Below are positions 1 through 64,000 of a DNA stretch of 64,000 nt, one piece after another (position 1 is the stretch's first letter; every line of letters begins with the position of its first letter). Source of the DNA: an uncultured Sulfolobales archaeon (GTDB lineage Archaea; Thermoproteota; Thermoprotei_A; Sulfolobales; NBVN01); assembly GCA_938045815.1 (NCBI GenBank), contig CALIBI010000008.1:6934-70933 (forward strand), read 5' to 3'. Under the pieces are notes generated by a model, which was not told the DNA's origin, ran no database searches, and was given only the letters and a program-made list of their open reading frames with translations. Both the position numbers and the translations under genes were made by a program.

Positions 1-345
1 AAGAGAAGAGAAATAATAGAGGACCTCTTAACCCAGATAACAGGTAACGTTGTTAAGATAAGAGCCGACTAACTAAGGATTAATCCTCATTGCTTATATC
101 AACTCCTTCATACGTTATTCTCAAGATCTCTTCTTACGTGAATATACCTCACTAACCTCTACCTATCTTTGATCCAGACCTAAAGCCCTTATTTAAGTTC
201 TTCGATTCGTTATCGTGGTGAAATCCCGCATCCAGATTTCCAGATATTCTTAATTCTCGACTTAAGTTATTTTTGGCCATACTCTCTCTAGAAGTCACGT
301 TAATGCTTTTTAAGTCTTGCTTTAAGAATCTATTAAGGTGTCAAG

Positions 346-513
346 ATGCCGGTAACAGATCCTGAAGCAATGAAGATCGTTGAGGCGAGAGTACTTAATA
401 AGCTCGTCTGCCGAAGATGCGGCGCGCTGAACCCTCCGGGAGCTACTAAATGCAGGAGATGTAAGAGCAAGTCTTTAAGACCTAAGAAGAAGAAAATAGG
501 CGTTAGGAAGTAG
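346..513 (+). CDS. rpl40e: 50S ribosomal protein L40e
   Basis: 55-aa ORF below the ORF-track cutoff, translated by hand: [55 protein letters not shown]. CxxC-x10-CxxC ribbon plus basic tail is typical of archaeal L40e. AGGTG SD about 5 nt upstream of the ATG. Confidence 0.9.
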
Positions 514-552
514 TTTTGATCTATACATAATAGAAACTTCGGAGACTGTAGA

Positions 553-1125
553 TTAGATTTTTATGCTTGCAGTGCTGAGTCTTCGCGTAATTAGTTTTTG
601 TTCGTCTTCGTCAAATAAATTCAGTCTCTCGCTTAATATCTTGAGATCGAGCTTTAGGGCCTTACTTTTAATGAGGTCACTAATATAGCTTAACGTTTCC
701 ATATCTTGTTCTCTGCCAGCTCTAGCTTTAAGTATTACGTAGTCCTCGATTTTAAGAGTCTTCACTTCAACTCCTTCGATTTCTAAAGTTTCAGCTTCCA
801 TCAACATTTCTGAGGGTATATAGAAGTCGTGTATGTTCTCGTATAACTCCACCACTATAACACACTCACTACTTAAAGCGCACTCAAGACTAGGAGTACC
901 CAACTCAGTACTACCTACCTGACACCCAATTTCCTCAGCTACCTCAAAAACAACATCCTCATTAAAGACTGGAGAGATTGTTGTAGTAAACAAGTCTACG
1001 TCATCCTCTAACTCACTCACTCCTAGCCTCAGAGCGTATACGGTACTACCGATAATCACCCCACTAATACCTCCAGCACTAAGTTTCCTTAAGACATCAG
1101 CTAAACAGCTAATACTGTATTGCAA
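553..1125 (-). CDS. nucleotidyltransferase-fold protein (MNT/pol-beta superfamily)
   Basis: N-terminal GS-x(n)-DDVDLF motif (IGSTVYALRLGVSELEDDVDLF) matches the G[SG]...DxD signature of minimal nucleotidyltransferases. No HEPN partner is visible nearby. Confidence 0.55.
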   Translation of the reverse strand: MQYSISCLADVLRKLSAGGISGVIIGSTVYALRLGVSELEDDVDLFTTTISPVFNEDVVFEVAEEIGCQVGSTELGTPSLECALSSECVIVVELYENIHDFYIPSEMLMEAETLEIEGVEVKTLKIEDYVILKARAGREQDMETLSYISDLIKSKALKLDLKILSERLNLFDEDEQKLITRRLSTASIKI

Positions 1126-1242
1126 TACACACCCCCCACATACATTCAGTTAAGAATACGTTACGTATCCTTAAATACTGTTACCTGTACTCATACATGA
1201 ACAGGAATGCTTCACTACACGCATATCGACACATTACTAACA

Positions 1243-1254
1243 AAATTTAAATTC
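1243..1254 (+). promoter_or_regulatory. TATA box for the downstream tRNA
   Basis: AAAATTTAAATT is centred about 28 nt upstream of tRNA position 1 (1276), the expected archaeal TATA-to-TSS spacing. Confidence 0.6.
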
Positions 1255-1275
1255 CTTGTAAGTACTACTTAATTG

Positions 1276-1366
1276 GCCGGGGTGGCCGAGCGGTCTAAGG
1301 CGGCGGGCTGCAGTGGTTTAGTCGATACCCGTTATCTCGCGGGTTCGAATCCCGCCCCCGGCTCCA
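1276..1366 (+). tRNA. intron-containing tRNA, anticodon most simply read as GCA (Cys); CCA encoded
   Basis: 7-bp acceptor GCCGGGG/CCCCGGC, D arm GCCG-AGCGGTCTA-AGGC, T arm GCGGG-TTCGAAT-CCCGC, discriminator T then CCA. The anticodon stem GCGGG only closes with CCCGT if about 13 nt (1314-1326, TGGTTTAGTCGAT) are removed after position 37, giving loop CT-GCA-GA. Isotype is less certain than tRNA identity. Confidence 0.8.
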
Positions 1367-1530
1367 CAAACACTAGCTTAATTACATTACTGTTATTGAG
1401 ACTTAACGAAGTCATTAGAGATATCTTAAAACAAGATAAAGTTCTTTACGTGCTTAAAATAAGATGTTATTTTAGTGAAAAACATGCGCAGCGTACTGTG
1501 AAAAATTTATAACGTCGTTACAGATAGTAT

Positions 1531-2706
1531 GTGGGGATTAGGTTGCTTATTAGGTACCCATTTAAGTTCGAGACCTACGGAGCTGTTAAACTGTATGACG
1601 TCACTAGAACAGTCTCTCTTTACGGCGTTGACTTCGAGAAAAGATTTGGTGCGTTCAGCTTAACTTCTGAGAACTTAATCAGAATTGCTGAATCAACTGC
1701 CGTAGTTGTTCCTGTTAAGGATGAGGACCCTTTAGTGCTAGAAGGTGTTCTCCGCGCTGTGCCTCTACACTCACCTCTTATCGTGGTCTCTAACTCTTCA
1801 ACCAAGCCTCTTGACGTTTATTCTAACGAAGTTGACATAGCTAAGAATATTTACCAACTATCAGGGAGATCTATCATAGTAATACATCAGAAAGACCCAC
1901 TTATAGCAGAATTACTTAAGAGTGAGGCCCCTGATTTGATAGATGAGTCTGAAGGGCTAGTTAGAGACGGTAAGGGTGAAGGTCTATTGATAGGCACTTT
2001 AGTTGCTGAAGGTATTAATTCTAGGTACGTTGGCTACATAGATAGCGATATCTATATCCCGGGCGCTGTACTTGAGTATTCACTAATTTATTACACAGCC
2101 CTAGCTATGAGTAAATCACCCTATAAGATGGTTCGTATTTCATGGGGATTTAAAGGCTGGTACGGAGAGGAATTCCTCCTGAGGAGATGGGGGCGCGTAT
2201 CCGGCGTGGTAAGTAGCGTACTAAATAGCGTCCTCTCAAGAGGAAGAAAATTTGAAACAGACATAATAAAGACTAGCAATAGTGGTGAGCACGCTATGAG
2301 TATGGAGTTAGCGAAAATACTTGGTTTTGCTTCAAGGTATGCGGTAGAAACTTACGAGTTAGTACACTTACTCGAAACCTGCTATCTCGGCTTGAGAGAA
2401 GGCTCTTGCAGAGCTCTACCGAACACTGTAGACATACTGCAGGTAGAATCAAGGAACCCGCATCTCCACGCACAGAAGGGGGAACTACACGTTCTAGAAA
2501 TGCTGGTGGAGAGCCTTGGGATTATATATCACTCTAAGCTTGCAGATCAACACCTGAAGAACACAATACTTAGGATACTGAAGGAATTCTCATACGAGGA
2601 GGAGCCGCCCAAACCCGGAACCTACAGGTATCCCCAAATAAACACCAAGAAATTCCTTGACGAACTACTATCAAGAAGTGAGATCTCAGTTGCTCACGGA
2701 TTTTAG
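1531..2706 (+). CDS. mpgS: mannosyl-3-phosphoglycerate synthase
   Basis: Collinear with my recollection of Pyrococcus MPGS: VVVPVKDE..LEGVL..IVVSNSS, IHQKDP, RDGKGEG, IDSDIYIPGAV, GEHAMSMELA, ESRNPHLH, IYHSKLA, EEPPKP. Confidence 0.9.
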   Translation: MGIRLLIRYPFKFETYGAVKLYDVTRTVSLYGVDFEKRFGAFSLTSENLIRIAESTAVVVPVKDEDPLVLEGVLRAVPLHSPLIVVSNSSTKPLDVYSNEVDIAKNIYQLSGRSIIVIHQKDPLIAELLKSEAPDLIDESEGLVRDGKGEGLLIGTLVAEGINSRYVGYIDSDIYIPGAVLEYSLIYYTALAMSKSPYKMVRISWGFKGWYGEEFLLRRWGRVSGVVSSVLNSVLSRGRKFETDIIKTSNSGEHAMSMELAKILGFASRYAVETYELVHLLETCYLGLREGSCRALPNTVDILQVESRNPHLHAQKGELHVLEMLVESLGIIYHSKLADQHLKNTILRILKEFSYEEEPPKPGTYRYPQINTKKFLDELLSRSEISVAHGF

Positions 2707-3526
2707 GCTTAGCGGCAAGGCTTTAATACTCACCGACATAGACGACACTATGTTACCCCCAACTCAAGAAAGTTCTTTAGAAGAGTTGACGAGCTTCTTA
2801 AGCAAGTTAAGAATCTTAGGAATTGAGGTCATCCCAGTAACCTTTAAGACACATATAGAGATCGAGGAATTAATGAGTAAACTAAACCACGATTTTCTGG
2901 CGTACGTTATTGAGGGGGGTTGCGCTATACATGCTCTTAGCGGTTTCTTGAAGTGGGGCTCTAGATACTCAGCTAGAGATTATGAAGTACTAGAATTATG
3001 CAATCCTATAAGTCTCTATGAAGAATTACTAACTCTCATAGAGAAAGACCTTAATTGCTCTGAGAAAGCTTTAAGACTCACTAAGGCAAAACCGGAGAAT
3101 ATTTCAGAGATTTTAGGAATGCCTACAGACTCGATTAGATTATCTCAGAAGAGAGTTTACAGTGAAGTCTTCGTGACTCAGCACACGCCATGCAGAGAAT
3201 TCATAGTCTCAGTGACCAAGAATACGAGTCTTAGAATAATCCAGACTAGGAGAGCAGTACACTTACTAGAGGCAGATAAAGATAAAGCCACGTATACTCT
3301 CTTGAAAAACATTAACGCAGTAGGCCGGGAAACACCAATCATAGGATTAGGTGATAATCCTGCTGATGAGGGGATACTAAGTCATTCTGATGTGCCGATC
3401 ATAATATCTGAGAGTAGAGCAGAATGGTTTAAGAATTCCTACTATATGAGAAGCTTAGAAAGACCCCCTAACTCCTGGATTAATGCAGTTAAGCGAGCTT
3501 TAAACATCGTGGGCATATACCTCTAA
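2657..3526 (+). CDS. mpgP: mannosyl-3-phosphoglycerate phosphatase (HAD superfamily)
   Basis: HAD motif I LTDIDDTM and C-terminal GLGDNPADEG (motif IV-like). Immediately follows and overlaps mpgS. Start is ambiguous (TTG 2657, GTG about 2678, TTG about 2690). Confidence 0.8.
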   Translation: MTNYYQEVRSQLLTDFRLSGKALILTDIDDTMLPPTQESSLEELTSFLSKLRILGIEVIPVTFKTHIEIEELMSKLNHDFLAYVIEGGCAIHALSGFLKWGSRYSARDYEVLELCNPISLYEELLTLIEKDLNCSEKALRLTKAKPENISEILGMPTDSIRLSQKRVYSEVFVTQHTPCREFIVSVTKNTSLRIIQTRRAVHLLEADKDKATYTLLKNINAVGRETPIIGLGDNPADEGILSHSDVPIIISESRAEWFKNSYYMRSLERPPNSWINAVKRALNIVGIYL

Positions 3527-3598
3527 ATACGATAACCTCGTGAGCTGCTCACAACGAAAAGTCTCATATCCTATGGTGCGAGGAATCGGTTAGGTATT

Positions 3599-5182
3599 CT
3601 AGTACGTCTTCACACCTCCGACGTAAGTTGCTAAGACCCTGATTTCTCGTAAAGTCTTTTCGTCAACGAGATAAGGATCTTTATCTACTATTATGAAGTC
3701 AGCAAACTTACCTACTTCGAGAGTCCCTATACTGTTTTCTTCACCTAGGATGTAGGCTGATCCCTGAGTATAAGAATATAGGACCTCAGTGAGTGAGAGT
3801 TTCTCGTGAGGAGTGAGCTTAAAGAGATCCACACCCTCGTACTCGCCTCTAGTTACGGCCGCGTAAACAGTTTCCCAAGGATTCAGTGGTTCTACAGGAG
3901 AGTCTGTACTAATCCCTAACATAATTCCTGAGTTAATTAAAGTCTTGAAAGGATAAACCCAGGTAGCTCTTGACTCACCAAGTCTCTTAAGCACCCACCA
4001 GTCTGTTATGATGAAGTGCGGCTGAATAACTAAAGAAACACCCAATTCTCTAATCTTGCTAATCTGGTCAGGTCTTACTACAGACGCGTGTTCGATCCTA
4101 TGCCTAAGCTTACGTAAGTCTCGAATATTTGAATATGTGCGTAAGACCAAGTCTATGGCAGCATCACCTATTGCGTGTATGGCTAGTTGAAGACCTGCTT
4201 CATGGACTTCGCGAGCTAGCTTCTCAAGCACCTCCTCATCTATGAGTCGAGAGCCGCGTGTATCCGGCGCGTCACTATATGGCTCCGTAAGCCATGCTGT
4301 CCTAGCTCCCAAAGACCCGTCAGTAAATATCTTGATACCACGTATCTTCAGGTAATCGTCCCCAAAACCACTTCTTATTCCTAGTTTCTTGAGAGTCCGT
4401 AAAACCTCCTTCTCCTCACCTGGATTAAGATAAACCCTAACCCTAACTAATAACTTACCCTCACTCCTGAGTTCCTCAAGTACTTTAAGCGTTACATCAT
4501 TAACACTCACAAAGCCTACCGTAGTTATCCCGAGAGAAGCTGCATACTTAATCGCGTCTTCTAGGAATTTCTTATGATCCTCTAACGTAAGAGATTCTCT
4601 GAACTTCTTCCTAGCTACCTCAAGAGCTTCTTCTTTAACAATTCCTATTGCTTCCCCTTTTTCATTTCTTAACACGTGAGGTGAGTTACTACTCATTAGT
4701 CCGGCGACCTCCATAGCTTTAGTGTTCAATACTGCAGCATGCCCGCAAATACGAGTCAATAATACGGGCTTACCACTAACTACCTCATCTAAATCCCAAC
4801 GTGTGGGCCACCTACCTTCTACAAAGAGTTCTTGATCCCACCCGTGCCCGAAAACCCATGAAGTGACCTCATCAGCAGATTTCTTAACTTTATCTTTGAG
4901 CTCCTTAATACTCCTAACACCTCTTAAATCGATAGTATTCAGATGCATCCCAACCCCGTCTAAGTGCACGTGAGCATCCACAAAACCAGGTAAGACTATT
5001 TTTCCCTCTAAATCTATTACATCACACTCAAGTAATTCGCTAACGGTTAAGGCGCTTGACTTCCTGCCCGCAAAAACAACTCTACCGCCAGCGATCACTA
5101 AAGACTCGGAAGTTTTTAATGGTTCGTACGAGAGATATATCTTGCCATTAATTAGTGCGAGACACTTCCCCAAATAGATCAC
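3599..5182 (-). CDS. metal-dependent amidohydrolase (amidohydrolase-3 / YtcJ-like)
   Basis: LPGFVDAHVHLDG (HxH metal site), IHAIGD, RIEHASVV, STDSPVEP. Length about 527 aa is typical of the family. Confidence 0.75.
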   Translation of the reverse strand: MIYLGKCLALINGKIYLSYEPLKTSESLVIAGGRVVFAGRKSSALTVSELLECDVIDLEGKIVLPGFVDAHVHLDGVGMHLNTIDLRGVRSIKELKDKVKKSADEVTSWVFGHGWDQELFVEGRWPTRWDLDEVVSGKPVLLTRICGHAAVLNTKAMEVAGLMSSNSPHVLRNEKGEAIGIVKEEALEVARKKFRESLTLEDHKKFLEDAIKYAASLGITTVGFVSVNDVTLKVLEELRSEGKLLVRVRVYLNPGEEKEVLRTLKKLGIRSGFGDDYLKIRGIKIFTDGSLGARTAWLTEPYSDAPDTRGSRLIDEEVLEKLAREVHEAGLQLAIHAIGDAAIDLVLRTYSNIRDLRKLRHRIEHASVVRPDQISKIRELGVSLVIQPHFIITDWWVLKRLGESRATWVYPFKTLINSGIMLGISTDSPVEPLNPWETVYAAVTRGEYEGVDLFKLTPHEKLSLTEVLYSYTQGSAYILGEENSIGTLEVGKFADFIIVDKDPYLVDEKTLREIRVLATYVGGVKTY

Positions 5183-5345
5183 TCAAGTTATAAACCCTTT
5201 CTTAATAATAAAGCAACTAACCTCATTAAGAGGCTCTTCTCCAGACGTGAAGAGCTTTCTTCCAGTCGCTTTCCAAGCTTGTCCATGTTTTATGTAATCT
5301 GTGTGAGCTAACACAACCAGTAATAATCCTAGACACCCTGCCACA

Positions 5346-6113
5346 CTAACCTAGTATCGTATCTAGCCATAGCATCATCATGAAGCCTGACAGAAATCCG
5401 AGTGTAGAGAGTGACTCATGTCCGTGTCTGTGAGTTTCTGGGATTATCTCGTGACTAACTACGTAAATCATTGATCCACCAGCAAGCGATAGCATGAAGA
5501 CTAGTAAGCTTATTGACTCAGAAGACAGTAACGCCGCTATCATAGCCATTAGCGTCTCGCTCAAACCGCTTAAGGCTGAGAATACTAGAGCTTTCTTTTT
5601 ACTCTTCCCAGCTATGGCGACCGGAAAAGAAACAGCGAAACCTTCAGGAATATCCTGAATCCCTATAGCTAAAGCCATGGTTAAGCCCGCCGGGTAGCTA
5701 ATCCCTGATGCGCTACCTACAGCTAAGCCTTCAGGCAAGTTATGTATTAAGATAGCCATCACCATAAGCCACACACGCCTCATCCTACTTCTCATAGATG
5801 AAGGACCTTCATAACCTTTCAGCAAGTGCTCATGCGGTATGCTCTTGTCTAGCAAAACTACAAGACCAACACCAACCAAAAAACCTAACATAACTAAGGA
5901 AACCCCACCTAACTCAATAGCTGGGAGTAAGAGACTAGTAAAAGAAGCCACGACCATAACTCCAGCACTAAATCCTAAACCTACGTCCAGGTGCTTCTCA
6001 GAACCCTTAACACCAATAAGTCCTGCGATTCCTCCCAAAAAAGTTAAGAACGCTGGAACCAAACCCAGTATTAAGGCCATCATAACTATGTTCTCCGAAA
6101 GCTCGCTAAACAC
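5346..6113 (-). CDS. ZIP family divalent metal (zinc) transporter
   Basis: Multi-TM protein with HNLPEGLAVG, QDIPEGFAV and HEIIPETHRHGHE motifs, characteristic of ZupT/GufA-type ZIP transporters. Confidence 0.85.
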   Translation of the reverse strand: MFSELSENIVMMALILGLVPAFLTFLGGIAGLIGVKGSEKHLDVGLGFSAGVMVVASFTSLLLPAIELGGVSLVMLGFLVGVGLVVLLDKSIPHEHLLKGYEGPSSMRSRMRRVWLMVMAILIHNLPEGLAVGSASGISYPAGLTMALAIGIQDIPEGFAVSFPVAIAGKSKKKALVFSALSGLSETLMAMIAALLSSESISLLVFMLSLAGGSMIYVVSHEIIPETHRHGHESLSTLGFLSGFMMMLWLDTILG

Positions 6114-6141
6114 TCCCTATCACCTCTAACAGGATCGTAAG

Positions 6142-8244
6142 TCAGGCAATAAGTAGTATCCAGTAAGCTGCTAACGAAATGGTTAAAGCAACCAATATTA
6201 AGTACGTAGTCACGTATAGAGTGAATCTCAAACTCTTACTTTCCTGGTATATCGTAGCTACTGTAGCCATGCATGGAACGTAAAACATCATGAAGATTAG
6301 TAACGAAACACCCTGAGCTATATTAAGGCCTAAAGATCTCAATGCTTCCTCCCCAGCTAAGCCAGTTATCTGGGAGACAGAAGCTATTAAACCTTCTTTA
6401 GCTATGAATCCGTAAATCAGTGCGTAACCAATCATCCAGGAATTCTCGCTTCCTACATCATACAATATCTCAAGAATCCTGCCTAAGTAAGAACCTACTA
6501 TAGCTCCATAAGAAGCTTCTGGCGAGTCAACATATCCTGCAGGACCATAAGACAGCAGTACCCAGCTAAGCACTGAGAGAACGAGAATTATTATGCCGGC
6601 CTTGCGAAGAAAATGTTTAGTGTTGCTCCAAGAACCCCACCAAACAACCTTAAAGCTTGGTCTATGTATCATAGGTAACTCCATAATTAGCTCTGGAGAT
6701 TCCCTAACACTACTCAAGATCCTCACTAACTTAGCAGTCAGTAAGTAGAGAATTATTGACAAAATATAGAGCAGTGTTATCACGGATGCTTGGATAAACG
6801 TGCTGCCAGGAAATAAAGACCTAGTGAAATAAAGCAGGACAATTAGTCTTGCTTGACATATTATGAATGGTGCTGAGACAATTATCTCACGTCTCTCAAC
6901 CTCATCTATGGAGATTCTAGACTGATAAACTGCGGGGACATTACAGCCAAACCCTATAACTAGCGGGTACAGAGCTCTCCCAGATAATCCAAAAAACTTG
7001 AAGAAATTGTGGAGGGAAGCAACCATTCTAGGACCTAAGCCGCTATCTTCAAGCATTGAGAGAGACGCTGAAACAAGAAATATCAGGGGTAGGAAGCTTA
7101 ACACTGTGCCGAGACCCCCCAGGATCCCGTCAACTACCAAGGAAACTAATTCTTCGTTTAAACCAGCTAATCCTGACCGGAGAACCTCTCCTACGAAAGC
7201 AAAGAAACTTTCAAGTAACCCGGATAGGCTGTGAGTCTCTAGTGCGTCAGCTATAGCTTCAAAACCTAGGTACCTGAGAATATATGTGAATGGGAAGCCT
7301 GTATTTAGCGTGAATGCTGCAGCAAACACAGCAAATAGGGTGATAACTGATGCTAGAGGACCTGTTAAAGTATTCAAGTAAATTTTATCGATTAAAGCCG
7401 TGATATGTGGTCTTACTCTCACCCTAACCACGGTTTCTCTAACTACTTGCGTCGCATACTCATATCTTTTTAGGATAGCTATTTCTTCAGGTGTTCTTTC
7501 AGTAGCTTTCCTGAATTCCTCCCGTAATTCTTCAGTCTTTTTTATGATATCCGGCCTACCCCTCATCAAGTCAACTATGTCTTGATCACTTTCTAGAAGT
7601 CTTAGAGCAACCCACCTCTTAGGTAGCTTACCTACTTCACTATCACCAATAAGTCCTGTTAATTCGTTAATGTAACTGTCGAGAAAACCGTAATCAATCT
7701 TGAGTGGGTTACTTTTAATCCTGCCCTCAGCTACATCAACTAGAGTGCTTAGAATCTCCCTAATCCCCTCACCAGTAATTGAAGAGACAGGAACTACCGG
7801 GAAGCTTAGTCTGGAACTAAGCTTCTTTACATCTAAGTGTAAACCTACCTTATGCGTTGCGTCCCACTTAGTTAAAGCTACTACTAGCTTATCAGTCATT
7901 TCACTAACCTGTATAGGTAGATATATAGATCTCTCAGGAATCAAAGAATCTGCTAAAACTAAAATAACGTCCCAATCACCAGAAATCAAGAAATTCTTAG
8001 TTATTTTTTCCTCAAGTGACGTGGGAGACAAACCATAAATACCTGGTAAGTCAACTAGACATAGAACCTTATCCCTGAAAGCAACTATCCCGACTTTTTG
8101 TTCTACTGTAGTACCGGGCCAACTAGCTACACGAACCAACTCACCAGTAACCTGAGCAAAAAACGTTGACTTACCGACAGAGGGTTGCCCAACAACAGCT
8201 ACTACATAGTCACATGTCCTCTCTCCAAACCTCCTCAACACCAC
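6142..8244 (-). CDS. feoB: ferrous iron transporter FeoB
   Basis: N-terminal G-domain (VGQPSVGKST, WPGTTVE, DLPGIYGL, TKWD) followed by a large polytopic membrane domain; 700 aa. No FeoA ORF is seen next to it. Confidence 0.9.
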   Translation of the reverse strand: MVLRRFGERTCDYVVAVVGQPSVGKSTFFAQVTGELVRVASWPGTTVEQKVGIVAFRDKVLCLVDLPGIYGLSPTSLEEKITKNFLISGDWDVILVLADSLIPERSIYLPIQVSEMTDKLVVALTKWDATHKVGLHLDVKKLSSRLSFPVVPVSSITGEGIREILSTLVDVAEGRIKSNPLKIDYGFLDSYINELTGLIGDSEVGKLPKRWVALRLLESDQDIVDLMRGRPDIIKKTEELREEFRKATERTPEEIAILKRYEYATQVVRETVVRVRVRPHITALIDKIYLNTLTGPLASVITLFAVFAAAFTLNTGFPFTYILRYLGFEAIADALETHSLSGLLESFFAFVGEVLRSGLAGLNEELVSLVVDGILGGLGTVLSFLPLIFLVSASLSMLEDSGLGPRMVASLHNFFKFFGLSGRALYPLVIGFGCNVPAVYQSRISIDEVERREIIVSAPFIICQARLIVLLYFTRSLFPGSTFIQASVITLLYILSIILYLLTAKLVRILSSVRESPELIMELPMIHRPSFKVVWWGSWSNTKHFLRKAGIIILVLSVLSWVLLSYGPAGYVDSPEASYGAIVGSYLGRILEILYDVGSENSWMIGYALIYGFIAKEGLIASVSQITGLAGEEALRSLGLNIAQGVSLLIFMMFYVPCMATVATIYQESKSLRFTLYVTTYLILVALTISLAAYWILLIA

Positions 8245-8350
8245 GCACCCAGAAAAAATCTCTAAAGAACTAATAAATGTTAGACTAATCTAAATTTCAT
8301 GACATAAACACTCAACGATTACTTAAAACTTTACTTTCATTATTAGTTGG

Positions 8351-9553
8351 GTGTATCGAGCGCTGCTAACTTTGAGTACTGCACGTAAAGATCCGGGTAT
8401 ATGGAGGCTGACGTATTCTTTAGGTGCTATTTTAAGTAGTCTTACCTGGGGGCTCTACTACTCCTTCACTAGGCGTTACATAGGTGTTGAGTTGGGTGGT
8501 GGGCTTTATGCATTAATGCTTATCACAGGTCTTGAGTGGGGGTTTACGTTATTTGCTGTAGTAGCTGGTAAGTTAGCTAAATCCGTAGGTGATAAGAACC
8601 TAGTTCTATTGGGTTTTACAGGTGTAGTTCCCTTCTTATTAGCTTTAAGTAGTCGGGACCCCTTAATTCTTTCTATAATCTTGAGTTTCTCTAGTCTTTC
8701 TTGGGCTCTCTCATGGCCTTCAATACTTACGGCAGTCTTTAGTAGTTCTGGTGTGAGTCCTGGCAGAGCATACAGTTACTTCACTATGGGGACGGGAGTA
8801 GGATATAGTGTTGGGTCCTCTATCATGGGAGTCTTCTATAATATCGTAGGACCTGAAGGACTTTTTATAGTCATAGCAGTCATTTACTTCCTAACATACT
8901 TAGTATTTGCTGTGTTCTTCCCTAAAAAGAGTCCACAAGCAGAGCTCAGGACTAGTAGTGCAGGTATTTCTAGCTGGGATTTCAGGAAATTCTTGATTAT
9001 TTTAATAGCACTCACACTCACGGTGTTCTCTAGAGAATTGCTCTACGCAGTAGCACCCTCTAAGCTAAGTCTAGAGCTTGGGAATATCTTAGATTCTCCT
9101 TCTGTGTGGATAGAGTACTTATTGTTTGGGATTGTTTTCGGGGGTTTCACCGCTCTTCTCTCAATCCCTGCAAGAGTGATTGCGGGGAGGTTAGCAGATA
9201 GGTATAACCCATTACTAATCTTTTCCTGGACGACACTAGCATACTTGCTTGTTTACTGGACGTTCGTTAAGTCTGAGGGCTTGCTAACCTTGATTATCTG
9301 GCAAATACCTCTCTACCCATTCTTAGACACAGCAATCAACACGTACATAGCGAAGCAAACACCAAAAGAAATCATGACTACTGGTTTCGGTATCACTATA
9401 TTCTTTAATGCTTTAGGCGGGTTAATGTTGCTACCTCTATTAGCTAATCCAAGCTTAGACGTGAATTTCCTAGGATATGTAGTGACGGTGACTACTTCAT
9501 TTTCTATTCTCTTAGTTCTAGTAAGCTATAGTAGGAGCAAACCAAAAACGTAG
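8351..9553 (+). CDS. MFS-type transporter
   Basis: About 12 predicted hydrophobic segments and a central loop. GRLADRYNP resembles the MFS loop 2-3/8-9 motif. Substrate unknown. Confidence 0.65.
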   Translation: MYRALLTLSTARKDPGIWRLTYSLGAILSSLTWGLYYSFTRRYIGVELGGGLYALMLITGLEWGFTLFAVVAGKLAKSVGDKNLVLLGFTGVVPFLLALSSRDPLILSIILSFSSLSWALSWPSILTAVFSSSGVSPGRAYSYFTMGTGVGYSVGSSIMGVFYNIVGPEGLFIVIAVIYFLTYLVFAVFFPKKSPQAELRTSSAGISSWDFRKFLIILIALTLTVFSRELLYAVAPSKLSLELGNILDSPSVWIEYLLFGIVFGGFTALLSIPARVIAGRLADRYNPLLIFSWTTLAYLLVYWTFVKSEGLLTLIIWQIPLYPFLDTAINTYIAKQTPKEIMTTGFGITIFFNALGGLMLLPLLANPSLDVNFLGYVVTVTTSFSILLVLVSYSRSKPKT

Positions 9554-9602
9554 TTTACGATTAAGAACTAATCTAGTAGTGCGGAGAGCTTGCAAGCATT
9601 TT

Positions 9603-10601
9603 TCAGAGGATTTTCAATAACTTCTCAACGAATAAGTCCATCTCCTCAGGCCTACCTACAGTAACCCTCAGATAATTCCCAAATTCTTTAAGTCTCTCAA
9701 TATTCTCTAAACACAGAGTTAGTATCCCGTCCTGTTTAAGGAGTTCCCAATATTTTCTGCAAGGTTTGTCTAAATCAATGAAGAGGAAGTTAGTCCTACT
9801 ATCTGCTACCCATAAACCCGAACTAGTGAGTGCTTTCTTAACATTCTCTCTAGTCTCAATAATCTTGCTAACTATTTCTCTCATGTAGTAAGAGTCTCTG
9901 AGTGCTCCTAGTACTGCTGCTTGAGTAGTTATTGGTATTTCATATCCTATCCTGAGACCACTAAGAACCTTCTTTATTTTCTCACCAGTGATGAGATACC
10001 CAAATCTGGCTCCAGCCAAGCTAAACGCTTTAGAGACTGTTCTAATAATTGCGACGTTATCATACTCCATAACTAAGTCTCTAAATGTTAGTCCTGAGAA
10101 CTCATAGTAAGCTTCATCCACGAAGACAGCCTTAGCTCTCCTAGCAACCCTCCTTAACGCTTCCGGGTCTTCTAGAAGAAGATTACTCGTGGGGTTGTTA
10201 GGATTTATTAAGTAAACAACGCGTCCCTCAGATACCTCTACAAGCTTACTCACGTCTAGAGTAAAATCCATCCTGCTCAATAACGCGTAGGCGGGTTGGA
10301 TCCCGTAATTGTCTAGTAGGTGATATATGATGTGGAAGGTTGGGTGAGTTAACACAAGCCCTGAATCAATGATCTTAGTGTAAGTCAGCATGAGGGTCAA
10401 TATAGATGACGAACTAGCGAATACATCAATAAACTTTTTATCGATCCCTACATAATTACTTAACTCGTCAAGCAATTCCTCATACAATTGTTCGACATGA
10501 TACAAGTTTAGGAGATTGCTGTACTTGTTTATATACTCAAGCGAGATTCTTGAGGGTGGATATGGTGATTCATTCATGTGGAGTCTCAGCATCTTCACCA
10601 C
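9603..10601 (-). CDS. PLP-dependent class I/II aminotransferase (HisC / CobD-like)
   Basis: LHMNESPYPPS (HisC-like NENP motif), NPNNPTS, DEAYYEF, and SKAFSLAGARFGY containing the PLP lysine. Confidence 0.7.
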   Translation of the reverse strand: MVKMLRLHMNESPYPPSRISLEYINKYSNLLNLYHVEQLYEELLDELSNYVGIDKKFIDVFASSSSILTLMLTYTKIIDSGLVLTHPTFHIIYHLLDNYGIQPAYALLSRMDFTLDVSKLVEVSEGRVVYLINPNNPTSNLLLEDPEALRRVARRAKAVFVDEAYYEFSGLTFRDLVMEYDNVAIIRTVSKAFSLAGARFGYLITGEKIKKVLSGLRIGYEIPITTQAAVLGALRDSYYMREIVSKIIETRENVKKALTSSGLWVADSRTNFLFIDLDKPCRKYWELLKQDGILTLCLENIERLKEFGNYLRVTVGRPEEMDLFVEKLLKIL

Positions 10602-10698
10602 ACCTAATACGATTATTTATTGCTATATTAGCTTATCGTAATCAACTTAATCTTGATTTGCTTTCGTTTCGCTTTCCTCGTAATTATGTAGGGCTATC

Positions 10699-11089
10699 TT
10701 GAGTGATTTGCTGCTTTTTATAGGTCTCGCTACTGCCGCATGTCTTGCTTGGTCTGTAGGATCTAACGATATGACTAACTCAACTAGCATAATAGTCGGT
10801 TCTGGTGTACTCAAATTTAAGCAAGCATTCATTCTTTTCACGATTTTTTCAGTTGATAGGTGCTTTACTACAAGGTTATATGGTTATGAAGACCCTCGGT
10901 AAGGGTGTTGTATCAAGTATCGAGATCGTGGGAGCAATCTCTGCTACGTCAAGTACGAGGAACTGCGAAGAATCAAAAATATCTCAATGCTTAATGCTGA
11001 AAGAAGTGATGGACTCCATAGAGAATTCTGCTGATAAGTGTGAGGACGTAGCGGATGTGCTTAGGAGCATAGCACTACTCTCCATCTAG
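10699..11089 (+). pseudogene. decayed PiT-family phosphate transporter remnant (frameshifted and truncated)
   Basis: Frame A reads LAWSVGSNDMTNSTSIIVGSGVLKFKQAFILFTIF (PiT N-terminal GANDxxN signature). Homology continues in the +1 frame (QLIGALLQGYMVMKTLGKGVV) across a T6 run at 10844-10849. The whole remnant is about 130 codons, versus my recollection of more than 300 for intact PiT. Confidence 0.6.
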
Positions 11090-11152
11090 TAAAGCTACTT
11101 AGACAATAAGCCTCGTATTTAAGCTTAAATATGTTAAGCAAATCTCTATTAC

Positions 11153-11494
11153 GTGAGATCCTTGAAGTACGTTTCAAGACTCCAGGTACAACCTCAAGAA
11201 CCTGTAAAAGGAGTGAAAAGATGGGTTCTAGCTTACGGAAATAACGTAATGATCGTCTACTTCGAGATAGACGAGGGTATTAGGTTCCCTATGCATTCAC
11301 ACGTTCACGAACAAGCAGGATACGTGGTAAAGGGTAGAATTACATTTAAAACACCAAGTAAAGCGATCACGGTATCTGAGGGAGACTCATACATCTTCGA
11401 ATCTAACGAGCCTCACGAAGCTCATAACCCAGGTCCCGGAAAAGCAATAGTAATAGAAGTTTTCTCCCCACCCAGAGAAGATTTCCTCAAATAA
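11153..11494 (+). CDS. cupin domain protein
   Basis: FPMHSHVHEQAGYVVKG...EPHEAHN matches the two cupin His-containing motifs; 113 aa single barrel. Confidence 0.75.
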   Translation: MRSLKYVSRLQVQPQEPVKGVKRWVLAYGNNVMIVYFEIDEGIRFPMHSHVHEQAGYVVKGRITFKTPSKAITVSEGDSYIFESNEPHEAHNPGPGKAIVIEVFSPPREDFLK

Positions 11495-11523
11495 CTACCA
11501 ACTACTAAGAAGATGATGATAAA

Positions 11524-11754
11524 GTGACCAAGCTTAAGAGAAAATCTAGAACTTTAGTCTTGAGAGAACAGAAGATAGTTATTATATTCTGTCCTAGAAT
11601 CTCACGATGTAGAATGACAAAATGCTACACACAGAGAATGTATGAGAAAGAAGAGTTTAATACTTTCTGTGTGAATATGGATGACTATGACGAGAAAAAA
11701 GCCATCTCATCTGTTGAAGATCTTCTTAAGAAGATTAAGAATCTAGGTTCGTGA
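11524..11754 (+). CDS. hypothetical small protein
   Basis: ORF only, with no recognisable motif. It fills the gap between the cupin and moaD-like genes. Confidence 0.3.
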   Translation: MTKLKRKSRTLVLREQKIVIIFCPRISRCRMTKCYTQRMYEKEEFNTFCVNMDDYDEKKAISSVEDLLKKIKNLGS

Positions 11755-11763
11755 TATTACCGA

Positions 11764-11994
11764 TTAACCACCACTAAGAACTGGTAGTATCTTAATTTCA
11801 TCGTCACCACTCACCAGAGTTTCTTCTCCTGACGGTTTTCCATTAACTAGTATTATTTTTGTTTTGAATTCTTCGTATCTTGGTATTAGTTTCCTAAGTA
11901 ATTCATTAACTGGTGTAGGTTCTCTCACCTCTACGTAGACCTCATCTAGACCAACTAAGTGAGCAAAAACTCCGTGAAGCTTCAACTTAACCAT
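11764..11994 (-). CDS. MoaD/ThiS-family ubiquitin-like sulfur carrier
   Basis: 76 aa ending in the diagnostic C-terminal Gly-Gly (ILPVLSGG). Lies directly downstream of the tungsten AOR gene. Confidence 0.8.
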   Translation of the reverse strand: MVKLKLHGVFAHLVGLDEVYVEVREPTPVNELLRKLIPRYEEFKTKIILVNGKPSGEETLVSGDDEIKILPVLSGG

Positions 11995-12064
11995 TATATC
12001 ATACCCTGAAATACTTGAGATTTAAGACTTAATTAAGGGAAAATCGGTTAGTAGCCTATTTAGG

Positions 12065-13930
12065 TCACTCTAGGATGACTTGTTTTTCTAACTCCGGTAT
12101 CACGTACTCTAGATTCAACGCCTTTAATGTTTCTTTCTTAGGTATCCCTCTCTCGTCCCATCCTCTTAATCTGTAGTACTCACTCAGTAATGCGTCATAC
12201 TTGTCTTTATCTAGGTGTTGTCCTTTCAGCGGTCCTTTCTTGAGTCCCTCACTAAACCACCTGATGGGTGGGTAGTCCATAGTTCTGTCCCATTTACCAT
12301 TGAATTCTCTGACCCAGTACGCTCTTATTAGGGTATAGACTCTATCAGCTACTTTGTAAAGGTCCTCCCAAGCGTACTTCACTCCTGTTATTGCTTCCAG
12401 AAGCTTCGGGTAGTATTCTAGACTCAGCCCTACCTCAACCCAGGGTAACCTGCAGGCAGTAAGGATCTCATATAAGCCTCCTCTCAGTCTCTGTAGTTCC
12501 ACTACCTTAGCTGCTTTCTCAAATCCGTAAGTCACTTTATACTCCACACTCTTTCTCTTCTCCCCCTCTATCGGTGCCGTACCTATCTCCCAAGCAATAA
12601 CCCAGGCTTCCTTATGGTGAGCACCTATTGAGGAGGTTCCGTAAGCTAAAGCCATAGCAGGGTATGCGAAGCAGTTATAGCCGCTGACTTCAAGACCTTT
12701 AACATGCATAGCGAACTCCTTACCGCCTAAAGACTCACTTAACCTCATGACACCCTCAGCTGCTAGTCTACCTAACTCAGTTCTCCTGTACGCTATGTTT
12801 AAAACTAGTTCTCTCGCTTTCTTGAAATCACCGAATTCTGGAGCTTCATCATCTCTTATTAACTTCTTCTCCCTCGCTTCCATAACGAAACCTATGACTC
12901 CCCCAAGAGATATCGTGTCTAGCCCTAACTCATCAGCTAGTCTATTAAGCACTGCTACCTCATTCAGCTTACCTATACCTAGGTTTGAACCCAACAACGC
13001 TACGTTCTCGTAATCAAGTTCGCTTCCTCTGGCCTCAGCGTCCAGAACTACATTACCGCACTGCATGTTGCAGTAGGGGCACCCTCTCTGACCAATCTTC
13101 ATTCCCTCCATGGTGTACCCATCAATACTTCTAGAAAACTCGAAAATCCCGTCACTAAAATTCCTAACAGGTAGAGCTGAGTTCTCATTACACCACTCGA
13201 CAGCGGCCATAGTTCCTTGCCTACGCCAGAATGTGTAGGAAGGTGAGTTAAGTATGGCTCTGTAAGCTTCTTGCGAAAGCTTAGTTAAGGCTTCTTTATC
13301 AGCAACAGGTATCTCCTTAGTTCCTCTCACAACGACAGCCTTAAGTTTTTTACTACCCATCACAGCACCCATGCCTGGTCTACCGCCAGACCTACCCTCC
13401 TGAGATATCACGACCGCGTACCTAACTAGATTCTCCCCGCCAGGACCTATACTTAGAACTCCAACATCCCTGCCGTGAGTCTCCTTAAGTATCTTCTCAG
13501 TATCAAACGTGGTCTTACCCCACAGACCCTCAGCACTCAGTATGCTCACGTTATCATTCTCTATATAGATATAGACAGGCCTCCTAGCAACACCCTCAAC
13601 AACTAGAGCGTCATATCCAGCCTTCCTTAAGTGTACGCTAGCCATAGTACCTAAGTTACCGTCACCGTAACCACCCGTCAAAGGACTCTTAGACGCTACG
13701 ACCATCTTACCCCCACTAGGTGTTGGGAGCCCGTTAAAGGGTCCGCACGCAAAGATTAATTTATTATCAGGACCTAGAGGATCAACTCCTCTAACCTCAT
13801 CCCACAATATCTTAACGGCTAATCCTCTCCCACCTATAAAGTTAAGAGCGTCCTCGTAGGGGTATTCATGAACCTTGACAGTACCACTACTTAAATTAAC
13901 TCTTAATATCCTGCCCCACCAGCCCCTCAC
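12065..13930 (-). CDS. tungsten-containing aldehyde:ferredoxin oxidoreductase family enzyme (AOR/FOR-like)
   Basis: N-terminus [24 protein letters not shown], and a CPYCNMQC cysteine cluster region. 621 aa is close to my recollection of Pyrococcus FOR size. Confidence 0.9.
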
Positions 13931-13973
13931 AAAGAACCACCATAAAAATACTTTCGAAGAACTATAAATATTT

Positions 13974-14876
13974 TCAACCTAAGGTTATCTCGGAAACACA
14001 CTCCTCAAAAACTACTTGAGGTAGGTAATACTTAAGGTCCTCCCCAGTAAACCACACGTTAGAAGCTCTCCATACTTTAAGAGATGCTATCACAACCCCC
14101 GCTCTCACAGCGTGAAGAAGATCTTTCCCCTCAGCCATATAGTGCGCTACTGACGCAGTAAACACGTCCCCAGCACCTACCTCGTCAGTGCTAGTTACTC
14201 TCAGCGGAACAACTTTAAAGCACCTACTATTGTGAAGTAGGTATACATCTGTAGAATCCGTAGTTATGGCTACGGCAGTATCTCTCAACTTCTTAGACTT
14301 CATTAAGGTCTTGATTACTTGATTGGCGTCACACGAAAAACAAAATTCCCTAAGATTTCCGTGAGTGAAGTTTACTAAGCTCATCAAATCTAGCAAATCC
14401 TCATACCAAAAACACTCAATACCCTTACTAGTAGAAATCCTGACCAAACCTTGAATATCAAGAACTTTTAACGCTTTAAATTCACTCAAGGATTCTAACA
14501 AATTGATATACTCCCTAACATCTATTTCTCTGTAAACAGGTGCTAAGAAAATAATGTCTGGTTTAATAACGCTTATTAGCTTTCCCGCTACCTCAGCCGG
14601 TATCCTACACTCACTAACAAAAACATTGACTGCTTTACCGTTCTTTATTACGAAGCGGGGTATTCCACCACACTTAACAGCGTGTAAGGAAATCCCCAAG
14701 TCATGGAAAGTCTGGTAAAAGTAACTTGAGACGTTGTCGTCTATCGTTGTCAGAACGTGTGTCTCGTCTCCCAGATACCTAGATAGTGTTAATCCTCCGT
14801 AATAGGTAGTGCCACCAATCCTGACGGTATCGTTAATCACATCAATAGTTGTTGAACCTATTATCAGTGCTTTCAT
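13974..14876 (-). CDS. PfkB-family carbohydrate/nucleoside kinase
   Basis: C-terminal GAGDVFTA anion-hole motif and ribokinase-like length. Substrate not determinable. Confidence 0.75.
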
Positions 14877-14921
14877 GCTCGATCAATACTAATACTGTTC
14901 TCAAGACTTAATTAGAGTGTT

Positions 14922-16205
14922 TTGTTTATTTTTTGGTCTGGTCAAATGATGTGGGAGTTCGTGGTTGTTACTGCGTCGTTAGCTGCCCTCCTCACATTAG
15001 TGAGGCTTGGAATTAGTGTGGGTGTCGCGCTCGTGGTGGAAGGCTTACTTATAGTCACCTTAATGAATCCTCTACTACTGCCTAACGTGTTTTTACAGAC
15101 CTTAACTAGTGATAGGACCTTATCGCTGGTTTTAGCCTCACTCTCTATCTCTCTACTAGTCGAACTCTACAGTTTGACCCACATGATTAATAAGCTGAGT
15201 GATGAGCTTCTAGGATGTATTAGGAAACCAGTTTTGATAATGGTCGTAGTGCCGGCTGTTATGGGTCTGCTACCTATTGCTGGAGGAGCACTAATGTCAG
15301 CACCTGTAGTAGCAAGCGTAGGTACTGCCATGGGGTTAAGCACTGCCTTAATGGCTTTCCTTAATGTCTGGTTCAGACACACAATATTCTTAGTCTACCC
15401 AATGAGTCAAGTCTTAATAACTGCAGCAGCATTAACAGGTCATTCCGTCGTTGAGTTAGCGATGTATCAGGTACCTATGATGGTTTTGATGATGCTTATA
15501 GGACTCTACGTAACCCGCAAGAACAGTAAGCAGGTTACGATGCTGGAGAGACCTGATTCTAGAAAATACAGCTCAAAGAATCTGCTTATTTTCTTGTCAC
15601 CCATACTAGGTTCCATAATAGTAGCTCTAATAACTCGCCAAATACTAGACATGTTAAAATACTATAGCGACTACAGCGTCGCTGTAGGAGGCTTCTTCGG
15701 AGTTGCTTTGATTACTTACTTATCGTTAGTTAATAATGAAAAAAGTGTAGACCTAAGTAAGCTCTTTACTGCTTTAAGGAGTGAGAGAGTCATGAACATG
15801 GTTTTATCAAGCTTCGGAGCTATGTTCATATACTACGCCATGATAAATACGGGAATCTCAACCTCAATAGGTTCTGTAGTAAGCAGTATTAAGTTTCCTG
15901 TAGTTGTAACTGAGGTGTTATTGCCGGGGTTTATGAGCCTAATATCAGGTTCCCCGATAGTTGGTGTGGCCTCGTCAGTACCGCTACTAGCAGGTCTCAA
16001 AACGTTTAGTCTCGGTGACGCGTCCCTAATATATCTTTCAGCTTTCTTATTTTATGTTGCGTCACCAGTACATCTATGCCTGGTTTTCACAACGCAGTAC
16101 TTCAGAGAAAACATCTTTAAGGTTTACAAGTACTTGATTCCCGCAATAGCACTTACTTTCTCTGCAGCTATTTCTTACTATTACGTAATACTAGCTCTTC
16201 ATTAA
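14922..16205 (+). CDS. polytopic membrane protein (possible DUF401-type transporter)
   Basis: About 10-12 hydrophobic segments throughout and no soluble domain. Family assignment is tentative. Start may be the MMWEF methionines. Confidence 0.55.
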   Translation: MFIFWSGQMMWEFVVVTASLAALLTLVRLGISVGVALVVEGLLIVTLMNPLLLPNVFLQTLTSDRTLSLVLASLSISLLVELYSLTHMINKLSDELLGCIRKPVLIMVVVPAVMGLLPIAGGALMSAPVVASVGTAMGLSTALMAFLNVWFRHTIFLVYPMSQVLITAAALTGHSVVELAMYQVPMMVLMMLIGLYVTRKNSKQVTMLERPDSRKYSSKNLLIFLSPILGSIIVALITRQILDMLKYYSDYSVAVGGFFGVALITYLSLVNNEKSVDLSKLFTALRSERVMNMVLSSFGAMFIYYAMINTGISTSIGSVVSSIKFPVVVTEVLLPGFMSLISGSPIVGVASSVPLLAGLKTFSLGDASLIYLSAFLFYVASPVHLCLVFTTQYFRENIFKVYKYLIPAIALTFSAAISYYYVILALH

Positions 16206-16226
16206 CTAAAATAATGAGGTGTAGGT

Positions 16227-16721
16227 TTACTTTCTTTCAGCCAGCTTAGCATCTAGTATTAAGAGTGAGGGCTTATGATCCCCTATCATCTTGATCTTAG
16301 TTAATAGATCGTTAGCACTACTTACCTCCTCCACCTGCTCATCTATAAACCACTTAAGGAAGGATTCAACCGCCTTGTTATTTTCTTCCCTAGCTGCGTC
16401 CATCAACTCATAAAATCTCTTAGTATTCTCCACCTCAGTAACGTAAAAGTCTTCAATAACCTCAATCACAGAACCCCACGAAGTTTTTGGTTGAGGAACT
16501 TCTGTCAAGATTACCTTACCGCCAGCATCATAAATAAATTCGTAGATCTTCATAGCATGACCTAGTTCCTCCTTAGCTTGAACCTTGAAGTAATGTGCGA
16601 AGCCCTTAAAGCCTAAGCCATCAAAATACGCGGACATCGAAAGATATAAGTACGCGTTTCTTAACTCCTGATTTAATTGCTTGTTAAGCAATTCCTGCAT
16701 TCTGAGACTTAGTAAAGACAT
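16227..16721 (-). CDS. ferritin
   Basis: LNKQLNQELRNAYLYLSMSAYFD...AKEELGHAMKIYEFI are ferroxidase-centre helices. I place the start at ATG 16721 (MSLLSLRMQELL) because GGTGAG SD lies 4 nt upstream and a TATTTAAGG box about 35 nt upstream. The track ORF extends to 16784. Confidence 0.85.
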   Translation of the reverse strand: MSLLSLRMQELLNKQLNQELRNAYLYLSMSAYFDGLGFKGFAHYFKVQAKEELGHAMKIYEFIYDAGGKVILTEVPQPKTSWGSVIEVIEDFYVTEVENTKRFYELMDAAREENNKAVESFLKWFIDEQVEEVSSANDLLTKIKMIGDHKPSLLILDAKLAERK

Positions 16722-16803
16722 TATCTCACCATGTAGTATTAATGTTAGAAACCTTAAATACTTTTCTCGAAAACTAAATAACAAAAACAGAAAACTTTAA
16801 AAC

Positions 16804-17712
16804 TTGCTTGGTATTCTTCTGGGGGAAGCCTTAGTGAGTGTTTATGTGATCAATGAAGAAAGAGTTAAGGCAGTGAGCACTGTTTTTAAGTCTATAGGTC
16901 TTGAAGGTTGTGAAGAATTCATGCGTGTTGATCCTCAGTACGTGTCTCTAAGCAGACTGCAGAGATTCTGTGGCGCGATCTCCGTGGAGCTTGTTGCAGT
17001 GAATAGTCTAGTCTCCTACGTTCTCAGCATGAGAGGTGAGAAATTCTGGAACTTATTCACAGACTTCACTACGAGTAAGTGCAGCGAGATAAGAGACTTA
17101 AGAGATGCTGTGAAGCTCGTTAAGGAATTCACGCGTAACCACAATAAGCTTTATTTAGAAGCTAAGATGAAGAGGCTTGAGAGAGTACTGAAGTGTGCTG
17201 ACGCGTTCAAGAGTTTGAGGTTAGGCCAAATCAAAGAATACTTAAGTAAGCTGTCTTTATGTATTGATGCCGAAAAAGAATCCAAAACCGTGGTTTTCTC
17301 TGCTAAGATGGCCTACTACGTTCTCAGATCCACTAAAGCAAACGCTGATCTCTCGGGAATTTCAATACCTGTAGACAGGAGAGTCACGTTAGTAACTCTC
17401 ACAGCAGGTCTCTTATCACCTACCAGGAAGACTATAAAGACGTTTATAGAGCTAGAAAACCTAGCTAAAGAGCTACTAAAACATCCTAAGAATGTTAGAG
17501 TAGTTTGGGATATGGTTAGTGAAGAGTCTGGAATCCCGGCACTACTCATTGACACGCCGCTCTGGCTAATAGGAGGATACATCAAAACATCGAAAGAAAA
17601 CGAGATAGTTAAGAATCTGATGAGCTTAGGACTACTGATTGATGAGTCTCTCCTAAAACGTCTAGTTAATGAATTAACCTACGTGTTAAGAACTAAGCTC
17701 TCACCTCCTTAA
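16804..17712 (+). CDS. archaeal 8-oxoguanine DNA glycosylase (AGOG family)
   Basis: Collinear with recalled Pyrococcus AGOG: VAVNSLVSYVLSMRGEKFWNLF, ESKTVVFSAKMAYY, ISIPVDRRV, ESGIPALLIDTPLWLIGG. The true start is probably an internal GTG. Confidence 0.75.
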   Translation: MLGILLGEALVSVYVINEERVKAVSTVFKSIGLEGCEEFMRVDPQYVSLSRLQRFCGAISVELVAVNSLVSYVLSMRGEKFWNLFTDFTTSKCSEIRDLRDAVKLVKEFTRNHNKLYLEAKMKRLERVLKCADAFKSLRLGQIKEYLSKLSLCIDAEKESKTVVFSAKMAYYVLRSTKANADLSGISIPVDRRVTLVTLTAGLLSPTRKTIKTFIELENLAKELLKHPKNVRVVWDMVSEESGIPALLIDTPLWLIGGYIKTSKENEIVKNLMSLGLLIDESLLKRLVNELTYVLRTKLSPP

Positions 17713-17890
17713 TCCATGCATGAAGACCTCAAGATATAATGTGTTGGCTGAAGCCTGGCTCTGCTTAGTTATTCATCCTACGTAGTGCTCCATACCATCA
17801 AATTAATGACTAAGTAAGTATTAGGTATGAGAACCCGCACCATTCTTAAGGTTTATTATGTTATTACGTAGTAGTACGTGGGGGGTGTGC

Positions 17891-19171
17891 TTGGAGTTTG
17901 ACATAACTTATGTTAAGGCTCTTCAAGTGCTTGATTCGAGGGGTAATCCAACAGTAGAGGTAGTAGTAATTACTGAGGGAGGCGGGTATGGGAGGTCAAT
18001 AGCTCCTGCAGGAGCATCCAGAGGTAAGAAAGAAGCTATAGATCTCAGAGACGGTGGTACTAGATTTTTCGGTATGGGTGTTTCTAAAGCTGTGGAGGCG
18101 GTTAATAAAGTATTGAGCCCGGCTCTGGTAGGGCTTAACTCTTCTGATTACAGGCGTGTTGACAAGAAGATAATAGAGGTTGATGGAACACAGAATAAAT
18201 CAAGAATAGGCGGTAATGCCTGCGTAGCTACCTCATTAGCTAACATCAAAGCCGCTGCCGACACTATGGGTGTTCCATTATTCACATTCATAGGAGGCTT
18301 CAAAGCAAGACTCCTCCCAACACCGCTCATGAACATAATTAATGGCGGTGCTCACGCAGGTAACGAGCTAACCTTCCAAGAATTCATGATAATACCTGTA
18401 GGAGCTGACAGATTTAGTGAAGCTTTAAGAATAGGTGTTGAAGTTTACTGGAGTTTGAAGAAGTTTCTTAAGGAGAAGTACGGGCCCGGCGCTATCAACG
18501 TAGGCGATGAAGGGGGTTTCGCACCCCCGTTAAAGAAGGTTGAGGACGCTCTGGAAGCACTTTCCGAGGCTGTCAAGCTAGCAGGGTACTCACTAGGTAA
18601 TGAGGTACTGGTAGGTATAGATGCTGCTGCCAGTCAGTTTTACAACGAGAAAAACAACAAGTACGTGGTAGACAAGAAATCACTAAGTACTGAAGAGTTA
18701 TTGAACGTATATCTAGATCTTACGACTAGGTATCCTATAGCTTATCTTGAAGACCCATTTTATGAGGAAACACCAACAGCTTTCGGCGAGTTACGTAAAC
18801 ACCTCAGGAAAACCTTAGTAATAGGTGATGACTTAACCGTAACGCGGGAAGACCTAGTGACGCGGTACCTTAAGGAGGGCTTCATAGACGGAGCAATAAT
18901 CAAGGTTAACCAAGTAGGCACTTACACGGAAGCAGAAGACTCAGTAAGAGTCCTCCTAAGTAACGGCGGTAAGGCAGTAATCAGTCACAGGAGTGGTGAG
19001 ACAGAAGATAACACAATAGCACACATCGCGGTAGGTCTGGAGACAGGGTTAATAAAAACAGGTGCTCCTGCTAGGGGTGAAAGAACAGCAAAATATAACG
19101 AACTCCTCAGAATAGAGGATTATCTAGGTGAGGAAGCATTATTTGCTGGTGTTAAGCCACTACTCAAATAA
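17891..19171 (+). CDS. eno: enolase
   Basis: VLDSRGNPTVEV, SRGKKEA, NGGAHAGN, SHRSGETED, KTGAPARGERTAKYN. Start set at TTG 17891 (MEFDITYV), which has GGGGGTG SD 4 nt upstream. The track ORF begins at 17858. Confidence 0.9.
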   Translation: MEFDITYVKALQVLDSRGNPTVEVVVITEGGGYGRSIAPAGASRGKKEAIDLRDGGTRFFGMGVSKAVEAVNKVLSPALVGLNSSDYRRVDKKIIEVDGTQNKSRIGGNACVATSLANIKAAADTMGVPLFTFIGGFKARLLPTPLMNIINGGAHAGNELTFQEFMIIPVGADRFSEALRIGVEVYWSLKKFLKEKYGPGAINVGDEGGFAPPLKKVEDALEALSEAVKLAGYSLGNEVLVGIDAAASQFYNEKNNKYVVDKKSLSTEELLNVYLDLTTRYPIAYLEDPFYEETPTAFGELRKHLRKTLVIGDDLTVTREDLVTRYLKEGFIDGAIIKVNQVGTYTEAEDSVRVLLSNGGKAVISHRSGETEDNTIAHIAVGLETGLIKTGAPARGERTAKYNELLRIEDYLGEEALFAGVKPLLK

Positions 19172-19221
19172 TAGTTTTCTTCTCCAAGAATACTTACAGA
19201 GAAATACCAGTATTCATGATT

Positions 19222-19470
19222 TTAGGGCATTATGATAGCAATTACCAGAAACACTATGCCTAGACCCAGCATTACGAGAGAGAACTCCTTTACGCGCATA
19301 CTGAAGAGAAGTTTACCTAGCCTTATGATGCCGTATGCTGCGTACCCGAGAACCACCAGAATTATTAGAGTTATCCCGACAACCGCGAGTATCGTAGTTA
19401 AGCTACTTGTTCCTAAGTTCTGGAGCGGAGCGAATATATTATTTAATACCTCAAGTACTTCAACTCCCAA
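19222..19470 (-). CDS. small membrane protein, 2 TM
   Basis: Two long hydrophobic helices and no other signal. Confidence 0.4.
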   Translation of the reverse strand: MGVEVLEVLNNIFAPLQNLGTSSLTTILAVVGITLIILVVLGYAAYGIIRLGKLLFSMRVKEFSLVMLGLGIVFLVIAIIMP

Positions 19471-19538
19471 TCACTTCACCGAGATAGTCCTCATATCACG
19501 TAATTACTTAAAAAGCTTTAGCTTCTTAGTGTGAGTCC

Positions 19539-20333
19539 TCACGGAGAAAAGAACTCAATAGATTTGAGCATTGTGTGAGTTAGTTCAGGGTGTTTTAAAG
19601 CCACTTGAAGAACCAAGTCTTTTATTATCTCGTTAATTCTACAGTTAGTCTTGGGAAGGATGGGTTCTGCATCAAGTAGTTCTACGAACTTAAGCACGTG
19701 TGAGAGGGCTATCACATCCGCCCTATCTACTCGTGCATAAGGAAGTATGAGAGGAATTCTGTTAGCTAAGTACTCTTCCGTCTTCAGAACCTTCAAATTC
19801 CCCACCCCTAATATCACGTGCTCTAAGAAAGCTTCATTAAGGTCTGTTAGAGTGTAAGGAAGCAACACTGCTTGAGTGTCCTCAACCAACACAACATTCT
19901 CTTTTATATTTTTCAGACTCTTCTCTAAAGACTTTATAGTATAGCATTCGACACTCTCAACTACTTTCTCGAGAACGCTATATCTTACATTCTTATACTC
20001 CTCTAAACGCTTGTCTAATTCTCTTTCTTTAATTACTTTCAGAACCTCTCTAGAAGTCATTACGGAAACTACACCTCCAAATTTCTTCTCAATTTTTGCG
20101 AGCACGTAAGCTAGTGAGAAGCCTTCAAGGATTCTGTCAGCAGGTATGTAAACCGTTATTATGGGGTTCTTACCTAGCTTGGTTCTCCCAGAAAAACTGC
20201 GTTTCACGTACGTCTCGAGAGATTCTTCTAGACAAACTGAACACAGTTTCTCTCCTGAACTTTGCCTGTAGTAGAAAGCTTCTCGTCTTCTACACGTAGT
20301 GCATGAAACCTTGGATTTAGTAGTTAACGACAT
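19539..20333 (-). CDS. TtuA/Ncs6-like protein with N-terminal CxxC zinc finger but no PP-loop
   Basis: CTTC-x17-CSVC followed by the usual adenine-nucleotide alpha-hydrolase layout. The SGGKDS position reads YIPADR, and the later HNLDDEA-like block reads YTLTDLNEA. Confidence 0.5.
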   Translation of the reverse strand: MSLTTKSKVSCTTCRRREAFYYRQSSGEKLCSVCLEESLETYVKRSFSGRTKLGKNPIITVYIPADRILEGFSLAYVLAKIEKKFGGVVSVMTSREVLKVIKERELDKRLEEYKNVRYSVLEKVVESVECYTIKSLEKSLKNIKENVVLVEDTQAVLLPYTLTDLNEAFLEHVILGVGNLKVLKTEEYLANRIPLILPYARVDRADVIALSHVLKFVELLDAEPILPKTNCRINEIIKDLVLQVALKHPELTHTMLKSIEFFSP

Positions 20334-20366
20334 TGAGACCCCTACCCACTAGTAAGGACTACTTCC

Positions 20367-20717
20367 TCACGACATGTCTTTGAAAATCATCAATATCTTG
20401 TTTATTATCTCGTCATACGTAGCTTCATTGATTACGTCACTACCTAAAGTCGCCACGATCTCCATAACCTCCTTATCTAGCTCGTAGGACCCCGATACCA
20501 GTAATTCGTATAGTTTACTGAAGTATCTGCGTAGTTCTTCAGTACTAGTTAACCCGCCTAACCACGTGTTAATTGCGTAGCCCGCTAAGCAAGTAATGAA
20601 TATGTTTAGATGGAAAGCACCTCTTATCTCGCTTACGTTCTCTAACGTTGTGATGAGGTCTGCTAGTGAGGGGAGGGTTCTGATGCTTTTAGGTTTACTC
20701 AAGTAAGGTCCCCTCAA
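20367..20717 (-). CDS. hypothetical protein
   Basis: ORF with a 4-nt overlap to the upstream UPF0148 gene, suggesting translational coupling. No recognisable motif. Confidence 0.45.
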   Translation of the reverse strand: MRGPYLSKPKSIRTLPSLADLITTLENVSEIRGAFHLNIFITCLAGYAINTWLGGLTSTEELRRYFSKLYELLVSGSYELDKEVMEIVATLGSDVINEATYDEIINKILMIFKDMS

Positions 20718-21067
20718 GTCTTCCTTATTCTTCTTACTCTTTCCAGAATATCTAGTAGGTAGATTAAGTCTTTCATCTCACTTGTGTTGATGTCCTCTCT
20801 CACGAAGAGCTCTACGTAAGTATGGAGCTTCCTAGCAACAGCTTTCTCAAGTTCTCTTAAAACAGCTGAAGATACTGCCTCAACCGCTTCCTCCTCACTC
20901 TTAACTATCTTAACAGGTCCGTGAATGGGGCAAACAACCTCGCCACTCCTAATCCTAAATAGGGGTAACCCACATAAAGGACACGCTTGCTCAAGCATTA
21001 CGGCGCCAGACCGCATTAAATCACTCATCTTCTTAACAACTTCTTCATTCTTTTCTTCTTTACTCAA
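20714..21067 (-). CDS. UPF0148 / autoantigen-p27-like zinc-ribbon protein
   Basis: MLEQACPLCGLPLFRIRSGEVVCPIHG matches the conserved ribbon of the archaeal UPF0148 family. Confidence 0.6.
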   Translation of the reverse strand: MSKEEKNEEVVKKMSDLMRSGAVMLEQACPLCGLPLFRIRSGEVVCPIHGPVKIVKSEEEAVEAVSSAVLRELEKAVARKLHTYVELFVREDINTSEMKDLIYLLDILERVRRIRKT

Positions 21068-21129
21068 TCTCTCACCAATATGTAATTGATTCCCAGAGAA
21101 TAAAGACTACCTATGTTCACCTCAAATAA

Positions 21130-21648
21130 TTAGTCGTCGTAGTGGAGACCCATAAATCTCAAAATCTCGTTCTGTATCTTGATTAATTCTTCAGTGGATT
21201 TCGCTCTAGAGTATTTCTCCAGGTATTCCTTATTTAACTCGATGAAGGTCGGGCCCCACTTAAACTTACTTAGAATTTCTAACGAGTATTTCTTAAACCC
21301 AGTAATGTAGAGAGCTGCTGCGACAGCCTCAACACTACTTAATTTTGTTAAGACCCCGTAATTTACGGGGTTCCCTGCTTTAAGGACTGGCAAAACCCTC
21401 TGCTCGTACCCGTGCCTGCGAGCAATGTTTTTCAGTTCTTCAAGCCCTGAATTCCATGAAGTATCCAAGACTACCACTCCGTACCTTAGTAGTAGAGCGG
21501 AGTCAGAAGATTTAAGGATTTCTTGGCTGAAAGGATTAAGAACTACCGAATGCTGCGGGATATCTCTAACGTGAATTCTCGTCGCGTAACCTAACCTAAC
21601 GAGTTTTAGAGCTGTTGATAACTTAGGATTATCACCACCAAGCCTCAC
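21130..21648 (-). CDS. tsr3: 16S rRNA aminocarboxypropyltransferase Tsr3
   Basis: DNPKLSTALKLVRLG, VVLNPF, VVVLDTSW, AGNPVNYGVLTKLSSVEAVAAALYITG. The conserved first beta-strand (RIYVV) lies in-frame upstream of the first canonical start (see finding). Confidence 0.8.
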   Translation of the reverse strand: MRLGGDNPKLSTALKLVRLGYATRIHVRDIPQHSVVLNPFSQEILKSSDSALLLRYGVVVLDTSWNSGLEELKNIARRHGYEQRVLPVLKAGNPVNYGVLTKLSSVEAVAAALYITGFKKYSLEILSKFKWGPTFIELNKEYLEKYSRAKSTEELIKIQNEILRFMGLHYDD

Positions 21649-21778
21649 AACATATATTCTAGGTTTTATTTCCTGATCCAGAGAGCTTTCCCATCACTTA
21701 GTCTGTATCTCTCAATTTAAAGTACTAAGCATTAAATTTATATTCTCGTAACGTAAAGTTAATTTCGGTGATGTATAG

Positions 21779-22027
21779 GTGCCTGAAGCCGTAGTCCTGA
21801 TAAACACTAACATAGGAACCGAGGAGGAGGTCATGAATGAACTACTCAAGATAGAGGGGGTTTCTGAAGCATACATAGTCTACGGAGTTTACGACATCGT
21901 GGTAAAGATTAAGGCTCCTACTACTGAGGCACTCAAAGAAATAATATCTAGCAAAATAAGGAAGATATCTAACGTTAGATCCACCCTCACCATGATAGTT
22001 GTGGAGGGTAAGGAAGTTACTAAGTAG
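21779..22027 (+). CDS. stand-alone Lrp/AsnC ligand-binding (RAM) domain protein
   Basis: 82 aa with a beta-alpha-beta-beta-alpha-beta pattern (VLINT..EEEVMNELLKIEGVSEAYIVYGVYDIVVKIKA). No HTH domain. Confidence 0.7.
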   Translation: MPEAVVLINTNIGTEEEVMNELLKIEGVSEAYIVYGVYDIVVKIKAPTTEALKEIISSKIRKISNVRSTLTMIVVEGKEVTK

Positions 22028-22028
22028 G

Positions 22029-23399
22029 GTGCATGAAACCTACCTAGAAGTGCATGTGGGGCTAGACGATACTGATACTGACCTGGAAGGATGCACCACA
22101 TACCTAACGTTCAAGATCTTAAGCAAAATACTGAATAAAATCCCTAAAGCGTTTTCCCCGAATTATCCCTTACTGATTAGACTAAATCCAGTAATACCTT
22201 TCAAGACAAGAGGAAATGCCGCTACCTCTTTCATTATCAAAATACCTGAGAAAGACTTAAGCAATATGAAGAAGCTAGTAATTGATGAGTTCTACGAATA
22301 CTTAAGAAACATTGAGGGTAGTGGTGTTGAACCGGGTCTAGTGTTCTTATATGGTAACATCCCTAACGAGCTTAGTAAGCTTTACAGAAAGGCGTTAACA
22401 GATTACGTACACAAAGATTACGTTACTAAAATAATTAACAAACTCAACGAATCTATTGAAATACCACTTAGTTACTCAAGAGGCTTGGTGGGGGCGCTAG
22501 CCGCTATAGGTGCGTCAAACACCTTAACTGAGTGTACGTATGAAATACTAGTTTACAGAACCAGAAATAACTACTCGCGTGAGAGGTGTGTTGATGAGGA
22601 ATCAATTAAAGCGATGGATAAGGCATTCCAAAACCAGACATTCCTCAATTACGACTACGAGAACAACAAGCCACTAATAATACCTTCAGGCCGTAACCCT
22701 GTGCTGTTAGGTATCAGAGGTGAAGATCCAGCGACCCTATTAAAGGCTCTAAAAACTCTGAACTTATGTGAAGATTTTGAGGGTTGGTTGATATATAAGA
22801 CTAATCAAGCTCTTAACGCACACCACGTAGAAAGAAGTATTGAGGAGTTCAGACCTTACCAGACCGGCTGCATTAAGGGTAGAGTTTTTGAGAACCCGAG
22901 TATTCGTTCAGGAGGTGACGTTCTCATAAAGCTTGAGAGTCTTGAGAACAAGCACTCACTGTGGGTAGCATTCTTTAGCGAGACTGGGTTAGGGAAGTTA
23001 GCTAGGTACCTGATGAAGGGAGACGTAATTAGGGTGTGTGGTGGTGGGAAGTGGTGGGAAGATCTAGGGTTAGTGATACACGGGGATCTGCTAGAGGTAG
23101 TAGAACTGGTGAATGAAACGCTCAGGAATCCTTCATGCCCACTATGCGGTCACAGGATGAAGTCAGCTGGTAAAGGAAAAGGTTTTAAGTGTCCTGCTTG
23201 TGGGTATAGATCCCTTACACTGAGTAAAGAGAAAGTGAAGATAAACAGAGGAGTAGCTATCGGTACTTACAGACCCGTAGATTCTGCGGTTAAACACCTC
23301 ATAATGCCGCAGTCCAGGGTCGGTAGGAGAAGTGACTGTAGTAAGTTGTTAGTAAGTGAGTGGGTTTACGTGCGTGAGGATGGGTCGATCCATTCATGA
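22029..23399 (+). CDS. tiaS: tRNA(Ile2) 2-agmatinylcytidine synthetase TiaS
   Basis: N-terminal VHVGLDDTDTDLEGCTTYL (TiaS kinase-like domain) and C-terminal CPLCGHRMKSAGKGKGFKCPACG zinc ribbon. Start placed at GTG 22029, just after the upstream stop. The track ORF starts at 21999. Confidence 0.85.
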   Translation: MHETYLEVHVGLDDTDTDLEGCTTYLTFKILSKILNKIPKAFSPNYPLLIRLNPVIPFKTRGNAATSFIIKIPEKDLSNMKKLVIDEFYEYLRNIEGSGVEPGLVFLYGNIPNELSKLYRKALTDYVHKDYVTKIINKLNESIEIPLSYSRGLVGALAAIGASNTLTECTYEILVYRTRNNYSRERCVDEESIKAMDKAFQNQTFLNYDYENNKPLIIPSGRNPVLLGIRGEDPATLLKALKTLNLCEDFEGWLIYKTNQALNAHHVERSIEEFRPYQTGCIKGRVFENPSIRSGGDVLIKLESLENKHSLWVAFFSETGLGKLARYLMKGDVIRVCGGGKWWEDLGLVIHGDLLEVVELVNETLRNPSCPLCGHRMKSAGKGKGFKCPACGYRSLTLSKEKVKINRGVAIGTYRPVDSAVKHLIMPQSRVGRRSDCSKLLVSEWVYVREDGSIHS

Positions 23400-24148
23400 A
23401 AATAGAGAAAGGCTTTAACATATACGTGCTGAGCAGGTATCTAGAGAACCTGCAAGTCATTGAAGAAATAATAAGATCTGGGAAGCATACAGAGAGTTAC
23501 GTACTACTGAAACCTCTGGTGGCACAAGTCCGGATCAAGAGTTTTATGATAAGACTAGGAATACCAGTAGCCTCAATACTTACTGAAGAACCCCTAACTA
23601 GTAGAGAACCAGACCTAGTACTCAATGAAGATGTGTGGGCAGATGCTAAGAGGCTCATAGAGTCTGGGAAGATCGTCTTCTCAGGTAATTTCATGACTGA
23701 GAAGTTTTCATTTCTAGATAAGCTACGTGAAGGAGTGAGTTCCTCAGGGGTTAGCGAGTGCAGCGTCTTAGATTTAAAGAACTCAGTAGAGTTAGACGAG
23801 TACTTAAGTAAGCTCATTAACACTAAGCACGTACTACTCACTCACTCGCTAAGAGGGGTTAATGTAGAAACTAGGAAAGGCTTTTTGAGGAGTTCTTGGA
23901 CAACGCACTTTATTTTATCAAGTCTAGAGCTGCCTTCAGAGGAATTATCTCTAGAAAGCTACTTAAGAGTTGACAGCGTACCCAAACTGAAGATACTTCT
24001 GAAACCTATCTTAAGTATTAACGAGCACGTTATTTTGGGTGAATTACCGATAAACAAGTCTCTCATAATTAATTACTCGTTGAATACCAACAAAGACTTA
24101 GAGTTCTTCCTAGAGATTTTGCTCAGATCCCTCATATACACCTGCTAA
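23396..24148 (+). CDS. hypothetical protein (250 aa)
   Basis: ATGA overlap with the tiaS stop. No motif recognised. The 3' end overlaps the xpb 3' end by 39 nt. Confidence 0.5.
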   Translation: MKIEKGFNIYVLSRYLENLQVIEEIIRSGKHTESYVLLKPLVAQVRIKSFMIRLGIPVASILTEEPLTSREPDLVLNEDVWADAKRLIESGKIVFSGNFMTEKFSFLDKLREGVSSSGVSECSVLDLKNSVELDEYLSKLINTKHVLLTHSLRGVNVETRKGFLRSSWTTHFILSSLELPSEELSLESYLRVDSVPKLKILLKPILSINEHVILGELPINKSLIINYSLNTNKDLEFFLEILLRSLIYTC

Positions 24149-25774
24149 ATCATCTAGACTCACAGTTTTTCTCTTCCTAGCCTGAAATTCCTCGCTACTC
24201 CCCTTAATTACTATCTCATAAAGCACGGCCTCCTTACCTGGTTTAGGTCTTAACAATCTCCCAAGCCTCTGGATAAACTGTCTGCGCGACCCGGTTCCAG
24301 CAACTAAAATCCCTACTGACGCGTCAGGTATGTCCAGACCCTCGTCACCAACGGTAGTTACTACTAGCACTCCGCTCTCAGCTCTTCTAAACTGGTCTAG
24401 TATAGATTTTCTCTTAGTCTCTTCCATCTCCCCGGTAAGTAGGTAGGCTCCTAGCTCATTAGCTATTTTCTCAGCTAGCGCTACGTAATGAGCGAACACT
24501 ATTATTTTCTTACCTTCACTCAACTCACGCTCAACGATCTCCTTAACTTTCTCTAGTTTCGACTCACTCATGGAGAGTATTTTTAATACCTCACTATGTA
24601 CTTCGAGAGCCCTAATAGCTTTCTCATCGCCTCGCTTAGCTAGGTCTACTAAGGTCTTGAAGTCTAAGCCACCAACCAACTCGCGAAATTGTTTTCTCAG
24701 CTTTAAGTATTCCTTCTTCTCATCGCTTTTCAGATCTACCTTAATAGTCTCTATCCTAAACTTAGCTAAAAATCCTTTCTCAGCTAGTTCCTGCGTAGTC
24801 TTTTGGTATACTACATCACCCATCAGAGGGAACAATTCTGAGTGCTTTCCATCTTCCCTGTACGGTGTTGCAGAGAGACCTAACCTGTACTTAGCTGGTG
24901 ATGTGATAGCTATGTGCTTGAACTTTTCTGCTGGTAGGTGATGAACCTCGTCTATTATGAGTAAGTTGAAGTGCGGAGCTAACTTCTCTATGTACTTAAA
25001 AGCTGTTTGGTAAGTAGCTAGAGTTACTGGCAATATTTTCTTTTCTCTGCTGTAGTAGAGACCTATGTGTGATGGTGGTATGTCGGTGAATGTTTTTATG
25101 AACTTCTCCCACTGCGTTAGTTGCTCCTTCGTGTAAGTTATTATGAGTGTTGCTTCATTAATACTTGTTATGGCTGCTATACCTATGTGTGTTTTCCCAG
25201 ACCCGGTAGGTAGTGCTACTATGCCGCGACCTGAATTACTTAACCACCTGTTTAACGCTTCTAACTGATACTCTCTAAGACTTCCTTTAAAACTCGCCTT
25301 AACTGGTAAGGGGATTGAGTCTTTAAAACCTGTCAAGTCATTTACGCTAAAACCCAAACCAGTAAGAGTTTTTCTTAGTTCATGATATTTTGAAGGATAC
25401 GCGTAGAAATACTTACCTACTTTATTGTATTTCAAGAGATCTTTCAGGTGAGTATGGTATATGTCTCCTAAATACCTATCGAAAGACAGTACTAGCTTGC
25501 CTTCCCTGAAATGAATAGTGGCGGTTCCCCTAACCCTACTAAAAAACTCTCTCAATCTATCTTCAAAAAACTTATCATACTGTAACCCAACCTCATCGAG
25601 AACCCCCAACACATCATCTGCTGTAAGTCTCCTACTAACTAACTTGTGTTTCGATATCCTGAAAATTAATTCGTCACCTTCCCTACCCAGATACTCAGCA
25701 ATCTCCACAATTTTTCTGAAGTTATCTTCACTCATCCAGCCCCTATACCTAACAATTAAGTCATTAGAACTCAT
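24110..25774 (-). CDS. xpb: XPB/Rad25-type SF2 DNA repair helicase
   Basis: Walker A LPTGSGKT, DEVHHL box, RED motif (TPYREDG), TVGDEGLDIP, QRLGRLLR, plus a damage-recognition-like N-terminal domain. Confidence 0.85.
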   Translation of the reverse strand: MSSNDLIVRYRGWMSEDNFRKIVEIAEYLGREGDELIFRISKHKLVSRRLTADDVLGVLDEVGLQYDKFFEDRLREFFSRVRGTATIHFREGKLVLSFDRYLGDIYHTHLKDLLKYNKVGKYFYAYPSKYHELRKTLTGLGFSVNDLTGFKDSIPLPVKASFKGSLREYQLEALNRWLSNSGRGIVALPTGSGKTHIGIAAITSINEATLIITYTKEQLTQWEKFIKTFTDIPPSHIGLYYSREKKILPVTLATYQTAFKYIEKLAPHFNLLIIDEVHHLPAEKFKHIAITSPAKYRLGLSATPYREDGKHSELFPLMGDVVYQKTTQELAEKGFLAKFRIETIKVDLKSDEKKEYLKLRKQFRELVGGLDFKTLVDLAKRGDEKAIRALEVHSEVLKILSMSESKLEKVKEIVERELSEGKKIIVFAHYVALAEKIANELGAYLLTGEMEETKRKSILDQFRRAESGVLVVTTVGDEGLDIPDASVGILVAGTGSRRQFIQRLGRLLRPKPGKEAVLYEIVIKGSSEEFQARKRKTVSLDDLAGVYEGSEQNL

Positions 25775-25888
25775 CCTAATCCCTCGCTAGAGGGACTCTC
25801 ACCCCATAAAGATTTAGCTCCAGCCAAATTAGCTAGATAACTGATCTCGTTCTTTATCGTAAGGGTCGTCGCCTCCGATACTGGGTAC

Positions 25889-26233
25889 TTACTCCTCATA
25901 CAACTCCACAGTAATCCTGGCTCTGATATTTTTATTCATGAATGGGGGTGGTTCCTCACCTAAATCAACAGCTACTGAGACCTCATTACCTAGACTATCC
26001 ATAAACTTTACTTTAGCTATGTAAGAATATTCGTTGCTCTTCTCGACAGCTTTCAGGAGTGCATCATACATTCTTGAAATAGCTATTTGAAAAGATACAG
26101 GATCACTTAAATCTTGAGGAGATAATCTCACTCCAGCCAGACCCTTAGCTATGTTAACCAAAACCTTCTCTATCTCGCCGTAACCCTCAAAACTTAACGT
26201 GTATTTTACTTCATCACTCAATTTCTCAACCAT
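25889..26233 (-). CDS. hypothetical protein (114 aa)
   Basis: ORF only. Lies upstream of xpb on the same strand. Confidence 0.45.
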   Translation of the reverse strand: MVEKLSDEVKYTLSFEGYGEIEKVLVNIAKGLAGVRLSPQDLSDPVSFQIAISRMYDALLKAVEKSNEYSYIAKVKFMDSLGNEVSVAVDLGEEPPPFMNKNIRARITVELYEE

Positions 26234-26312
26234 GTGAAATACATGGCGTTAAAGATAATAAGCTAAGTATTATCCTACATGCGTTAGACTGATGATCCGT
26301 ATTTGAGCACAC

Positions 26313-26747
26313 CTATACTTTCGGGATCTTCCTCTCCTGTATTGGGTGCCCGCCCACAGTCTTAGGAGCTAACCAGTCTATCACATCATCAATCTTATCA
26401 CTAACTATCCTTACCGTTATAGGTCCTAACGGTGACTCACTATCTAGGGTTACTAAAGTGACTCTACCTATGTAAGCGCTCTGTTTATTGAGTCTAAACT
26501 CCGTTGTGTTACCTACTTTGTTGTTGAGCAAAACGCTTCTGAATGTATCAAGAATTCTTTCCTGCCTTAAGATTCTGTGAAGCTTAACTAGAGACTCTAT
26601 CTTGCTACTCTCACCAACCAACCTATCGTAAGGGTAATCCTCAACCACCTCAATCTTATCTAAGCTAAAGAGATTAGTTACGGCCTTCACGACCTTATCT
26701 TTATCTTCAGTAGGTCTTACCTCACACGTCACAGTTAGTATGAACAT
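26313..26747 (-). CDS. UPF0201 / COG1931 putative RNA-binding protein
   Basis: The N-terminus (LTVTCEVRPTEDKDKVVKAVTNLF) and the pairing with the upstream UPF0200 kinase-like gene are typical of this conserved archaeal gene pair. Confidence 0.55.
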   Translation of the reverse strand: MFILTVTCEVRPTEDKDKVVKAVTNLFSLDKIEVVEDYPYDRLVGESSKIESLVKLHRILRQERILDTFRSVLLNNKVGNTTEFRLNKQSAYIGRVTLVTLDSESPLGPITVRIVSDKIDDVIDWLAPKTVGGHPIQERKIPKV

Positions 26748-27285
26748 CTTTCATGGCCTCCTCAATCATCTTCAGCGCTTCCTTTACAACAAGCTCTATG
26801 TCTTTCCCCTGATTCACTACTATTAAGTCAGCCATAGCTATAGTACCTCCTAAACCCAGCTTCAGTTCCTCAAGATCTCTCTCAAGAAATTCCTGGTAGT
26901 TTTTAGGGTCGTCTTTCCTACCTCTGCTTAGCAATCTCCTGAATCTTTCTTTAGGTGACGCGTGAACAGCCAATAAAATAGCTTGTGTTTTACTTCTGAA
27001 TGTGTTGATTTCTTCTAGGTTTCTAACACCATCAATCACGTAAAGAGAGTCCTCACTGATACTAGCTAAGACTAACCTAGCTATCACGTCAGGACCTAAC
27101 TCCCTCCTCAACTCACTAGCTAACCTCATTAAACTATCCCTATTTACCGGGAGTCCCCTCTTAAGAGCTTCCGCTCTCACGAAGTCGCCCATATTTAGTA
27201 ATTTAGCATTCAGGTGTTTTGCTAGTCTCCTAGCAACTTCCGACTTGCCGGCTCCCGGCATTCCAGTCACGCATATGAGCATCAT
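26722..27285 (-). CDS. UPF0200 P-loop nucleotide kinase-like protein (adenylate/dephospho-CoA kinase fold)
   Basis: Walker A ICVTGMPGAGKSEV, a VIDGVRN block and lid-like RGRKDDP. Confidence 0.7.
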   Translation of the reverse strand: MMLICVTGMPGAGKSEVARRLAKHLNAKLLNMGDFVRAEALKRGLPVNRDSLMRLASELRRELGPDVIARLVLASISEDSLYVIDGVRNLEEINTFRSKTQAILLAVHASPKERFRRLLSRGRKDDPKNYQEFLERDLEELKLGLGGTIAMADLIVVNQGKDIELVVKEALKMIEEAMKDVHTNCDV

Positions 27286-27393
27286 CTCTCCTCACTCCCA
27301 AGCTTAACTTTGTGAGGCTCTAATAAGCTAAGCCAACAAACCATGTGTTCTACCGAATGTTTGAGTGCCCTGAAACCTCATCACGCGCAGCAA

Positions 27394-28131
27394 CTACTTA
27401 CCTACCCTGTAATTCTCTAAGGTTTTCCTAGGCTGTATCTCTATTTGTGTTAAGCCTTTCCGAGCAGGTAAAGACACGTTGTAGATTTTCGTGCTTCCTA
27501 TCGACGTCTCAACTACTCTGGCGTTATGTGCGTGAGCGTGAATCACCACGTCCGGCTTAGTATCCCTCACAACCCTTTCCATCAGTTGCGAGCCCATGAA
27601 AGGATAGATCCTCTCAGGCTCCCCCCTAACAGTCAAGAAGGTTGGCGCGTAGTGGGTAATCAGCACCACGAGCTCAGCACGTTTCTTAGCTTCATCAATA
27701 AGAGACTTCAGTATTTTCGGTCTCTCTATATAGACTAACCTAAGCTCTGGTTTATTTCTTTTTTGCCAGTAAGTTAGCTTATCAAGAGAACCTCTAGAAC
27801 CTACGAACGCTATATTCACCCCCTTAATATTCATTAAAGCTATTGAGTCATTCAACCACAGCAGCTCAGGATATCTACTTATAAAGACATCCTCATACTC
27901 ATGATACTCCTCATTACCGAATATAGATATGATTGGTGTGTTAGGAAATTTTGTCTTAACCTCATCAATTATGACTTCCAACTCATCAACCCTACCCTCA
28001 TCAACCATGTCGCCAACAAATACACATACGTCTGGCTTAAACAAAACCATAGACCTGAGCGAGGCTTGAAAAATATGAAGGTACCTTCTCCCGTGCACAT
28101 CACCAACAGCACATATCTTGATAGGCAGCAC
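27394..28131 (-). CDS. calcineurin-like metallophosphoesterase
   Basis: GDVHG, GDMVDEG, GNEEYH, ITHYAP, HAHAHN: the full set of metallophosphatase motifs. Confidence 0.8.
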   Translation of the reverse strand: MLPIKICAVGDVHGRRYLHIFQASLRSMVLFKPDVCVFVGDMVDEGRVDELEVIIDEVKTKFPNTPIISIFGNEEYHEYEDVFISRYPELLWLNDSIALMNIKGVNIAFVGSRGSLDKLTYWQKRNKPELRLVYIERPKILKSLIDEAKKRAELVVLITHYAPTFLTVRGEPERIYPFMGSQLMERVVRDTKPDVVIHAHAHNARVVETSIGSTKIYNVSLPARKGLTQIEIQPRKTLENYRVGK

Positions 28132-28242
28132 TCCTCACCAACCTCTAAAACACAAAGTGATTTGAGGTTAATAACAAATTCCCGTGAGGAACCATGCGGT
28201 GAAACCATGGTTAATCAGCTTATTAACCAGTTATGAAAGAAT

Positions 28243-28470
28243 GTGGTGGTGAGCTCGATGGGTATATTGAGAGGAGTCAACGCGTCAGGACATCTAGGCT
28301 GGGTGATTAAGAACTGCACGATATGTAGGAAATCACTACATGTCGGGAGAGACGTCCTGTATACTTGTAGTAAGTGTGGTAGCGATAAAGTAATTATTTG
28401 CGCCGGAGACTACAGAAAACTGAACGGTAAGTGTCCTTACTGCCACTCAGAACTCACACCCATCTTATGA
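28243..28470 (+). CDS. small multi-CxxC zinc-ribbon protein
   Basis: CTIC, CSKC and CPYC pairs in 75 aa. The start may be the internal ATG (MGILRG). Confidence 0.45.
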   Translation: MVVSSMGILRGVNASGHLGWVIKNCTICRKSLHVGRDVLYTCSKCGSDKVIICAGDYRKLNGKCPYCHSELTPIL

Positions 28471-28609
28471 ACTAAGCACGAGAAATAACTTGAAGTAGGT
28501 TTTGTAGTTCTTAATCCTAACTGGTAGTCTCCGACGCTATTTAATTTTTATTTAGGGTTTCTAAATAATATTTAGAGAAGTAAACGTGAGTTGATTAGAG
28601 GATGATAAT

Positions 28610-30013
28610 GTGGGAAAGTCGGGTGAGTCTCTAGGTTTTGGTATAGAGGGTCTAGATAAGATTTTAGGGAGTTTCGCTACACCTCCGTACACTATAGTCG
28701 TAGCCGGACATCCCGGAGCCGGGAAAACCACTATGGCCTCTACTATATGCTACTCTAACGCTCTCAAAGGATATAAGTGTCTCTACATATCTACGCAGGA
28801 AGATAGAGAGAAGCTCTATAAGTATATGAGTAAGCTAGGGCTTGATCTCGAGAAGGTTGAGTCTGCAGGACTCTTAAAATTCATTAAGATACCTATCATA
28901 CTCGACGCAGATGAAGTTGCTGAAATGATAAGTAGGTTTGTTTCTGAAGAGTATAGTGTCGTAGTGGTAGATTCTGTCAACCCTCTTTTAGACATCCCCG
29001 AGAAAAAGAGTGAGAAGAGGTCCTGGCTCCAGAACTTCTTCTACACGATATCACGAATAATTAATGGTTTACTTATACTTGTGACTGAGATGCCCTACGG
29101 TTCTGAGTCGTTAGAGCTAGGAAACATTGAGTTTGTTTCTGACGCGCTCTTTATACTGAAGCAAAGAAAGGAGGAAGGATTCATGGTTAGAAGTCTTGAA
29201 ATCAGAAAAGCAAGAGGAGCTCCAGTACTACTAGCAGAGATGCCTATCTCGATAAGTGAGGGTAAAGGAATTGAGGTTTGGGTACCACCAATACTAGATG
29301 AGATTACTGAAGAAGGTAAACAAATAGAATTACACTGTGACCTACTCCGAAGAACATTAAACCACATACATAGAGGTATAGTCATAAACATTGTTTACCC
29401 GCCAGATACCGATTACGTTGATTTGATTCTGGTGTTACTTAGCTTAGCTATGAAAGAAAATATGAAGATACTTTTCGTGAGTTACAAATACTCACCAAAC
29501 ACGATGCGAGAAGCTGCAGTTGATAACCTAGTTAGAAGGGGCTTCGATAGAGAGTTGAGTGAGAAACTAGTAGAGAAACATGTAGTGTTTAGAAGCATTA
29601 ACCCGTTTTCATGTAGTGTTTCTCAGCTCGTGATGCGTGAATCATCATTAATTAATGAATTAAACCCGGACATAGTAGTTTTCCATAGTGTTGAGATACC
29701 TCGGCAAACCGTAAGCATCGTCGATCACTTTAGAGAACTTTATAATCAAATGAATTACTTGAAAAAACAAGGAAAAATAATCGTTAGGATCGGAGCATAC
29801 ACAGATGATTTTAGCTATAGGCTAGAGTCAAGAGTTGCTGACGCCGTAATGAGACTTGAGCACGAGATCTCAGAAGGCAACATAGGTTATAGAGCTTATT
29901 TGTGGAGGAGATTCAGACAGCCCTACATAGCGACCTACGAAGAACTCAACGAGTGTGTTGAAGAAGTTGTAGGCCATATAAAGAAGTTAGCCGCACCTAC
30001 CTCTGAACAATGA
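28610..30013 (+). CDS. KaiC/RadA-like double-domain RecA-superfamily ATPase (second domain degenerate)
   Basis: Domain 1 has GIEGLDKILG..GHPGAGKTTMA (Walker A) and VVVVDS (Walker B). Domain 2 has the same fold pattern but no GxxxxGKT (reads VYPPDTDYVD). Confidence 0.7.
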   Translation: MGKSGESLGFGIEGLDKILGSFATPPYTIVVAGHPGAGKTTMASTICYSNALKGYKCLYISTQEDREKLYKYMSKLGLDLEKVESAGLLKFIKIPIILDADEVAEMISRFVSEEYSVVVVDSVNPLLDIPEKKSEKRSWLQNFFYTISRIINGLLILVTEMPYGSESLELGNIEFVSDALFILKQRKEEGFMVRSLEIRKARGAPVLLAEMPISISEGKGIEVWVPPILDEITEEGKQIELHCDLLRRTLNHIHRGIVINIVYPPDTDYVDLILVLLSLAMKENMKILFVSYKYSPNTMREAAVDNLVRRGFDRELSEKLVEKHVVFRSINPFSCSVSQLVMRESSLINELNPDIVVFHSVEIPRQTVSIVDHFRELYNQMNYLKKQGKIIVRIGAYTDDFSYRLESRVADAVMRLEHEISEGNIGYRAYLWRRFRQPYIATYEELNECVEEVVGHIKKLAAPTSEQ

Positions 30014-30094
30014 TGCTAGCCAGCTCAGAAACAACCGCGATCACTGAAATCTTTATAAACTTCTGAGAATGTATTACATGAAGTAGGGTGTGAG

Positions 30095-30427
30095 ATGAGT
30101 AAGAAAAACAAGGTAGATATAGTCTCTTTATGTGGTGGACTGCCGGAGGAACTCTGTGTTCAGTTAGGTGCTGAGGAGCAACTCGTTAAGATTAGATTAG
30201 AGAAGAGGAAGTTTGGTAAGGAAGTCACGATCATAGAGGGTATAGATCCATCAACTTATGATTTAAAGAAAGTAGCTTCTGTTCTTAAGAGTAGGTTAGC
30301 GACTGGCGGCACGGTCAAGGATAATCATATAGAGATACAGGGCGATCAGAGGCAGAAAGTCAAGAGTATACTTATTGAGGAGTTCGGTATTCCTGCTGAA
30401 AGCATAATATTCATAGAAACTGAGTAA
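30095..30427 (+). CDS. sui1: translation initiation factor aSUI1 (eIF1 homologue)
   Basis: [20 protein letters not shown]...[26 protein letters not shown] is the SUI1 fold signature. Confidence 0.9.
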
Positions 30428-30445
30428 AAACTTTTAATTACAAGG

Positions 30446-31372
30446 TTACTCTTCCTCATCCTCCGGAACTCTAAGATTTAGTTGCTGTGTTATTTCCCTA
30501 TACCTATTTCTCACAGTAACTTCAGTTACTCCAGCTACTTGAGCTATGTCTTTCTGTGTTTTCTTTATGCCGCAAAGTCTAGCAGCTATGTAGACCGCTG
30601 CTGCAGCTACTCCCGCTGGGTCCTTACCTGCAGTAATTCCAGTACTTTTAGCTTGCTCAAGTATCTCCTTAGCTTTGGCTTCCACTCTCCCACCAAGTCC
30701 TAACGCCGAGATCATTTGCGGTATGTAGTCACTAGCTCCTGAGACAGGTATCTTTATGTTAAGTTCACGAACTAATAACCTGAAGCACCTAGCTATTTCC
30801 TTCTTCTGAGTCTTAGTATACTCTGCTATATCGTCGAGAGATCTAGGTAGTTTGTAGAGTCTACAAGCTATGTATAGGCAAGCAGCGACAACAGCCTCTA
30901 CAGCCCTACCTCTAACCACTCCTCTCTCAACAGCTTTCCTATAGATAGTTGCGGCTTCATCCTTAATAGCTTCAGGAAGACCTAACTCCACAGCTAACCT
31001 ATCTAACTCCTCAGCTGCTTGAGTTATGTTCCTATCTATACTGTTCTGTATCCTCGTTCTTATTTGCCACTTACGCATACGCATAGCTTCCAACTTACGC
31101 TCTAGCTCAAGCTTCTTACCTGAAGCATCTCTATCACGCCAATCAATCATAGTAGCTATGCCGCTATCATGTAGTGTCTGTGATAGTGGGGAGCCAGAAC
31201 GCGACCTTCTTTCTTTTTCTTCAGGAGTAAACGCTCTCCATTCAGGCCCCTGATCTACAACCCTCTCCTCAATGACTTCACCACCCTCAGTACATATATA
31301 CTCTCCCCTAACCTCATCGTAAATAATCTTACCTGGAGGACACTTCTCCTCCCGTTTCTCATGCTCTGTCAT
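30446..31372 (-). CDS. tfb: transcription initiation factor TFB
   Basis: B-reader/linker DQGPEWRAF, two cyclin repeats and a C-terminal HTH ([12 protein letters not shown]). ATG 31372 is preferred because GGTGGGTGG SD lies just upstream; GTG 31381 is possible. The N-terminal ribbon keeps only 2 of 4 Cys. Confidence 0.9.
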
Positions 31373-31555
31373 CCAGACCACCCACCGTAAACCTTAAAAA
31401 CTCTTGTTTACATAGTTAATAAGCTTTTTTACTAGGTTAAAGAAAACTTCTAGCCAAACCCTCACGACCAGTAGGTTAAAGCTTAACAATTCACCATCTC
31501 CACATAATATACTGATAGGGTCTCTGAAGCGTTTTATGAGGCTTAAAGTCTAGAA

Positions 31556-32773
31556 TCATGTCTTTTCTAGTTCGTTTATAAATTCCGCCATTACTTCAAT
31601 ACCCTTTATTAGCTTATCTTCTGTTTGTGTTACGAAAGTCATTCTAAGGTGGTTATTTCCGTGATCACCAAATATAGAACCTGGTAACATTACCACTCCT
31701 TTCTTGTCTGCTAATTGATACGTGAAATCAATATCGTTCATTTTAAGTTTTTCTAGGTAGGGCGACATATCAGGGAATAAGTACATGGAAGCAGGCGGCC
31801 TCCACACTCTCGCTTCAGGTAAATACTTCCTCACAGCATCGTAGAGGGCGTCTCTCCTAGACCTATATATCGGGAGCACTTTACTCAAGTATTTTTCTTT
31901 TACGCCTGACGTGAGTGCGTAGTAAGCGAACCACTGCCCAGGAACTGGTGAGGTAATACTTAGGAGTCCTTTAATCTTAACCATCTCAGATATTACTTCT
32001 TTTGGCGCGTACGCGTACCCAACTCTGAAGCCGGGTATAGCAACATCTTTAGAGAATGAGTTAATACTTATTAGTTTCTCCATAATTCTAGAATATCTTT
32101 GAATCCATACATGCTCACCCTCGTACACGACGTGCTTATAAGCTTCATCATATATAAGCCAAACGTCGTTATCAATACATAAATCTGCTATGAGCTTCAT
32201 TAAGTCCTCCCGTATTATCCTGCTAGTCGGGTTATCAGGACTAACTACTATGACAGCAGCTGTACTCCTACTTACGGAATTCTTTAAGCATTCCTCATCA
32301 GGCTGAAAACCATCATCAATTACTTGACTACACCTCCTTACCCTCAAATCATATAGTTCTGCTAAATCCCAGTAAACACTATATGTCGGGTCTAGCAAAA
32401 CTATCTCGTCACCCAGATCTGTAGTAGTTATTAGTGATAGGTTCATCCCTTCTACACCACCTGAAGTCACAACGATATTCTCAGGATCTACCTCAAAACC
32501 ACCATACCTTCTTAAGTCTTCCTTAATAGCCTCACGTAACTCATACAACCCCTTCGTAGATACGTATCTAAAATGATTAAAAGGATTCTTAACAAGCCTA
32601 ATATAGAAATCATTAATTAAGTCCTCATCAGGTGGAAGACCTGGCTGACCAGCCGAGTAATTATAGACGGTTCTTCCAGACTTAAGAAGCTCATCAACCT
32701 TAGCTACGAGCTTCCTATGAGGTGACGGCTTAATCCTTGAAGATCTTAATGAGATCTTCCTCATAAACACCAA
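31556..32773 (-). CDS. class I PLP-dependent aminotransferase (aspartate/aromatic type)
   Basis: SPDNPTS, YDEAY, and SFSKDVAIPGFRVGY containing the PLP lysine. Confidence 0.8.
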   Translation of the reverse strand: MVFMRKISLRSSRIKPSPHRKLVAKVDELLKSGRTVYNYSAGQPGLPPDEDLINDFYIRLVKNPFNHFRYVSTKGLYELREAIKEDLRRYGGFEVDPENIVVTSGGVEGMNLSLITTTDLGDEIVLLDPTYSVYWDLAELYDLRVRRCSQVIDDGFQPDEECLKNSVSRSTAAVIVVSPDNPTSRIIREDLMKLIADLCIDNDVWLIYDEAYKHVVYEGEHVWIQRYSRIMEKLISINSFSKDVAIPGFRVGYAYAPKEVISEMVKIKGLLSITSPVPGQWFAYYALTSGVKEKYLSKVLPIYRSRRDALYDAVRKYLPEARVWRPPASMYLFPDMSPYLEKLKMNDIDFTYQLADKKGVVMLPGSIFGDHGNNHLRMTFVTQTEDKLIKGIEVMAEFINELEKT

Positions 32774-33113
32774 CCAAATATTTTACTAACACGAATTAAT
32801 AAAGCTTTAATCTAAGCTAACGTTTTTAAACCTGATAACGGGAGCTTAAAACATATTAATACATTAATCACGCAGAATATGACTAGGTCCTACTAATCCG
32901 TTAATCATAGTGTGAGGGATGCCTATACTCTACTAAGTATACCCTCAATAAATAGACAAAGCGAGCCTTCATGGAATCCCTAAATAGAAACGATAACTAA
33001 ACCAGCAAAAGCTAGATGTGCGGCTTCTTTAAACTCCTAACTACTATTCTGACTTTCCTAACATTCTAAAACGAGAATTCCTAAGTATTTTCAGTTAAAA
33101 ATTGTTTCAATTA

Positions 33114-34208
33114 TTACTTTCTCATGAGATGCACTATTGCTTTAGGATTCTTTATCCTTAATGCTAGAGTTTCCCAAAGTCTGTAGGTGTGTTCGTCAGC
33201 TGAAGGACCTAGGTAGTCTAAGACTGTGTCAGCTCCAATAACTAAGTCTATCATGTATTTGTTCGTTGAGATTACTAGAACATCGTTATCGCTTAGTAGG
33301 GGAGTCTGAATCACCTCACTTACTAAAGCTTTAATTCTTTCTAATTCCGTAACGCCCGCTCTCTCGGTATATCTTAGTAAGTCTGCGTATCTCGCGGGAC
33401 TCACAAGCAGTACGTAGGGTGGTGGTATAGCTTCGTCAATTAGCTTCTTCACAGCTTTCGAGACGTCCGCTACTGGATTTCCTGGCACGCTCCAGTCACT
33501 TAATTCTTCCTTAATACTCATCTCGCAAGTGAGGAGTCCAGGCCATCCTTTCTCTAAGTCTCCCTCAAGTATTACCTTGTCTTCATTTAGAGCAAGCTTT
33601 GATGAAGCGAGTGATAGTGGCGCCAGGTCTGGCTGAATTCCTGACCTACTCCAGTAATCCAGTATTCTAACCTTAATACTGAATTGAGTACTAAGTTCAC
33701 TCAACATAACCATCCTGCTAATTCTGGACCTAATAGTTTCTTCAGTTACTACTTCTTCTAACGGAAGAACCTCGACCCCCCTACCTACGTGAACAATCTC
33801 CAGTACTCTACGTAATCTTCTCGCCGAGTTAGTGATTTCTTTAGCTCTAGCGCTCAGCTTCTTTAGAATTTCGTCTTCGAGAGTATATTTCTGAGTTATT
33901 GGGTCGCTATCAGGCACTGAAATACCTGTTAATTGTTTTACTTCCTCAGCACCTGCTTTAAGTTCAGATACTTGCTCAGGATCTAGAGACTTAAGTAGCG
34001 CGAGGAACTCACCCACATGAGTTTTTTCTTCCTTAGCAATATCTTCAAATACTTTCCTCACATTCTCGTCTTCGGAATACCTGGCTAGTTGTAGGTAGAG
34101 ATTTATAGCGTCTAGCTCAGCTATTATGGAGAGTCTTAAAGCCTCAGCTACTTCCTCCTTACTAAATTTTCTTGGCTGCGGTAACTCAAGAGGATGTTTA
34201 CTGAGCAA
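33114..34208 (-). CDS. encapsulin shell protein with N-terminally fused ferritin-like (Flp) domain
   Basis: Residues about 1-95 have EAL..ELDAINLY..EEKTHVGEF (ferritin-like ExxH di-iron motifs). The remainder is collinear with linocin-M18/encapsulin (PPYVLLVSPARYADLL, LVISTNKYMIDLVIGADTVLDYLGP, RLWETLALRIKNPKAIVHL). Same architecture as the Pyrococcus furiosus virus-like particle protein. Confidence 0.8.
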   Translation of the reverse strand: MLSKHPLELPQPRKFSKEEVAEALRLSIIAELDAINLYLQLARYSEDENVRKVFEDIAKEEKTHVGEFLALLKSLDPEQVSELKAGAEEVKQLTGISVPDSDPITQKYTLEDEILKKLSARAKEITNSARRLRRVLEIVHVGRGVEVLPLEEVVTEETIRSRISRMVMLSELSTQFSIKVRILDYWSRSGIQPDLAPLSLASSKLALNEDKVILEGDLEKGWPGLLTCEMSIKEELSDWSVPGNPVADVSKAVKKLIDEAIPPPYVLLVSPARYADLLRYTERAGVTELERIKALVSEVIQTPLLSDNDVLVISTNKYMIDLVIGADTVLDYLGPSADEHTYRLWETLALRIKNPKAIVHLMRK

Positions 34209-34330
34209 ACTATCACCCTAATAAGATTATACTGGAAATATTAAATACTTAACGTAGTCGGAGAGAATACTTATTAGGCGTTGCTAAGTGTATAATAATA
34301 TCTCTAACACTCTATAGTTGGTGGCGTGAA

Positions 34331-34852
34331 GTGAGTCTTCAAGAAGACGAACTAGTAAGTAAGTGGTTGATAGAAGAAGGCTTTAATGTTAGGAAGCTTG
34401 AAACACAACCACATTTCAGAATTGCTTGGGGTCTTGATGTCTTTACGCAACCTCCACTTCACATAAATCTTAAGGTCTTCAGACCTGAGGGTAGGGAGGA
34501 TCGCTACGTTCTCTTGTTAGGTGTTGCTGTGTCTCCAGAACACAAGAAAAAGTTAAGTGAGTTAAGTGTTGAGGAAGTGTTAAAGTTTTCGTCAAAACTC
34601 ATGTATAGAATTATTGCAGTGTGCCCAACATGTAATATCGGCCTGCAACCAAGCCCTATAGATCTTCAAGCAATTACGGTGGCACGGGTAGTGTTTAGGA
34701 ATGAGTTGAGTGAGAATTATAAGCCTAGATTTGTTGAACATATCTACAGATTAATGAATACGTTTTTTACAATAGTTTCTACATTCAACGAAGACTTCCC
34801 AGTAATACCCCCCAAAACAAGGACTGGGAAAGAACCCTCAACGATACTCTAA
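34331..34852 (+). CDS. conserved hypothetical protein (possibly DUF2299/YbjN-like)
   Basis: ORF divergent from the encapsulin gene. Weak recollection of an archaeal DUF only. Confidence 0.45.
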   Translation: MSLQEDELVSKWLIEEGFNVRKLETQPHFRIAWGLDVFTQPPLHINLKVFRPEGREDRYVLLLGVAVSPEHKKKLSELSVEEVLKFSSKLMYRIIAVCPTCNIGLQPSPIDLQAITVARVVFRNELSENYKPRFVEHIYRLMNTFFTIVSTFNEDFPVIPPKTRTGKEPSTIL

Positions 34853-35142
34853 ATAAATGGTTCTCGTAATTCTAAGACAAAACTCTGCAGATAATCAAGT
34901 TACAAACTTACATACGCTAACTAATTACTTAATAACTTAACTAGTCACCCACCCTGAATTCTTGTGCTTTATAAAGTAGACAGAATTTTTGTATTTCATG
35001 AGATTTTTAACCTATAACACACTATGTGCACTTCAATAAAATACTTACACGTTATTATAAAAATTTACATAGGTGACGTAATGAAGTAACTTTCAATAAG
35101 TTTATATACCTCTCAGTAGATATTATTAATGTGGTGAAAAAT

Positions 35143-35334
35143 ATGGAGAAGTGGATGGCTTTTGATGTAAAAGCCAAGAAGAAAATAGAGATTCAGAACC
35201 CGCAGTTCGTGAAGTTAAAGAACAACAGGTGGGCGGTAGTAGGCACCAGTCCTGAAACCAAGATCAAGGTAGTTAGATTCTTAAGCAAGAAAGAAGTTGA
35301 GGACCTCAAAAAGAAGGGCTTAATTAAGGAATAA
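35143..35334 (+). CDS. small basic protein, putative nucleic-acid binding (zinc-less DUF5679/CC1-like)
   Basis: 63 aa and Lys-rich. TTTATATA box at 35101-35108 and GTGGTGA SD 5 nt before ATG 35143. The MAFDVKAKKKIEIQNPQFVKLKNNRWAVVGTSPETKIKVV pattern resembles small zinc-ribbon beta proteins with all Cys replaced. Confidence 0.5.
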   Translation: MEKWMAFDVKAKKKIEIQNPQFVKLKNNRWAVVGTSPETKIKVVRFLSKKEVEDLKKKGLIKE

Positions 35335-35612
35335 ACTAAAAACATAAAATTTACCTTTTTATTTTCAACTCTAAACCTTCCTAATTTCTTCAGTAGAGAG
35401 TTCCTTACTTAGCTTTTATCAGTTACTTTAGAGTTTCGTAGCTAGAATATCCTCGAAGAAATTGAAGCCAATGTTGTGAGACAAGATAGTAGAGATTCCC
35501 CAGCAGTATTTGCACGTCGTATAAGCTCTCCTTAAGAAAATCAGGGAAAGGACCCCCCAACTCTTTTTAAGTATTTCTATTTTGTCAGTATTACTGTGAG
35601 GTGTTGAACGCA

Positions 35613-36326
35613 ATGGTAATAACTCTAGATCAAGTTGATAAATATGTTGGTCAGTTAATAAAAGATGAATATGGGAGAGTTATCGGTAGGTTAGTAGCTA
35701 CGTTCAGCAACGTTTCTGGTGAGATAGAGACTTTAGAAGTAGTAATTAATGACGCTGTGTACGAGAACGTCCCAGTCAGCAGAGTTAAGCTAACGCCTGA
35801 CGGACCTGTCGTGATGCCTGAATGGAAAGTTCTTGCTATAGAAGCTGAGAACAAGCTTGACAGGGTTAAGAGGAGGTTAAGAGCTACTGAAGAATTATTT
35901 AGGAAAGCATCTATACCTGCGCATGCATATGAGGAACTAAAGAAGAAACTAGATAGTGAGTTCAGAGCACTTAAAGAAGAAGTTAGTAAGGTTAAGGAGT
36001 TACTTAGGAAGAGAGCTGGCGAGCTAGAAGATCTCGTGATAAGACTAGAGAAAGACATGACCAACATGCAGATACTCTACATGGGTAACGAAATAAGTGA
36101 TCAAGCGTATAAGGCATCCTCAGAACTCCTCAGAAGCAATAAGGCTAAGACGCTTGACGAGAAGAGAGACGTCGAGAAGCACCTAGAACTCATCACAAAG
36201 TTAGAGAGTGAAGCTGGTGAAATAAAGCCTATTACTGAGGTGACCCCGCCACCTACCAAGCCTTCTCCCAAGGAACAAGGTAAGGCGGAGCAACCCATAC
36301 AAGTGCAGGTAATAGACGTAACATGA
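35613..36326 (+). CDS. cdvA: cell division protein CdvA
   Basis: PRC-barrel-like N-terminus (VGQLIKDEYGRVIGRLV), long coiled coil, Pro-rich linker and short C-terminal beta tail (PIQVQVIDV), followed by cdvB and cdvC. ATG 35613 has GAGGTG SD upstream. Confidence 0.85.
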   Translation: MVITLDQVDKYVGQLIKDEYGRVIGRLVATFSNVSGEIETLEVVINDAVYENVPVSRVKLTPDGPVVMPEWKVLAIEAENKLDRVKRRLRATEELFRKASIPAHAYEELKKKLDSEFRALKEEVSKVKELLRKRAGELEDLVIRLEKDMTNMQILYMGNEISDQAYKASSELLRSNKAKTLDEKRDVEKHLELITKLESEAGEIKPITEVTPPPTKPSPKEQGKAEQPIQVQVIDVT

Positions 36327-36345
36327 CATCATGGAGGGGTGAGGC

Positions 36346-37221
36346 TTGAGCGTCGCTAGTGGAGGCGGGGAAGTAGGGGTCTTTAAGTGGTTCAGTAGTT
36401 TCGTAGGAAAAATTAGGGGAGGCTCTAAGGTAGACCCTAAGAAGTTTATCTCTCTACTCATAGTGCACGTTGATTCAGCTAAGCAAGAAGTATCAGATGC
36501 TGTAGCTAGGTTGAAGAGTAGGTATGATCACCTAGTTAAAGCAACTATCTCGGCCAGTATAGGTAAAGAGAAAGACAGAGCACTCATATACGCTAATGAA
36601 GCTACTCAAGTCAGAGAGATGACTACTAAGTTGGTTGTTGTGGAGAAGGTGCTCGAGCAAGTAAGGTTAAGGCTTGAGACTCTGGAAGACGTAAGTAACT
36701 TGTCACACCACTTAATAGAGGTTTCTAATCTCCTGGTAGTCGCTAAAGACTACGTGAAAGACCTAGTACCTAACCTGGCTTACAACATAGACAGCTTAAT
36801 CAACGAGTCTAGAAGAGTCATAGCATCTACGACAGACTACACGAAGCTAAAACCTGAGGAGATAATTGAGCACACGCCCGAAGCTAAGAAACTACTCCAA
36901 GAGATAGAGAGAGCTGCTGAGGAAACTATAAAGTCTCAACTACCTGAGATTCCTGTTGATATATTGTTGCCAGTTAAGGTTAAAGGAAATCTTGAGGAAA
37001 AGATTAAGAAAGACGTGGAAGCTATTACGCAGCCAAGCAAACAACCAGACAGATTTAAGACAGTTGATCAGAATCTACTGGAGAAAGCACTACTTGAGTA
37101 CATAGTAACTCATAACGGCTTCGTAGACGTAAACCACTTTAAAGACATGTTTGGTGTGAGCAAGGAAGACGTCTATAAAGCGCTAAACAGGCTACGAGAA
37201 CAAAACAAAATAGTATTCTGA
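36346..37221 (+). CDS. cdvB: ESCRT-III homologue CdvB with C-terminal winged helix
   Basis: Snf7-like helical core, and a C-terminal wH (LLEYIVTHNGFVDVNHFKDMFGVSKEDVYKALNRLREQNKIVF). Sits between cdvA and cdvC. Confidence 0.85.
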   Translation: MSVASGGGEVGVFKWFSSFVGKIRGGSKVDPKKFISLLIVHVDSAKQEVSDAVARLKSRYDHLVKATISASIGKEKDRALIYANEATQVREMTTKLVVVEKVLEQVRLRLETLEDVSNLSHHLIEVSNLLVVAKDYVKDLVPNLAYNIDSLINESRRVIASTTDYTKLKPEEIIEHTPEAKKLLQEIERAAEETIKSQLPEIPVDILLPVKVKGNLEEKIKKDVEAITQPSKQPDRFKTVDQNLLEKALLEYIVTHNGFVDVNHFKDMFGVSKEDVYKALNRLREQNKIVF

Positions 37222-37245
37222 GTTTTTAGGTTAAGGTGATTATGT

Positions 37246-38394
37246 GTGAGTAGCAATTCATTGCCTTACTTAGAAAATATTGCTAGGCATTACGCTATAC
37301 AAGCAGTAATGAATGATAGAGAAGGTAATTACGGTGAAGCAGTGAAAAACTATAAGAACGCTATAGAAGTATTGACAAAGATAATACAGTTATATCCTGA
37401 GAACCCGCTGAACACCATATATAAGGACTGGATTAAGCAATACCAGAAGAGGATAAGAGACTTAGAACATTTTAGAGCCTCACCCCTCCCTACTTCAGGG
37501 TCTGTTAAGGAAGAAAATTATGATGACGAGATTGAGGCTTTAATAGTTAAAGAGAAACCTAAGGTACGCTTCAGTGATGTTGCAGGTCTAGATAACGTGA
37601 AGAGAGCTTTATACGAATCCATAATATACCCGACTAAAAGACCTGACTTATTTCCTCTAGGATGGCCTAGAGCAATACTTCTTTACGGCCCGCCAGGATG
37701 CGGTAAAACATACATAGCCGCAGCCGTAGCTAACGAGATTGAAGGTGTTTTCATACACGTTGATGCTGCTTCAATAATGTCTAAATGGCTTGGAGAATCT
37801 GAACGTAAGGTTGCTTTATTGTTTAATAAAGCTAGGGAAGTCTCCTCAAGAGACTCTAAGCCAGTCATAATATTCATAGATGAAGTCGACTCACTCTTCG
37901 GTACCTTTAGTAGTGAGATCGGTGGGGAGGTAAGAGTTAGGACCCAATTCCTTAAAGAGATGGATGGATTACAAGACAAAGGAAACGAACAAAAACTGGT
38001 TTACGTAATAGCCGCCACCAATAAGCCTTGGAAACTTGATGAAGCATTCATAAGAAGATTTCAGAAAAGGATTTACGTCCCACTACCTGACAAAGAATCT
38101 AGGAGACAGTTACTCAAGCTCTACACCTCATCACTGAACCTATCACCTAATGTTGACCTAGATGAGTTGGCTGACTCTCTAGACGGTTACACCGCTAGCG
38201 ACATAAGAGATATAGTCATGAGTGCTCATCTAAGAACCGTGCGAGAGTTCTTCACGAAAAACGGCGGTTCAGGAAACCCAAGACCAATAATTAAGGAAGA
38301 CTTCGTAGAAGCTATGAAGGAAAGGAAACCCAGCGTTAATAGAGAATTAATCAAGGTTTACGAGACATGGGACTCTAAGTTTAAGGCTGTTTAG
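37246..38394 (+). CDS. cdvC: Vps4-like AAA+ ATPase CdvC
   Basis: N-terminal MIT-like helices ([15 protein letters not shown]). AAA core has [18 protein letters not shown] and the second region of homology. Confidence 0.9.
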
Positions 38395-38566
38395 TTATTT
38401 GCTTTTCACGTAGGAACGTATTATCTCTACTACTTAACAGGATATTTTAGTATTCTTAGTTTAATTAATGCTAGGTAATACATTAACTTCAAGAAGGTTA
38501 GACTTTATGAGCTCCCAAATTTCTTAAGGTATGGGGTGAGGAAGTAAAGAATCTTGGTGAGAGAGT

Positions 38567-41500
38567 TTGGAGAGTTTGCGTGTCATTAAGAGGAGTGGTG
38601 TTACTGAGTCTTTTAAGCTAGATAAGCTTACTAAGTCTGTTCACCTAGCGATGAGTTCTGCCGGTCTCGATGATCCCTCAGCTATATCTGGAGTTATGGA
38701 TGAGTTAATGTCTGAGATTTTGAAAGTAACAGACAAGCTAACTACGGGTAAGATAGCTGATTTAGTAGAGAAGACCTTTATCGGTAAGGTAGTGTTGGAT
38801 CCTCGGTATGAGTTAGCGGCGCGGCATTACCTCCTTGCAAGAATTTATAATGATGTCTACGGAAAGAACGCGTGGTCTGAGTTTAGTCCTGAGGATTCTC
38901 GGCTGAGTTATTACTCACTAAAAGTTTTGTCAAGTAGGTACTTGCTTAAGGACCCTTCAAGCGGGAGATTCATCGAGACTCCGAAGGGTCTTTTTGAGAG
39001 GGTAGCTAGACATGTAGCTAGTACTGAGACAAAGGATCGTGAGAAGTGGTTTAACGAATTCTATAGGTTAATGAGTGAACTAAGGTTCGTACCGAACTCA
39101 CCAACCTTAATGAATGCCGGAACGAGATTAGGTATACTCTCAGCGTGCTTTGTTCTCCCTGTCAGAGACTCTATGGTGACGCCTGAGGGTGAGGGGATAT
39201 ACGACGCTATCAGAGCTCAAGCTATAGTTTTCCAGCAGGGCGGCGGTACTGGTTTTTCATTCTCTGAGCTCAGACCTGAAGGAGACGTGGTCTCTACTAC
39301 TGCTAGCGTAGCTTCAGGACCTCTCTCATTCATGAAGCTCTTCGACGTAAACACTGATGTGGTAAAGCAGGGAGGGCGTAGAAGAGGAGCTAATATGGGT
39401 GTTCTACAAGTATGGCATCCCGACATAATGAAGTTTATTAAGAGTAAGTCAGGAGAACTTAAAGACAAAGCACTTCAGAACTTCAACATATCGGTGGGTA
39501 TTTACGATTGGTTCTTCAAGCACTTAGCTGAGAATAAGCCAGTGCCCTTGATCAACCCGCGTAAAACTTCCATTGATGGTAGTAACGATTCTAGAAAATA
39601 CGCTGTTGTCTGGGCAAGACACTACATGAGTGAGGAATGGGTTCAGGAGGTCATAATTGATGAGCTTGAAAAACACGGTGGCTCAATACCTCTAGACAAG
39701 TCCATCATAATAACTTGGGATGAGGCTCTCGCGGTAGCGGAGAAAGAAAACGCTATAGTTAGTTGGGAAGATCCTAAAACGATTTTCCAGGAAATAGTTA
39801 AGAATGCCTGGGATTCAGGAGATCCTGGCCTGCTCTTCATAGACACAATTAATAGGAGGCACCCAACCTGGTACGTAGGCAAGATAAACGCTACTAACCC
39901 GTGTGTTGCTGGAGATACTAGAATACTGACGAGAAGAGGGTATGTTAAGATAGGAGATCTCGTAAGAGCTGGTGCTGAAGAAGAGCTAGTGCTCCCGGCA
40001 CAGACTCAACTGTTATACGTGGCTGCGGGTAGTGGGACGGGAACATTAAGTATTAGCGAGCCCGTGATCATTAGGTCTAGGCTGTTTAGTCAGGGTGTTA
40101 AGCCTGTTTACAGGGTTAAGACGGTGGAAGGCTACGAACTTAAAGCAACACCTGATCATAGGCTCGTAGTCCTATCTAAAGATAAATGCCTTAGCTGTGA
40201 AGAACTTCCAGAACATATAGCGAAAACGTTGCTAGGATTCTTAAATGAAGAAAATGGGCATTATAGTGTTGTATGGAAGAGAGTAGATCAACTCAAACCC
40301 GGAGACCTCATACTAGTGGGTGGAGTAGCCATAGATAAGTTAGGCAATGAGTTCGGGGAAACCAGCATAGGGGAGGATATAGCTTTTCTTTTAGGCTGGC
40401 TTGCTGGAGCCGGGCACATCAGGATCAGAAGTAATAACGAGTATGTGGTGTGGTATTTCAACTCAGACATTGATGGGGGTTTAGTGCAGGAAATCATAGA
40501 AATACTTAGAGATAGGTTTTCAGACGCTAGAATAGGGATACACCACAGAGAAAACATATCCAAAGTTGTGGTGAGATCAAAATACGCCGTCTCATATCTC
40601 GCTAAACTAGCTCCAGAATTAATTAATAAGATGCCTAGCGAACTAGTAGTACCTGAGGTAGTGTATAGGTTAAAACCAAGAGAAATCGTGAGATTTCTTA
40701 AGGGGCTTTTCATTGCAAGCAAGGCGGTAGATAGAGGTTCTGTCATAAGATTAACTTCAGCTTCATTTAAACCATTAAAGAGTGTTCAAGAGCTTCTCTT
40801 GTTATTCGGTATCATGTCGAGAATACGTGAGCACGGGAACGAAGGTGGTGAGCTCCTCATAGAAGGGAATAGTAGAGAGATCTTCATAGAAAAGATAGGG
40901 TTTATTAGCAGCAGAACAGAACCAACTATTTTCAGAGAGGTTAGAACAGATCCGCCTCTAGCTACTTTAGATAGTGTTGAGTACTTGGGTGAAGAGGAAG
41001 TATTTGATACGGAGGTGCCCGGATATCACTACTACGTTGCTGGCGGCTTTATAAGCCATAACTGTGGGGAAGAACCACTCCTAGAGTGGGAGTCATGTAA
41101 TCTTGGAAGTCTTAATCTGGAGAAGTACGTAGTGTATATTGACGGTAAACCCACTATTGATTGGACAGGGTTAGGTCGTGACGTGAGAGTTGCTGTGCGA
41201 TTTTTAGATAATGTGATAGATGTTGCTAAGTGGCCGTTACCTCAATTAGAGAGAGCAACTAAGCGTACTAGAAAAGTTGGTTTAGGTGTTATGGGCTGGG
41301 CTCACATGCTCGTAAGGCTGGGCATCCCGTTCGACTCTGTTGATGCGTTGTATCTAGCTTACTACCTGAGTGAGTGGATAGCCTACAATGCTTACAAAGC
41401 CTCGATAGAGTTAGCTGCTGAGAAAGGAACGTTTCCTGCATGGAATCCCGAGCTCTATAGACCTTTCTGGCTGACTACTAAGTCTTTCGATGAGTTACTC

Positions 41501-42307
41501 GAGATAGCAGGCATTGAGCCTAGAGTTTCAGAACGTATTAAGACGCTCGTTAAGATGAGACCTCAGGTTAATTGGAGCGAGCTACGTGAGGAGATGATTA
41601 GGTATGGGTTGAGGAACGCCGCATTACTTTCTATAGCTCCGACCGGAACTATCTCAATAATAGCTGGAACTTCATCATCTATAGAGCCTGTATTTGCTTT
41701 AGCGTTCACTCGAGTAGTTACTGTAGGTACATTCATTGAGGTCAATACATTATTCCTCGACGCTCTAAGAGAGTACGGTCTTGATGACCCAGAAGTTATT
41801 AATCTAATAGCTGAGTCAGGCTCTATTAGACATAACCCATACATGCCTAAGAAGCTTAAAGAGATATTCGTGACCGCCCACGATATCGAGCCTTCGTGGC
41901 ACGTACTACATCAAGCTATGTGGCAACAATGGGTTGATGCTGGAGTAAGCAAGACTGTTAATATGAGAGCTGAGGTCAGCGTAGATGACGTGAGAAACGT
42001 GTACCTACTTGCTTGGAAACTTGGTTGTAAAGGAATAACAATTTATAGAGATAAGAGTAAGACACAGCAAGTCATATATTTCGGTGCTAAGCTGACACGC
42101 AGAATGGCTAGAGAAAGAAAAGCTGAAGGAGTTGCTGAAGTCACGCCAGAAACTACGCGTAAAGAAAGCGAAGCTGCAGAAAGCACCTCAAGAACCAGCG
42201 AATCTACTTTAGAAGTTGATAGAAAAACTCAAGCAAGATATAGAATCGCTACTAGGTACGCTCTCCAGGAAGACGAGATAGGAGGTTGCTTCACGTGCGA
42301 GTATTAA
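38567..42307 (+). CDS. nrdJ: class II (adenosylcobalamin-dependent) ribonucleotide reductase with ATP-cone, interrupted by one intein
   Basis: ATP-cone start ([11 protein letters not shown]). The catalytic ATNP-C-GEEPL...CNLGSLNL is split by the intein. C-terminal redox pair CFTCEY. The mature extein is about 859 aa. Confidence 0.9.
39902..41062 (+). mobile_element. intein (387 aa) with LAGLIDADG homing-endonuclease domain, inserted at the RNR catalytic Cys
   Basis: Begins CVAGDTRIL (block A Cys1) and ends FISHN followed by extein Cys+1 (HN/C). Internal LAGLIDADG-type blocks are [12 protein letters not shown] and [12 protein letters not shown]. Both junctions are in frame with 38567. Confidence 0.85.
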
Positions 42308-42322
42308 TCAGACACCCACTCT

Positions 42323-43102
42323 TTACTCTTTCTCGCTTTCCGTACTGTCTTCTAATTCCCTCAGTATCCTCATATACTCCTCCTTCTTAATTTTCTTTAG
42401 GTATTCTCTTCTTGAGTGTTCTAGTATTTTCTCTAGTAACTGATCCTCGTAAGGCACACCTATGAACTCTACCTCACCATTTACCGCGATAGTTGGAACT
42501 GACATAACTCCATACTTATCCGCTATGTCTGGATTCTCGTAAGCTTCTATAATGTCAGCCGTAACTAGCCTGCTTCCCGACCTATACGACTCAAAAGCAA
42601 ACATATTTGCTAATAGGGCTGCATAAGGGCAGTAAGGACATGTCGGCGTAACTATAACATCTATCTTAACGGGAGCCTTCAGGTTCGCTAGCTCCCTCAC
42701 CGCATGCTCGTTTAATCCTGAGTCCCCAGCACTTAACCTAATTAAAGTCTCAATTAATCCCCTAATCTCTTCACCTGCCGGCATTCCAGTATACTTTATG
42801 TGCCCCTCAATCATTAAAACCGTGGGGACTCTTGATACATTATACTTCTTGAAGAACCCTTCCGCGTCCGCCTCCCTCTTCACGATCTTATGTCTTATTA
42901 GACTAGACCCACCTACCTTAGGACTAACACTCGATAAGGTCTCAATAAGTCTTACGGTGTTGGTGCAGTACCTGCAAGCACTCTCGACGAAGGTATATAC
43001 TTCGACAGGCTCCTTCATGTCTTTTAGCGTAGCTTCAAGCTCTTCTAAGTCTTCCTTACTTATACTAACCTTAAACATCTCATCAATCCACTCATACCCC
43101 AT
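42323..43102 (-). CDS. protein disulfide oxidoreductase (two thioredoxin folds, PDO family)
   Basis: Two CxxC sites (CRYC and CPYC) in tandem thioredoxin-like units, collinear with recalled Pyrococcus PDO. ATG 43102 is preceded by GGAGG; the track ORF extends to 43138. Confidence 0.85.
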   Translation of the reverse strand: MGYEWIDEMFKVSISKEDLEELEATLKDMKEPVEVYTFVESACRYCTNTVRLIETLSSVSPKVGGSSLIRHKIVKREADAEGFFKKYNVSRVPTVLMIEGHIKYTGMPAGEEIRGLIETLIRLSAGDSGLNEHAVRELANLKAPVKIDVIVTPTCPYCPYAALLANMFAFESYRSGSRLVTADIIEAYENPDIADKYGVMSVPTIAVNGEVEFIGVPYEDQLLEKILEHSRREYLKKIKKEEYMRILRELEDSTESEKE

Positions 43103-43245
43103 ACTCCAACCTCCCCCTAAAACTAACAATATTTTCAAATTATAAGCTTGTCTATCTTACTAAAACTTAAGGTAGTTTAGTTGAAACGTGGCTACTCATG
43201 ACATAGTTTTTAAGCTCTAGATACTTCTTATCTTAGGTGTAATGA

Positions 43246-43719
43246 GTGACGACAAGTATAGAGATACCTCCTGAGTGGAGGCGCTTCAAGTACAGGGGCA
43301 AGACATTAGAAGAATTGCTTAGTATGTCAATGGATCAATTAATTCAGGTATTGCCTGCAAGAGCTAGGCGGTCATTACTGCGGGAATCTTCTACAGAAAT
43401 AATGCGTAAACGAAGAGAGTACGGAGTTGACGAATCTCCCAGGATAAAGCTACTTAGGGAGATTAGGAAAGCTAGGGAGTTGATGGCTCAGGGCAAGAGT
43501 GTTAGAGTAAGAACACATGTGAGAGATATGGTCATATTACCTGAGATGGTTGGGTTAACGATAGAAGTCTATAACGGGAAAGAATTCGTTCCGGTCAAGA
43601 TAGTACCTGAAATGATAGGTCATTATCTCGGGGAATACGCACCAACTACTAAACACGTAAAGCACGGCGAGCCCGGACTTAAAGCAACTAGATCAACCCT
43701 CTATGTAGCAATGAAGTAA
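43246..43719 (+). CDS. rps19: 30S ribosomal protein uS19 (S19P/S15e)
   Basis: [69 protein letters not shown]. Confidence 0.9.
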
Positions 43720-43726
43720 TAACTAA

Positions 43727-44107
43727 CTATTTCACAAACCATTTATCTAAGATTCTACTAAATTTTGATGCTTCGTTACTGCTTATTAGAAGCTTTATTT
43801 CTCCTCCCTCGTGGATTATCTCTATAACCACTAGGTTATGCTGCACGTCTTCATCCTTCAGACACTTAAATACGTTAACATCTCTCTTACTGACTCGATA
43901 CTTGTTAATGGATCTAAGCTTCTTCAGCGGTATTTTAAGGATTTTTGATTTCTTGAGTATGTTTAGAGAGTCTAGAGGAAGCTCCCCCTTAACCTTAATT
44001 AAAGACCCTTTAGCTTTAGGACTAATACTAATTTCCAGGACCTCGCCAACCGTATCAACAACTAATTGACACTCATAACAGAACCTATCGACAAAACAAT
44101 ACCCCAA
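43727..44107 (-). CDS. hypothetical protein (126 aa)
   Basis: ORF only. It is the last gene of the phosphorylase / amidohydrolase-like string. Confidence 0.4.
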   Translation of the reverse strand: MGYCFVDRFCYECQLVVDTVGEVLEISISPKAKGSLIKVKGELPLDSLNILKKSKILKIPLKKLRSINKYRVSKRDVNVFKCLKDEDVQHNLVVIEIIHEGGEIKLLISSNEASKFSRILDKWFVK

Positions 44108-44164
44108 GAATTTTTTGGTGTTACTTCTTATTACGTATTACCCCCACACAATCTTTCTTAAAAG

Positions 44165-45265
44165 TTATTCGCGGATCAGGTTAGCTAGACGCTTCTTAGC
44201 TTTATTTATGAGGTCATTACCTATAGTCAAGGTTTCACCACCATCTACGAGTATCTCGTCATCAAGTATTACGGTCTCTATTTCTAGGTTACCCTCAACT
44301 ACCGCCTTAATTATTCCACTGAGGTTCTTAGGCAACGGCCAACCGGGAGGTTCCGATGCGTCAAGCATTAATAAGTTTGTTTTTAGGTTTCTTTCTAGCG
44401 GTCCCACGTCATTGAGGCCTATCAACACAGGGTTCCTAACTATTGCTGAGTAAAGCACGTCTATCGGGTGTTTGGAAGTCTTGTATGAGACTTCCCTAAC
44501 TACGTCCCTCATATCGTACGATGGTCTCACACCCACACCTAGCCCTTCCTCAGGTTTCCACTCACTTAGCTGAGGTCCCCACCTAATCACGTTGCTTCCA
44601 GAACCCTTCGAAGGATTCACAAAAACGACTTCCACCCCCTCATAATCACTTACTGTACCGCCAACCTGAAAAATTCTTAGTCTATACTCCTTCGCTAGAG
44701 AGATTATTCTCTCACTCACCTCGTTACACACAGCGATCCCTGCTTTAATCCCCTCAACTTTCTCATGCCACCTACTTAGTAGCAGTCTTAACTCAGCCTC
44801 AGGCGCGAACTCTTCTAAGCCGCAATTAAGTGGCGGTGCTAGAACAACATTAAAACTCAAATCATGAGCTGCTCTAGCAACCTCATCTAAATAAACATCT
44901 ACTACTAAAGCTGTCGTGACCCCCCTAGAAATCAACTCCGCGAAAGCCATAGCAGCAAGAAAATACATATCGATTCTCGTGATCTTCTTTAAGTACTCTA
45001 TATCAGAACTCAAGTCTAGCAAATCCTCCTCATACCTGAGTAGATAGTGCGAGAGATTTGTGAAAGCGCTGCTAAAACCAGGCATGACTAGTCTCTCCTT
45101 CCCGGTGAGGAGTAATTCAGGGTATTTCAGCTCTTCAGGAGGGTCACCGGAACCAACAACAACTACCTTCCCGGAATCTGAGAAAACAAATCCTTCATTT
45201 ATTAGCATTTTCTCCTTCATAGAGAAAGTCAATATTGTTGCGTTACTTACTAAAACCTTAACCAA
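44165..45265 (-). CDS. amidohydrolase-fold protein lacking the HxH metal site (MTA/SAH-deaminase-like paralogue)
   Basis: N-terminal beta-sandwich and LVMPGFSSAFTNL where family members have PGFxNxHxHL. Overall length and order resemble chlorohydrolase/deaminase enzymes. Confidence 0.55.
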   Translation of the reverse strand: MVKVLVSNATILTFSMKEKMLINEGFVFSDSGKVVVVGSGDPPEELKYPELLLTGKERLVMPGFSSAFTNLSHYLLRYEEDLLDLSSDIEYLKKITRIDMYFLAAMAFAELISRGVTTALVVDVYLDEVARAAHDLSFNVVLAPPLNCGLEEFAPEAELRLLLSRWHEKVEGIKAGIAVCNEVSERIISLAKEYRLRIFQVGGTVSDYEGVEVVFVNPSKGSGSNVIRWGPQLSEWKPEEGLGVGVRPSYDMRDVVREVSYKTSKHPIDVLYSAIVRNPVLIGLNDVGPLERNLKTNLLMLDASEPPGWPLPKNLSGIIKAVVEGNLEIETVILDDEILVDGGETLTIGNDLINKAKKRLANLIRE

Positions 45266-45279
45266 AATTAATCACCGCT

Positions 45280-46152
45280 TTATTCACGCCACCCTCGTTT
45301 ACGACCCCTCAAATACCACTCACTCAGAGTACTCGCTGACAAGTAGTTAATCTTTTTCTCTGCTTTTAAATAATCCCACTCCCTCAATATCCTCACCGCC
45401 TCGTTAGCCACCTTAACAGCGTTCTCAACACCTGCTCCAGGAGCAAACTCGTCCGTGACTCTATTAGCTATGACTGCACATACAGCCCCTCCCCTACCAC
45501 CATATATGTTGGCTAGAGTGAATATTGTTGCTGCTTCCATCTCGAAATTAAGTACGTTAATCTCAGCAAGTCTTACATGTATATCAGACCACTGCTTAGG
45601 TAGGTAATTCTTGAATCCTGGTCTCCCCTGCCCGACATAGAATGAGTCACTACTCGCTGTTATCCCAACATGATATCTAACCCCTAGTTCCTCTGCTGCC
45701 TCTATTAAAGCTAAGAGAACATCTAATGAGGCTACGGCAGGATACTCCGGCTCAACATAAATCTTACTAACCCCATCATACCTCACCGCAGCTAACGATA
45801 TTACTAAATCACCTAACTCGATTTCTTCCCTTAAAGCACCGGTAGTTCCGACTCTTATGAACGTATCAGCACCAACTCTCAATAATTCCTCAATAGCTAT
45901 AGCTGTTGCAGGACCCCCTATACCGGTAGAGACAGCTGCTACATCAACACCTCTATACTTACCTACATAAGTAACGTACTCCCTATGCGTGCTTAGCAAT
46001 TTGCTCTCATCCCAAAAACTAGCTATAAGCGGTACTCTGCCCGGGTCACCAGGAAGTAAAACATACCTAGGCACATCACCCTTCCTAACATTTAGGTGGT
46101 ACTGCTTGCCTGACTCATCCACCGGAACTGACGCAGACTTAAAGCCCAACAT
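45280..46152 (-). CDS. PNP/UDP-family nucleoside phosphorylase (MTA/purine or uridine phosphorylase)
   Basis: LPGDPGRV, GIGGPATAIAIEEL, RVGTTGAL, FEMEAATIF. GGTGAT SD 3 nt before the ATG. Confidence 0.8.
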   Translation of the reverse strand: MLGFKSASVPVDESGKQYHLNVRKGDVPRYVLLPGDPGRVPLIASFWDESKLLSTHREYVTYVGKYRGVDVAAVSTGIGGPATAIAIEELLRVGADTFIRVGTTGALREEIELGDLVISLAAVRYDGVSKIYVEPEYPAVASLDVLLALIEAAEELGVRYHVGITASSDSFYVGQGRPGFKNYLPKQWSDIHVRLAEINVLNFEMEAATIFTLANIYGGRGGAVCAVIANRVTDEFAPGAGVENAVKVANEAVRILREWDYLKAEKKINYLSASTLSEWYLRGRKRGWRE

Positions 46153-46533
46153 AAATCACCAAATCTATCCATTAACTTACTCACTAAAAGTTTTATCAAC
46201 GCAGTTAATAGGTTTAGGAACACCGGATTTTATTAAGTGCTTACTTCCCCTACTCACCGCTATAGCTACTCCGCAAACAGTCTCCTAGGACATTTTAATG
46301 CTTCTTCTCTGTTTTCCAGCTACTCATCGAGTCACGACGAAATCTTCAAACATGTCACCTAGATCTAAGAGCGTGATCAAGAAAACGAGTTTCGGCTGTA
46401 ACACGTGTTCTTATGAAACTTGAAGCAGTAGTTTCGTTCTCACTAGAGCATGAGATGAGAATAGAACAACCATGCTAGGAGTAAAACACGGCGTAACGCT
46501 TCTCATGTCTTAACTTAAAAATCGAGCGAGAAG

Positions 46534-46615
46534 TTTACTCCCACTCTTCCTCTTCACCCTCTTCCCACTCTTCCTCCCACCATTCTTCCTCTTCTTCCTC
46601 CCACCACTCTTCCTC
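46534..46615. repeat. 82-nt G-free (plus strand) low-complexity CT/CA tract
   Basis: No G occurs between 46534 and 46615. The tract is built from reiterated CTCTTCC / CCACC units, so the minus strand is C-free GAR/TGG. Confidence 0.9.
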
Positions 46616-46621
46616 GAACAT
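46535..46621 (-). CDS. candidate micro-ORF: 28-aa Glu/Trp peptide MFEEEWWEEEEEEWWEEEWEEGEEEEWE
   Basis: Hand translation of the minus strand. ATG at 46621, TAA at 46535-46537, and an in-frame stop 18 nt upstream of the ATG. GGTG at -8..-11, a TATA-like box at -32..-44, and a T5 run 14-18 nt after the stop. No homologue known to me, so coding status is unproven. Confidence 0.35.
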   Translation of the reverse strand: MFEEEWWEEEEEEWWEEEWEEGEEEEWE

Positions 46622-46652
46622 AGGAACACACCAAGTTTATGTGTGCGAGAGG

Positions 46653-46665
46653 TTTAAAATATTTT
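46653..46665 (-). promoter_or_regulatory. palindromic TATA-like element TTTAAAATATTTT
   Basis: Lies 32-44 nt upstream of the micro-ORF ATG on the minus strand. Being palindromic, it could also fire on the plus strand. Confidence 0.4.
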
Positions 46666-46994
46666 CGATTTCGAAGTAACTTTCGTTTCAATCCTGCGAG
46701 ACTGCGTTGACGCTTCCAGCATTCCTGGAATTCACTACCATCTCCCTTCCTCACATCATTGAGCTTAGGAGTGTTCAGGAGTACCTACCTCAGGAGACTT
46801 CCTCAGGTCTTAAAGCCTCAAATACCTGGAGTAGTTCACACAAACAAACAGAGAACAATAACTCCCGTGAAGATTATCGAAAACCAAAACATTAACGACG
46901 TGTTGGCTAACTCTCTATCTCGTTCTTGATGACATGATCTCCGGCTTAGTTAAACTTATTTGGGGCGCTAACAAAAATTAGTGGATGTTGGGTG

Positions 46995-47264
46995 ATGGAT
47001 TCGGTAACCACTAGGAAATTAAGCGTGGGCAGCAAACCTATGGAAACTTACGTGCTGGTATTCAATAACTACGTAAACCAGGGCGTCAAGAAAATAGTGC
47101 TCTACGGTAGAGGCGATAACATACCTAGAGCAGTAGATCTATATAACCTCATTAGTAAGAGGTTAGGAAAATTGGTAAGACTTTCTAAAGTTGATATAGG
47201 CACTATAGAGTATGGTGGTAAGAGATCTTCCTACATAGAACTCGAACTAGAAATTCTTCGTTAG
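46995..47264 (+). CDS. albA2: chromatin protein Alba (Alba2-type)
   Basis: VLYGRGDNIPRAVDLYNLISKRLGKLVRL...SSYIELELEI is collinear with recalled Sulfolobus Alba2 (GTGREISKAVDVYNSLKDRLG...ISYILLRL). A CAAAAATTA box lies about 20 nt upstream, suggesting a leaderless or short leader. Confidence 0.8.
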   Translation: MDSVTTRKLSVGSKPMETYVLVFNNYVNQGVKKIVLYGRGDNIPRAVDLYNLISKRLGKLVRLSKVDIGTIEYGGKRSSYIELELEILR

Positions 47265-47519
47265 TACAGGACTCTTTTCTTGTTAAAGTTTCTAGGGATT
47301 CGCGGGCTTCAAGGATGATGATCGGGGAATTATCAGGGTTTTAAAGTAGTAGTCTAAGTAGTGGCGGCAGCACCCTAAACCACCAGAGAGTAACCTTTCT
47401 AGTACGTAGTGATTCAGTCGAGCTATACAGTTGTTCACGACCCTAGAGAGTTAATGTAGTTCATGAACACGAACAAGCACTAAGGAATATCTAGGGATGA
47501 CAGCAGTCAAAACTTAACA

Positions 47520-49343
47520 TCAGTCTTCAGCTAAGTGTTGTATTGGCTTGACGTAGTAGTACTCTCCTAACATTTTCTGTTGTCTGTCTAGGTAGGAGCC
47601 CGGCTTATTTATTCTTGGTCTATATGTTCTTAAGTCTCTCCTGAAAGTTACTTGCACTCCTTCTAAGAACTTATTCATGCCTGATCTGAGGTCTGCCGGT
47701 GATCTGGCGTATCCTTCCCTGCCAGGAGTGCCCTCAAAGACCACGACTCTATCGGAGATGTAGTCTGCGAGGAGCAGGTCGTGATCCACTACGAATATAG
47801 TGGTCTTACGTACCTCCGCTACTTTCCTTATAGCTTTAGCAACTGTTAATCTCTCCTCCACATCTATGAATGCTGAGGGCTCGTCAATCAAGTATAAGTC
47901 GGCTTCTCTAGCTAAAGCCACAGTAACGGCGAATTTCTGTAATTCTCCCCCGCTAAGGCTAGCTATCTCCTTATCCCCTAATTTATGAAGACCTAACTTC
48001 CTGATCACGTCGGTTTCGAACCATTCTGTAGATGCCATACCCTCCTTCCGAAGCTCTTTTAAAGCCTCATCAACTGTTGTCCAGGGGTAGTTCTCGGCTC
48101 TTATATACTGAGGCTTATAAGATATCCTGAGTCCTTCCGTGGTTACGTATCCTTCTTCAGGCTTGAGTTCCCCCGCGAGAAGTCTTATGAATGTCGTCTT
48201 ACCTATCGCGTTAGGACCTAACACACCTATTATCTCACCCATATGGGAGACACCCTCATCAACAACTAACTTAAAGTTGTTGAGTTTTTTCGTCATGTGA
48301 GGCCAGTACAAGTAAGGCTTTCTAGGTTCTGTACTCTCCGAAGGTTCTGCCCTGAAGTAGAAGGTTATTCTCTCACTCCTTATTCTCATGTTCTCTGCTG
48401 GCAAGAAACCCTCTAGAAAGTGATTTATTCCGGACCCTACTGAGTAGAGTTTTGAGCAAAGTCCGTAGACGCCTGGCTCCCCATACATCACGACTACACT
48501 ATCAGAGACGTAATCTAGTACCGCTAGGTCATGCTCCACCACCATTACGTAGGCGGACCTAGGCGTTAACTCTCTGATAGCATTCGCTACAGCTAGCCTT
48601 TCCTTGACGTCCAAGTAGCTAGAGGGTTCGTCAAAGAAGTAGGCCCCCGCATCCCTAAGTAGAGCAGCAGCCACTGTAAATCTCTGGAGTTCCCCACCAC
48701 TTAAGTTACTAATTTTGTTATCCCAGGCACTTTCTAAAGACAACATTTTCCTAACTTCATTTAGTAGTCCTCTCTCATCTATTCTTGTTAAGACCTCGCC
48801 TACGTGACCTCTCACATACTTTCTTACGAGGTCTACGTGCTGTATTTTATGAACTCTCCTTAAGCTTCCATCAGCCACTATTCTTAGGTAGTTGTAGAGT
48901 TCTGTTCCCCTGAATTTCTCGAGTGCTTTATCCCAAGATGGTTCTACCTCAAATACTCCTAGGTTAGGTGTTAGTTCACCTGAAAGTATTCTTAAGACTG
49001 TTGTCTTGCCAGACCCGTTCTTACCTAATATACCTATGACCATCCCGGTCTGAGGTGTTGGTAAGCCGTAAAGTTTGAAGGCGTTAGGTCCGTATCTGTG
49101 TACTACGCGCTTCTCTAGCTCATCAGGTAAGTTAACTACGCTTATAGCGTAGTAAGGACACTTCTTAACACATATGCCGCAACCAACACACGCAACCTCG
49201 TAAATGAAGGCCTTACCACCAACAGACTCAGAAATCTCGATAGCTTTACCCCCACTCCGATTAATAGGGCAGAACCTCACACACTCTAAACGACACCTAT
49301 GCGGTTTACAGAGATCATAGTCTACTACAGCAACCCTAACCAT
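47520..49343 (-). CDS. abce1: ABCE1 / RNase L inhibitor ribosome-recycling ATPase
   Basis: N-terminal 2x[4Fe-4S] domain (CKPHRCRLECVRFCP, CVGCGICVKKCP). Two ABC cassettes (GKNGSGKTT, LSGGELQR; GPNAIGKTT, LSGGELQK). Start at ATG 49343 (MVRVAVVDYD), which has GGTGTGTGAGG upstream. Confidence 0.9.
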   Translation of the reverse strand: MVRVAVVDYDLCKPHRCRLECVRFCPINRSGGKAIEISESVGGKAFIYEVACVGCGICVKKCPYYAISVVNLPDELEKRVVHRYGPNAFKLYGLPTPQTGMVIGILGKNGSGKTTVLRILSGELTPNLGVFEVEPSWDKALEKFRGTELYNYLRIVADGSLRRVHKIQHVDLVRKYVRGHVGEVLTRIDERGLLNEVRKMLSLESAWDNKISNLSGGELQRFTVAAALLRDAGAYFFDEPSSYLDVKERLAVANAIRELTPRSAYVMVVEHDLAVLDYVSDSVVVMYGEPGVYGLCSKLYSVGSGINHFLEGFLPAENMRIRSERITFYFRAEPSESTEPRKPYLYWPHMTKKLNNFKLVVDEGVSHMGEIIGVLGPNAIGKTTFIRLLAGELKPEEGYVTTEGLRISYKPQYIRAENYPWTTVDEALKELRKEGMASTEWFETDVIRKLGLHKLGDKEIASLSGGELQKFAVTVALAREADLYLIDEPSAFIDVEERLTVAKAIRKVAEVRKTTIFVVDHDLLLADYISDRVVVFEGTPGREGYARSPADLRSGMNKFLEGVQVTFRRDLRTYRPRINKPGSYLDRQQKMLGEYYYVKPIQHLAED

Positions 49344-49407
49344 CCTCACACACCAAAACAAGAAAAATAAGAACACTTATTAACGTAAAGAACAACAACT
49401 AAATGGA

Positions 49408-49456
49408 ATGATGAGTGGTGACGGCAAGGATAGGTGACTAGTAACTCCAATACTGA
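49408..49456 (+). ncRNA. candidate C/D box sRNA
   Basis: AUGAUGA (C) - 12 nt GUGGUGACGGCA - AGGA (D'-position) - UAG - GUGACUA (C'-position) - 12 nt GUAACUCCAAUA - CUGA (D). The 7+12+4+3+7+12+4 spacing is exactly canonical for archaeal C/D sRNAs. The internal boxes are degenerate. Confidence 0.45.
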
Positions 49457-49746
49457 CTATTACAGCCGAAAACAATAGCTTTGGGCTGTGATGAGAGTTC
49501 ATAGGTTTCTGGTTTGGTATTTTAGTAGCGTGATTTAAAGCTTGTAGGTCCCGCAAACCTTTCTCGTGATAATTCAGAAATCCAACCTTCTAAAGCTACG
49601 GACTAGGTGAAGTAATGAAAAGTAGGTGAACTAGCACTTAAGGAAGACTAGAGTAGTACGCGCGATCAGCAACATTAGCCCAACATTAAAGATTTATATT
49701 TATTTACCCTACTTACTTCTAGATAAGAAAGTCGCGGTGTTGATGT

Positions 49747-49995
49747 ATGGAGGTATCGAGACTGGAGAGTCCTTTAAGAGTGTTAAGGTCTTCTATGAAT
49801 AAGAATGTGTTAGTTAAAGTAAAAGAGGGTATTTCCTACACAGGTCAGTTAATCTTCGCAGACAACACTATGAATTTGGTGTTGATAAACGCTGAGGAGG
49901 TTTCTGATGAGGACTTGAAGCCTATAGCTAAGTTTGGAACCATCTTAATAAGAGGTAGCCAAATACTTTATATAGTTATTGATTACAAGAAATAA
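49747..49995 (+). CDS. Sm-like archaeal protein (SmAP/LSm)
   Basis: Sm1 (VLVKVKEGISYTGQLIFADNTMNLVL) and Sm2 (ILIRGSQILYI) motifs. Confidence 0.85.
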   Translation: MEVSRLESPLRVLRSSMNKNVLVKVKEGISYTGQLIFADNTMNLVLINAEEVSDEDLKPIAKFGTILIRGSQILYIVIDYKK

Positions 49996-50120
49996 TGTTA
50001 TCCTCAGTAACACCTCACACATCTTAACGCATAAAAACTAACATCCCTAATTAGGACGTAAGTCATTGCTAGCGTTTATTAAAGTTGGTTTCCCTATTAA
50101 TAGGTTGTGTGCGTTAGGGG

Positions 50121-50495
50121 GTGCTTAGAATGAGTGGTGAAGAAAGCAGTAAGCGTAGAATGAGGTTACCTAAGAAAGAGGAGGATATTGAGGTTAAATA
50201 TGAAGAGCAGTCTGAATCAGGCGAGCATCATCTAGAGCACGAGCACGTACATGAGGAGATTAGTGCAGAAGACTATAATCTCTTGCTTATGAACACAATA
50301 GCTCACACTTTAGGTCATGTTGAGAGTAACCTCAGTTCTCTGAATCAGAGTATAAAACAGTTAATGTCTCAAGTAGATAATTTGAGGAAGTCTGTAGAGT
50401 TAATAGTTAAAGTACTTCTAATAGATAAAGTAAAAGACCAGGAACTCAGAAAGAAGCTCATTAATGACATAATTGAGGAGCTATCAAAAACTTAA
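50121..50495 (+). CDS. hypothetical coiled-coil protein with His/Glu-rich segment
   Basis: GEHHLEHEHVHEE followed by heptad-like helices. No family recognised. Confidence 0.4.
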   Translation: MLRMSGEESSKRRMRLPKKEEDIEVKYEEQSESGEHHLEHEHVHEEISAEDYNLLLMNTIAHTLGHVESNLSSLNQSIKQLMSQVDNLRKSVELIVKVLLIDKVKDQELRKKLINDIIEELSKT

Positions 50496-50520
50496 GCTTT
50501 TCATAAACTAATTCTGTCTA

Positions 50521-50802
50521 TTATTGACTTCCCCCTTCCTCCTCACTCATCAACTCCAAGAAAATCTCATAGTAGTTTTCTTTCTCCTGCTCTAATTCTT
50601 CAGATTTTCTTAATTTTTCTCCCTCAGAACTGACAACTGAGGTAGTCTTAACTCTGCTTTCGCTACTAGTCTTACTCTCTAACTTATACTTAGAACCCTC
50701 TTTCAGCAGTTCTTTATAGCCACACCTAGAACACGCTAGATAAGTCTTGTCTCCTTCTCTCACGGGAATCAACATAGTTCCACACTTAGGACAGAACTTC
50801 AT
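50521..50802 (-). CDS. TFS/Rpb9-type N-terminal zinc-ribbon protein lacking the C-terminal catalytic ribbon
   Basis: MKFCPKCGTMLIPVREGDKTYLACSRCGYKE is the classical RpoM/TFS N-ribbon. The remaining 60 aa are Ser/Glu-rich with an acidic tail and contain no second CxxC...CxxC. Confidence 0.6.
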   Translation of the reverse strand: MKFCPKCGTMLIPVREGDKTYLACSRCGYKELLKEGSKYKLESKTSSESRVKTTSVVSSEGEKLRKSEELEQEKENYYEIFLELMSEEEGGSQ

Positions 50803-51011
50803 TCTTCGAAACCCTTAAAGTATAACCCACTAAGACCGTTTAAAAACTTTTTGCTTTAGTTAAGTGCGTGACTCATTATTTCGTTACGTGAGAACCCTTT
50901 TAGAGAGTTGAAGCTGATTCTATCTGGCGTAGAGGTTAAGAACCACTAGATAGTTCTTTATTCTGAGGCTTTTTATAAATTCTAGTGAGTAATCTATTGA
51001 TGGGGAGATAG

Positions 51012-51953
51012 GTGACTATAGTTAGAAGTTTTGAAGCCGTAATTTCTTTATCTCCCGATGATGTAATGCTAGTGTTAGGAGATTTAAGACTCTACCTAAG
51101 TCTATGGAGTTTTAGTGAGGTTTACGTTGATAAAATACACGAAATACGAGATAATGAAGGCATGATAGACTTAGTTATAGGCGATACAACTAATCGACTA
51201 AAAGTTAAGTTAAAGGTAGCTAGCGAAGGTGATGTCAAGATTATTGAGTTAGAGGGTCAGGGGGATATTTACCTTCTCCTCAGACTAGAAGTAGGTGTTA
51301 GGGGTTTCTTCACCCTAGTCACTGCGAGATTAACCGTGAAGTCTTCCTTCTTTAAAGAAAGGAGGATTGAGAGTGCCTTAATAAAGTTTTTGGATAATCT
51401 TCGTAGAAAAATGATATACGAGTTACCCGCCATAGTAGAGCCTCTTAAGAGAGGGAAGATAGTACCGCCACAACCAACGCAACCAGCGGTTGAGCTTACG
51501 AAGCCTGCTCCTGCTGTGACACCTCCAAAAGAAGAAGTCAAGGCAGCTACTGAGGAAGCAAAGCCTCCTCCAGCACCACCACCCAAACCACTAAAACCTA
51601 CCGAGCCTTTCAAGGAGTTCGGAGACCCGAGAGAACTTGAAGATGAGGTTCTTCTGAGCATGATAATACTCAAGTCTCAGTTAATCAGCAGCTTGAAGAG
51701 AGAGGTTAGTGGTGAGAGCATGATCCCACTAATTATAAGTATCTATAAGGAAAGCAAGACAAACGTAATGTACACTAATTGGGTTGATGAGGAAGGTAAC
51801 AGAGCTAAAGCTTTAATACGTGAAGGCAGCCTGACAGGTTTTAGGGTAGAGAAGAAAGATGGGAGTGTTCTTAATGGTAAGGAAGCACTTGAGTTTATAG
51901 CGAGATTAGAGAGGAGGCCTTGGAGAATCTATATATACTCTGTGTCAATATAG
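51012..51953 (+). CDS. hypothetical two-domain protein with Pro/Ala/Lys-rich linker
   Basis: An N-terminal beta-rich domain of about 150 aa (possibly SRPBCC-like), the linker PPQPTQPAVELTKPAPAVTPPKEE..KPPPAPPPKPLKPTEP, and a C-terminal domain of about 110 aa. Confidence 0.45.
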   Translation: MTIVRSFEAVISLSPDDVMLVLGDLRLYLSLWSFSEVYVDKIHEIRDNEGMIDLVIGDTTNRLKVKLKVASEGDVKIIELEGQGDIYLLLRLEVGVRGFFTLVTARLTVKSSFFKERRIESALIKFLDNLRRKMIYELPAIVEPLKRGKIVPPQPTQPAVELTKPAPAVTPPKEEVKAATEEAKPPPAPPPKPLKPTEPFKEFGDPRELEDEVLLSMIILKSQLISSLKREVSGESMIPLIISIYKESKTNVMYTNWVDEEGNRAKALIREGSLTGFRVEKKDGSVLNGKEALEFIARLERRPWRIYIYSVSI

Positions 51954-51984
51954 CGTCAGCAAACATAAACGTTGTATGAGGAAC

Positions 51985-52869
51985 TCATTCTCTTTCCTTC
52001 ATGTCTTCTGGTTCTGGATGTACGGTGACCTCCCAACCTAACGTGTTCTTAATCTTATTTTCTAGCTTAGTAGCTATCTCGTGGGCCTCTTCAAGACTCA
52101 TTGTCTTAGGTAGTTTTATGTGTAGCGATGCCTCGACATGATCCCCGTACTTATGAATGTGTACGTGATGCACGCTCTCTATAAGGGGTGATATTTCGCG
52201 AGCTAAATTAATTAGTAAGTCCCTTTCGTGCTTAGTTGGCTTAGAACCGAGTAAATCTTTAGATGACTCAAGCACCATCTTGATTGAAGTATATATTATT
52301 ATGAGTGATACTAGCATGCCCAAGAACCCATCAACCCACCAGTAGTCAGCACCTATTAAGACCCCCAAAACTAGCAAGACCGTAGCTATCGCATCACTCC
52401 TATGGTGCCACGCATCACCAACTATAGACCTAGACTCATAACTCTTACCAAGTCTTAAAGCCCATCTAGCAAGTAATTCCTTAATTACCGAAGAAAATAA
52501 TAAAACACCCACTAAGACCCAGCTAAAAGTCAGTGCTTCCATAGAAATTAATTTCTCATAACTACTCATAAGAAACTCAAACCCAGCAACACCTAGTAGG
52601 GTTCCTATAATCACGGCACTTATTTGCTCTGCTCTACCATGACCAAAAGGATGCTCTTCATCAGGAGGTTTGTAAGCAACCCAAAAACCAATAACCACTA
52701 CCACGGAAGTTCCAGCATCAGACAAAGTATGTATAGCATCAGCCATAACAGCTATCGAATTATGTATTAAACCAAGATAATACTTGAGAATGAAGAGAAT
52801 AATATTAACAAAAATAGAAACAAATCCCTCAGTGAAACCAGCAGTCCTGCGTCCAGTAACTAATCTCAT
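51985..52869 (-). CDS. cation diffusion facilitator (CDF) metal efflux transporter
   Basis: Six TM segments with HTLSDAG and HHRSDA metal-site motifs, plus a C-terminal cytoplasmic domain (HVHIHKYGDHV). Confidence 0.85.
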   Translation of the reverse strand: MRLVTGRRTAGFTEGFVSIFVNIILFILKYYLGLIHNSIAVMADAIHTLSDAGTSVVVVIGFWVAYKPPDEEHPFGHGRAEQISAVIIGTLLGVAGFEFLMSSYEKLISMEALTFSWVLVGVLLFSSVIKELLARWALRLGKSYESRSIVGDAWHHRSDAIATVLLVLGVLIGADYWWVDGFLGMLVSLIIIYTSIKMVLESSKDLLGSKPTKHERDLLINLAREISPLIESVHHVHIHKYGDHVEASLHIKLPKTMSLEEAHEIATKLENKIKNTLGWEVTVHPEPEDMKERE

Positions 52870-52936
52870 TCTTACTCATCAAATCAAGAAATTCTGAAAT
52901 CCTTATAAGTCTCCACGTATCTAATCATTTATTGGT

Positions 52937-53013
52937 GGGCCGGTAGCTCAGCCTGGAAGAGCGCTCGGCTTGCAACCGAGAGGCCCCGGGTTCAAATCCC
53001 GGCCGGTCCACCA
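52937..53013 (+). tRNA. tRNA-Ala (anticodon TGC), CCA encoded
   Basis: Cloverleaf folded by hand: acceptor GGGCCGG/CCGGTCC with the G3:U70 Ala identity pair, anticodon arm CTCGG-CTTGCAA-CCGAG, T arm CCGGG-TTCAAAT-CCCGG. Confidence 0.95.
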
Positions 53014-53116
53014 TCTCCTACTTAGTTTTCATAACTTGTTAATTTTCTGGAACAAAATGAGTAACTTAAGTCAACACAAAAATGTTTTAGCTTTTAGTTG
53101 CTTAACAGACTTTCTT

Positions 53117-55504
53117 TCAGTATCTTTGCTTGCTCTTAAGCATCATGTAGACTCTCTCTGGCGTGATCGGTAATTCTGTCACGTTTACTCTCAAAGCGTG
53201 TGCTACCGCGTTTGCTATAGCGGCTGCTACAGCGTTAAATGAAGGCTCGCCAAAGCCTTTAGCTCCTAACGGTCCTTTCCTGTATTTAGCTTCAACCCAT
53301 ATAGGTATTATTTCTGGCGTGTCCTTAATCGTCGGTATATAGTACGTGGATAAGTTGGGGTTACTTACCCTACCATCTTTATCGTGTATTAATTCCTCCA
53401 TTAAGGCATAACCTAAAGCTTGAATAGCTCCGCCCTCAGCGTTGAGTTCCGCACCAATCCTATTTATCACCTTACCTATATCGTAAGCCGTGTATATCTT
53501 GTTTACCTTCACTAGACCAGTCTCGATATCTACCTCTACGTCAGCAACTATAGCTCCGAAAGTATACGTTATGTAAGGTGCTCCCTGACCAGTCTCCTCG
53601 TCCCATGAAGCTCTAGGAGCTCTATAATAACCGAACTCCTGAAGAGGTACTCCTAACCAGAAACTCTGCTCAATAACATCCACCCACTTAGTTTTTCTGC
53701 TAGGATCAGACGAGCAGTAAACCTCCGGAGCTCTTATAACTACTTCATCAGGATCACAACCCAATATGTGTGACGCTACCTCATTAAGTCTCCTCCTTAA
53801 TTTATAAGCAGCAACAACTGTTGCGGCACCTCCCATAACAGTAGTTCGTGATGCTACCGTAGGACCGGCGTCAGGAGTAGCTGAGGTGTCTGTATTCTCT
53901 ATTTTGAAGTAGCTGGGTGGTACCCCCAGAATCTCAGCCGCTATTAGTGCTAGACCCCATACAGCACCTTGACCAAACTCGGTGAGACCAGTCCTAATAC
54001 TTATAGATCCGTCCCTATTTATTATTAAGGTCACTGAAGAATAATCAGCTCCTTCAACACCTATAGAGTTTCCGTGATAGAATAGTGCGATTCCTATTCC
54101 TTTCCTAACAGGACCTTTGATCTCGGCATATTCTCTTCTTAACTCGAACCATCTAGAAGCTTCAACAGCCTTCATGACCGCTTCCTCTAATCCTACGCCA
54201 TGTTCTTCAGTAAGTTTCTGACCGTGTACTGTCTCGTCACCTACTCTAAGTATGTTTTTAAGTCTTAACTCAACAGGATCCATTCCTAACTCTTCAGCAA
54301 GTAGATCTATTTGTCTCTCAACAGCGAATATTACTTGCGGATTACCAAACCCTCTGAAAGCACCTGCATAAACATTATTCGTATAAACTCTAACAACATC
54401 TACCCTAGCTGACTGAACCTTATATGGTCCTGTAGCATGAACGGTTGCTCTCCAAGGTACGAAGGGACCTAATGACGCGTACGCACCACCATCCATGACT
54501 ACGTTAGCCTCGACCGCTAGTAGGGTCCCGTCTCTCTTAGCAGCATGTCTGTACCAAGCTATGGCTGGATGCCTTTTACTATGACCTATAATAGATTCCT
54601 CTCTAGTATGTACAGCGAGAGCAGGTCTATCAGTTAGTACGGCGGCTAAAGCCGCCTTAGCGGCTGTCTCGTTAGCTACGTCTTCCTTACCTCCGAAGCC
54701 TCCTCCAACCGCTGGCACTACTATCCTGACTTTATTTAAGGTTAGACCTAGAACCTTAGCTACTGCTCTCCTCACATCAAACGGGCACTGAGTAGAGGTT
54801 ATTACGGTAATGCTGCCGTCAGGCTCTGGAATAGCTATTGAGGCTTCAGGCTCCATATACGCATGTTCCTGGAAAGGTGTTTTATAAACACCCTCAACCT
54901 TAACATCAGCTTCCCTCATAGCTTTCTGTATGTCACCTCTCCTTATCTTGTAATGCACTAATATGTCGCTACCTCTCTCATCATGTATCAGCACGTGAGG
55001 CTTTTCTTTCAGAGTCATAAGATCTACTACATCTAATGGGTTAGTTATTACTGGGAGAGGCTCATACTCAACACTAATTAACTCTTCTGCTTCCCTAGCT
55101 ACCAAAGGATCCTCAGCAACTACTAGAGCCACTATATCGCCTACATATCTAACTTTCCTGTCAGCTATCAAAGGCTGGTCAGGTATCACGTACCCCACAT
55201 CATTAATACCTGGTATATCCTTAGCTGTGATGACCTTCAGAACTCCAGGATACTTAGATGCTTCACTAGTATCTATAGATTTTACGAGAGCATGAGCGTA
55301 CTTAGTCCTGACACTGTGTACGTAGACTAATTTGCTGTAAAGCCTAGCGAAATCTGCTGTGTATAAAGCTTTTCCCTTAATTTTCTCTACAGAATCCCAA
55401 CGCTGCGAGTGACGACCAACGAACAAGAACTCTTTATCCTTATACTTCTCAAATACTTCTTCAACTATCTTGTAGTACTCGGAAACTGAACTCATCTCAC
55501 TCAC
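53117..55504 (-). CDS. molybdopterin-binding large subunit of an aldehyde oxidase/xanthine dehydrogenase-family hydroxylase
   Basis: VPAVGGGFGGKE and GAFRGFGNPQ blocks; 795 aa. I did not see the CODH-specific VAYRCSFR loop. Confidence 0.9.
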   Translation of the reverse strand: MSEMSSVSEYYKIVEEVFEKYKDKEFLFVGRHSQRWDSVEKIKGKALYTADFARLYSKLVYVHSVRTKYAHALVKSIDTSEASKYPGVLKVITAKDIPGINDVGYVIPDQPLIADRKVRYVGDIVALVVAEDPLVAREAEELISVEYEPLPVITNPLDVVDLMTLKEKPHVLIHDERGSDILVHYKIRRGDIQKAMREADVKVEGVYKTPFQEHAYMEPEASIAIPEPDGSITVITSTQCPFDVRRAVAKVLGLTLNKVRIVVPAVGGGFGGKEDVANETAAKAALAAVLTDRPALAVHTREESIIGHSKRHPAIAWYRHAAKRDGTLLAVEANVVMDGGAYASLGPFVPWRATVHATGPYKVQSARVDVVRVYTNNVYAGAFRGFGNPQVIFAVERQIDLLAEELGMDPVELRLKNILRVGDETVHGQKLTEEHGVGLEEAVMKAVEASRWFELRREYAEIKGPVRKGIGIALFYHGNSIGVEGADYSSVTLIINRDGSISIRTGLTEFGQGAVWGLALIAAEILGVPPSYFKIENTDTSATPDAGPTVASRTTVMGGAATVVAAYKLRRRLNEVASHILGCDPDEVVIRAPEVYCSSDPSRKTKWVDVIEQSFWLGVPLQEFGYYRAPRASWDEETGQGAPYITYTFGAIVADVEVDIETGLVKVNKIYTAYDIGKVINRIGAELNAEGGAIQALGYALMEELIHDKDGRVSNPNLSTYYIPTIKDTPEIIPIWVEAKYRKGPLGAKGFGEPSFNAVAAAIANAVAHALRVNVTELPITPERVYMMLKSKQRY

Positions 55505-56067
55505 CTCATAACTTCGGACTCATCAAAGAATATTTTACCTTCATTGATGTATTTTGAAGCGAGCTTGACAGCCTTAACAAACCTTAGGTACGAACCACAC
55601 CTGCATAGATTACCGTCTAGAACTTCTTTTATCTCGTCTTCTGAGGGGTTAGGATTCTTATCGAGGAGGTATTTTGAAGTCATTATTACTCCGGGGAAGC
55701 AGAAACCACACTGCATCGCGTATGTGTCTAGTAGAGCTTTCTGGATAGCGTGTAGCTTGCCTTCAGGAGCTATACCCTCAAGAGTTAATACCTCGGAACC
55801 ATCAGCTCTAACGGCTAGTGTGAGGCATGTAGGAATTAACTTCCCATTCATTATGACGACACACGCGCCACACTCACCCCTGCCACACCCTCCTTTAACG
55901 CTCACTAAACCAAGCTTATTCCTGAGTACATCAATCAATCTCTCGTAAGGCTTGACCTTCACCTTAACTTCCTTCCCGTTCACCTTAAACGATATTTCTA
56001 TGTCTCTGTAGGTATCCCAAGACGCGTGAGACACACCCACCTTACTCACCCCCAATCCTCCGACCAA
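55501..56067 (-). CDS. [2Fe-2S] small subunit of the Mo-hydroxylase
   Basis: GCGRGECGACVV and QCGFCFPG..CRCGSY cluster motifs. 4-nt overlap with the large subunit gene. Confidence 0.9.
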   Translation of the reverse strand: MVGGLGVSKVGVSHASWDTYRDIEISFKVNGKEVKVKVKPYERLIDVLRNKLGLVSVKGGCGRGECGACVVIMNGKLIPTCLTLAVRADGSEVLTLEGIAPEGKLHAIQKALLDTYAMQCGFCFPGVIMTSKYLLDKNPNPSEDEIKEVLDGNLCRCGSYLRFVKAVKLASKYINEGKIFFDESEVMR

Positions 56068-56920
56068 CCTCTAATAAAGCTCTTTTCAGTAAGACCTGAG
56101 ATAAGTAGATTCTGTATTCTGCGGAAGCTCTATAATCATTTATCCTGCTCATTTCTTTTGGCAAGACTTCGTAAATAGCTCTATTAATATTGTCTTCACT
56201 TAATTCTTTACCTCTCAGCGAGTCTTCGGTCCTTAAGGCTCTCTCAGGGAAAGGCCTGCCTATACTATCGAACGCTATCCTAACTTCCTTAACCAACCTA
56301 TTATCTAGCTCAGCGTAAACACCTACAGCTACATAACCCATACCGTGCCCGACTCTCCTATCTAGTTTAGCAAACACTGAAGAAGCGTTGTTAGGAGGCT
56401 CACTAAAGAATACTTCAGTAATCAATTCCTCAGGCTTCTTAACAGTCTTCCTCTTATCCAGGTAGAAATTCTTTAGAGGAATTACTCTCTCACCATCAAG
56501 ACTCCTCAGCCTCACGCTAGCGTCGTAAGTTAAGAGAGTTATTGCTATATCGGAGAGTGGGTGAGCAACCCCCACATTACCCCCGACAGTAGCTAAAGAT
56601 CTTATAAATGTTGTCGCGAACGTTCTGCACGCGTCTTTTAATCCTGCGAATCGCTTATCCTTAAGCAACTCAGAAGACTCAAGCTCCTCAACAGTTGTTA
56701 AGGCACCTAACCTAACTAGGCCTCCCTCTAACTTAACATATGATAAGTTACTCCTTAAAGGCCACAAATCTAGTAATGTTTTGAACTTAACTAAGCCCTG
56801 CCTATAAAGCACTAATAAGTCAGTGCCTCCCCCAATAGGGAGCATCTCCTCACCGTAAATCCTAAGAGCTTCTAAAGCGTCTCTCAAATCTCTAGGAATA
56901 TACACATCAAACCTAAACAA
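56042..56920 (-). CDS. FAD-binding medium subunit of the Mo-hydroxylase
   Basis: LPIGGGTDLL, ATVGGNV and a CO-dehydrogenase flavoprotein C-terminal-like domain. Confidence 0.9.
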   Translation of the reverse strand: MFRFDVYIPRDLRDALEALRIYGEEMLPIGGGTDLLVLYRQGLVKFKTLLDLWPLRSNLSYVKLEGGLVRLGALTTVEELESSELLKDKRFAGLKDACRTFATTFIRSLATVGGNVGVAHPLSDIAITLLTYDASVRLRSLDGERVIPLKNFYLDKRKTVKKPEELITEVFFSEPPNNASSVFAKLDRRVGHGMGYVAVGVYAELDNRLVKEVRIAFDSIGRPFPERALRTEDSLRGKELSEDNINRAIYEVLPKEMSRINDYRASAEYRIYLSQVLLKRALLEVGRRIGGE

Positions 56921-57087
56921 GAAACCACCTCAATCTCAACGTTAATTCCGCACATAAAAACATTGATTGAATAGAATTAGTTAAACAATCATATAACTAT
57001 GTTAATAGAAGCATTAACTAGCTTGAAACAAATTACATAATTCATGTTAAAATAGGATCTCATGAAAACAAACACGAATTGATTACC

Positions 57088-58017
57088 TTACCTAGAAGCC
57101 TCCAGCTGATTGAGTACTTCTTCAACAATATTCAGTGTTTTCAAGTAGCCTCCCTTAAGTAACGTTATTAGTTCTGCGGCTATAGATACAGCTATCTCTT
57201 CAGGAGTATCAGCAGGTATATCGGCTCCTACGGGACCCCTGAATTTCTTCCTTATTACTTCCTCATCTACACCCTCCTGCAACAGCCTCTTAACGAATTC
57301 TGTGATTTTTCTCTTACTTCCTAAAAGCCCTACCAGCTTAACGCCGGTTCTGAGGAGGGTCTTCAGAACTCTATAATCTATCTCAATTTCCCCATGCGTT
57401 ATGAAAGCTATGTCTCCCTCAACAATTAGCTCAGGAAGTTTTTCCTCAATTTGTTCTACCGGTATGTGAACTCTCATAACTGCGTAGGGGAACGAGTCAC
57501 TACTAACTAACTCTGCATTAGGGTCAGCAACTACTATCTTAAATCCTAGGAAGTTTAGGAGATCTCCTAACGGTTTACCGACTCTTCCAGTACCGAATAT
57601 TACGACTCTTTGTGTAGGTTTTAACACGTCTATAAACACCTCTAAAATACCACCACATATGAGACCAGTGTCTACCGCACCCTCTATTGGGCGGCCTGTG
57701 AAAGAATATCTCACGATTCTGGGCTTCCCCTCAGCAAGAGCTTTAAGAGCCTCCTGTACTACGTGTCTCTCAAAGAAACCACCACCTAGGGTTCCGTAGA
57801 CTTCCCCACTCTCACAAACTAATATCTTAGACCCCACATCCCTAGGACCAGAACCCTCCTTTCTAACCACTACCGCGGCAGCAACCTTATTGCCCTTACT
57901 CAACTTCTCTTTAGCAAAATGAATAAACTCCTCATCAGTTAGGTTCTTAGGCAAACCCACGCTGCTCACCAACCAAAAATTACTACTAGAACTAGAATTA
58001 ATAAACTTCTTTAACAT
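57088..58017 (-). CDS. XdhC/CoxI-family Mo-cofactor insertion chaperone
   Basis: AAAVVVRKEGSGPRDVGSKILV (XdhC N-domain) and a Rossmann-like VVIFGTGRVGKPL. The true start may be an internal GTG near 57966. Confidence 0.8.
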   Translation of the reverse strand: MLKKFINSSSSSNFWLVSSVGLPKNLTDEEFIHFAKEKLSKGNKVAAAVVVRKEGSGPRDVGSKILVCESGEVYGTLGGGFFERHVVQEALKALAEGKPRIVRYSFTGRPIEGAVDTGLICGGILEVFIDVLKPTQRVVIFGTGRVGKPLGDLLNFLGFKIVVADPNAELVSSDSFPYAVMRVHIPVEQIEEKLPELIVEGDIAFITHGEIEIDYRVLKTLLRTGVKLVGLLGSKRKITEFVKRLLQEGVDEEVIRKKFRGPVGADIPADTPEEIAVSIAAELITLLKGGYLKTLNIVEEVLNQLEASR

Positions 58018-58038
58018 CGTTTATGTGGGTGGTGTTAG

Positions 58039-58650
58039 ATATTTACTTCAGCAGTCATATTAGCGGCAGGAAAGTCAACGAGGTTCCCATCAAATAAGCT
58101 ACTATACGAGATTACTGTGGAGGGGGTTAAAGCACCTCTAATAAGACATACTGTAGGTAAGTTCATTGAGTCAGGTGTTTTCAATGAGGTTTTAGTAGTC
58201 TTAGGATTTCAGGGTGATTTAGTTAGGGAGTCTCTCACAGGACTAAACCTAAGATTCGTTATTAACGAAGATTACGAGCTAGGTATGAGTTCCTCAGTAG
58301 TGAGAGGAGTTAAAGCAGTTAGTAGTGAGGCTGATGTAGTGGCTATACATCCTGGCGACGTACCCTACATTAAAGTCTCGACACTACGTGAACTAATAAA
58401 TTACGCGAGAGAATTACTTAAGAAAAGTGACGCATTTGTTGTAGTTCCTAGACTAGCTAGCATCATGAGGACTGGACACCCATTAGTAATTGGGAGAAAA
58501 CTGCTAGTAGGAGTATACCAGATAAGTGAGGAAGAGTTAGGACTTAAGGGGTTCTTAAGAAGAAACACTGATAAGATACATTACTATGACGTAGATGATG
58601 TAGGCATACTGAGAGACGTAGATACTTTAGAAGACCTGAAAAAGGTTTAG
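58039..58650 (+). CDS. MobA/MocA-like molybdenum cofactor nucleotidyltransferase (start codon non-canonical or lost)
   Basis: The track ORF starts at GTG 58117. The family-defining AVILAAGKSTRF loop is encoded in the same frame at 58051-58086, bounded upstream by TAG 58036-58038. ATA 58039 is preceded by GGTGGTG SD. IHPGDVPY lies later in the protein. Confidence 0.65.
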   Translation: MFTSAVILAAGKSTRFPSNKLLYEITVEGVKAPLIRHTVGKFIESGVFNEVLVVLGFQGDLVRESLTGLNLRFVINEDYELGMSSSVVRGVKAVSSEADVVAIHPGDVPYIKVSTLRELINYARELLKKSDAFVVVPRLASIMRTGHPLVIGRKLLVGVYQISEEELGLKGFLRRNTDKIHYYDVDDVGILRDVDTLEDLKKV

Positions 58651-59537
58651 GTACTCAGCTTAAGTAGTAAAGACCAGTTCTCATCAACTTGCTTCTCAAG
58701 CTCTTTCAGTATCTCATCCGTGAGGTTCCTGAAACGACCCTGTATACTTAAGTACTCTCTTATGGGTTTCCTCCTACTTTTATCTATGAACGGCTTGCTA
58801 GGCGGGCTTATCGTGACTTTACCTCCCTCAGCATCGAAAAGAATCCACATCCCAGTCTCAACAGCTAATCTTGCTATGGAGGCTGTGAGTGCTGGGTCAA
58901 ATCTCCATCCGACCGGACATGGCGCGTGGAGATGTATGTATTTGAATCCTTTAATCGTGGAGGCTTTCCTAAGTTTCTCAATGAAGTCTGTCGGGTATGC
59001 TACGCTAGCTGTAGCTACGTAAGGTATTCTGTGCATCAGCATTATTAGAGGGACGTCCTTCTTCCTCTCCTTCTTACCCGACAACGTAGTTGTTGTCCAC
59101 GCTCCTAAAGGCGTTTGAGAAGATCTCTGAATCCCTGTATTCATGTAAGCCTCATTATCAACACATATGTGTATTATGTCGTCGTTCCTCTCAGCAGCAC
59201 CAGAGAGTGTTGCGAAACCTATATCAGCAGTACCTCCATCACCAGCCCAAACCACTACAGTCGCGTCCTCCCCTAAAACCTTCTTAGCTGAACTAAGACC
59301 AGCAGCTACAGAGTCAGAAGAAGCGAAAGGCACGTTAAGTATGGGGAAGTTGAGTCCTGAGCCAGGAGCTAGTCCCTGAATAACTGCTGTGCACCCAGCC
59401 GGAACTACTAAGATAGCCTTGCTACCCAAAGCCATCCCAACAAATCTTAAACCCATGTTTTCAGGGCATCCTGGGCAGGCAGCATTACCGGGAAGCACGT
59501 ATTTCTCTTTAGGCAAGTCCTTAATACTTATTGGCAT
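58647..59537 (-). CDS. porB: 2-oxoacid (pyruvate/2-ketoisovalerate):ferredoxin oxidoreductase beta subunit
   Basis: CPGCPE, and the TPP-binding GDGGTADIG...NEAYMNTG. Confidence 0.9.
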   Translation of the reverse strand: MPISIKDLPKEKYVLPGNAACPGCPENMGLRFVGMALGSKAILVVPAGCTAVIQGLAPGSGLNFPILNVPFASSDSVAAGLSSAKKVLGEDATVVVWAGDGGTADIGFATLSGAAERNDDIIHICVDNEAYMNTGIQRSSQTPLGAWTTTTLSGKKERKKDVPLIMLMHRIPYVATASVAYPTDFIEKLRKASTIKGFKYIHLHAPCPVGWRFDPALTASIARLAVETGMWILFDAEGGKVTISPPSKPFIDKSRRKPIREYLSIQGRFRNLTDEILKELEKQVDENWSLLLKLST

Positions 59538-59539
59538 CC

Positions 59540-60724
59540 TTACTCACCCCCATAAAACCATAAAACATTTTGCTTGAAAGCCCCCAACTCCTCTACCTCA
59601 CTTATTGAGGTCAACATAACGTTAGCTAGGTCCTCATGTGTTACGTCAACACCTGCGAGACCTGCTATGACTCCCCTAACGGGGGTTCTAACACCTGCTG
59701 AAGCCAGTGAAGCAAGCACCTCAATAAATACAGGACCTCCAACACTAGGCGATATAGATCTATCGAAGACTACAGCGCTTGCAGCATTATTAAGCCACTT
59801 AATAATATCTTCGCTTGGGAAAGGCCTGAAATACCTAACCTTAATTAAGCCTACCCTCAGACCAAACCTGTCTCTCAAGTAGTCTACGGCTTCCTTCATG
59901 TCTCCCACCCAAGCACCGACACCTATCATGAAGTGCTTCGCGTCTTCACACCTGTAACACTCGGTTAAACCTCCATGTCTCCTACCCACTATTTTCTCCC
60001 AGAGATGATCTGCTTCTTCAATAACTTTCTTAGCTCTCTCCATAGCTTTATGAACGTCTTCTCTCATCCTCATATTCCACTTAAGATCTCTCGGTATGTT
60101 GCCTAACACGAGAGGATTTCCAGCTCTAAAGACGTATGGTTGTTCTCTAGGTGGTAAGAAAGCGTCTACTAGGCTCTGGTCAGGGACATCAACTGGCTCA
60201 GTAGTATGGCTAAGTATGAAGGCATCTAACGCAACTATGCCAGGAAGATAAACTCTCTTATCCTCTGTTATTCTGAAGAGTTTTATTGTTTCATCAAGTG
60301 CTTCCTGGTTATTCTCGACAAAAGTGATTAACCACCCAGTATCTCTATGATCCATCACGTCTGAGTGATCAGTCCATATATTCCACGGAGGCCCTATAGT
60401 TCTAGAAACCACGGCCATGACTATGGGTATTCTGGCGCCGGCAACCCACCACAGCATCTCATGCATGTAGAGTAGTCCGTGAGAAGAGGTTGCTGTGAAG
60501 CTTCTCACACCACCTGAAGCAGCACCGTATACTGCTGCCAGAGCTGAGTGCTCTGACTCAACCCTAATCATATCAGCCTCAAGCTCTCCTAACTCAATCA
60601 TCTCAGACAGCTTTTCTACTATGGTGGTTTGCGGAGTTATTGGGTAAGCGGAGATGACCTTAACTCTAGCGAGTTTAACCGCGGTAGCTATCGCGTAATT
60701 CCCTGTGAGTGTTTTGAGCGCCAT
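59540..60724 (-). CDS. porA: 2-oxoacid:ferredoxin oxidoreductase alpha subunit
   Basis: TGNYAIA..AYPITPQT, ESEHSA, TATSSHGLLYMHE. Confidence 0.9.
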   Translation of the reverse strand: MALKTLTGNYAIATAVKLARVKVISAYPITPQTTIVEKLSEMIELGELEADMIRVESEHSALAAVYGAASGGVRSFTATSSHGLLYMHEMLWWVAGARIPIVMAVVSRTIGPPWNIWTDHSDVMDHRDTGWLITFVENNQEALDETIKLFRITEDKRVYLPGIVALDAFILSHTTEPVDVPDQSLVDAFLPPREQPYVFRAGNPLVLGNIPRDLKWNMRMREDVHKAMERAKKVIEEADHLWEKIVGRRHGGLTECYRCEDAKHFMIGVGAWVGDMKEAVDYLRDRFGLRVGLIKVRYFRPFPSEDIIKWLNNAASAVVFDRSISPSVGGPVFIEVLASLASAGVRTPVRGVIAGLAGVDVTHEDLANVMLTSISEVEELGAFKQNVLWFYGGE

Positions 60725-60728
60725 GTCC

Positions 60729-61010
60729 TCATCCCTCCGGAGACATCGTTATAGCCTTGGTTGGGCAGACACTAGAACATATCCCGCATCCTTTGCAGTA
60801 ATCGTAGTTTATAGTTATGAAGCTGGCAGCATCTTCGTTCAAATCAATTACTGAGTCGGGGCAGTAGAGCCAGCATAGCCTACACTTAATACACTTGCTT
60901 GAGTCGTATGTTGGTTTCTGTAATCTCCAAGTACCTGTTCGTCCAGATACACCAATTATCGGCTTAGCTAGAGGTAAAACTAACTCATCACTCAACGCAA
61001 ACCACCTCAT
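60729..61010 (-). CDS. porD: 2-oxoacid:ferredoxin oxidoreductase delta subunit (2x[4Fe-4S])
   Basis: CIKCRLCWLYCP and CKGCGICSSVCP. Confidence 0.9.
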   Translation of the reverse strand: MRWFALSDELVLPLAKPIIGVSGRTGTWRLQKPTYDSSKCIKCRLCWLYCPDSVIDLNEDAASFITINYDYCKGCGICSSVCPTKAITMSPEG

Positions 61011-61548
61011 TGTAGGCTTCTCTAGCCGCGATAGCGTTTAGCTCCCCGATCTTCCCTTCCATTCTTTCTCTAATCGAATTTTCAACCGCTTCAATCGGTA
61101 CCTCGAGAATTCTAGCTAGAGCACCAACTATGGGCATGTTAACTAGAGCCCAGCCAGACAACATTAAGTTGTGTCTTAAAGCAATCTTCACAGCATCGAC
61201 GTAACATGTTTTAAATCCTTTCTTAATATCGAGTTTTTCAGGAGAATTGATGAGTATTACTCCGCCAGGCTTAAGCCCCTCCAACACATTGACTAACTCA
61301 CTGAGCTTAGAATCCAAGACCACCACAACCGAAGGACTCTTAATAGAGGATCTCGTTCTTATAGGTTTCTTAGAAACTCTAGCGTAAGCTACTACGGGTG
61401 CTCCCCTCCTCTCAGCACCGAAGAAAGGTATGGCCTGCCCGTAAAGACCTGCCTTAAGAAGAGCATCAACGAGAACGTTAGCTGCAGTCACAACTCCTTG
61501 ACCGCCTCTACCATGAAATCTTATTTCCACGACCTCGTCGTAAACCAA
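60988..61548 (-). CDS. porG: 2-oxoacid:ferredoxin oxidoreductase gamma subunit
   Basis: IRFHGRGGQGVVTA, FGAERRGAP. First gene of the gamma-delta-alpha-beta order. Confidence 0.9.
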   Translation of the reverse strand: MVYDEVVEIRFHGRGGQGVVTAANVLVDALLKAGLYGQAIPFFGAERRGAPVVAYARVSKKPIRTRSSIKSPSVVVVLDSKLSELVNVLEGLKPGGVILINSPEKLDIKKGFKTCYVDAVKIALRHNLMLSGWALVNMPIVGALARILEVPIEAVENSIRERMEGKIGELNAIAAREAYNEVVCVE

Positions 61549-61745
61549 GAAACCACCCCCACCAAATAAGGTCGGTATTGGAAGAAAATAAATTGAAGGT
61601 AGTACTATAAATTTATAGATTTAAAACACAGGACTGTATGGAAACACAACCTCACGCGACACACGTTAAATAATAGGTGACGCTACGTGGGACTTGATTC
61701 TCAACTTCATTAAGCTTAATATCCTGAAAACAAAAGTAATTTAGA

Positions 61746-61824
61746 GCGGCGGTCGTCTAGCCTGGTCTAGGACGCCGGCCTCCCAAGCCGGAGATCCCGG
61801 GTTCGAATCCCGGCCGCCGCACCA
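61746..61824 (+). tRNA. tRNA-Gly (anticodon CCC), CCA encoded
   Basis: Acceptor GCGGCGG/CCGCCGC, anticodon arm CCGGC-CTCCCAA-GCCGG, T arm CCGGG-TTCGAAT-CCCGG. A T-rich tract (TTCTTTTTCGTTTT) follows. Confidence 0.95.
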
Positions 61825-61904
61825 ACAACACGGGTCCCAATTCTTTTTCGTTTTAACAACTTATTCCCTGATGAGAAATTATTCGTGATATTGGTGTTGT
61901 GGCA

Positions 61905-61969
61905 AATCACTATAGAAACGTGATTAAGGGACCGAATACTATGTGTGGGATCTAATTAATCACGTGATT
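61905..61969. repeat. AATCAC/GTGATT inverted-repeat pair
   Basis: AATCAC-N9-GTGATT at 61905-61925 and the perfect 12-bp palindrome AATCACGTGATT at 61958-61969. An extra GTGATA half-site is at 61885-61890. Confidence 0.7.
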
Positions 61970-62097
61970 TTCTCCAACTCTCCTAAGGTGTCACCGGCTA
62001 AGTATATAGAGCAAACAATGACTATTCAAAGATTTATGACTTAATTCTAATCACGGCATGAACAACTACTTAAATCTTCAGAAGTTTAGAGACCACA

Positions 62098-63141
62098 CTA
62101 ATTAGTTTGTATTACTTGGTTTACGTTCAGGTTCAGGACGATCTCAGCGATGTCACTCGCGTATTCAGCCGTTCTTCGAATACTCTCCAATATCATTCTC
62201 ATGTTCGGGATGTCGGCTTGCTTGGTTTTAGATTGAATTTCTTTTATTGCTTCACTCTCAAGGATTTGTATTGTTTTTGCTTTTGAGAGTACTTGCTCAG
62301 CTAGCATATAGTCTCTTTTGAAGAGTGATTTTACAGCTTCCTCGAATGCTGTTTTTGCGAAGATGCTTGCTTCAAAGATTTTTCGGAAGACCTCCTCGCT
62401 TGGTTCTTCCTGCATCAATAAAACTTGCTCAGCGATTTTTGCTGCATGATCTGCTATTCTCTCAACAAACTTCACGATCACTCTATATCCTAAACAGTCT
62501 CGCGTACTGGAGAGCCCGATATCCTTAAGGATTTTCTCATTTTGGACAGCGGCTTTCAGTTGTCGTACTATATAGAGACTAAAGCGGTCAACCTCGTCGT
62601 CGAGTTGAACCACTTCTCTAGCAATTTCTTTGTCTAGTTTTCTCAGTGCTTGTATTGCGTCATCATGCATTGAGACCGTTATGAGGCACATGCGTTTTAG
62701 AGCTTTCTCAACAGATAGTTCCGGGTAACTCAGCAGTACTTGCAACCTAATTTCGTTTGATGATTCCGATATGATTTCTGTCCCCACGAGCTTTCTTCTC
62801 ACTAATTCTTTTATGGAGTTTCTCTGAAGAGTACTTATACGCTCGTCTTTAGTCCTTACAACAACGGAGCTATATCCTACCAAGTACGAAGAAATTATTT
62901 TTCTCACTACTGTGTCAGGATTATCCGTGTTTGAGATTATTATCGTGGCTTCGATCGGAGGCGATGGTTTAGCCATATCTTTCGGAGTTATAATTAACGA
63001 GTTATTCTGCCTAGACACTATTACTTGACTCCCTGCTTTCAGTCCTAACTCAATCACCCAATTCTTCGGGAGCGAAACTATGTAGGTAGATTTTCCAGTG
63101 AACTGAATCTTTCTTACCTCTTCGTTTGGGTGTTCTCTCAT
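62098..63141 (-). CDS. phoU: phosphate-uptake regulator: AbrB/SpoVT-like DNA-binding domain fused to two PhoU repeats
   Basis: KIQFTGKSTYIVSLPKNWVIELGLKAGSQV (swapped-hairpin AbrB-like), then two PhoU-type helical repeats (ERIADHAAKIAE, RRTAEYASDIAE). The start is either ATG 63141 or GTG 63171. Confidence 0.8.
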   Translation of the reverse strand: MREHPNEEVRKIQFTGKSTYIVSLPKNWVIELGLKAGSQVIVSRQNNSLIITPKDMAKPSPPIEATIIISNTDNPDTVVRKIISSYLVGYSSVVVRTKDERISTLQRNSIKELVRRKLVGTEIISESSNEIRLQVLLSYPELSVEKALKRMCLITVSMHDDAIQALRKLDKEIAREVVQLDDEVDRFSLYIVRQLKAAVQNEKILKDIGLSSTRDCLGYRVIVKFVERIADHAAKIAEQVLLMQEEPSEEVFRKIFEASIFAKTAFEEAVKSLFKRDYMLAEQVLSKAKTIQILESEAIKEIQSKTKQADIPNMRMILESIRRTAEYASDIAEIVLNLNVNQVIQTN

Positions 63142-63190
63142 GTTTAAACCTCTATATAGTTTTTTCCTCACTATATTGTTTATTAGGGAA

Positions 63191-63205
63191 AGATATATAA
63201 ATTTT
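63191..63205 (+). promoter_or_regulatory. TATA box for pstS
   Basis: AGATATATAAATTTT is centred about 37 nt upstream of the TTG start at 63234. A G-rich SD (GGGGG) lies between them. Confidence 0.55.
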
Positions 63206-63233
63206 TCTGTATCTATATTCAGCGGGGGAACAC

Positions 63234-64000
63234 TTGAAGACCGTGTATGTGATTGTCGTGGCGGTGATCGCGGTCGCTATGATCACACTAGGTTTGCTCG
63301 CTTATCAGCAAGCGTCACCTACGCGGACGGTAACGTTGAATGGAGCTGGTGCAACGTTTCCATTCCCGCTCATCGATAAGTGGGCAGCTGAATACCATAA
63401 GATTAAACCAAACGTTAAGGTTAATTACCAATCAATTGGGAGTGGTGGAGGTATCCAGCAACATATCGAGAAGACCGTGTTCTTTGCTGCTAGCGATGCG
63501 CCACTCACAGAAGCTCAAGCAGCGAAAGCCCCCAACACTCTACACATACCTATAACTATAGGTGGGGTTGTCCCCATATACAACATCCCAGGCATACAGA
63601 AAGGACTGAAGTTTACTGGTGAAATACTAGCAGACATCTACCTTGGAAAAATCACGAAATGGAATGATCCCAGACTCGCTGCAATAAATCCTGGCGTTGA
63701 TCTTCCAGACAAGGAAATAGTCGTAGTACACAGATCTGACGGGAGTGGAACAACCTTCGTTTGGACAAGCTATCTATCATGCGTTAGCCAAGAATGGAGA
63801 GAAAAAGTCGGGAGAGGAACCTCAGTAAACTGGCCCATCGGTCTTGGAGCAAAAGGAAATGAAGGGGTTGCTGCTACTGTCCAGCAGACTCCCTATTCAA
63901 TTGGATACGTGGAATTCACGTATGCGAAGAAAAACAACTTGACATACGGCTACGTACAAAATGCCGCAGGCGAGTTTATAGAACCAAGCATAGAATCTTT
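63234..64000 (+). CDS. pstS: phosphate ABC transporter substrate-binding protein PstS (3' end beyond window)
   Basis: Not in the ORF track because there is no stop before the window end. Hand translation gives MKTVYVIVVAVIAVAMITLGLL (signal/anchor), then LNGAGATFPFPLIDKWAAEY, YQSIGSGGGI, FAASDAPL, VHRSDGSGTTFVWT, GNEGVAATV. Confidence 0.9.
   Translation, partial: MKTVYVIVVAVIAVAMITLGLLAYQQASPTRTVTLNGAGATFPFPLIDKWAAEYHKIKPNVKVNYQSIGSGGGIQQHIEKTVFFAASDAPLTEAQAAKAPNTLHIPITIGGVVPIYNIPGIQKGLKFTGEILADIYLGKITKWNDPRLAAINPGVDLPDKEIVVVHRSDGSGTTFVWTSYLSCVSQEWREKVGRGTSVNWPIGLGAKGNEGVAATVQQTPYSIGYVEFTYAKKNNLTYGYVQNAAGEFIEPSIES

Follow-up and report, generated by a model that had tools for sequence, protein, structure and literature searches.

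A probable Glu/Trp micro-gene associated with ABCE1 in hyperthermophilic Thermoproteota and its likely link to archaeal translation

Introduction

Can an apparently empty gap in the genome of a Sulfolobales archaeon hold a gene of its own, and what would the product of such a gene do? The window, meaning the whole 64,000-nt stretch of DNA that was analyzed, has its longest stretch without an ORF of at least 100 residues at 46153–47519, which bears out what the first-pass annotation had said of the largest ORF-free gap. On the minus strand of this gap, that annotation had placed a self-contained micro-gene for a peptide made largely of Glu and Trp. For its role it had suggested, as speculation, a polyanion that mimics nucleic acid or chaperones basic proteins such as the neighboring Alba2, a cation-binding peptide, or a leader for the downstream nucleoside phosphorylase operon, with a triplex-prone purine–pyrimidine tract as the non-coding alternative.

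Architecture of the micro-ORF

The micro-ORF is surrounded by the signals of a complete gene. Direct reading of the sequence agrees with the first-pass annotation on the G-free tract, the ORF, the A/T box, GGTG, the in-frame stop, and the T5 run, each at the coordinates it had given. The features, from promoter side to terminator side, are:

46653–46665, minus strand: A/T-rich TATA-like box AAAATATTTTAAA, candidate promoter, −44 to −32 from the start codon
46637–46639, minus strand: in-frame TAA stop, −18 to −16 from the ATG, present in all five clade genomes
46629–46632, minus strand: Shine–Dalgarno-like GGTG, −11 to −8, 7 nt before the ATG
46535–46621, minus strand: micro-ORF, ATG (at 46621), 27 sense codons, and TAA (at 46535), encoding MFEEEWWEEEEEEWWEEEWEEGEEEEWE, read directly
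46524–46546, minus strand: hairpin of 9 pairs in which the last codons and the stop pair with the sequence preceding the T-run, then the T-run
46517–46521, minus strand: T5 run, candidate archaeal terminator-type signal, 14–18 nt past the stop

The upstream in-frame TAA closes the frame, so the micro-ORF is not a fragment of a longer ORF, and no longer overlapping frame exists over it in the window. GGTG sits within an 18-nt leader, TAAACTTGGTGTGTTCCT, that is invariant in the clade. The A/T box is kept as AAAATATTTAAAAC in four related genomes (L001, L003, L004, and L007), in a flank that otherwise diverges, and the T5 run is kept as CGATTTTTAAG in the clade of the window. The hairpin is confined to this clade.

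The encoded peptide has an extreme composition. By computation, MFEEEWWEEEEEEWWEEEWEEGEEEEWE contains 19 Glu, 6 Trp, and neither Lys nor Arg, with a size of 3.9 kDa (3923.9 Da unmodified) and a net charge of about −19. Glu accounts for nine of the 13 opening residues, and does likewise across the family described below, among the matches listed. The aromatic residues do not lie on one helical face (resultant 0.08–0.17). An amphipathic helix is excluded by this spread around the helix, and the peptide is for the same reason probably disordered.

On the plus strand, the micro-ORF coincides with a G-free tract of 82 nt (46534–46615). Such a tract alone is no evidence of a gene because similar tracts recur in the window, with five others of at least 45 nt, one of which is longer (43050–43145, 96 nt). 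The signal that rises above chance is conservation, in the form of the same peptide kept with silent-only DNA changes, and of a large family sharing the same architecture and signals.

Evidence for coding

The four related genomes were found through synteny of the phosphorylase and hence independently of the peptide. The peptide is 100% identical in all of them, and the flanks of the micro-ORF diverge to ~50% identity. Ten of the 87 nucleotide columns vary, and all ten changes are silent, consisting of nine third-position changes and one TAA/TGA swap. The alignment thus agrees with a translated frame, as had been claimed, with the frame, ATG, stop, and peptide all kept. At greater distances, nearest-neighbor differences within the family fall 251:21:23 at codon positions 3:1:2, and length varies by whole codons (both among the matches listed).

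The alternative that the tract is a non-coding element, either triplex-prone or part of a structured RNA, with an accidental ORF, is hardly credible and is largely refuted by these comparisons. It draws on the further G-free tracts in the window, on phage contigs whose E/W frames are antisense artifacts of (PFF)n repeat genes, and on the folding of the sense transcript, which is somewhat better than that of shuffled sequences (z = −3.2). A constraint to purines only would permit A/G changes at 52 non-synonymous and 19 synonymous sites, yet the observed A/G changes are synonymous in eight of eight cases and avoid codon positions 1 and 2 (P ~3e-5), so the purine-tract alternative of the first-pass annotation is rejected. 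The ATG, stop, Shine–Dalgarno spacing, and upstream in-frame stop are also conserved, folding of the plus-strand RNA leaves the tract essentially without structure, and Rfam has no match there at the gathering threshold. The sole permissive overlap is with a plant-microRNA model (E = 2) and falls well short of the gathering score.

Two other frames over the same DNA were considered and excluded. The antisense Ser/His frame appears equally synonymous because GAR read antisense is TCY, and it lacks a start codon in L001 and L003 and has variable ends. In the sense +1 frame, rich in Lys, Arg, and Gly (46510–46629), the changes are K/R swaps at its position 2 and its position 3 is invariant.

Silent-only substitution, together with start, Shine–Dalgarno, promoter, and terminator signals found across the family, upholds the proposal of a self-contained translated micro-gene as read from sequence comparison. 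We regard the micro-ORF as very probably a genuine gene that is expressed independently, with its own A/T-box promoter, Shine–Dalgarno leader, and oligo-T terminator. A close relative whose ABCE1 is 80% identical (L326/L005) has no copy within ~20 kb of ABCE1 and the phosphorylase, and the micro-gene may therefore be dispensable or mobile.

A family of Glu/Trp micro-proteins

Further members, termed E/W peptides, were collected by a metagenome scan with the pattern EEEWWEEE and by look-ups around ABCE1 homologues, and the family counts, which are those among the matches listed, are a biased sample because of that pattern. The family comprises at least 87 loci and at least six genome loci. Its peptides are 23–41 residues long and number about 60 distinct sequences among the matches listed. 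The peptides share a plan of Met, one to four hydrophobic residues, Glu runs interrupted by W or WW, and, in most, a C-terminal Trp. In the consensus, EEEWWEEEEEEWWEEEEEWEEEEW, the Trp stations and the C-terminal Trp are tightly conserved, and all carriers are hyperthermophiles (both among the matches listed). The gene is present and uncalled in the genomes of Hyperthermus butylicus and Pyrodictium occultum, and the predicted H. butylicus peptide has a mass of about 5019 Da.

Expression signals recur across the family. Among the matches listed, a Shine–Dalgarno-like motif precedes 77 of 80 members (16% at random sites), with a spacing peak at 6–7 nt and a G in 80% at position −11. Also among the matches listed, an A/T box is found in 44 of 74 members (13% of random sites), with its position peaking 35–40 nt 5′ of the start, and a run of at least five T lies within 45 nt past the stop in 46 of 74 (6% of random sites); in about 10 members, the run directly abuts the stop codon. 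Between the ORF and the next gene, the L206 and L268 clades have no T-run. A stop-spanning hairpin is excluded as a family-wide attenuator: across the family, pairing of the ORF end with the sequence before the T-run is no better than in shuffled sequences (mean z −0.39).

Two sets of look-alikes were set aside. At least 120 phage contigs match the broader pattern WWEE..EWWEE, through genes for unrelated (PFF/PPFF)n repeat proteins read in antisense, and longer ORFs containing E/W stretches (L223, L282, L222, and others) are chance matches in unrelated contexts.

The claim that no such family has been described is borne out in the sources searched. Five family peptides have no match in Pfam or NCBIfam at E values up to 10, and a family profile has none among PDB sequences. 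Against 5.8 billion proteins the profile returned nothing at E ≤ 0.01, a search of low power for a 28-residue low-complexity profile. The open-access literature has no description of an E/W peptide by sequence, of a small ORF with ABCE1, or of Trp/Glu-rich small proteins. An exact-sequence look-up of the phosphorylase of the window was likewise without a record. The E/W peptides are strongly supported, on these comparisons, as a widespread, unannotated micro-protein family of hyperthermophilic Thermoproteota.

The oversight has plausible technical causes. The minimum gene length of Prodigal is 90 nt, and the gene, at 87 nt in the window, was probably missed for being shorter. Proteomics has probably missed the peptide because the window peptide holds no Lys or Arg and trypsin would not cut it.

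Genomic context

The neighborhood of the micro-gene points to translation. Two further features of the window are relevant:

47520–49343, minus strand: ABCE1/RLI ribosome-recycling ATPase, with Fer4_RLI and two ABC_tran domains (Pfam), matching PDB ABCE1 chains at E ~1e-215
49404–49458, plus strand: candidate C/D-box sRNA on the strand opposite to ABCE1 and upstream of it, marking the ancestral E/W slot

In the window, ABCE1 and the micro-ORF share a strand, and ABCE1 ends 899 nt before the micro-ORF begins. Among the matches listed, no more than 1 kb separates ABCE1 from the E/W ORF in 70 of 87 loci. The ORF is upstream in tandem in 54 loci, divergent in nine, downstream in seven, and unlinked in some others. 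Where an ABCE1 copy was found, the E/W ORF is directly upstream on the same strand in 54 of 71 loci, often with a gap of 53–150 nt, and the usual gene order is Cgi121-like, E/W, ABCE1 (again among the matches listed). The ABCE1 sequences next to E/W genes form clusters merely 45–72% identical to one another, and over 17 such deep clusters the constant neighbors are ABCE1 and the Cgi121-like gene, not chromatin genes (among the matches listed). That ABCE1 is the conserved partner over deep lineages had escaped the first-pass annotation.

Other neighbors vary more. Among the matches listed, S17e, the Cgi121-like gene, and an RPB9-type Zn-ribbon gene recur, the gene downstream of the E/W ORF is ABCE1, the Zn-ribbon gene, or the nucleoside phosphorylase, and unlinked loci have Tsr3-like and aIF1A-like neighbors. 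Within 3 kb on either side (87 loci, among the matches listed, and seven genome loci) are genes for thermosome, S17e, PRTase, Cgi121-like protein, ABCE1, and FBPase. The alba2 gene is the divergent neighbor in the window and five relatives, an adjacency confined to the shallow clade of the window with its single peptide sequence, and one locus (L246) encodes the same peptide as the window without an alba neighbor.

The spacer between E/W and ABCE1 carries signals of its own. ABCE1 has its own A/T box or Shine–Dalgarno motif there, and a conserved element, GCCGTCACCACTC, recurs between the two genes in many loci among the matches listed, with an exact copy in the window at 49413–49425 on the minus strand. 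Full-length matches to Rfam archaeal C/D sRNA models are sub-threshold (sR17 in the window, 15.9 bits; sR28 in L271, 25.2 bits, E 0.016), and the C/D boxes are degenerate in Pyrodictiaceae. An opposite-strand C/D-box sRNA is better supported than the two other readings of GCCGTCACCACTC that were considered, as an anti-Shine–Dalgarno mimic or as a pairing partner of the EWW codons.

Comparison of gene order strongly supports the gap between the Cgi121-like gene and ABCE1 as the ancestral position of the E/W gene. In the clade of the window, the gene has shifted to the other side of ABCE1 with its peptide unchanged, which favors a product acting in trans.

Possible functions of the E/W peptide

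Our preferred explanation, to which we give somewhat less than an even chance, is that a real micro-gene yields a Glu/Trp product acting in trans on the translation and ribosome-recycling machinery; every functional step in it is drawn from genomic association and composition. The product would be an intrinsically disordered polyanion of ~4 kDa and net charge of about −19, with four Trp “stations”, and would work in trans, as an acidic and aromatic ligand whose binding site is a basic or hydrophobic surface on the translation apparatus. Its most plausible target would be ABCE1, or the factor-binding and ribosome-recycling step, in a mode that may resemble the acidic, hydrophobically anchored C-terminal tail of aP1 or the N-terminal region of eIF3j, each of which binds a patch on NBD1 of ABCE1 and modulates the ATPase. 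Independence of the gene is suggested by ABCE1 having its own signals and by the candidate antisense sRNA that lies between them in many lineages. The varied placement relative to ABCE1, whether tandem, divergent, downstream, or unlinked, would fit action in trans, and the closeness of ABCE1 in most loci (among the matches listed), together with the S17e, aIF1A-like, and Tsr3-like neighbors, would tie the peptide to translation.

A first likeness among known ABCE1 ligands is to the ribosomal stalk. The tail of aP1, EEEVSEEEALAGLSALFG, binds NBD1 of ABCE1 (Kd 3.9 uM), thereby activating the ABCE1 ATPase, and it also binds translation GTPases; its binding depends on L103, L106, and F107, which are part of an L-x-x-L-F-G helix (PMC6125642). 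Stalk tails (aP1, P1/P2) and E/W peptides alike have a flexible Glu run and hydrophobic or aromatic anchors, C-terminal in position. The tie to ABCE1 is functional for the stalk tail and, for E/W, suggested by genomic association. The stalk tail is carried on a folded dimerization domain at the ribosome, whereas E/W is stand-alone, bounded by stops, far more acidic, and uses Trp. The stalk motif (L-x-x-L-F-G or GFGLFD) is absent from the E/W consensus, and that MFEEEWWEEEEEEWWEEEWEEGEEEEWE lacks the ABCE1-binding motif of aP1 speaks against its being an ABCE1 ligand.

A second likeness is to eIF3j, whose N-terminal region is acidic and contains Trp; to our knowledge, archaea have no eIF3j. This region extends to the nucleotide-binding sites of ABCE1, where its placement is like that of the aP1 peptide, and eIF3j, an accessory factor of ABCE1, stimulates the splitting that depends on ABCE1 (PMC7780240). 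Unlike E/W, eIF3j is ~250–265 residues long, forms a dimeric six-helix bundle, and places a basic C-terminus in the mRNA channel. By Pfam match the two are unrelated in sequence, and the likeness is one of composition and shared partner. By analogy, the E/W peptide might be a dedicated ribosome-recycling cofactor that binds the stalk/eIF3j patch on NBD1 of ABCE1, or the post-splitting 30S–ABCE1 complex, and tunes ATPase activity or release. We consider this specific form unlikely. E/W would then do in archaea what the N-terminal region of eIF3j does in eukaryotes, and its gene would have been beside ABCE1 since before the radiation of Desulfurococcales-type lineages.

Two points weigh on action in trans generally. 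The commonest slot, in tandem with ABCE1 and 50–150 nt ahead of it, also fits a cis-regulatory leader, and efficient production of the peptide is not guaranteed because N-terminal Glu-rich ORFs abort translation in bacteria and yeast (PMC9718836).

Alternatively, the act of translation rather than a released peptide could matter: pausing or ribosome destabilization by the acidic nascent chain would set expression of the downstream gene, which is ABCE1 in most lineages and the phosphorylase operon in the window, so that ribosome stability or recycling capacity feeds back on ABCE1 synthesis in the manner of mgtL. This is the chief competing possibility, improbable as it stands, though a serious one given the frequent placement of the ORF directly upstream of ABCE1 (among the matches listed) and the nine Glu among its first 13 residues. 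Like mgtL of E. coli and Salmonella and the risky D/E-rich ORFs, E/W ORFs are very short and have acidic residues right after the start codon. The E/W ORF usually lies just upstream of a ribosome-integrity gene, ABCE1. We know of no archaeal example of intrinsic ribosome destabilization. Runs of D/E at the N-terminus cause translation to abort in E. coli, yeast, and human systems, a destabilization documented from bacteria to humans, and proteomes avoid such runs (PMC9718836, PMC12673854), but the archaeon Pyrococcus furiosus shows no such avoidance (PMC9718836). In E. coli, the ABCF proteins, which are twin-ABC ribosome ATPases, relieve these sequences (PMC11162784, PMC11282234). Silent-only substitutions would also arise from selection on a nascent peptide, the hairpin in the clade of the window spans the stop before the T-run and could be influenced by a terminating ribosome, and the L206 and L268 clades have no T-run to separate the ORF from the next gene.

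The same loci hold the evidence against a nascent-chain sensor. A T5–T7 run lies between the ORF and ABCE1 in most members, ABCE1 has its own A/T box or Shine–Dalgarno motif, and the candidate opposite-strand sRNA gene is often in between. The exact peptide is kept after the move from the 5′ end of ABCE1 and in divergent or unlinked loci, the stop-spanning hairpin is absent as a family feature, and destabilization based purely on charge needs no conserved Trp stations or C-terminal Trp. The mgtL ORF is inside the 5′ leader of its target mRNA and acts by way of alternative RNA structures. E/W, by contrast, has its own A/T box as a candidate promoter, an oligo-T run, and no family-wide alternative hairpins; its sequence is kept when unlinked from ABCE1, and the window copy is not upstream of ABCE1. 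The leader peptides trpL and TnaC resemble E/W, with short ORFs that carry Trp codons in tandem ahead of a terminator-like signal, but trp or tna genes are not downstream of E/W, and the family pairing test found no conserved terminator or antiterminator. We know of no archaeal attenuation system. A leader for the phosphorylase operon, as had been suggested, is unlikely because the T5 run follows the ORF and, outside the clade, the gene adjoins ABCE1.

A peptide acting in trans need not be tied to ABCE1, and a general polyanion has been suggested, which would mimic nucleic acid, chaperone basic proteins (Alba2, other chromatin proteins, or ribosomal proteins), or buffer cations or polyamines. 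With a net charge of about −19, interspersed aromatics, and no Lys or Arg, the peptide would bind basic proteins, polyamines, or Mg2+, and its carriers are hyperthermophiles (among the matches listed). DSS1/Sem1 of eukaryotes is a precedent of sorts, being tiny, disordered, and highly acidic, with Trp/Phe anchors in basic grooves and an ability to mimic nucleic acid. It differs from E/W in its ~70–90 residues, its Asp-rich composition, and its place in the proteasome lid, BRCA2, and TREX-2 complexes, which are not known in archaea, and E/W peptides have no DSS1_SEM1 match in Pfam. A general role as polyanion or mimic is compatible with the data, but the link to alba2 is limited to one clade with one peptide, which also occurs without alba2 in L246, and an alba2-tied role finds no support across the family. 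Constant neighbors over deep lineages do not include chromatin genes, and a bulk buffer needs no conserved Trp stations, length, or C-terminal Trp, which together make the general polyanion doubtful.

A precursor of a RiPP-like product or cofactor, for example with a Glu/Trp cross-link made in the manner of PqqA, is very improbable: the ORF is very short, with two residue types at fixed positions, and precursor peptides are frequently unannotated, but leader/core organization is absent and no radical-SAM, YcaO, protease/peptidase, or transporter genes recur within the ±3 kb surveyed at the 87 loci, among the matches listed, and the seven genome loci.

Significance

ABCE1 occurs throughout archaea and eukaryotes and is essential there. 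Judged from its neighbors and conservation, the E/W gene likely points to an undescribed factor of archaeal translation, and the problem it touches is how the ATPase cycle of ABCE1 and the release of ABCE1 from the small subunit are controlled in archaea, without eIF3j. The peptide is a concrete, cheaply synthesized candidate that is directly testable. Should the ORF act instead as a nascent-chain sensor, control of a gene by an acidic nascent chain would be seen in archaea for the first time, tied to the ribosome-splitting factor. Either way, the E/W peptides have one of the most extreme natural compositions (~70% Glu, ~20% Trp), held under tight purifying selection. Conserved coding sequence can hide in the “empty” gaps of well-known genomes, such as that of Hyperthermus butylicus.

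Coding evidence for the micro-ORF

The 28-codon Glu/Trp (E/W) reading frame lies within 46153–47519, which is the window's longest gap without an ORF of at least 100 aa, as the first-pass annotation had held. All of the gene elements it had named were located by direct reading of the window.

46534–46615, plus strand: G-free tract
46535–46621, minus strand: micro-ORF, ATG at 46621 to TAA at 46535, product MFEEEWWEEEEEEWWEEEWEEGEEEEWE
−44 to −32 of the ATG, minus strand: A/T box AAAATATTTTAAA
−18 of the ATG, minus strand: in-frame TAA upstream
−11 to −8 of the ATG, minus strand: GGTG
14–18 nt 3′ of the stop, minus strand: T5 run

No Rfam family or tRNA was found inside the gap, and folding of the window sequence indicates that plus-strand RNA over the tract is unstructured. 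The G-free tract is nothing special as a signal by itself, since the window holds five others of at least 45 nt, one of which reaches 96 nt. Other plus-strand tracts are at 43050–43145 (96 nt), 21014–21081 (68 nt), 35330–35392 (63 nt), and 25525–25581 (57 nt); some seemingly overlap minus-strand coding sequence and others look intergenic, and a general strand-compositional bias of the genome may be their cause. The 64-kb window also carries two tRNA-Ala(UGC) genes, at 1276–1366(+) and 52937–53013(+), and the 91-nt length of the first suggests an intron.

The neighboring nucleoside phosphorylase (Pfam PNP_UDP_1) was used to retrieve 80 related genome loci by synteny, among which the closest phosphorylase relative is that of Candidatus Zestomicrobium tamdykulense (95% identity). 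The first-pass annotation had proposed conservation of the frame in relatives as a check, and the frame is kept: four loci with phosphorylases 88–95% identical (L001, L003, L004, L007) encode the identical 28-residue peptide upstream of the phosphorylase. When aligned, the five sequences differ at 10 of 87 columns, through nine synonymous third-position changes and one TAA/TGA swap, with zero amino-acid changes. Under a purine-only constraint, 52 non-synonymous sites and 19 synonymous ones would be free to change between A and G, whereas all eight observed A/G changes fall on synonymous sites (P about 3e-5 against that constraint). Outside the micro-ORF, only three blocks are conserved, namely the A/T box, an 18-nt leader with GGTG, and CGATTTTTAAG 3′ of the stop; the remaining flanks diverge, with indels not in multiples of three.

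Two alternative frames were weighed and set aside. Preservation of the antisense Ser/His frame is automatic by codon geometry, and L001 and L003 have no start codon for it. The +1 frame, 46510–46629(−), is open and would be read from a GTG within the conserved leader as a 39-aa Lys/Arg/Gly-rich peptide; it varies at codon position 2 with position 3 invariant, unlike coding sequence. The micro-ORF is very probably a real coding gene.

A family of E/W micro-ORFs

The search pattern EEEWWEEE is specific, with one match in 2.9 million viral contigs. It retrieved at least 120 metagenome loci, and a stand-alone micro-ORF of the same design is present in 83 of the 120 listed; these, the window, and its four relatives make up an 87-locus set. 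Counting peptides of 20 or more residues, the matches listed give 57 distinct sequences, mostly 23–33 aa with a few up to 41, with the consensus (M + 1–4 hydrophobic residues)-EEE-WW-EEEEEE-WW-EEEEE-W-EEEE-W. Where listed loci hold two motif copies, the spacing between them is a multiple of three.

Signals around the E/W ORF among the matches listed, compared with random sites
SD-like motif at −4 to −16: family 66/74; random sites 16%
A/T box upstream: family 44/74; random sites 13%
T5+ run within 45 nt past the stop: family 46/74; random sites 6%

With six genome loci added, an SD-like motif occurs in 77 of 80 listed members, peaking 6–7 nt before the start; in this listed set G occupies position −11 in 80%, and the A/T box peaks 35–40 nt upstream of the start. 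Family-wide nearest-neighbor differences among the matches listed, by codon positions 3:1:2, are 251:21:23, a count partly biased by the search pattern, so that the synteny-derived set of the window and its four relatives is the unbiased test.

A looser pattern, WWEE..EWWEE, was unusable as a family search because it matched at least 120 phage contigs, in which the E/W reading is the antisense frame of 310–360-aa proteins with C-terminal (PFF/PPFF)n repeats. Long (WEE/WWEE/REE)n frames lie antisense to such proteins in IMG/VR contigs L081, L089, L090, L094, L095, L104, L122, and others; the N-terminal part of the proteins is globular, and all six frames are open across the arrays. An E/W reading of a purine tract is thus no evidence alone. 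The archaeal family is set apart from the phage readings by its bounded ORF, signals, and substitution pattern. One locus, L305, has a 45-aa acidic/aromatic ORF at about 25–162(+), MDWEDLKKRIKELRMKEEDEGEGWEEDFDEEDFEEGEEEWWEEEW, 33 nt upstream of a gene at 195–500(+) that we take by eye to be aIF1A-like; it could be a distant relative or a chance match.

DNA around ABCE1 homologues was also fetched and searched, and the "empty" gap on the upstream side of ABCE1 holds the micro-ORF in Hyperthermus butylicus (CP000493.1, product MKWILLEEEEEWWEEEEEEEWWEEEEEEEEWEEEEW), Pyrodictium occultum (product MKWLILDEEEEWWEEEEEEEEWWEEEEEEEEWEEEEW), and four further genomes or MAGs. Only one of these copies is annotated, a 32-aa protein in L327 that has no match in Pfam. 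Prodigal sets its minimum gene length at 90 nt. This would account for the 87-nt ORF of the window never being called, but not for the lack of calls for the 111-nt H. butylicus ORF and other longer copies.

The family has no match among Pfam, NCBIfam, and PDB sequences, its profile gave zero scoring matches in a collection of 5.8 billion proteins, and no description was found in the literature searched. Together with the silent-only substitutions and family-wide signals, this bears out the earlier proposal of a self-contained micro-gene of no described family. The E/W locus is very probably a real micro-protein gene family, apparently undescribed.

Genomic association with ABCE1

Every ORF lying up to 3 kb from a micro-ORF in the 87 listed loci was included in a clustering. 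The dominant single neighbor is the ribosome-recycling ATPase ABCE1/RLI, identified by Pfam Fer4_RLI and two ABC_tran domains and by PDB ABCE1 chains.

Where ABCE1 lies with respect to the E/W ORF in the 87 listed loci
Directly downstream, same strand, start 53–592 nt past the E/W stop: 54 (36 distinct peptides)
Divergent, about 650–700 nt off: 9
Upstream, same strand: 7 (six at 433–901 nt, the window's clade; L267 at 3.2 kb)
ABC-type match of 34% identity, opposite strand, overlapping the ORF region, probably not ABCE1: 1 (L249)
ABCE1 not found, mostly contigs ending nearby: 16

At 75% identity, the ABCE1 proteins linked to E/W in the loci listed group into 17 clusters, with 45–72% identity between clusters, and all named clusters are Thermoproteota by source names. 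Other recurrent neighbors are a ~175–180-aa protein with a weak CGI-121 match, sometimes with a ThiS/Urm1-like domain ahead of it or fused to it, as well as S17e, thermosome, phosphoribosyltransferase, FBP aldolase/phosphatase, and an RPB9-type Zn-ribbon protein. The latter (MKFCPKCG...; 93–100 aa, one ribbon, acidic C-terminus; window 50521–50802(−)) is encoded directly downstream of E/W in L206, L268, L225, L240, L279, and L320 and divergently in L210 and L278. In some clades its start lies 21–43 nt past the E/W stop with no T-run between, an arrangement that by sequence looks like an operon.

A candidate C/D-box sRNA is found beside ABCE1.

49404–49458, plus strand: candidate C/D-box sRNA, opposite to the ABCE1 strand and about 60–110 nt upstream of the ABCE1 start

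Its parts are a C box AUGAUGA, a guide GUGGUGACGGCA, a C′-like box, and a D box CUGA. The core GCCGTCACCACTC is common to Desulfurococcaceae-type loci, with an exact copy in the window, and Rfam archaeal sR models match the candidate over its full length, below threshold. It also occurs in L271 at 1462–1517(−), and it lies between the E/W ORF and ABCE1 in ten loci (L203, L215, L258, L260, L261, L288, L292, L304, L327, L328). Hyperthermus and Pyrodictium keep the core with degenerate boxes.

In L327 and L328 (75% and 70% ABCE1 identity to the window), the order is Cgi121-like, E/W, conserved element, ABCE1. This order is ancestral and the window's is derived: the element is still upstream of ABCE1, exact, at 49413–49425, and the E/W gene is now 899 nt downstream of ABCE1, past alba2 and ahead of the phosphorylase operon. 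Despite this relocation, the 10 variable columns of the window's clade hold zero amino-acid changes, and the identical peptide occurs in L246, where neither ABCE1 nor alba is close by. In L326/L005, one contig (ENA c_000001882021 / CALIKV010000025.1; 80% ABCE1 identity), no E/W ORF was found up to about 20 kb from ABCE1 or from the phosphorylase, and this relative may have lost the gene or carry it at another site. Upstream of ABCE1 the contig retains the sRNA-like element, downstream it has alba, and cdvA/cdvB/vps4 adjoin.

Possible function

Lys and Arg are absent from the peptide, its computed net charge is about −19, and its aromatic residues do not share one helical face, features that suggest a disordered, polyanionic chain anchored through Trp. 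It lacks the defining motif of the stalk tail and the defining features of Trp leaders, the locus lacks those of RiPP loci, and only composition is shared with ribosome-destabilizing leaders.

We infer that the product acts in trans, because the E/W gene carries promoter, SD, and terminator signals of its own; separate ABCE1 signals are present in the spacer; the candidate sRNA gene lies on the opposite strand between the two in many lineages; six different local arrangements occur; and the peptide is unchanged after unlinking from the ABCE1 5′ end. It may be an acidic-aromatic ligand of ABCE1 or of the factor-binding/recycling step, a hypothesis drawn from genomic association and composition. 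The best precedent is a patch on ABCE1 nucleotide-binding domain 1 (NBD1), which binds the acidic, hydrophobically anchored tail EEEVSEEEALAGLSALFG of aP1, an archaeal stalk protein, with a Kd of 3.9 uM and ATPase activation (PMC6125642). In eukaryotes, the N-terminus of the accessory factor eIF3j takes a similar position on this patch (PMC7780240).

The main rival is a cis-acting sensor ORF, placed upstream of the ribosome-splitting ATPase as an appealing feedback design. N-terminal D/E runs destabilize translating ribosomes in bacteria and eukaryotes and are avoided by proteomes (PMC9718836, PMC12673854), ABCF ATPases relieve such sequences in E. coli (PMC11162784, PMC11282234), and the dominant tandem arrangement fits a sensor. 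However, T-runs separate the micro-ORF from ABCE1, relocated and divergent copies retain the sequence, no alternative RNA structure is seen family-wide, and the Trp stations are strictly conserved. We consider a sensor less likely than the trans-acting role. The two models are not mutually exclusive.

The micro-ORF is a translated-looking gene with its own signals; it is under purifying selection at the amino-acid level, and deep lineages share its genomic coupling to ABCE1. The best-supported mechanism is a trans-acting role linked to ABCE1 or to the translation apparatus more widely, and in its full form we propose it tentatively.
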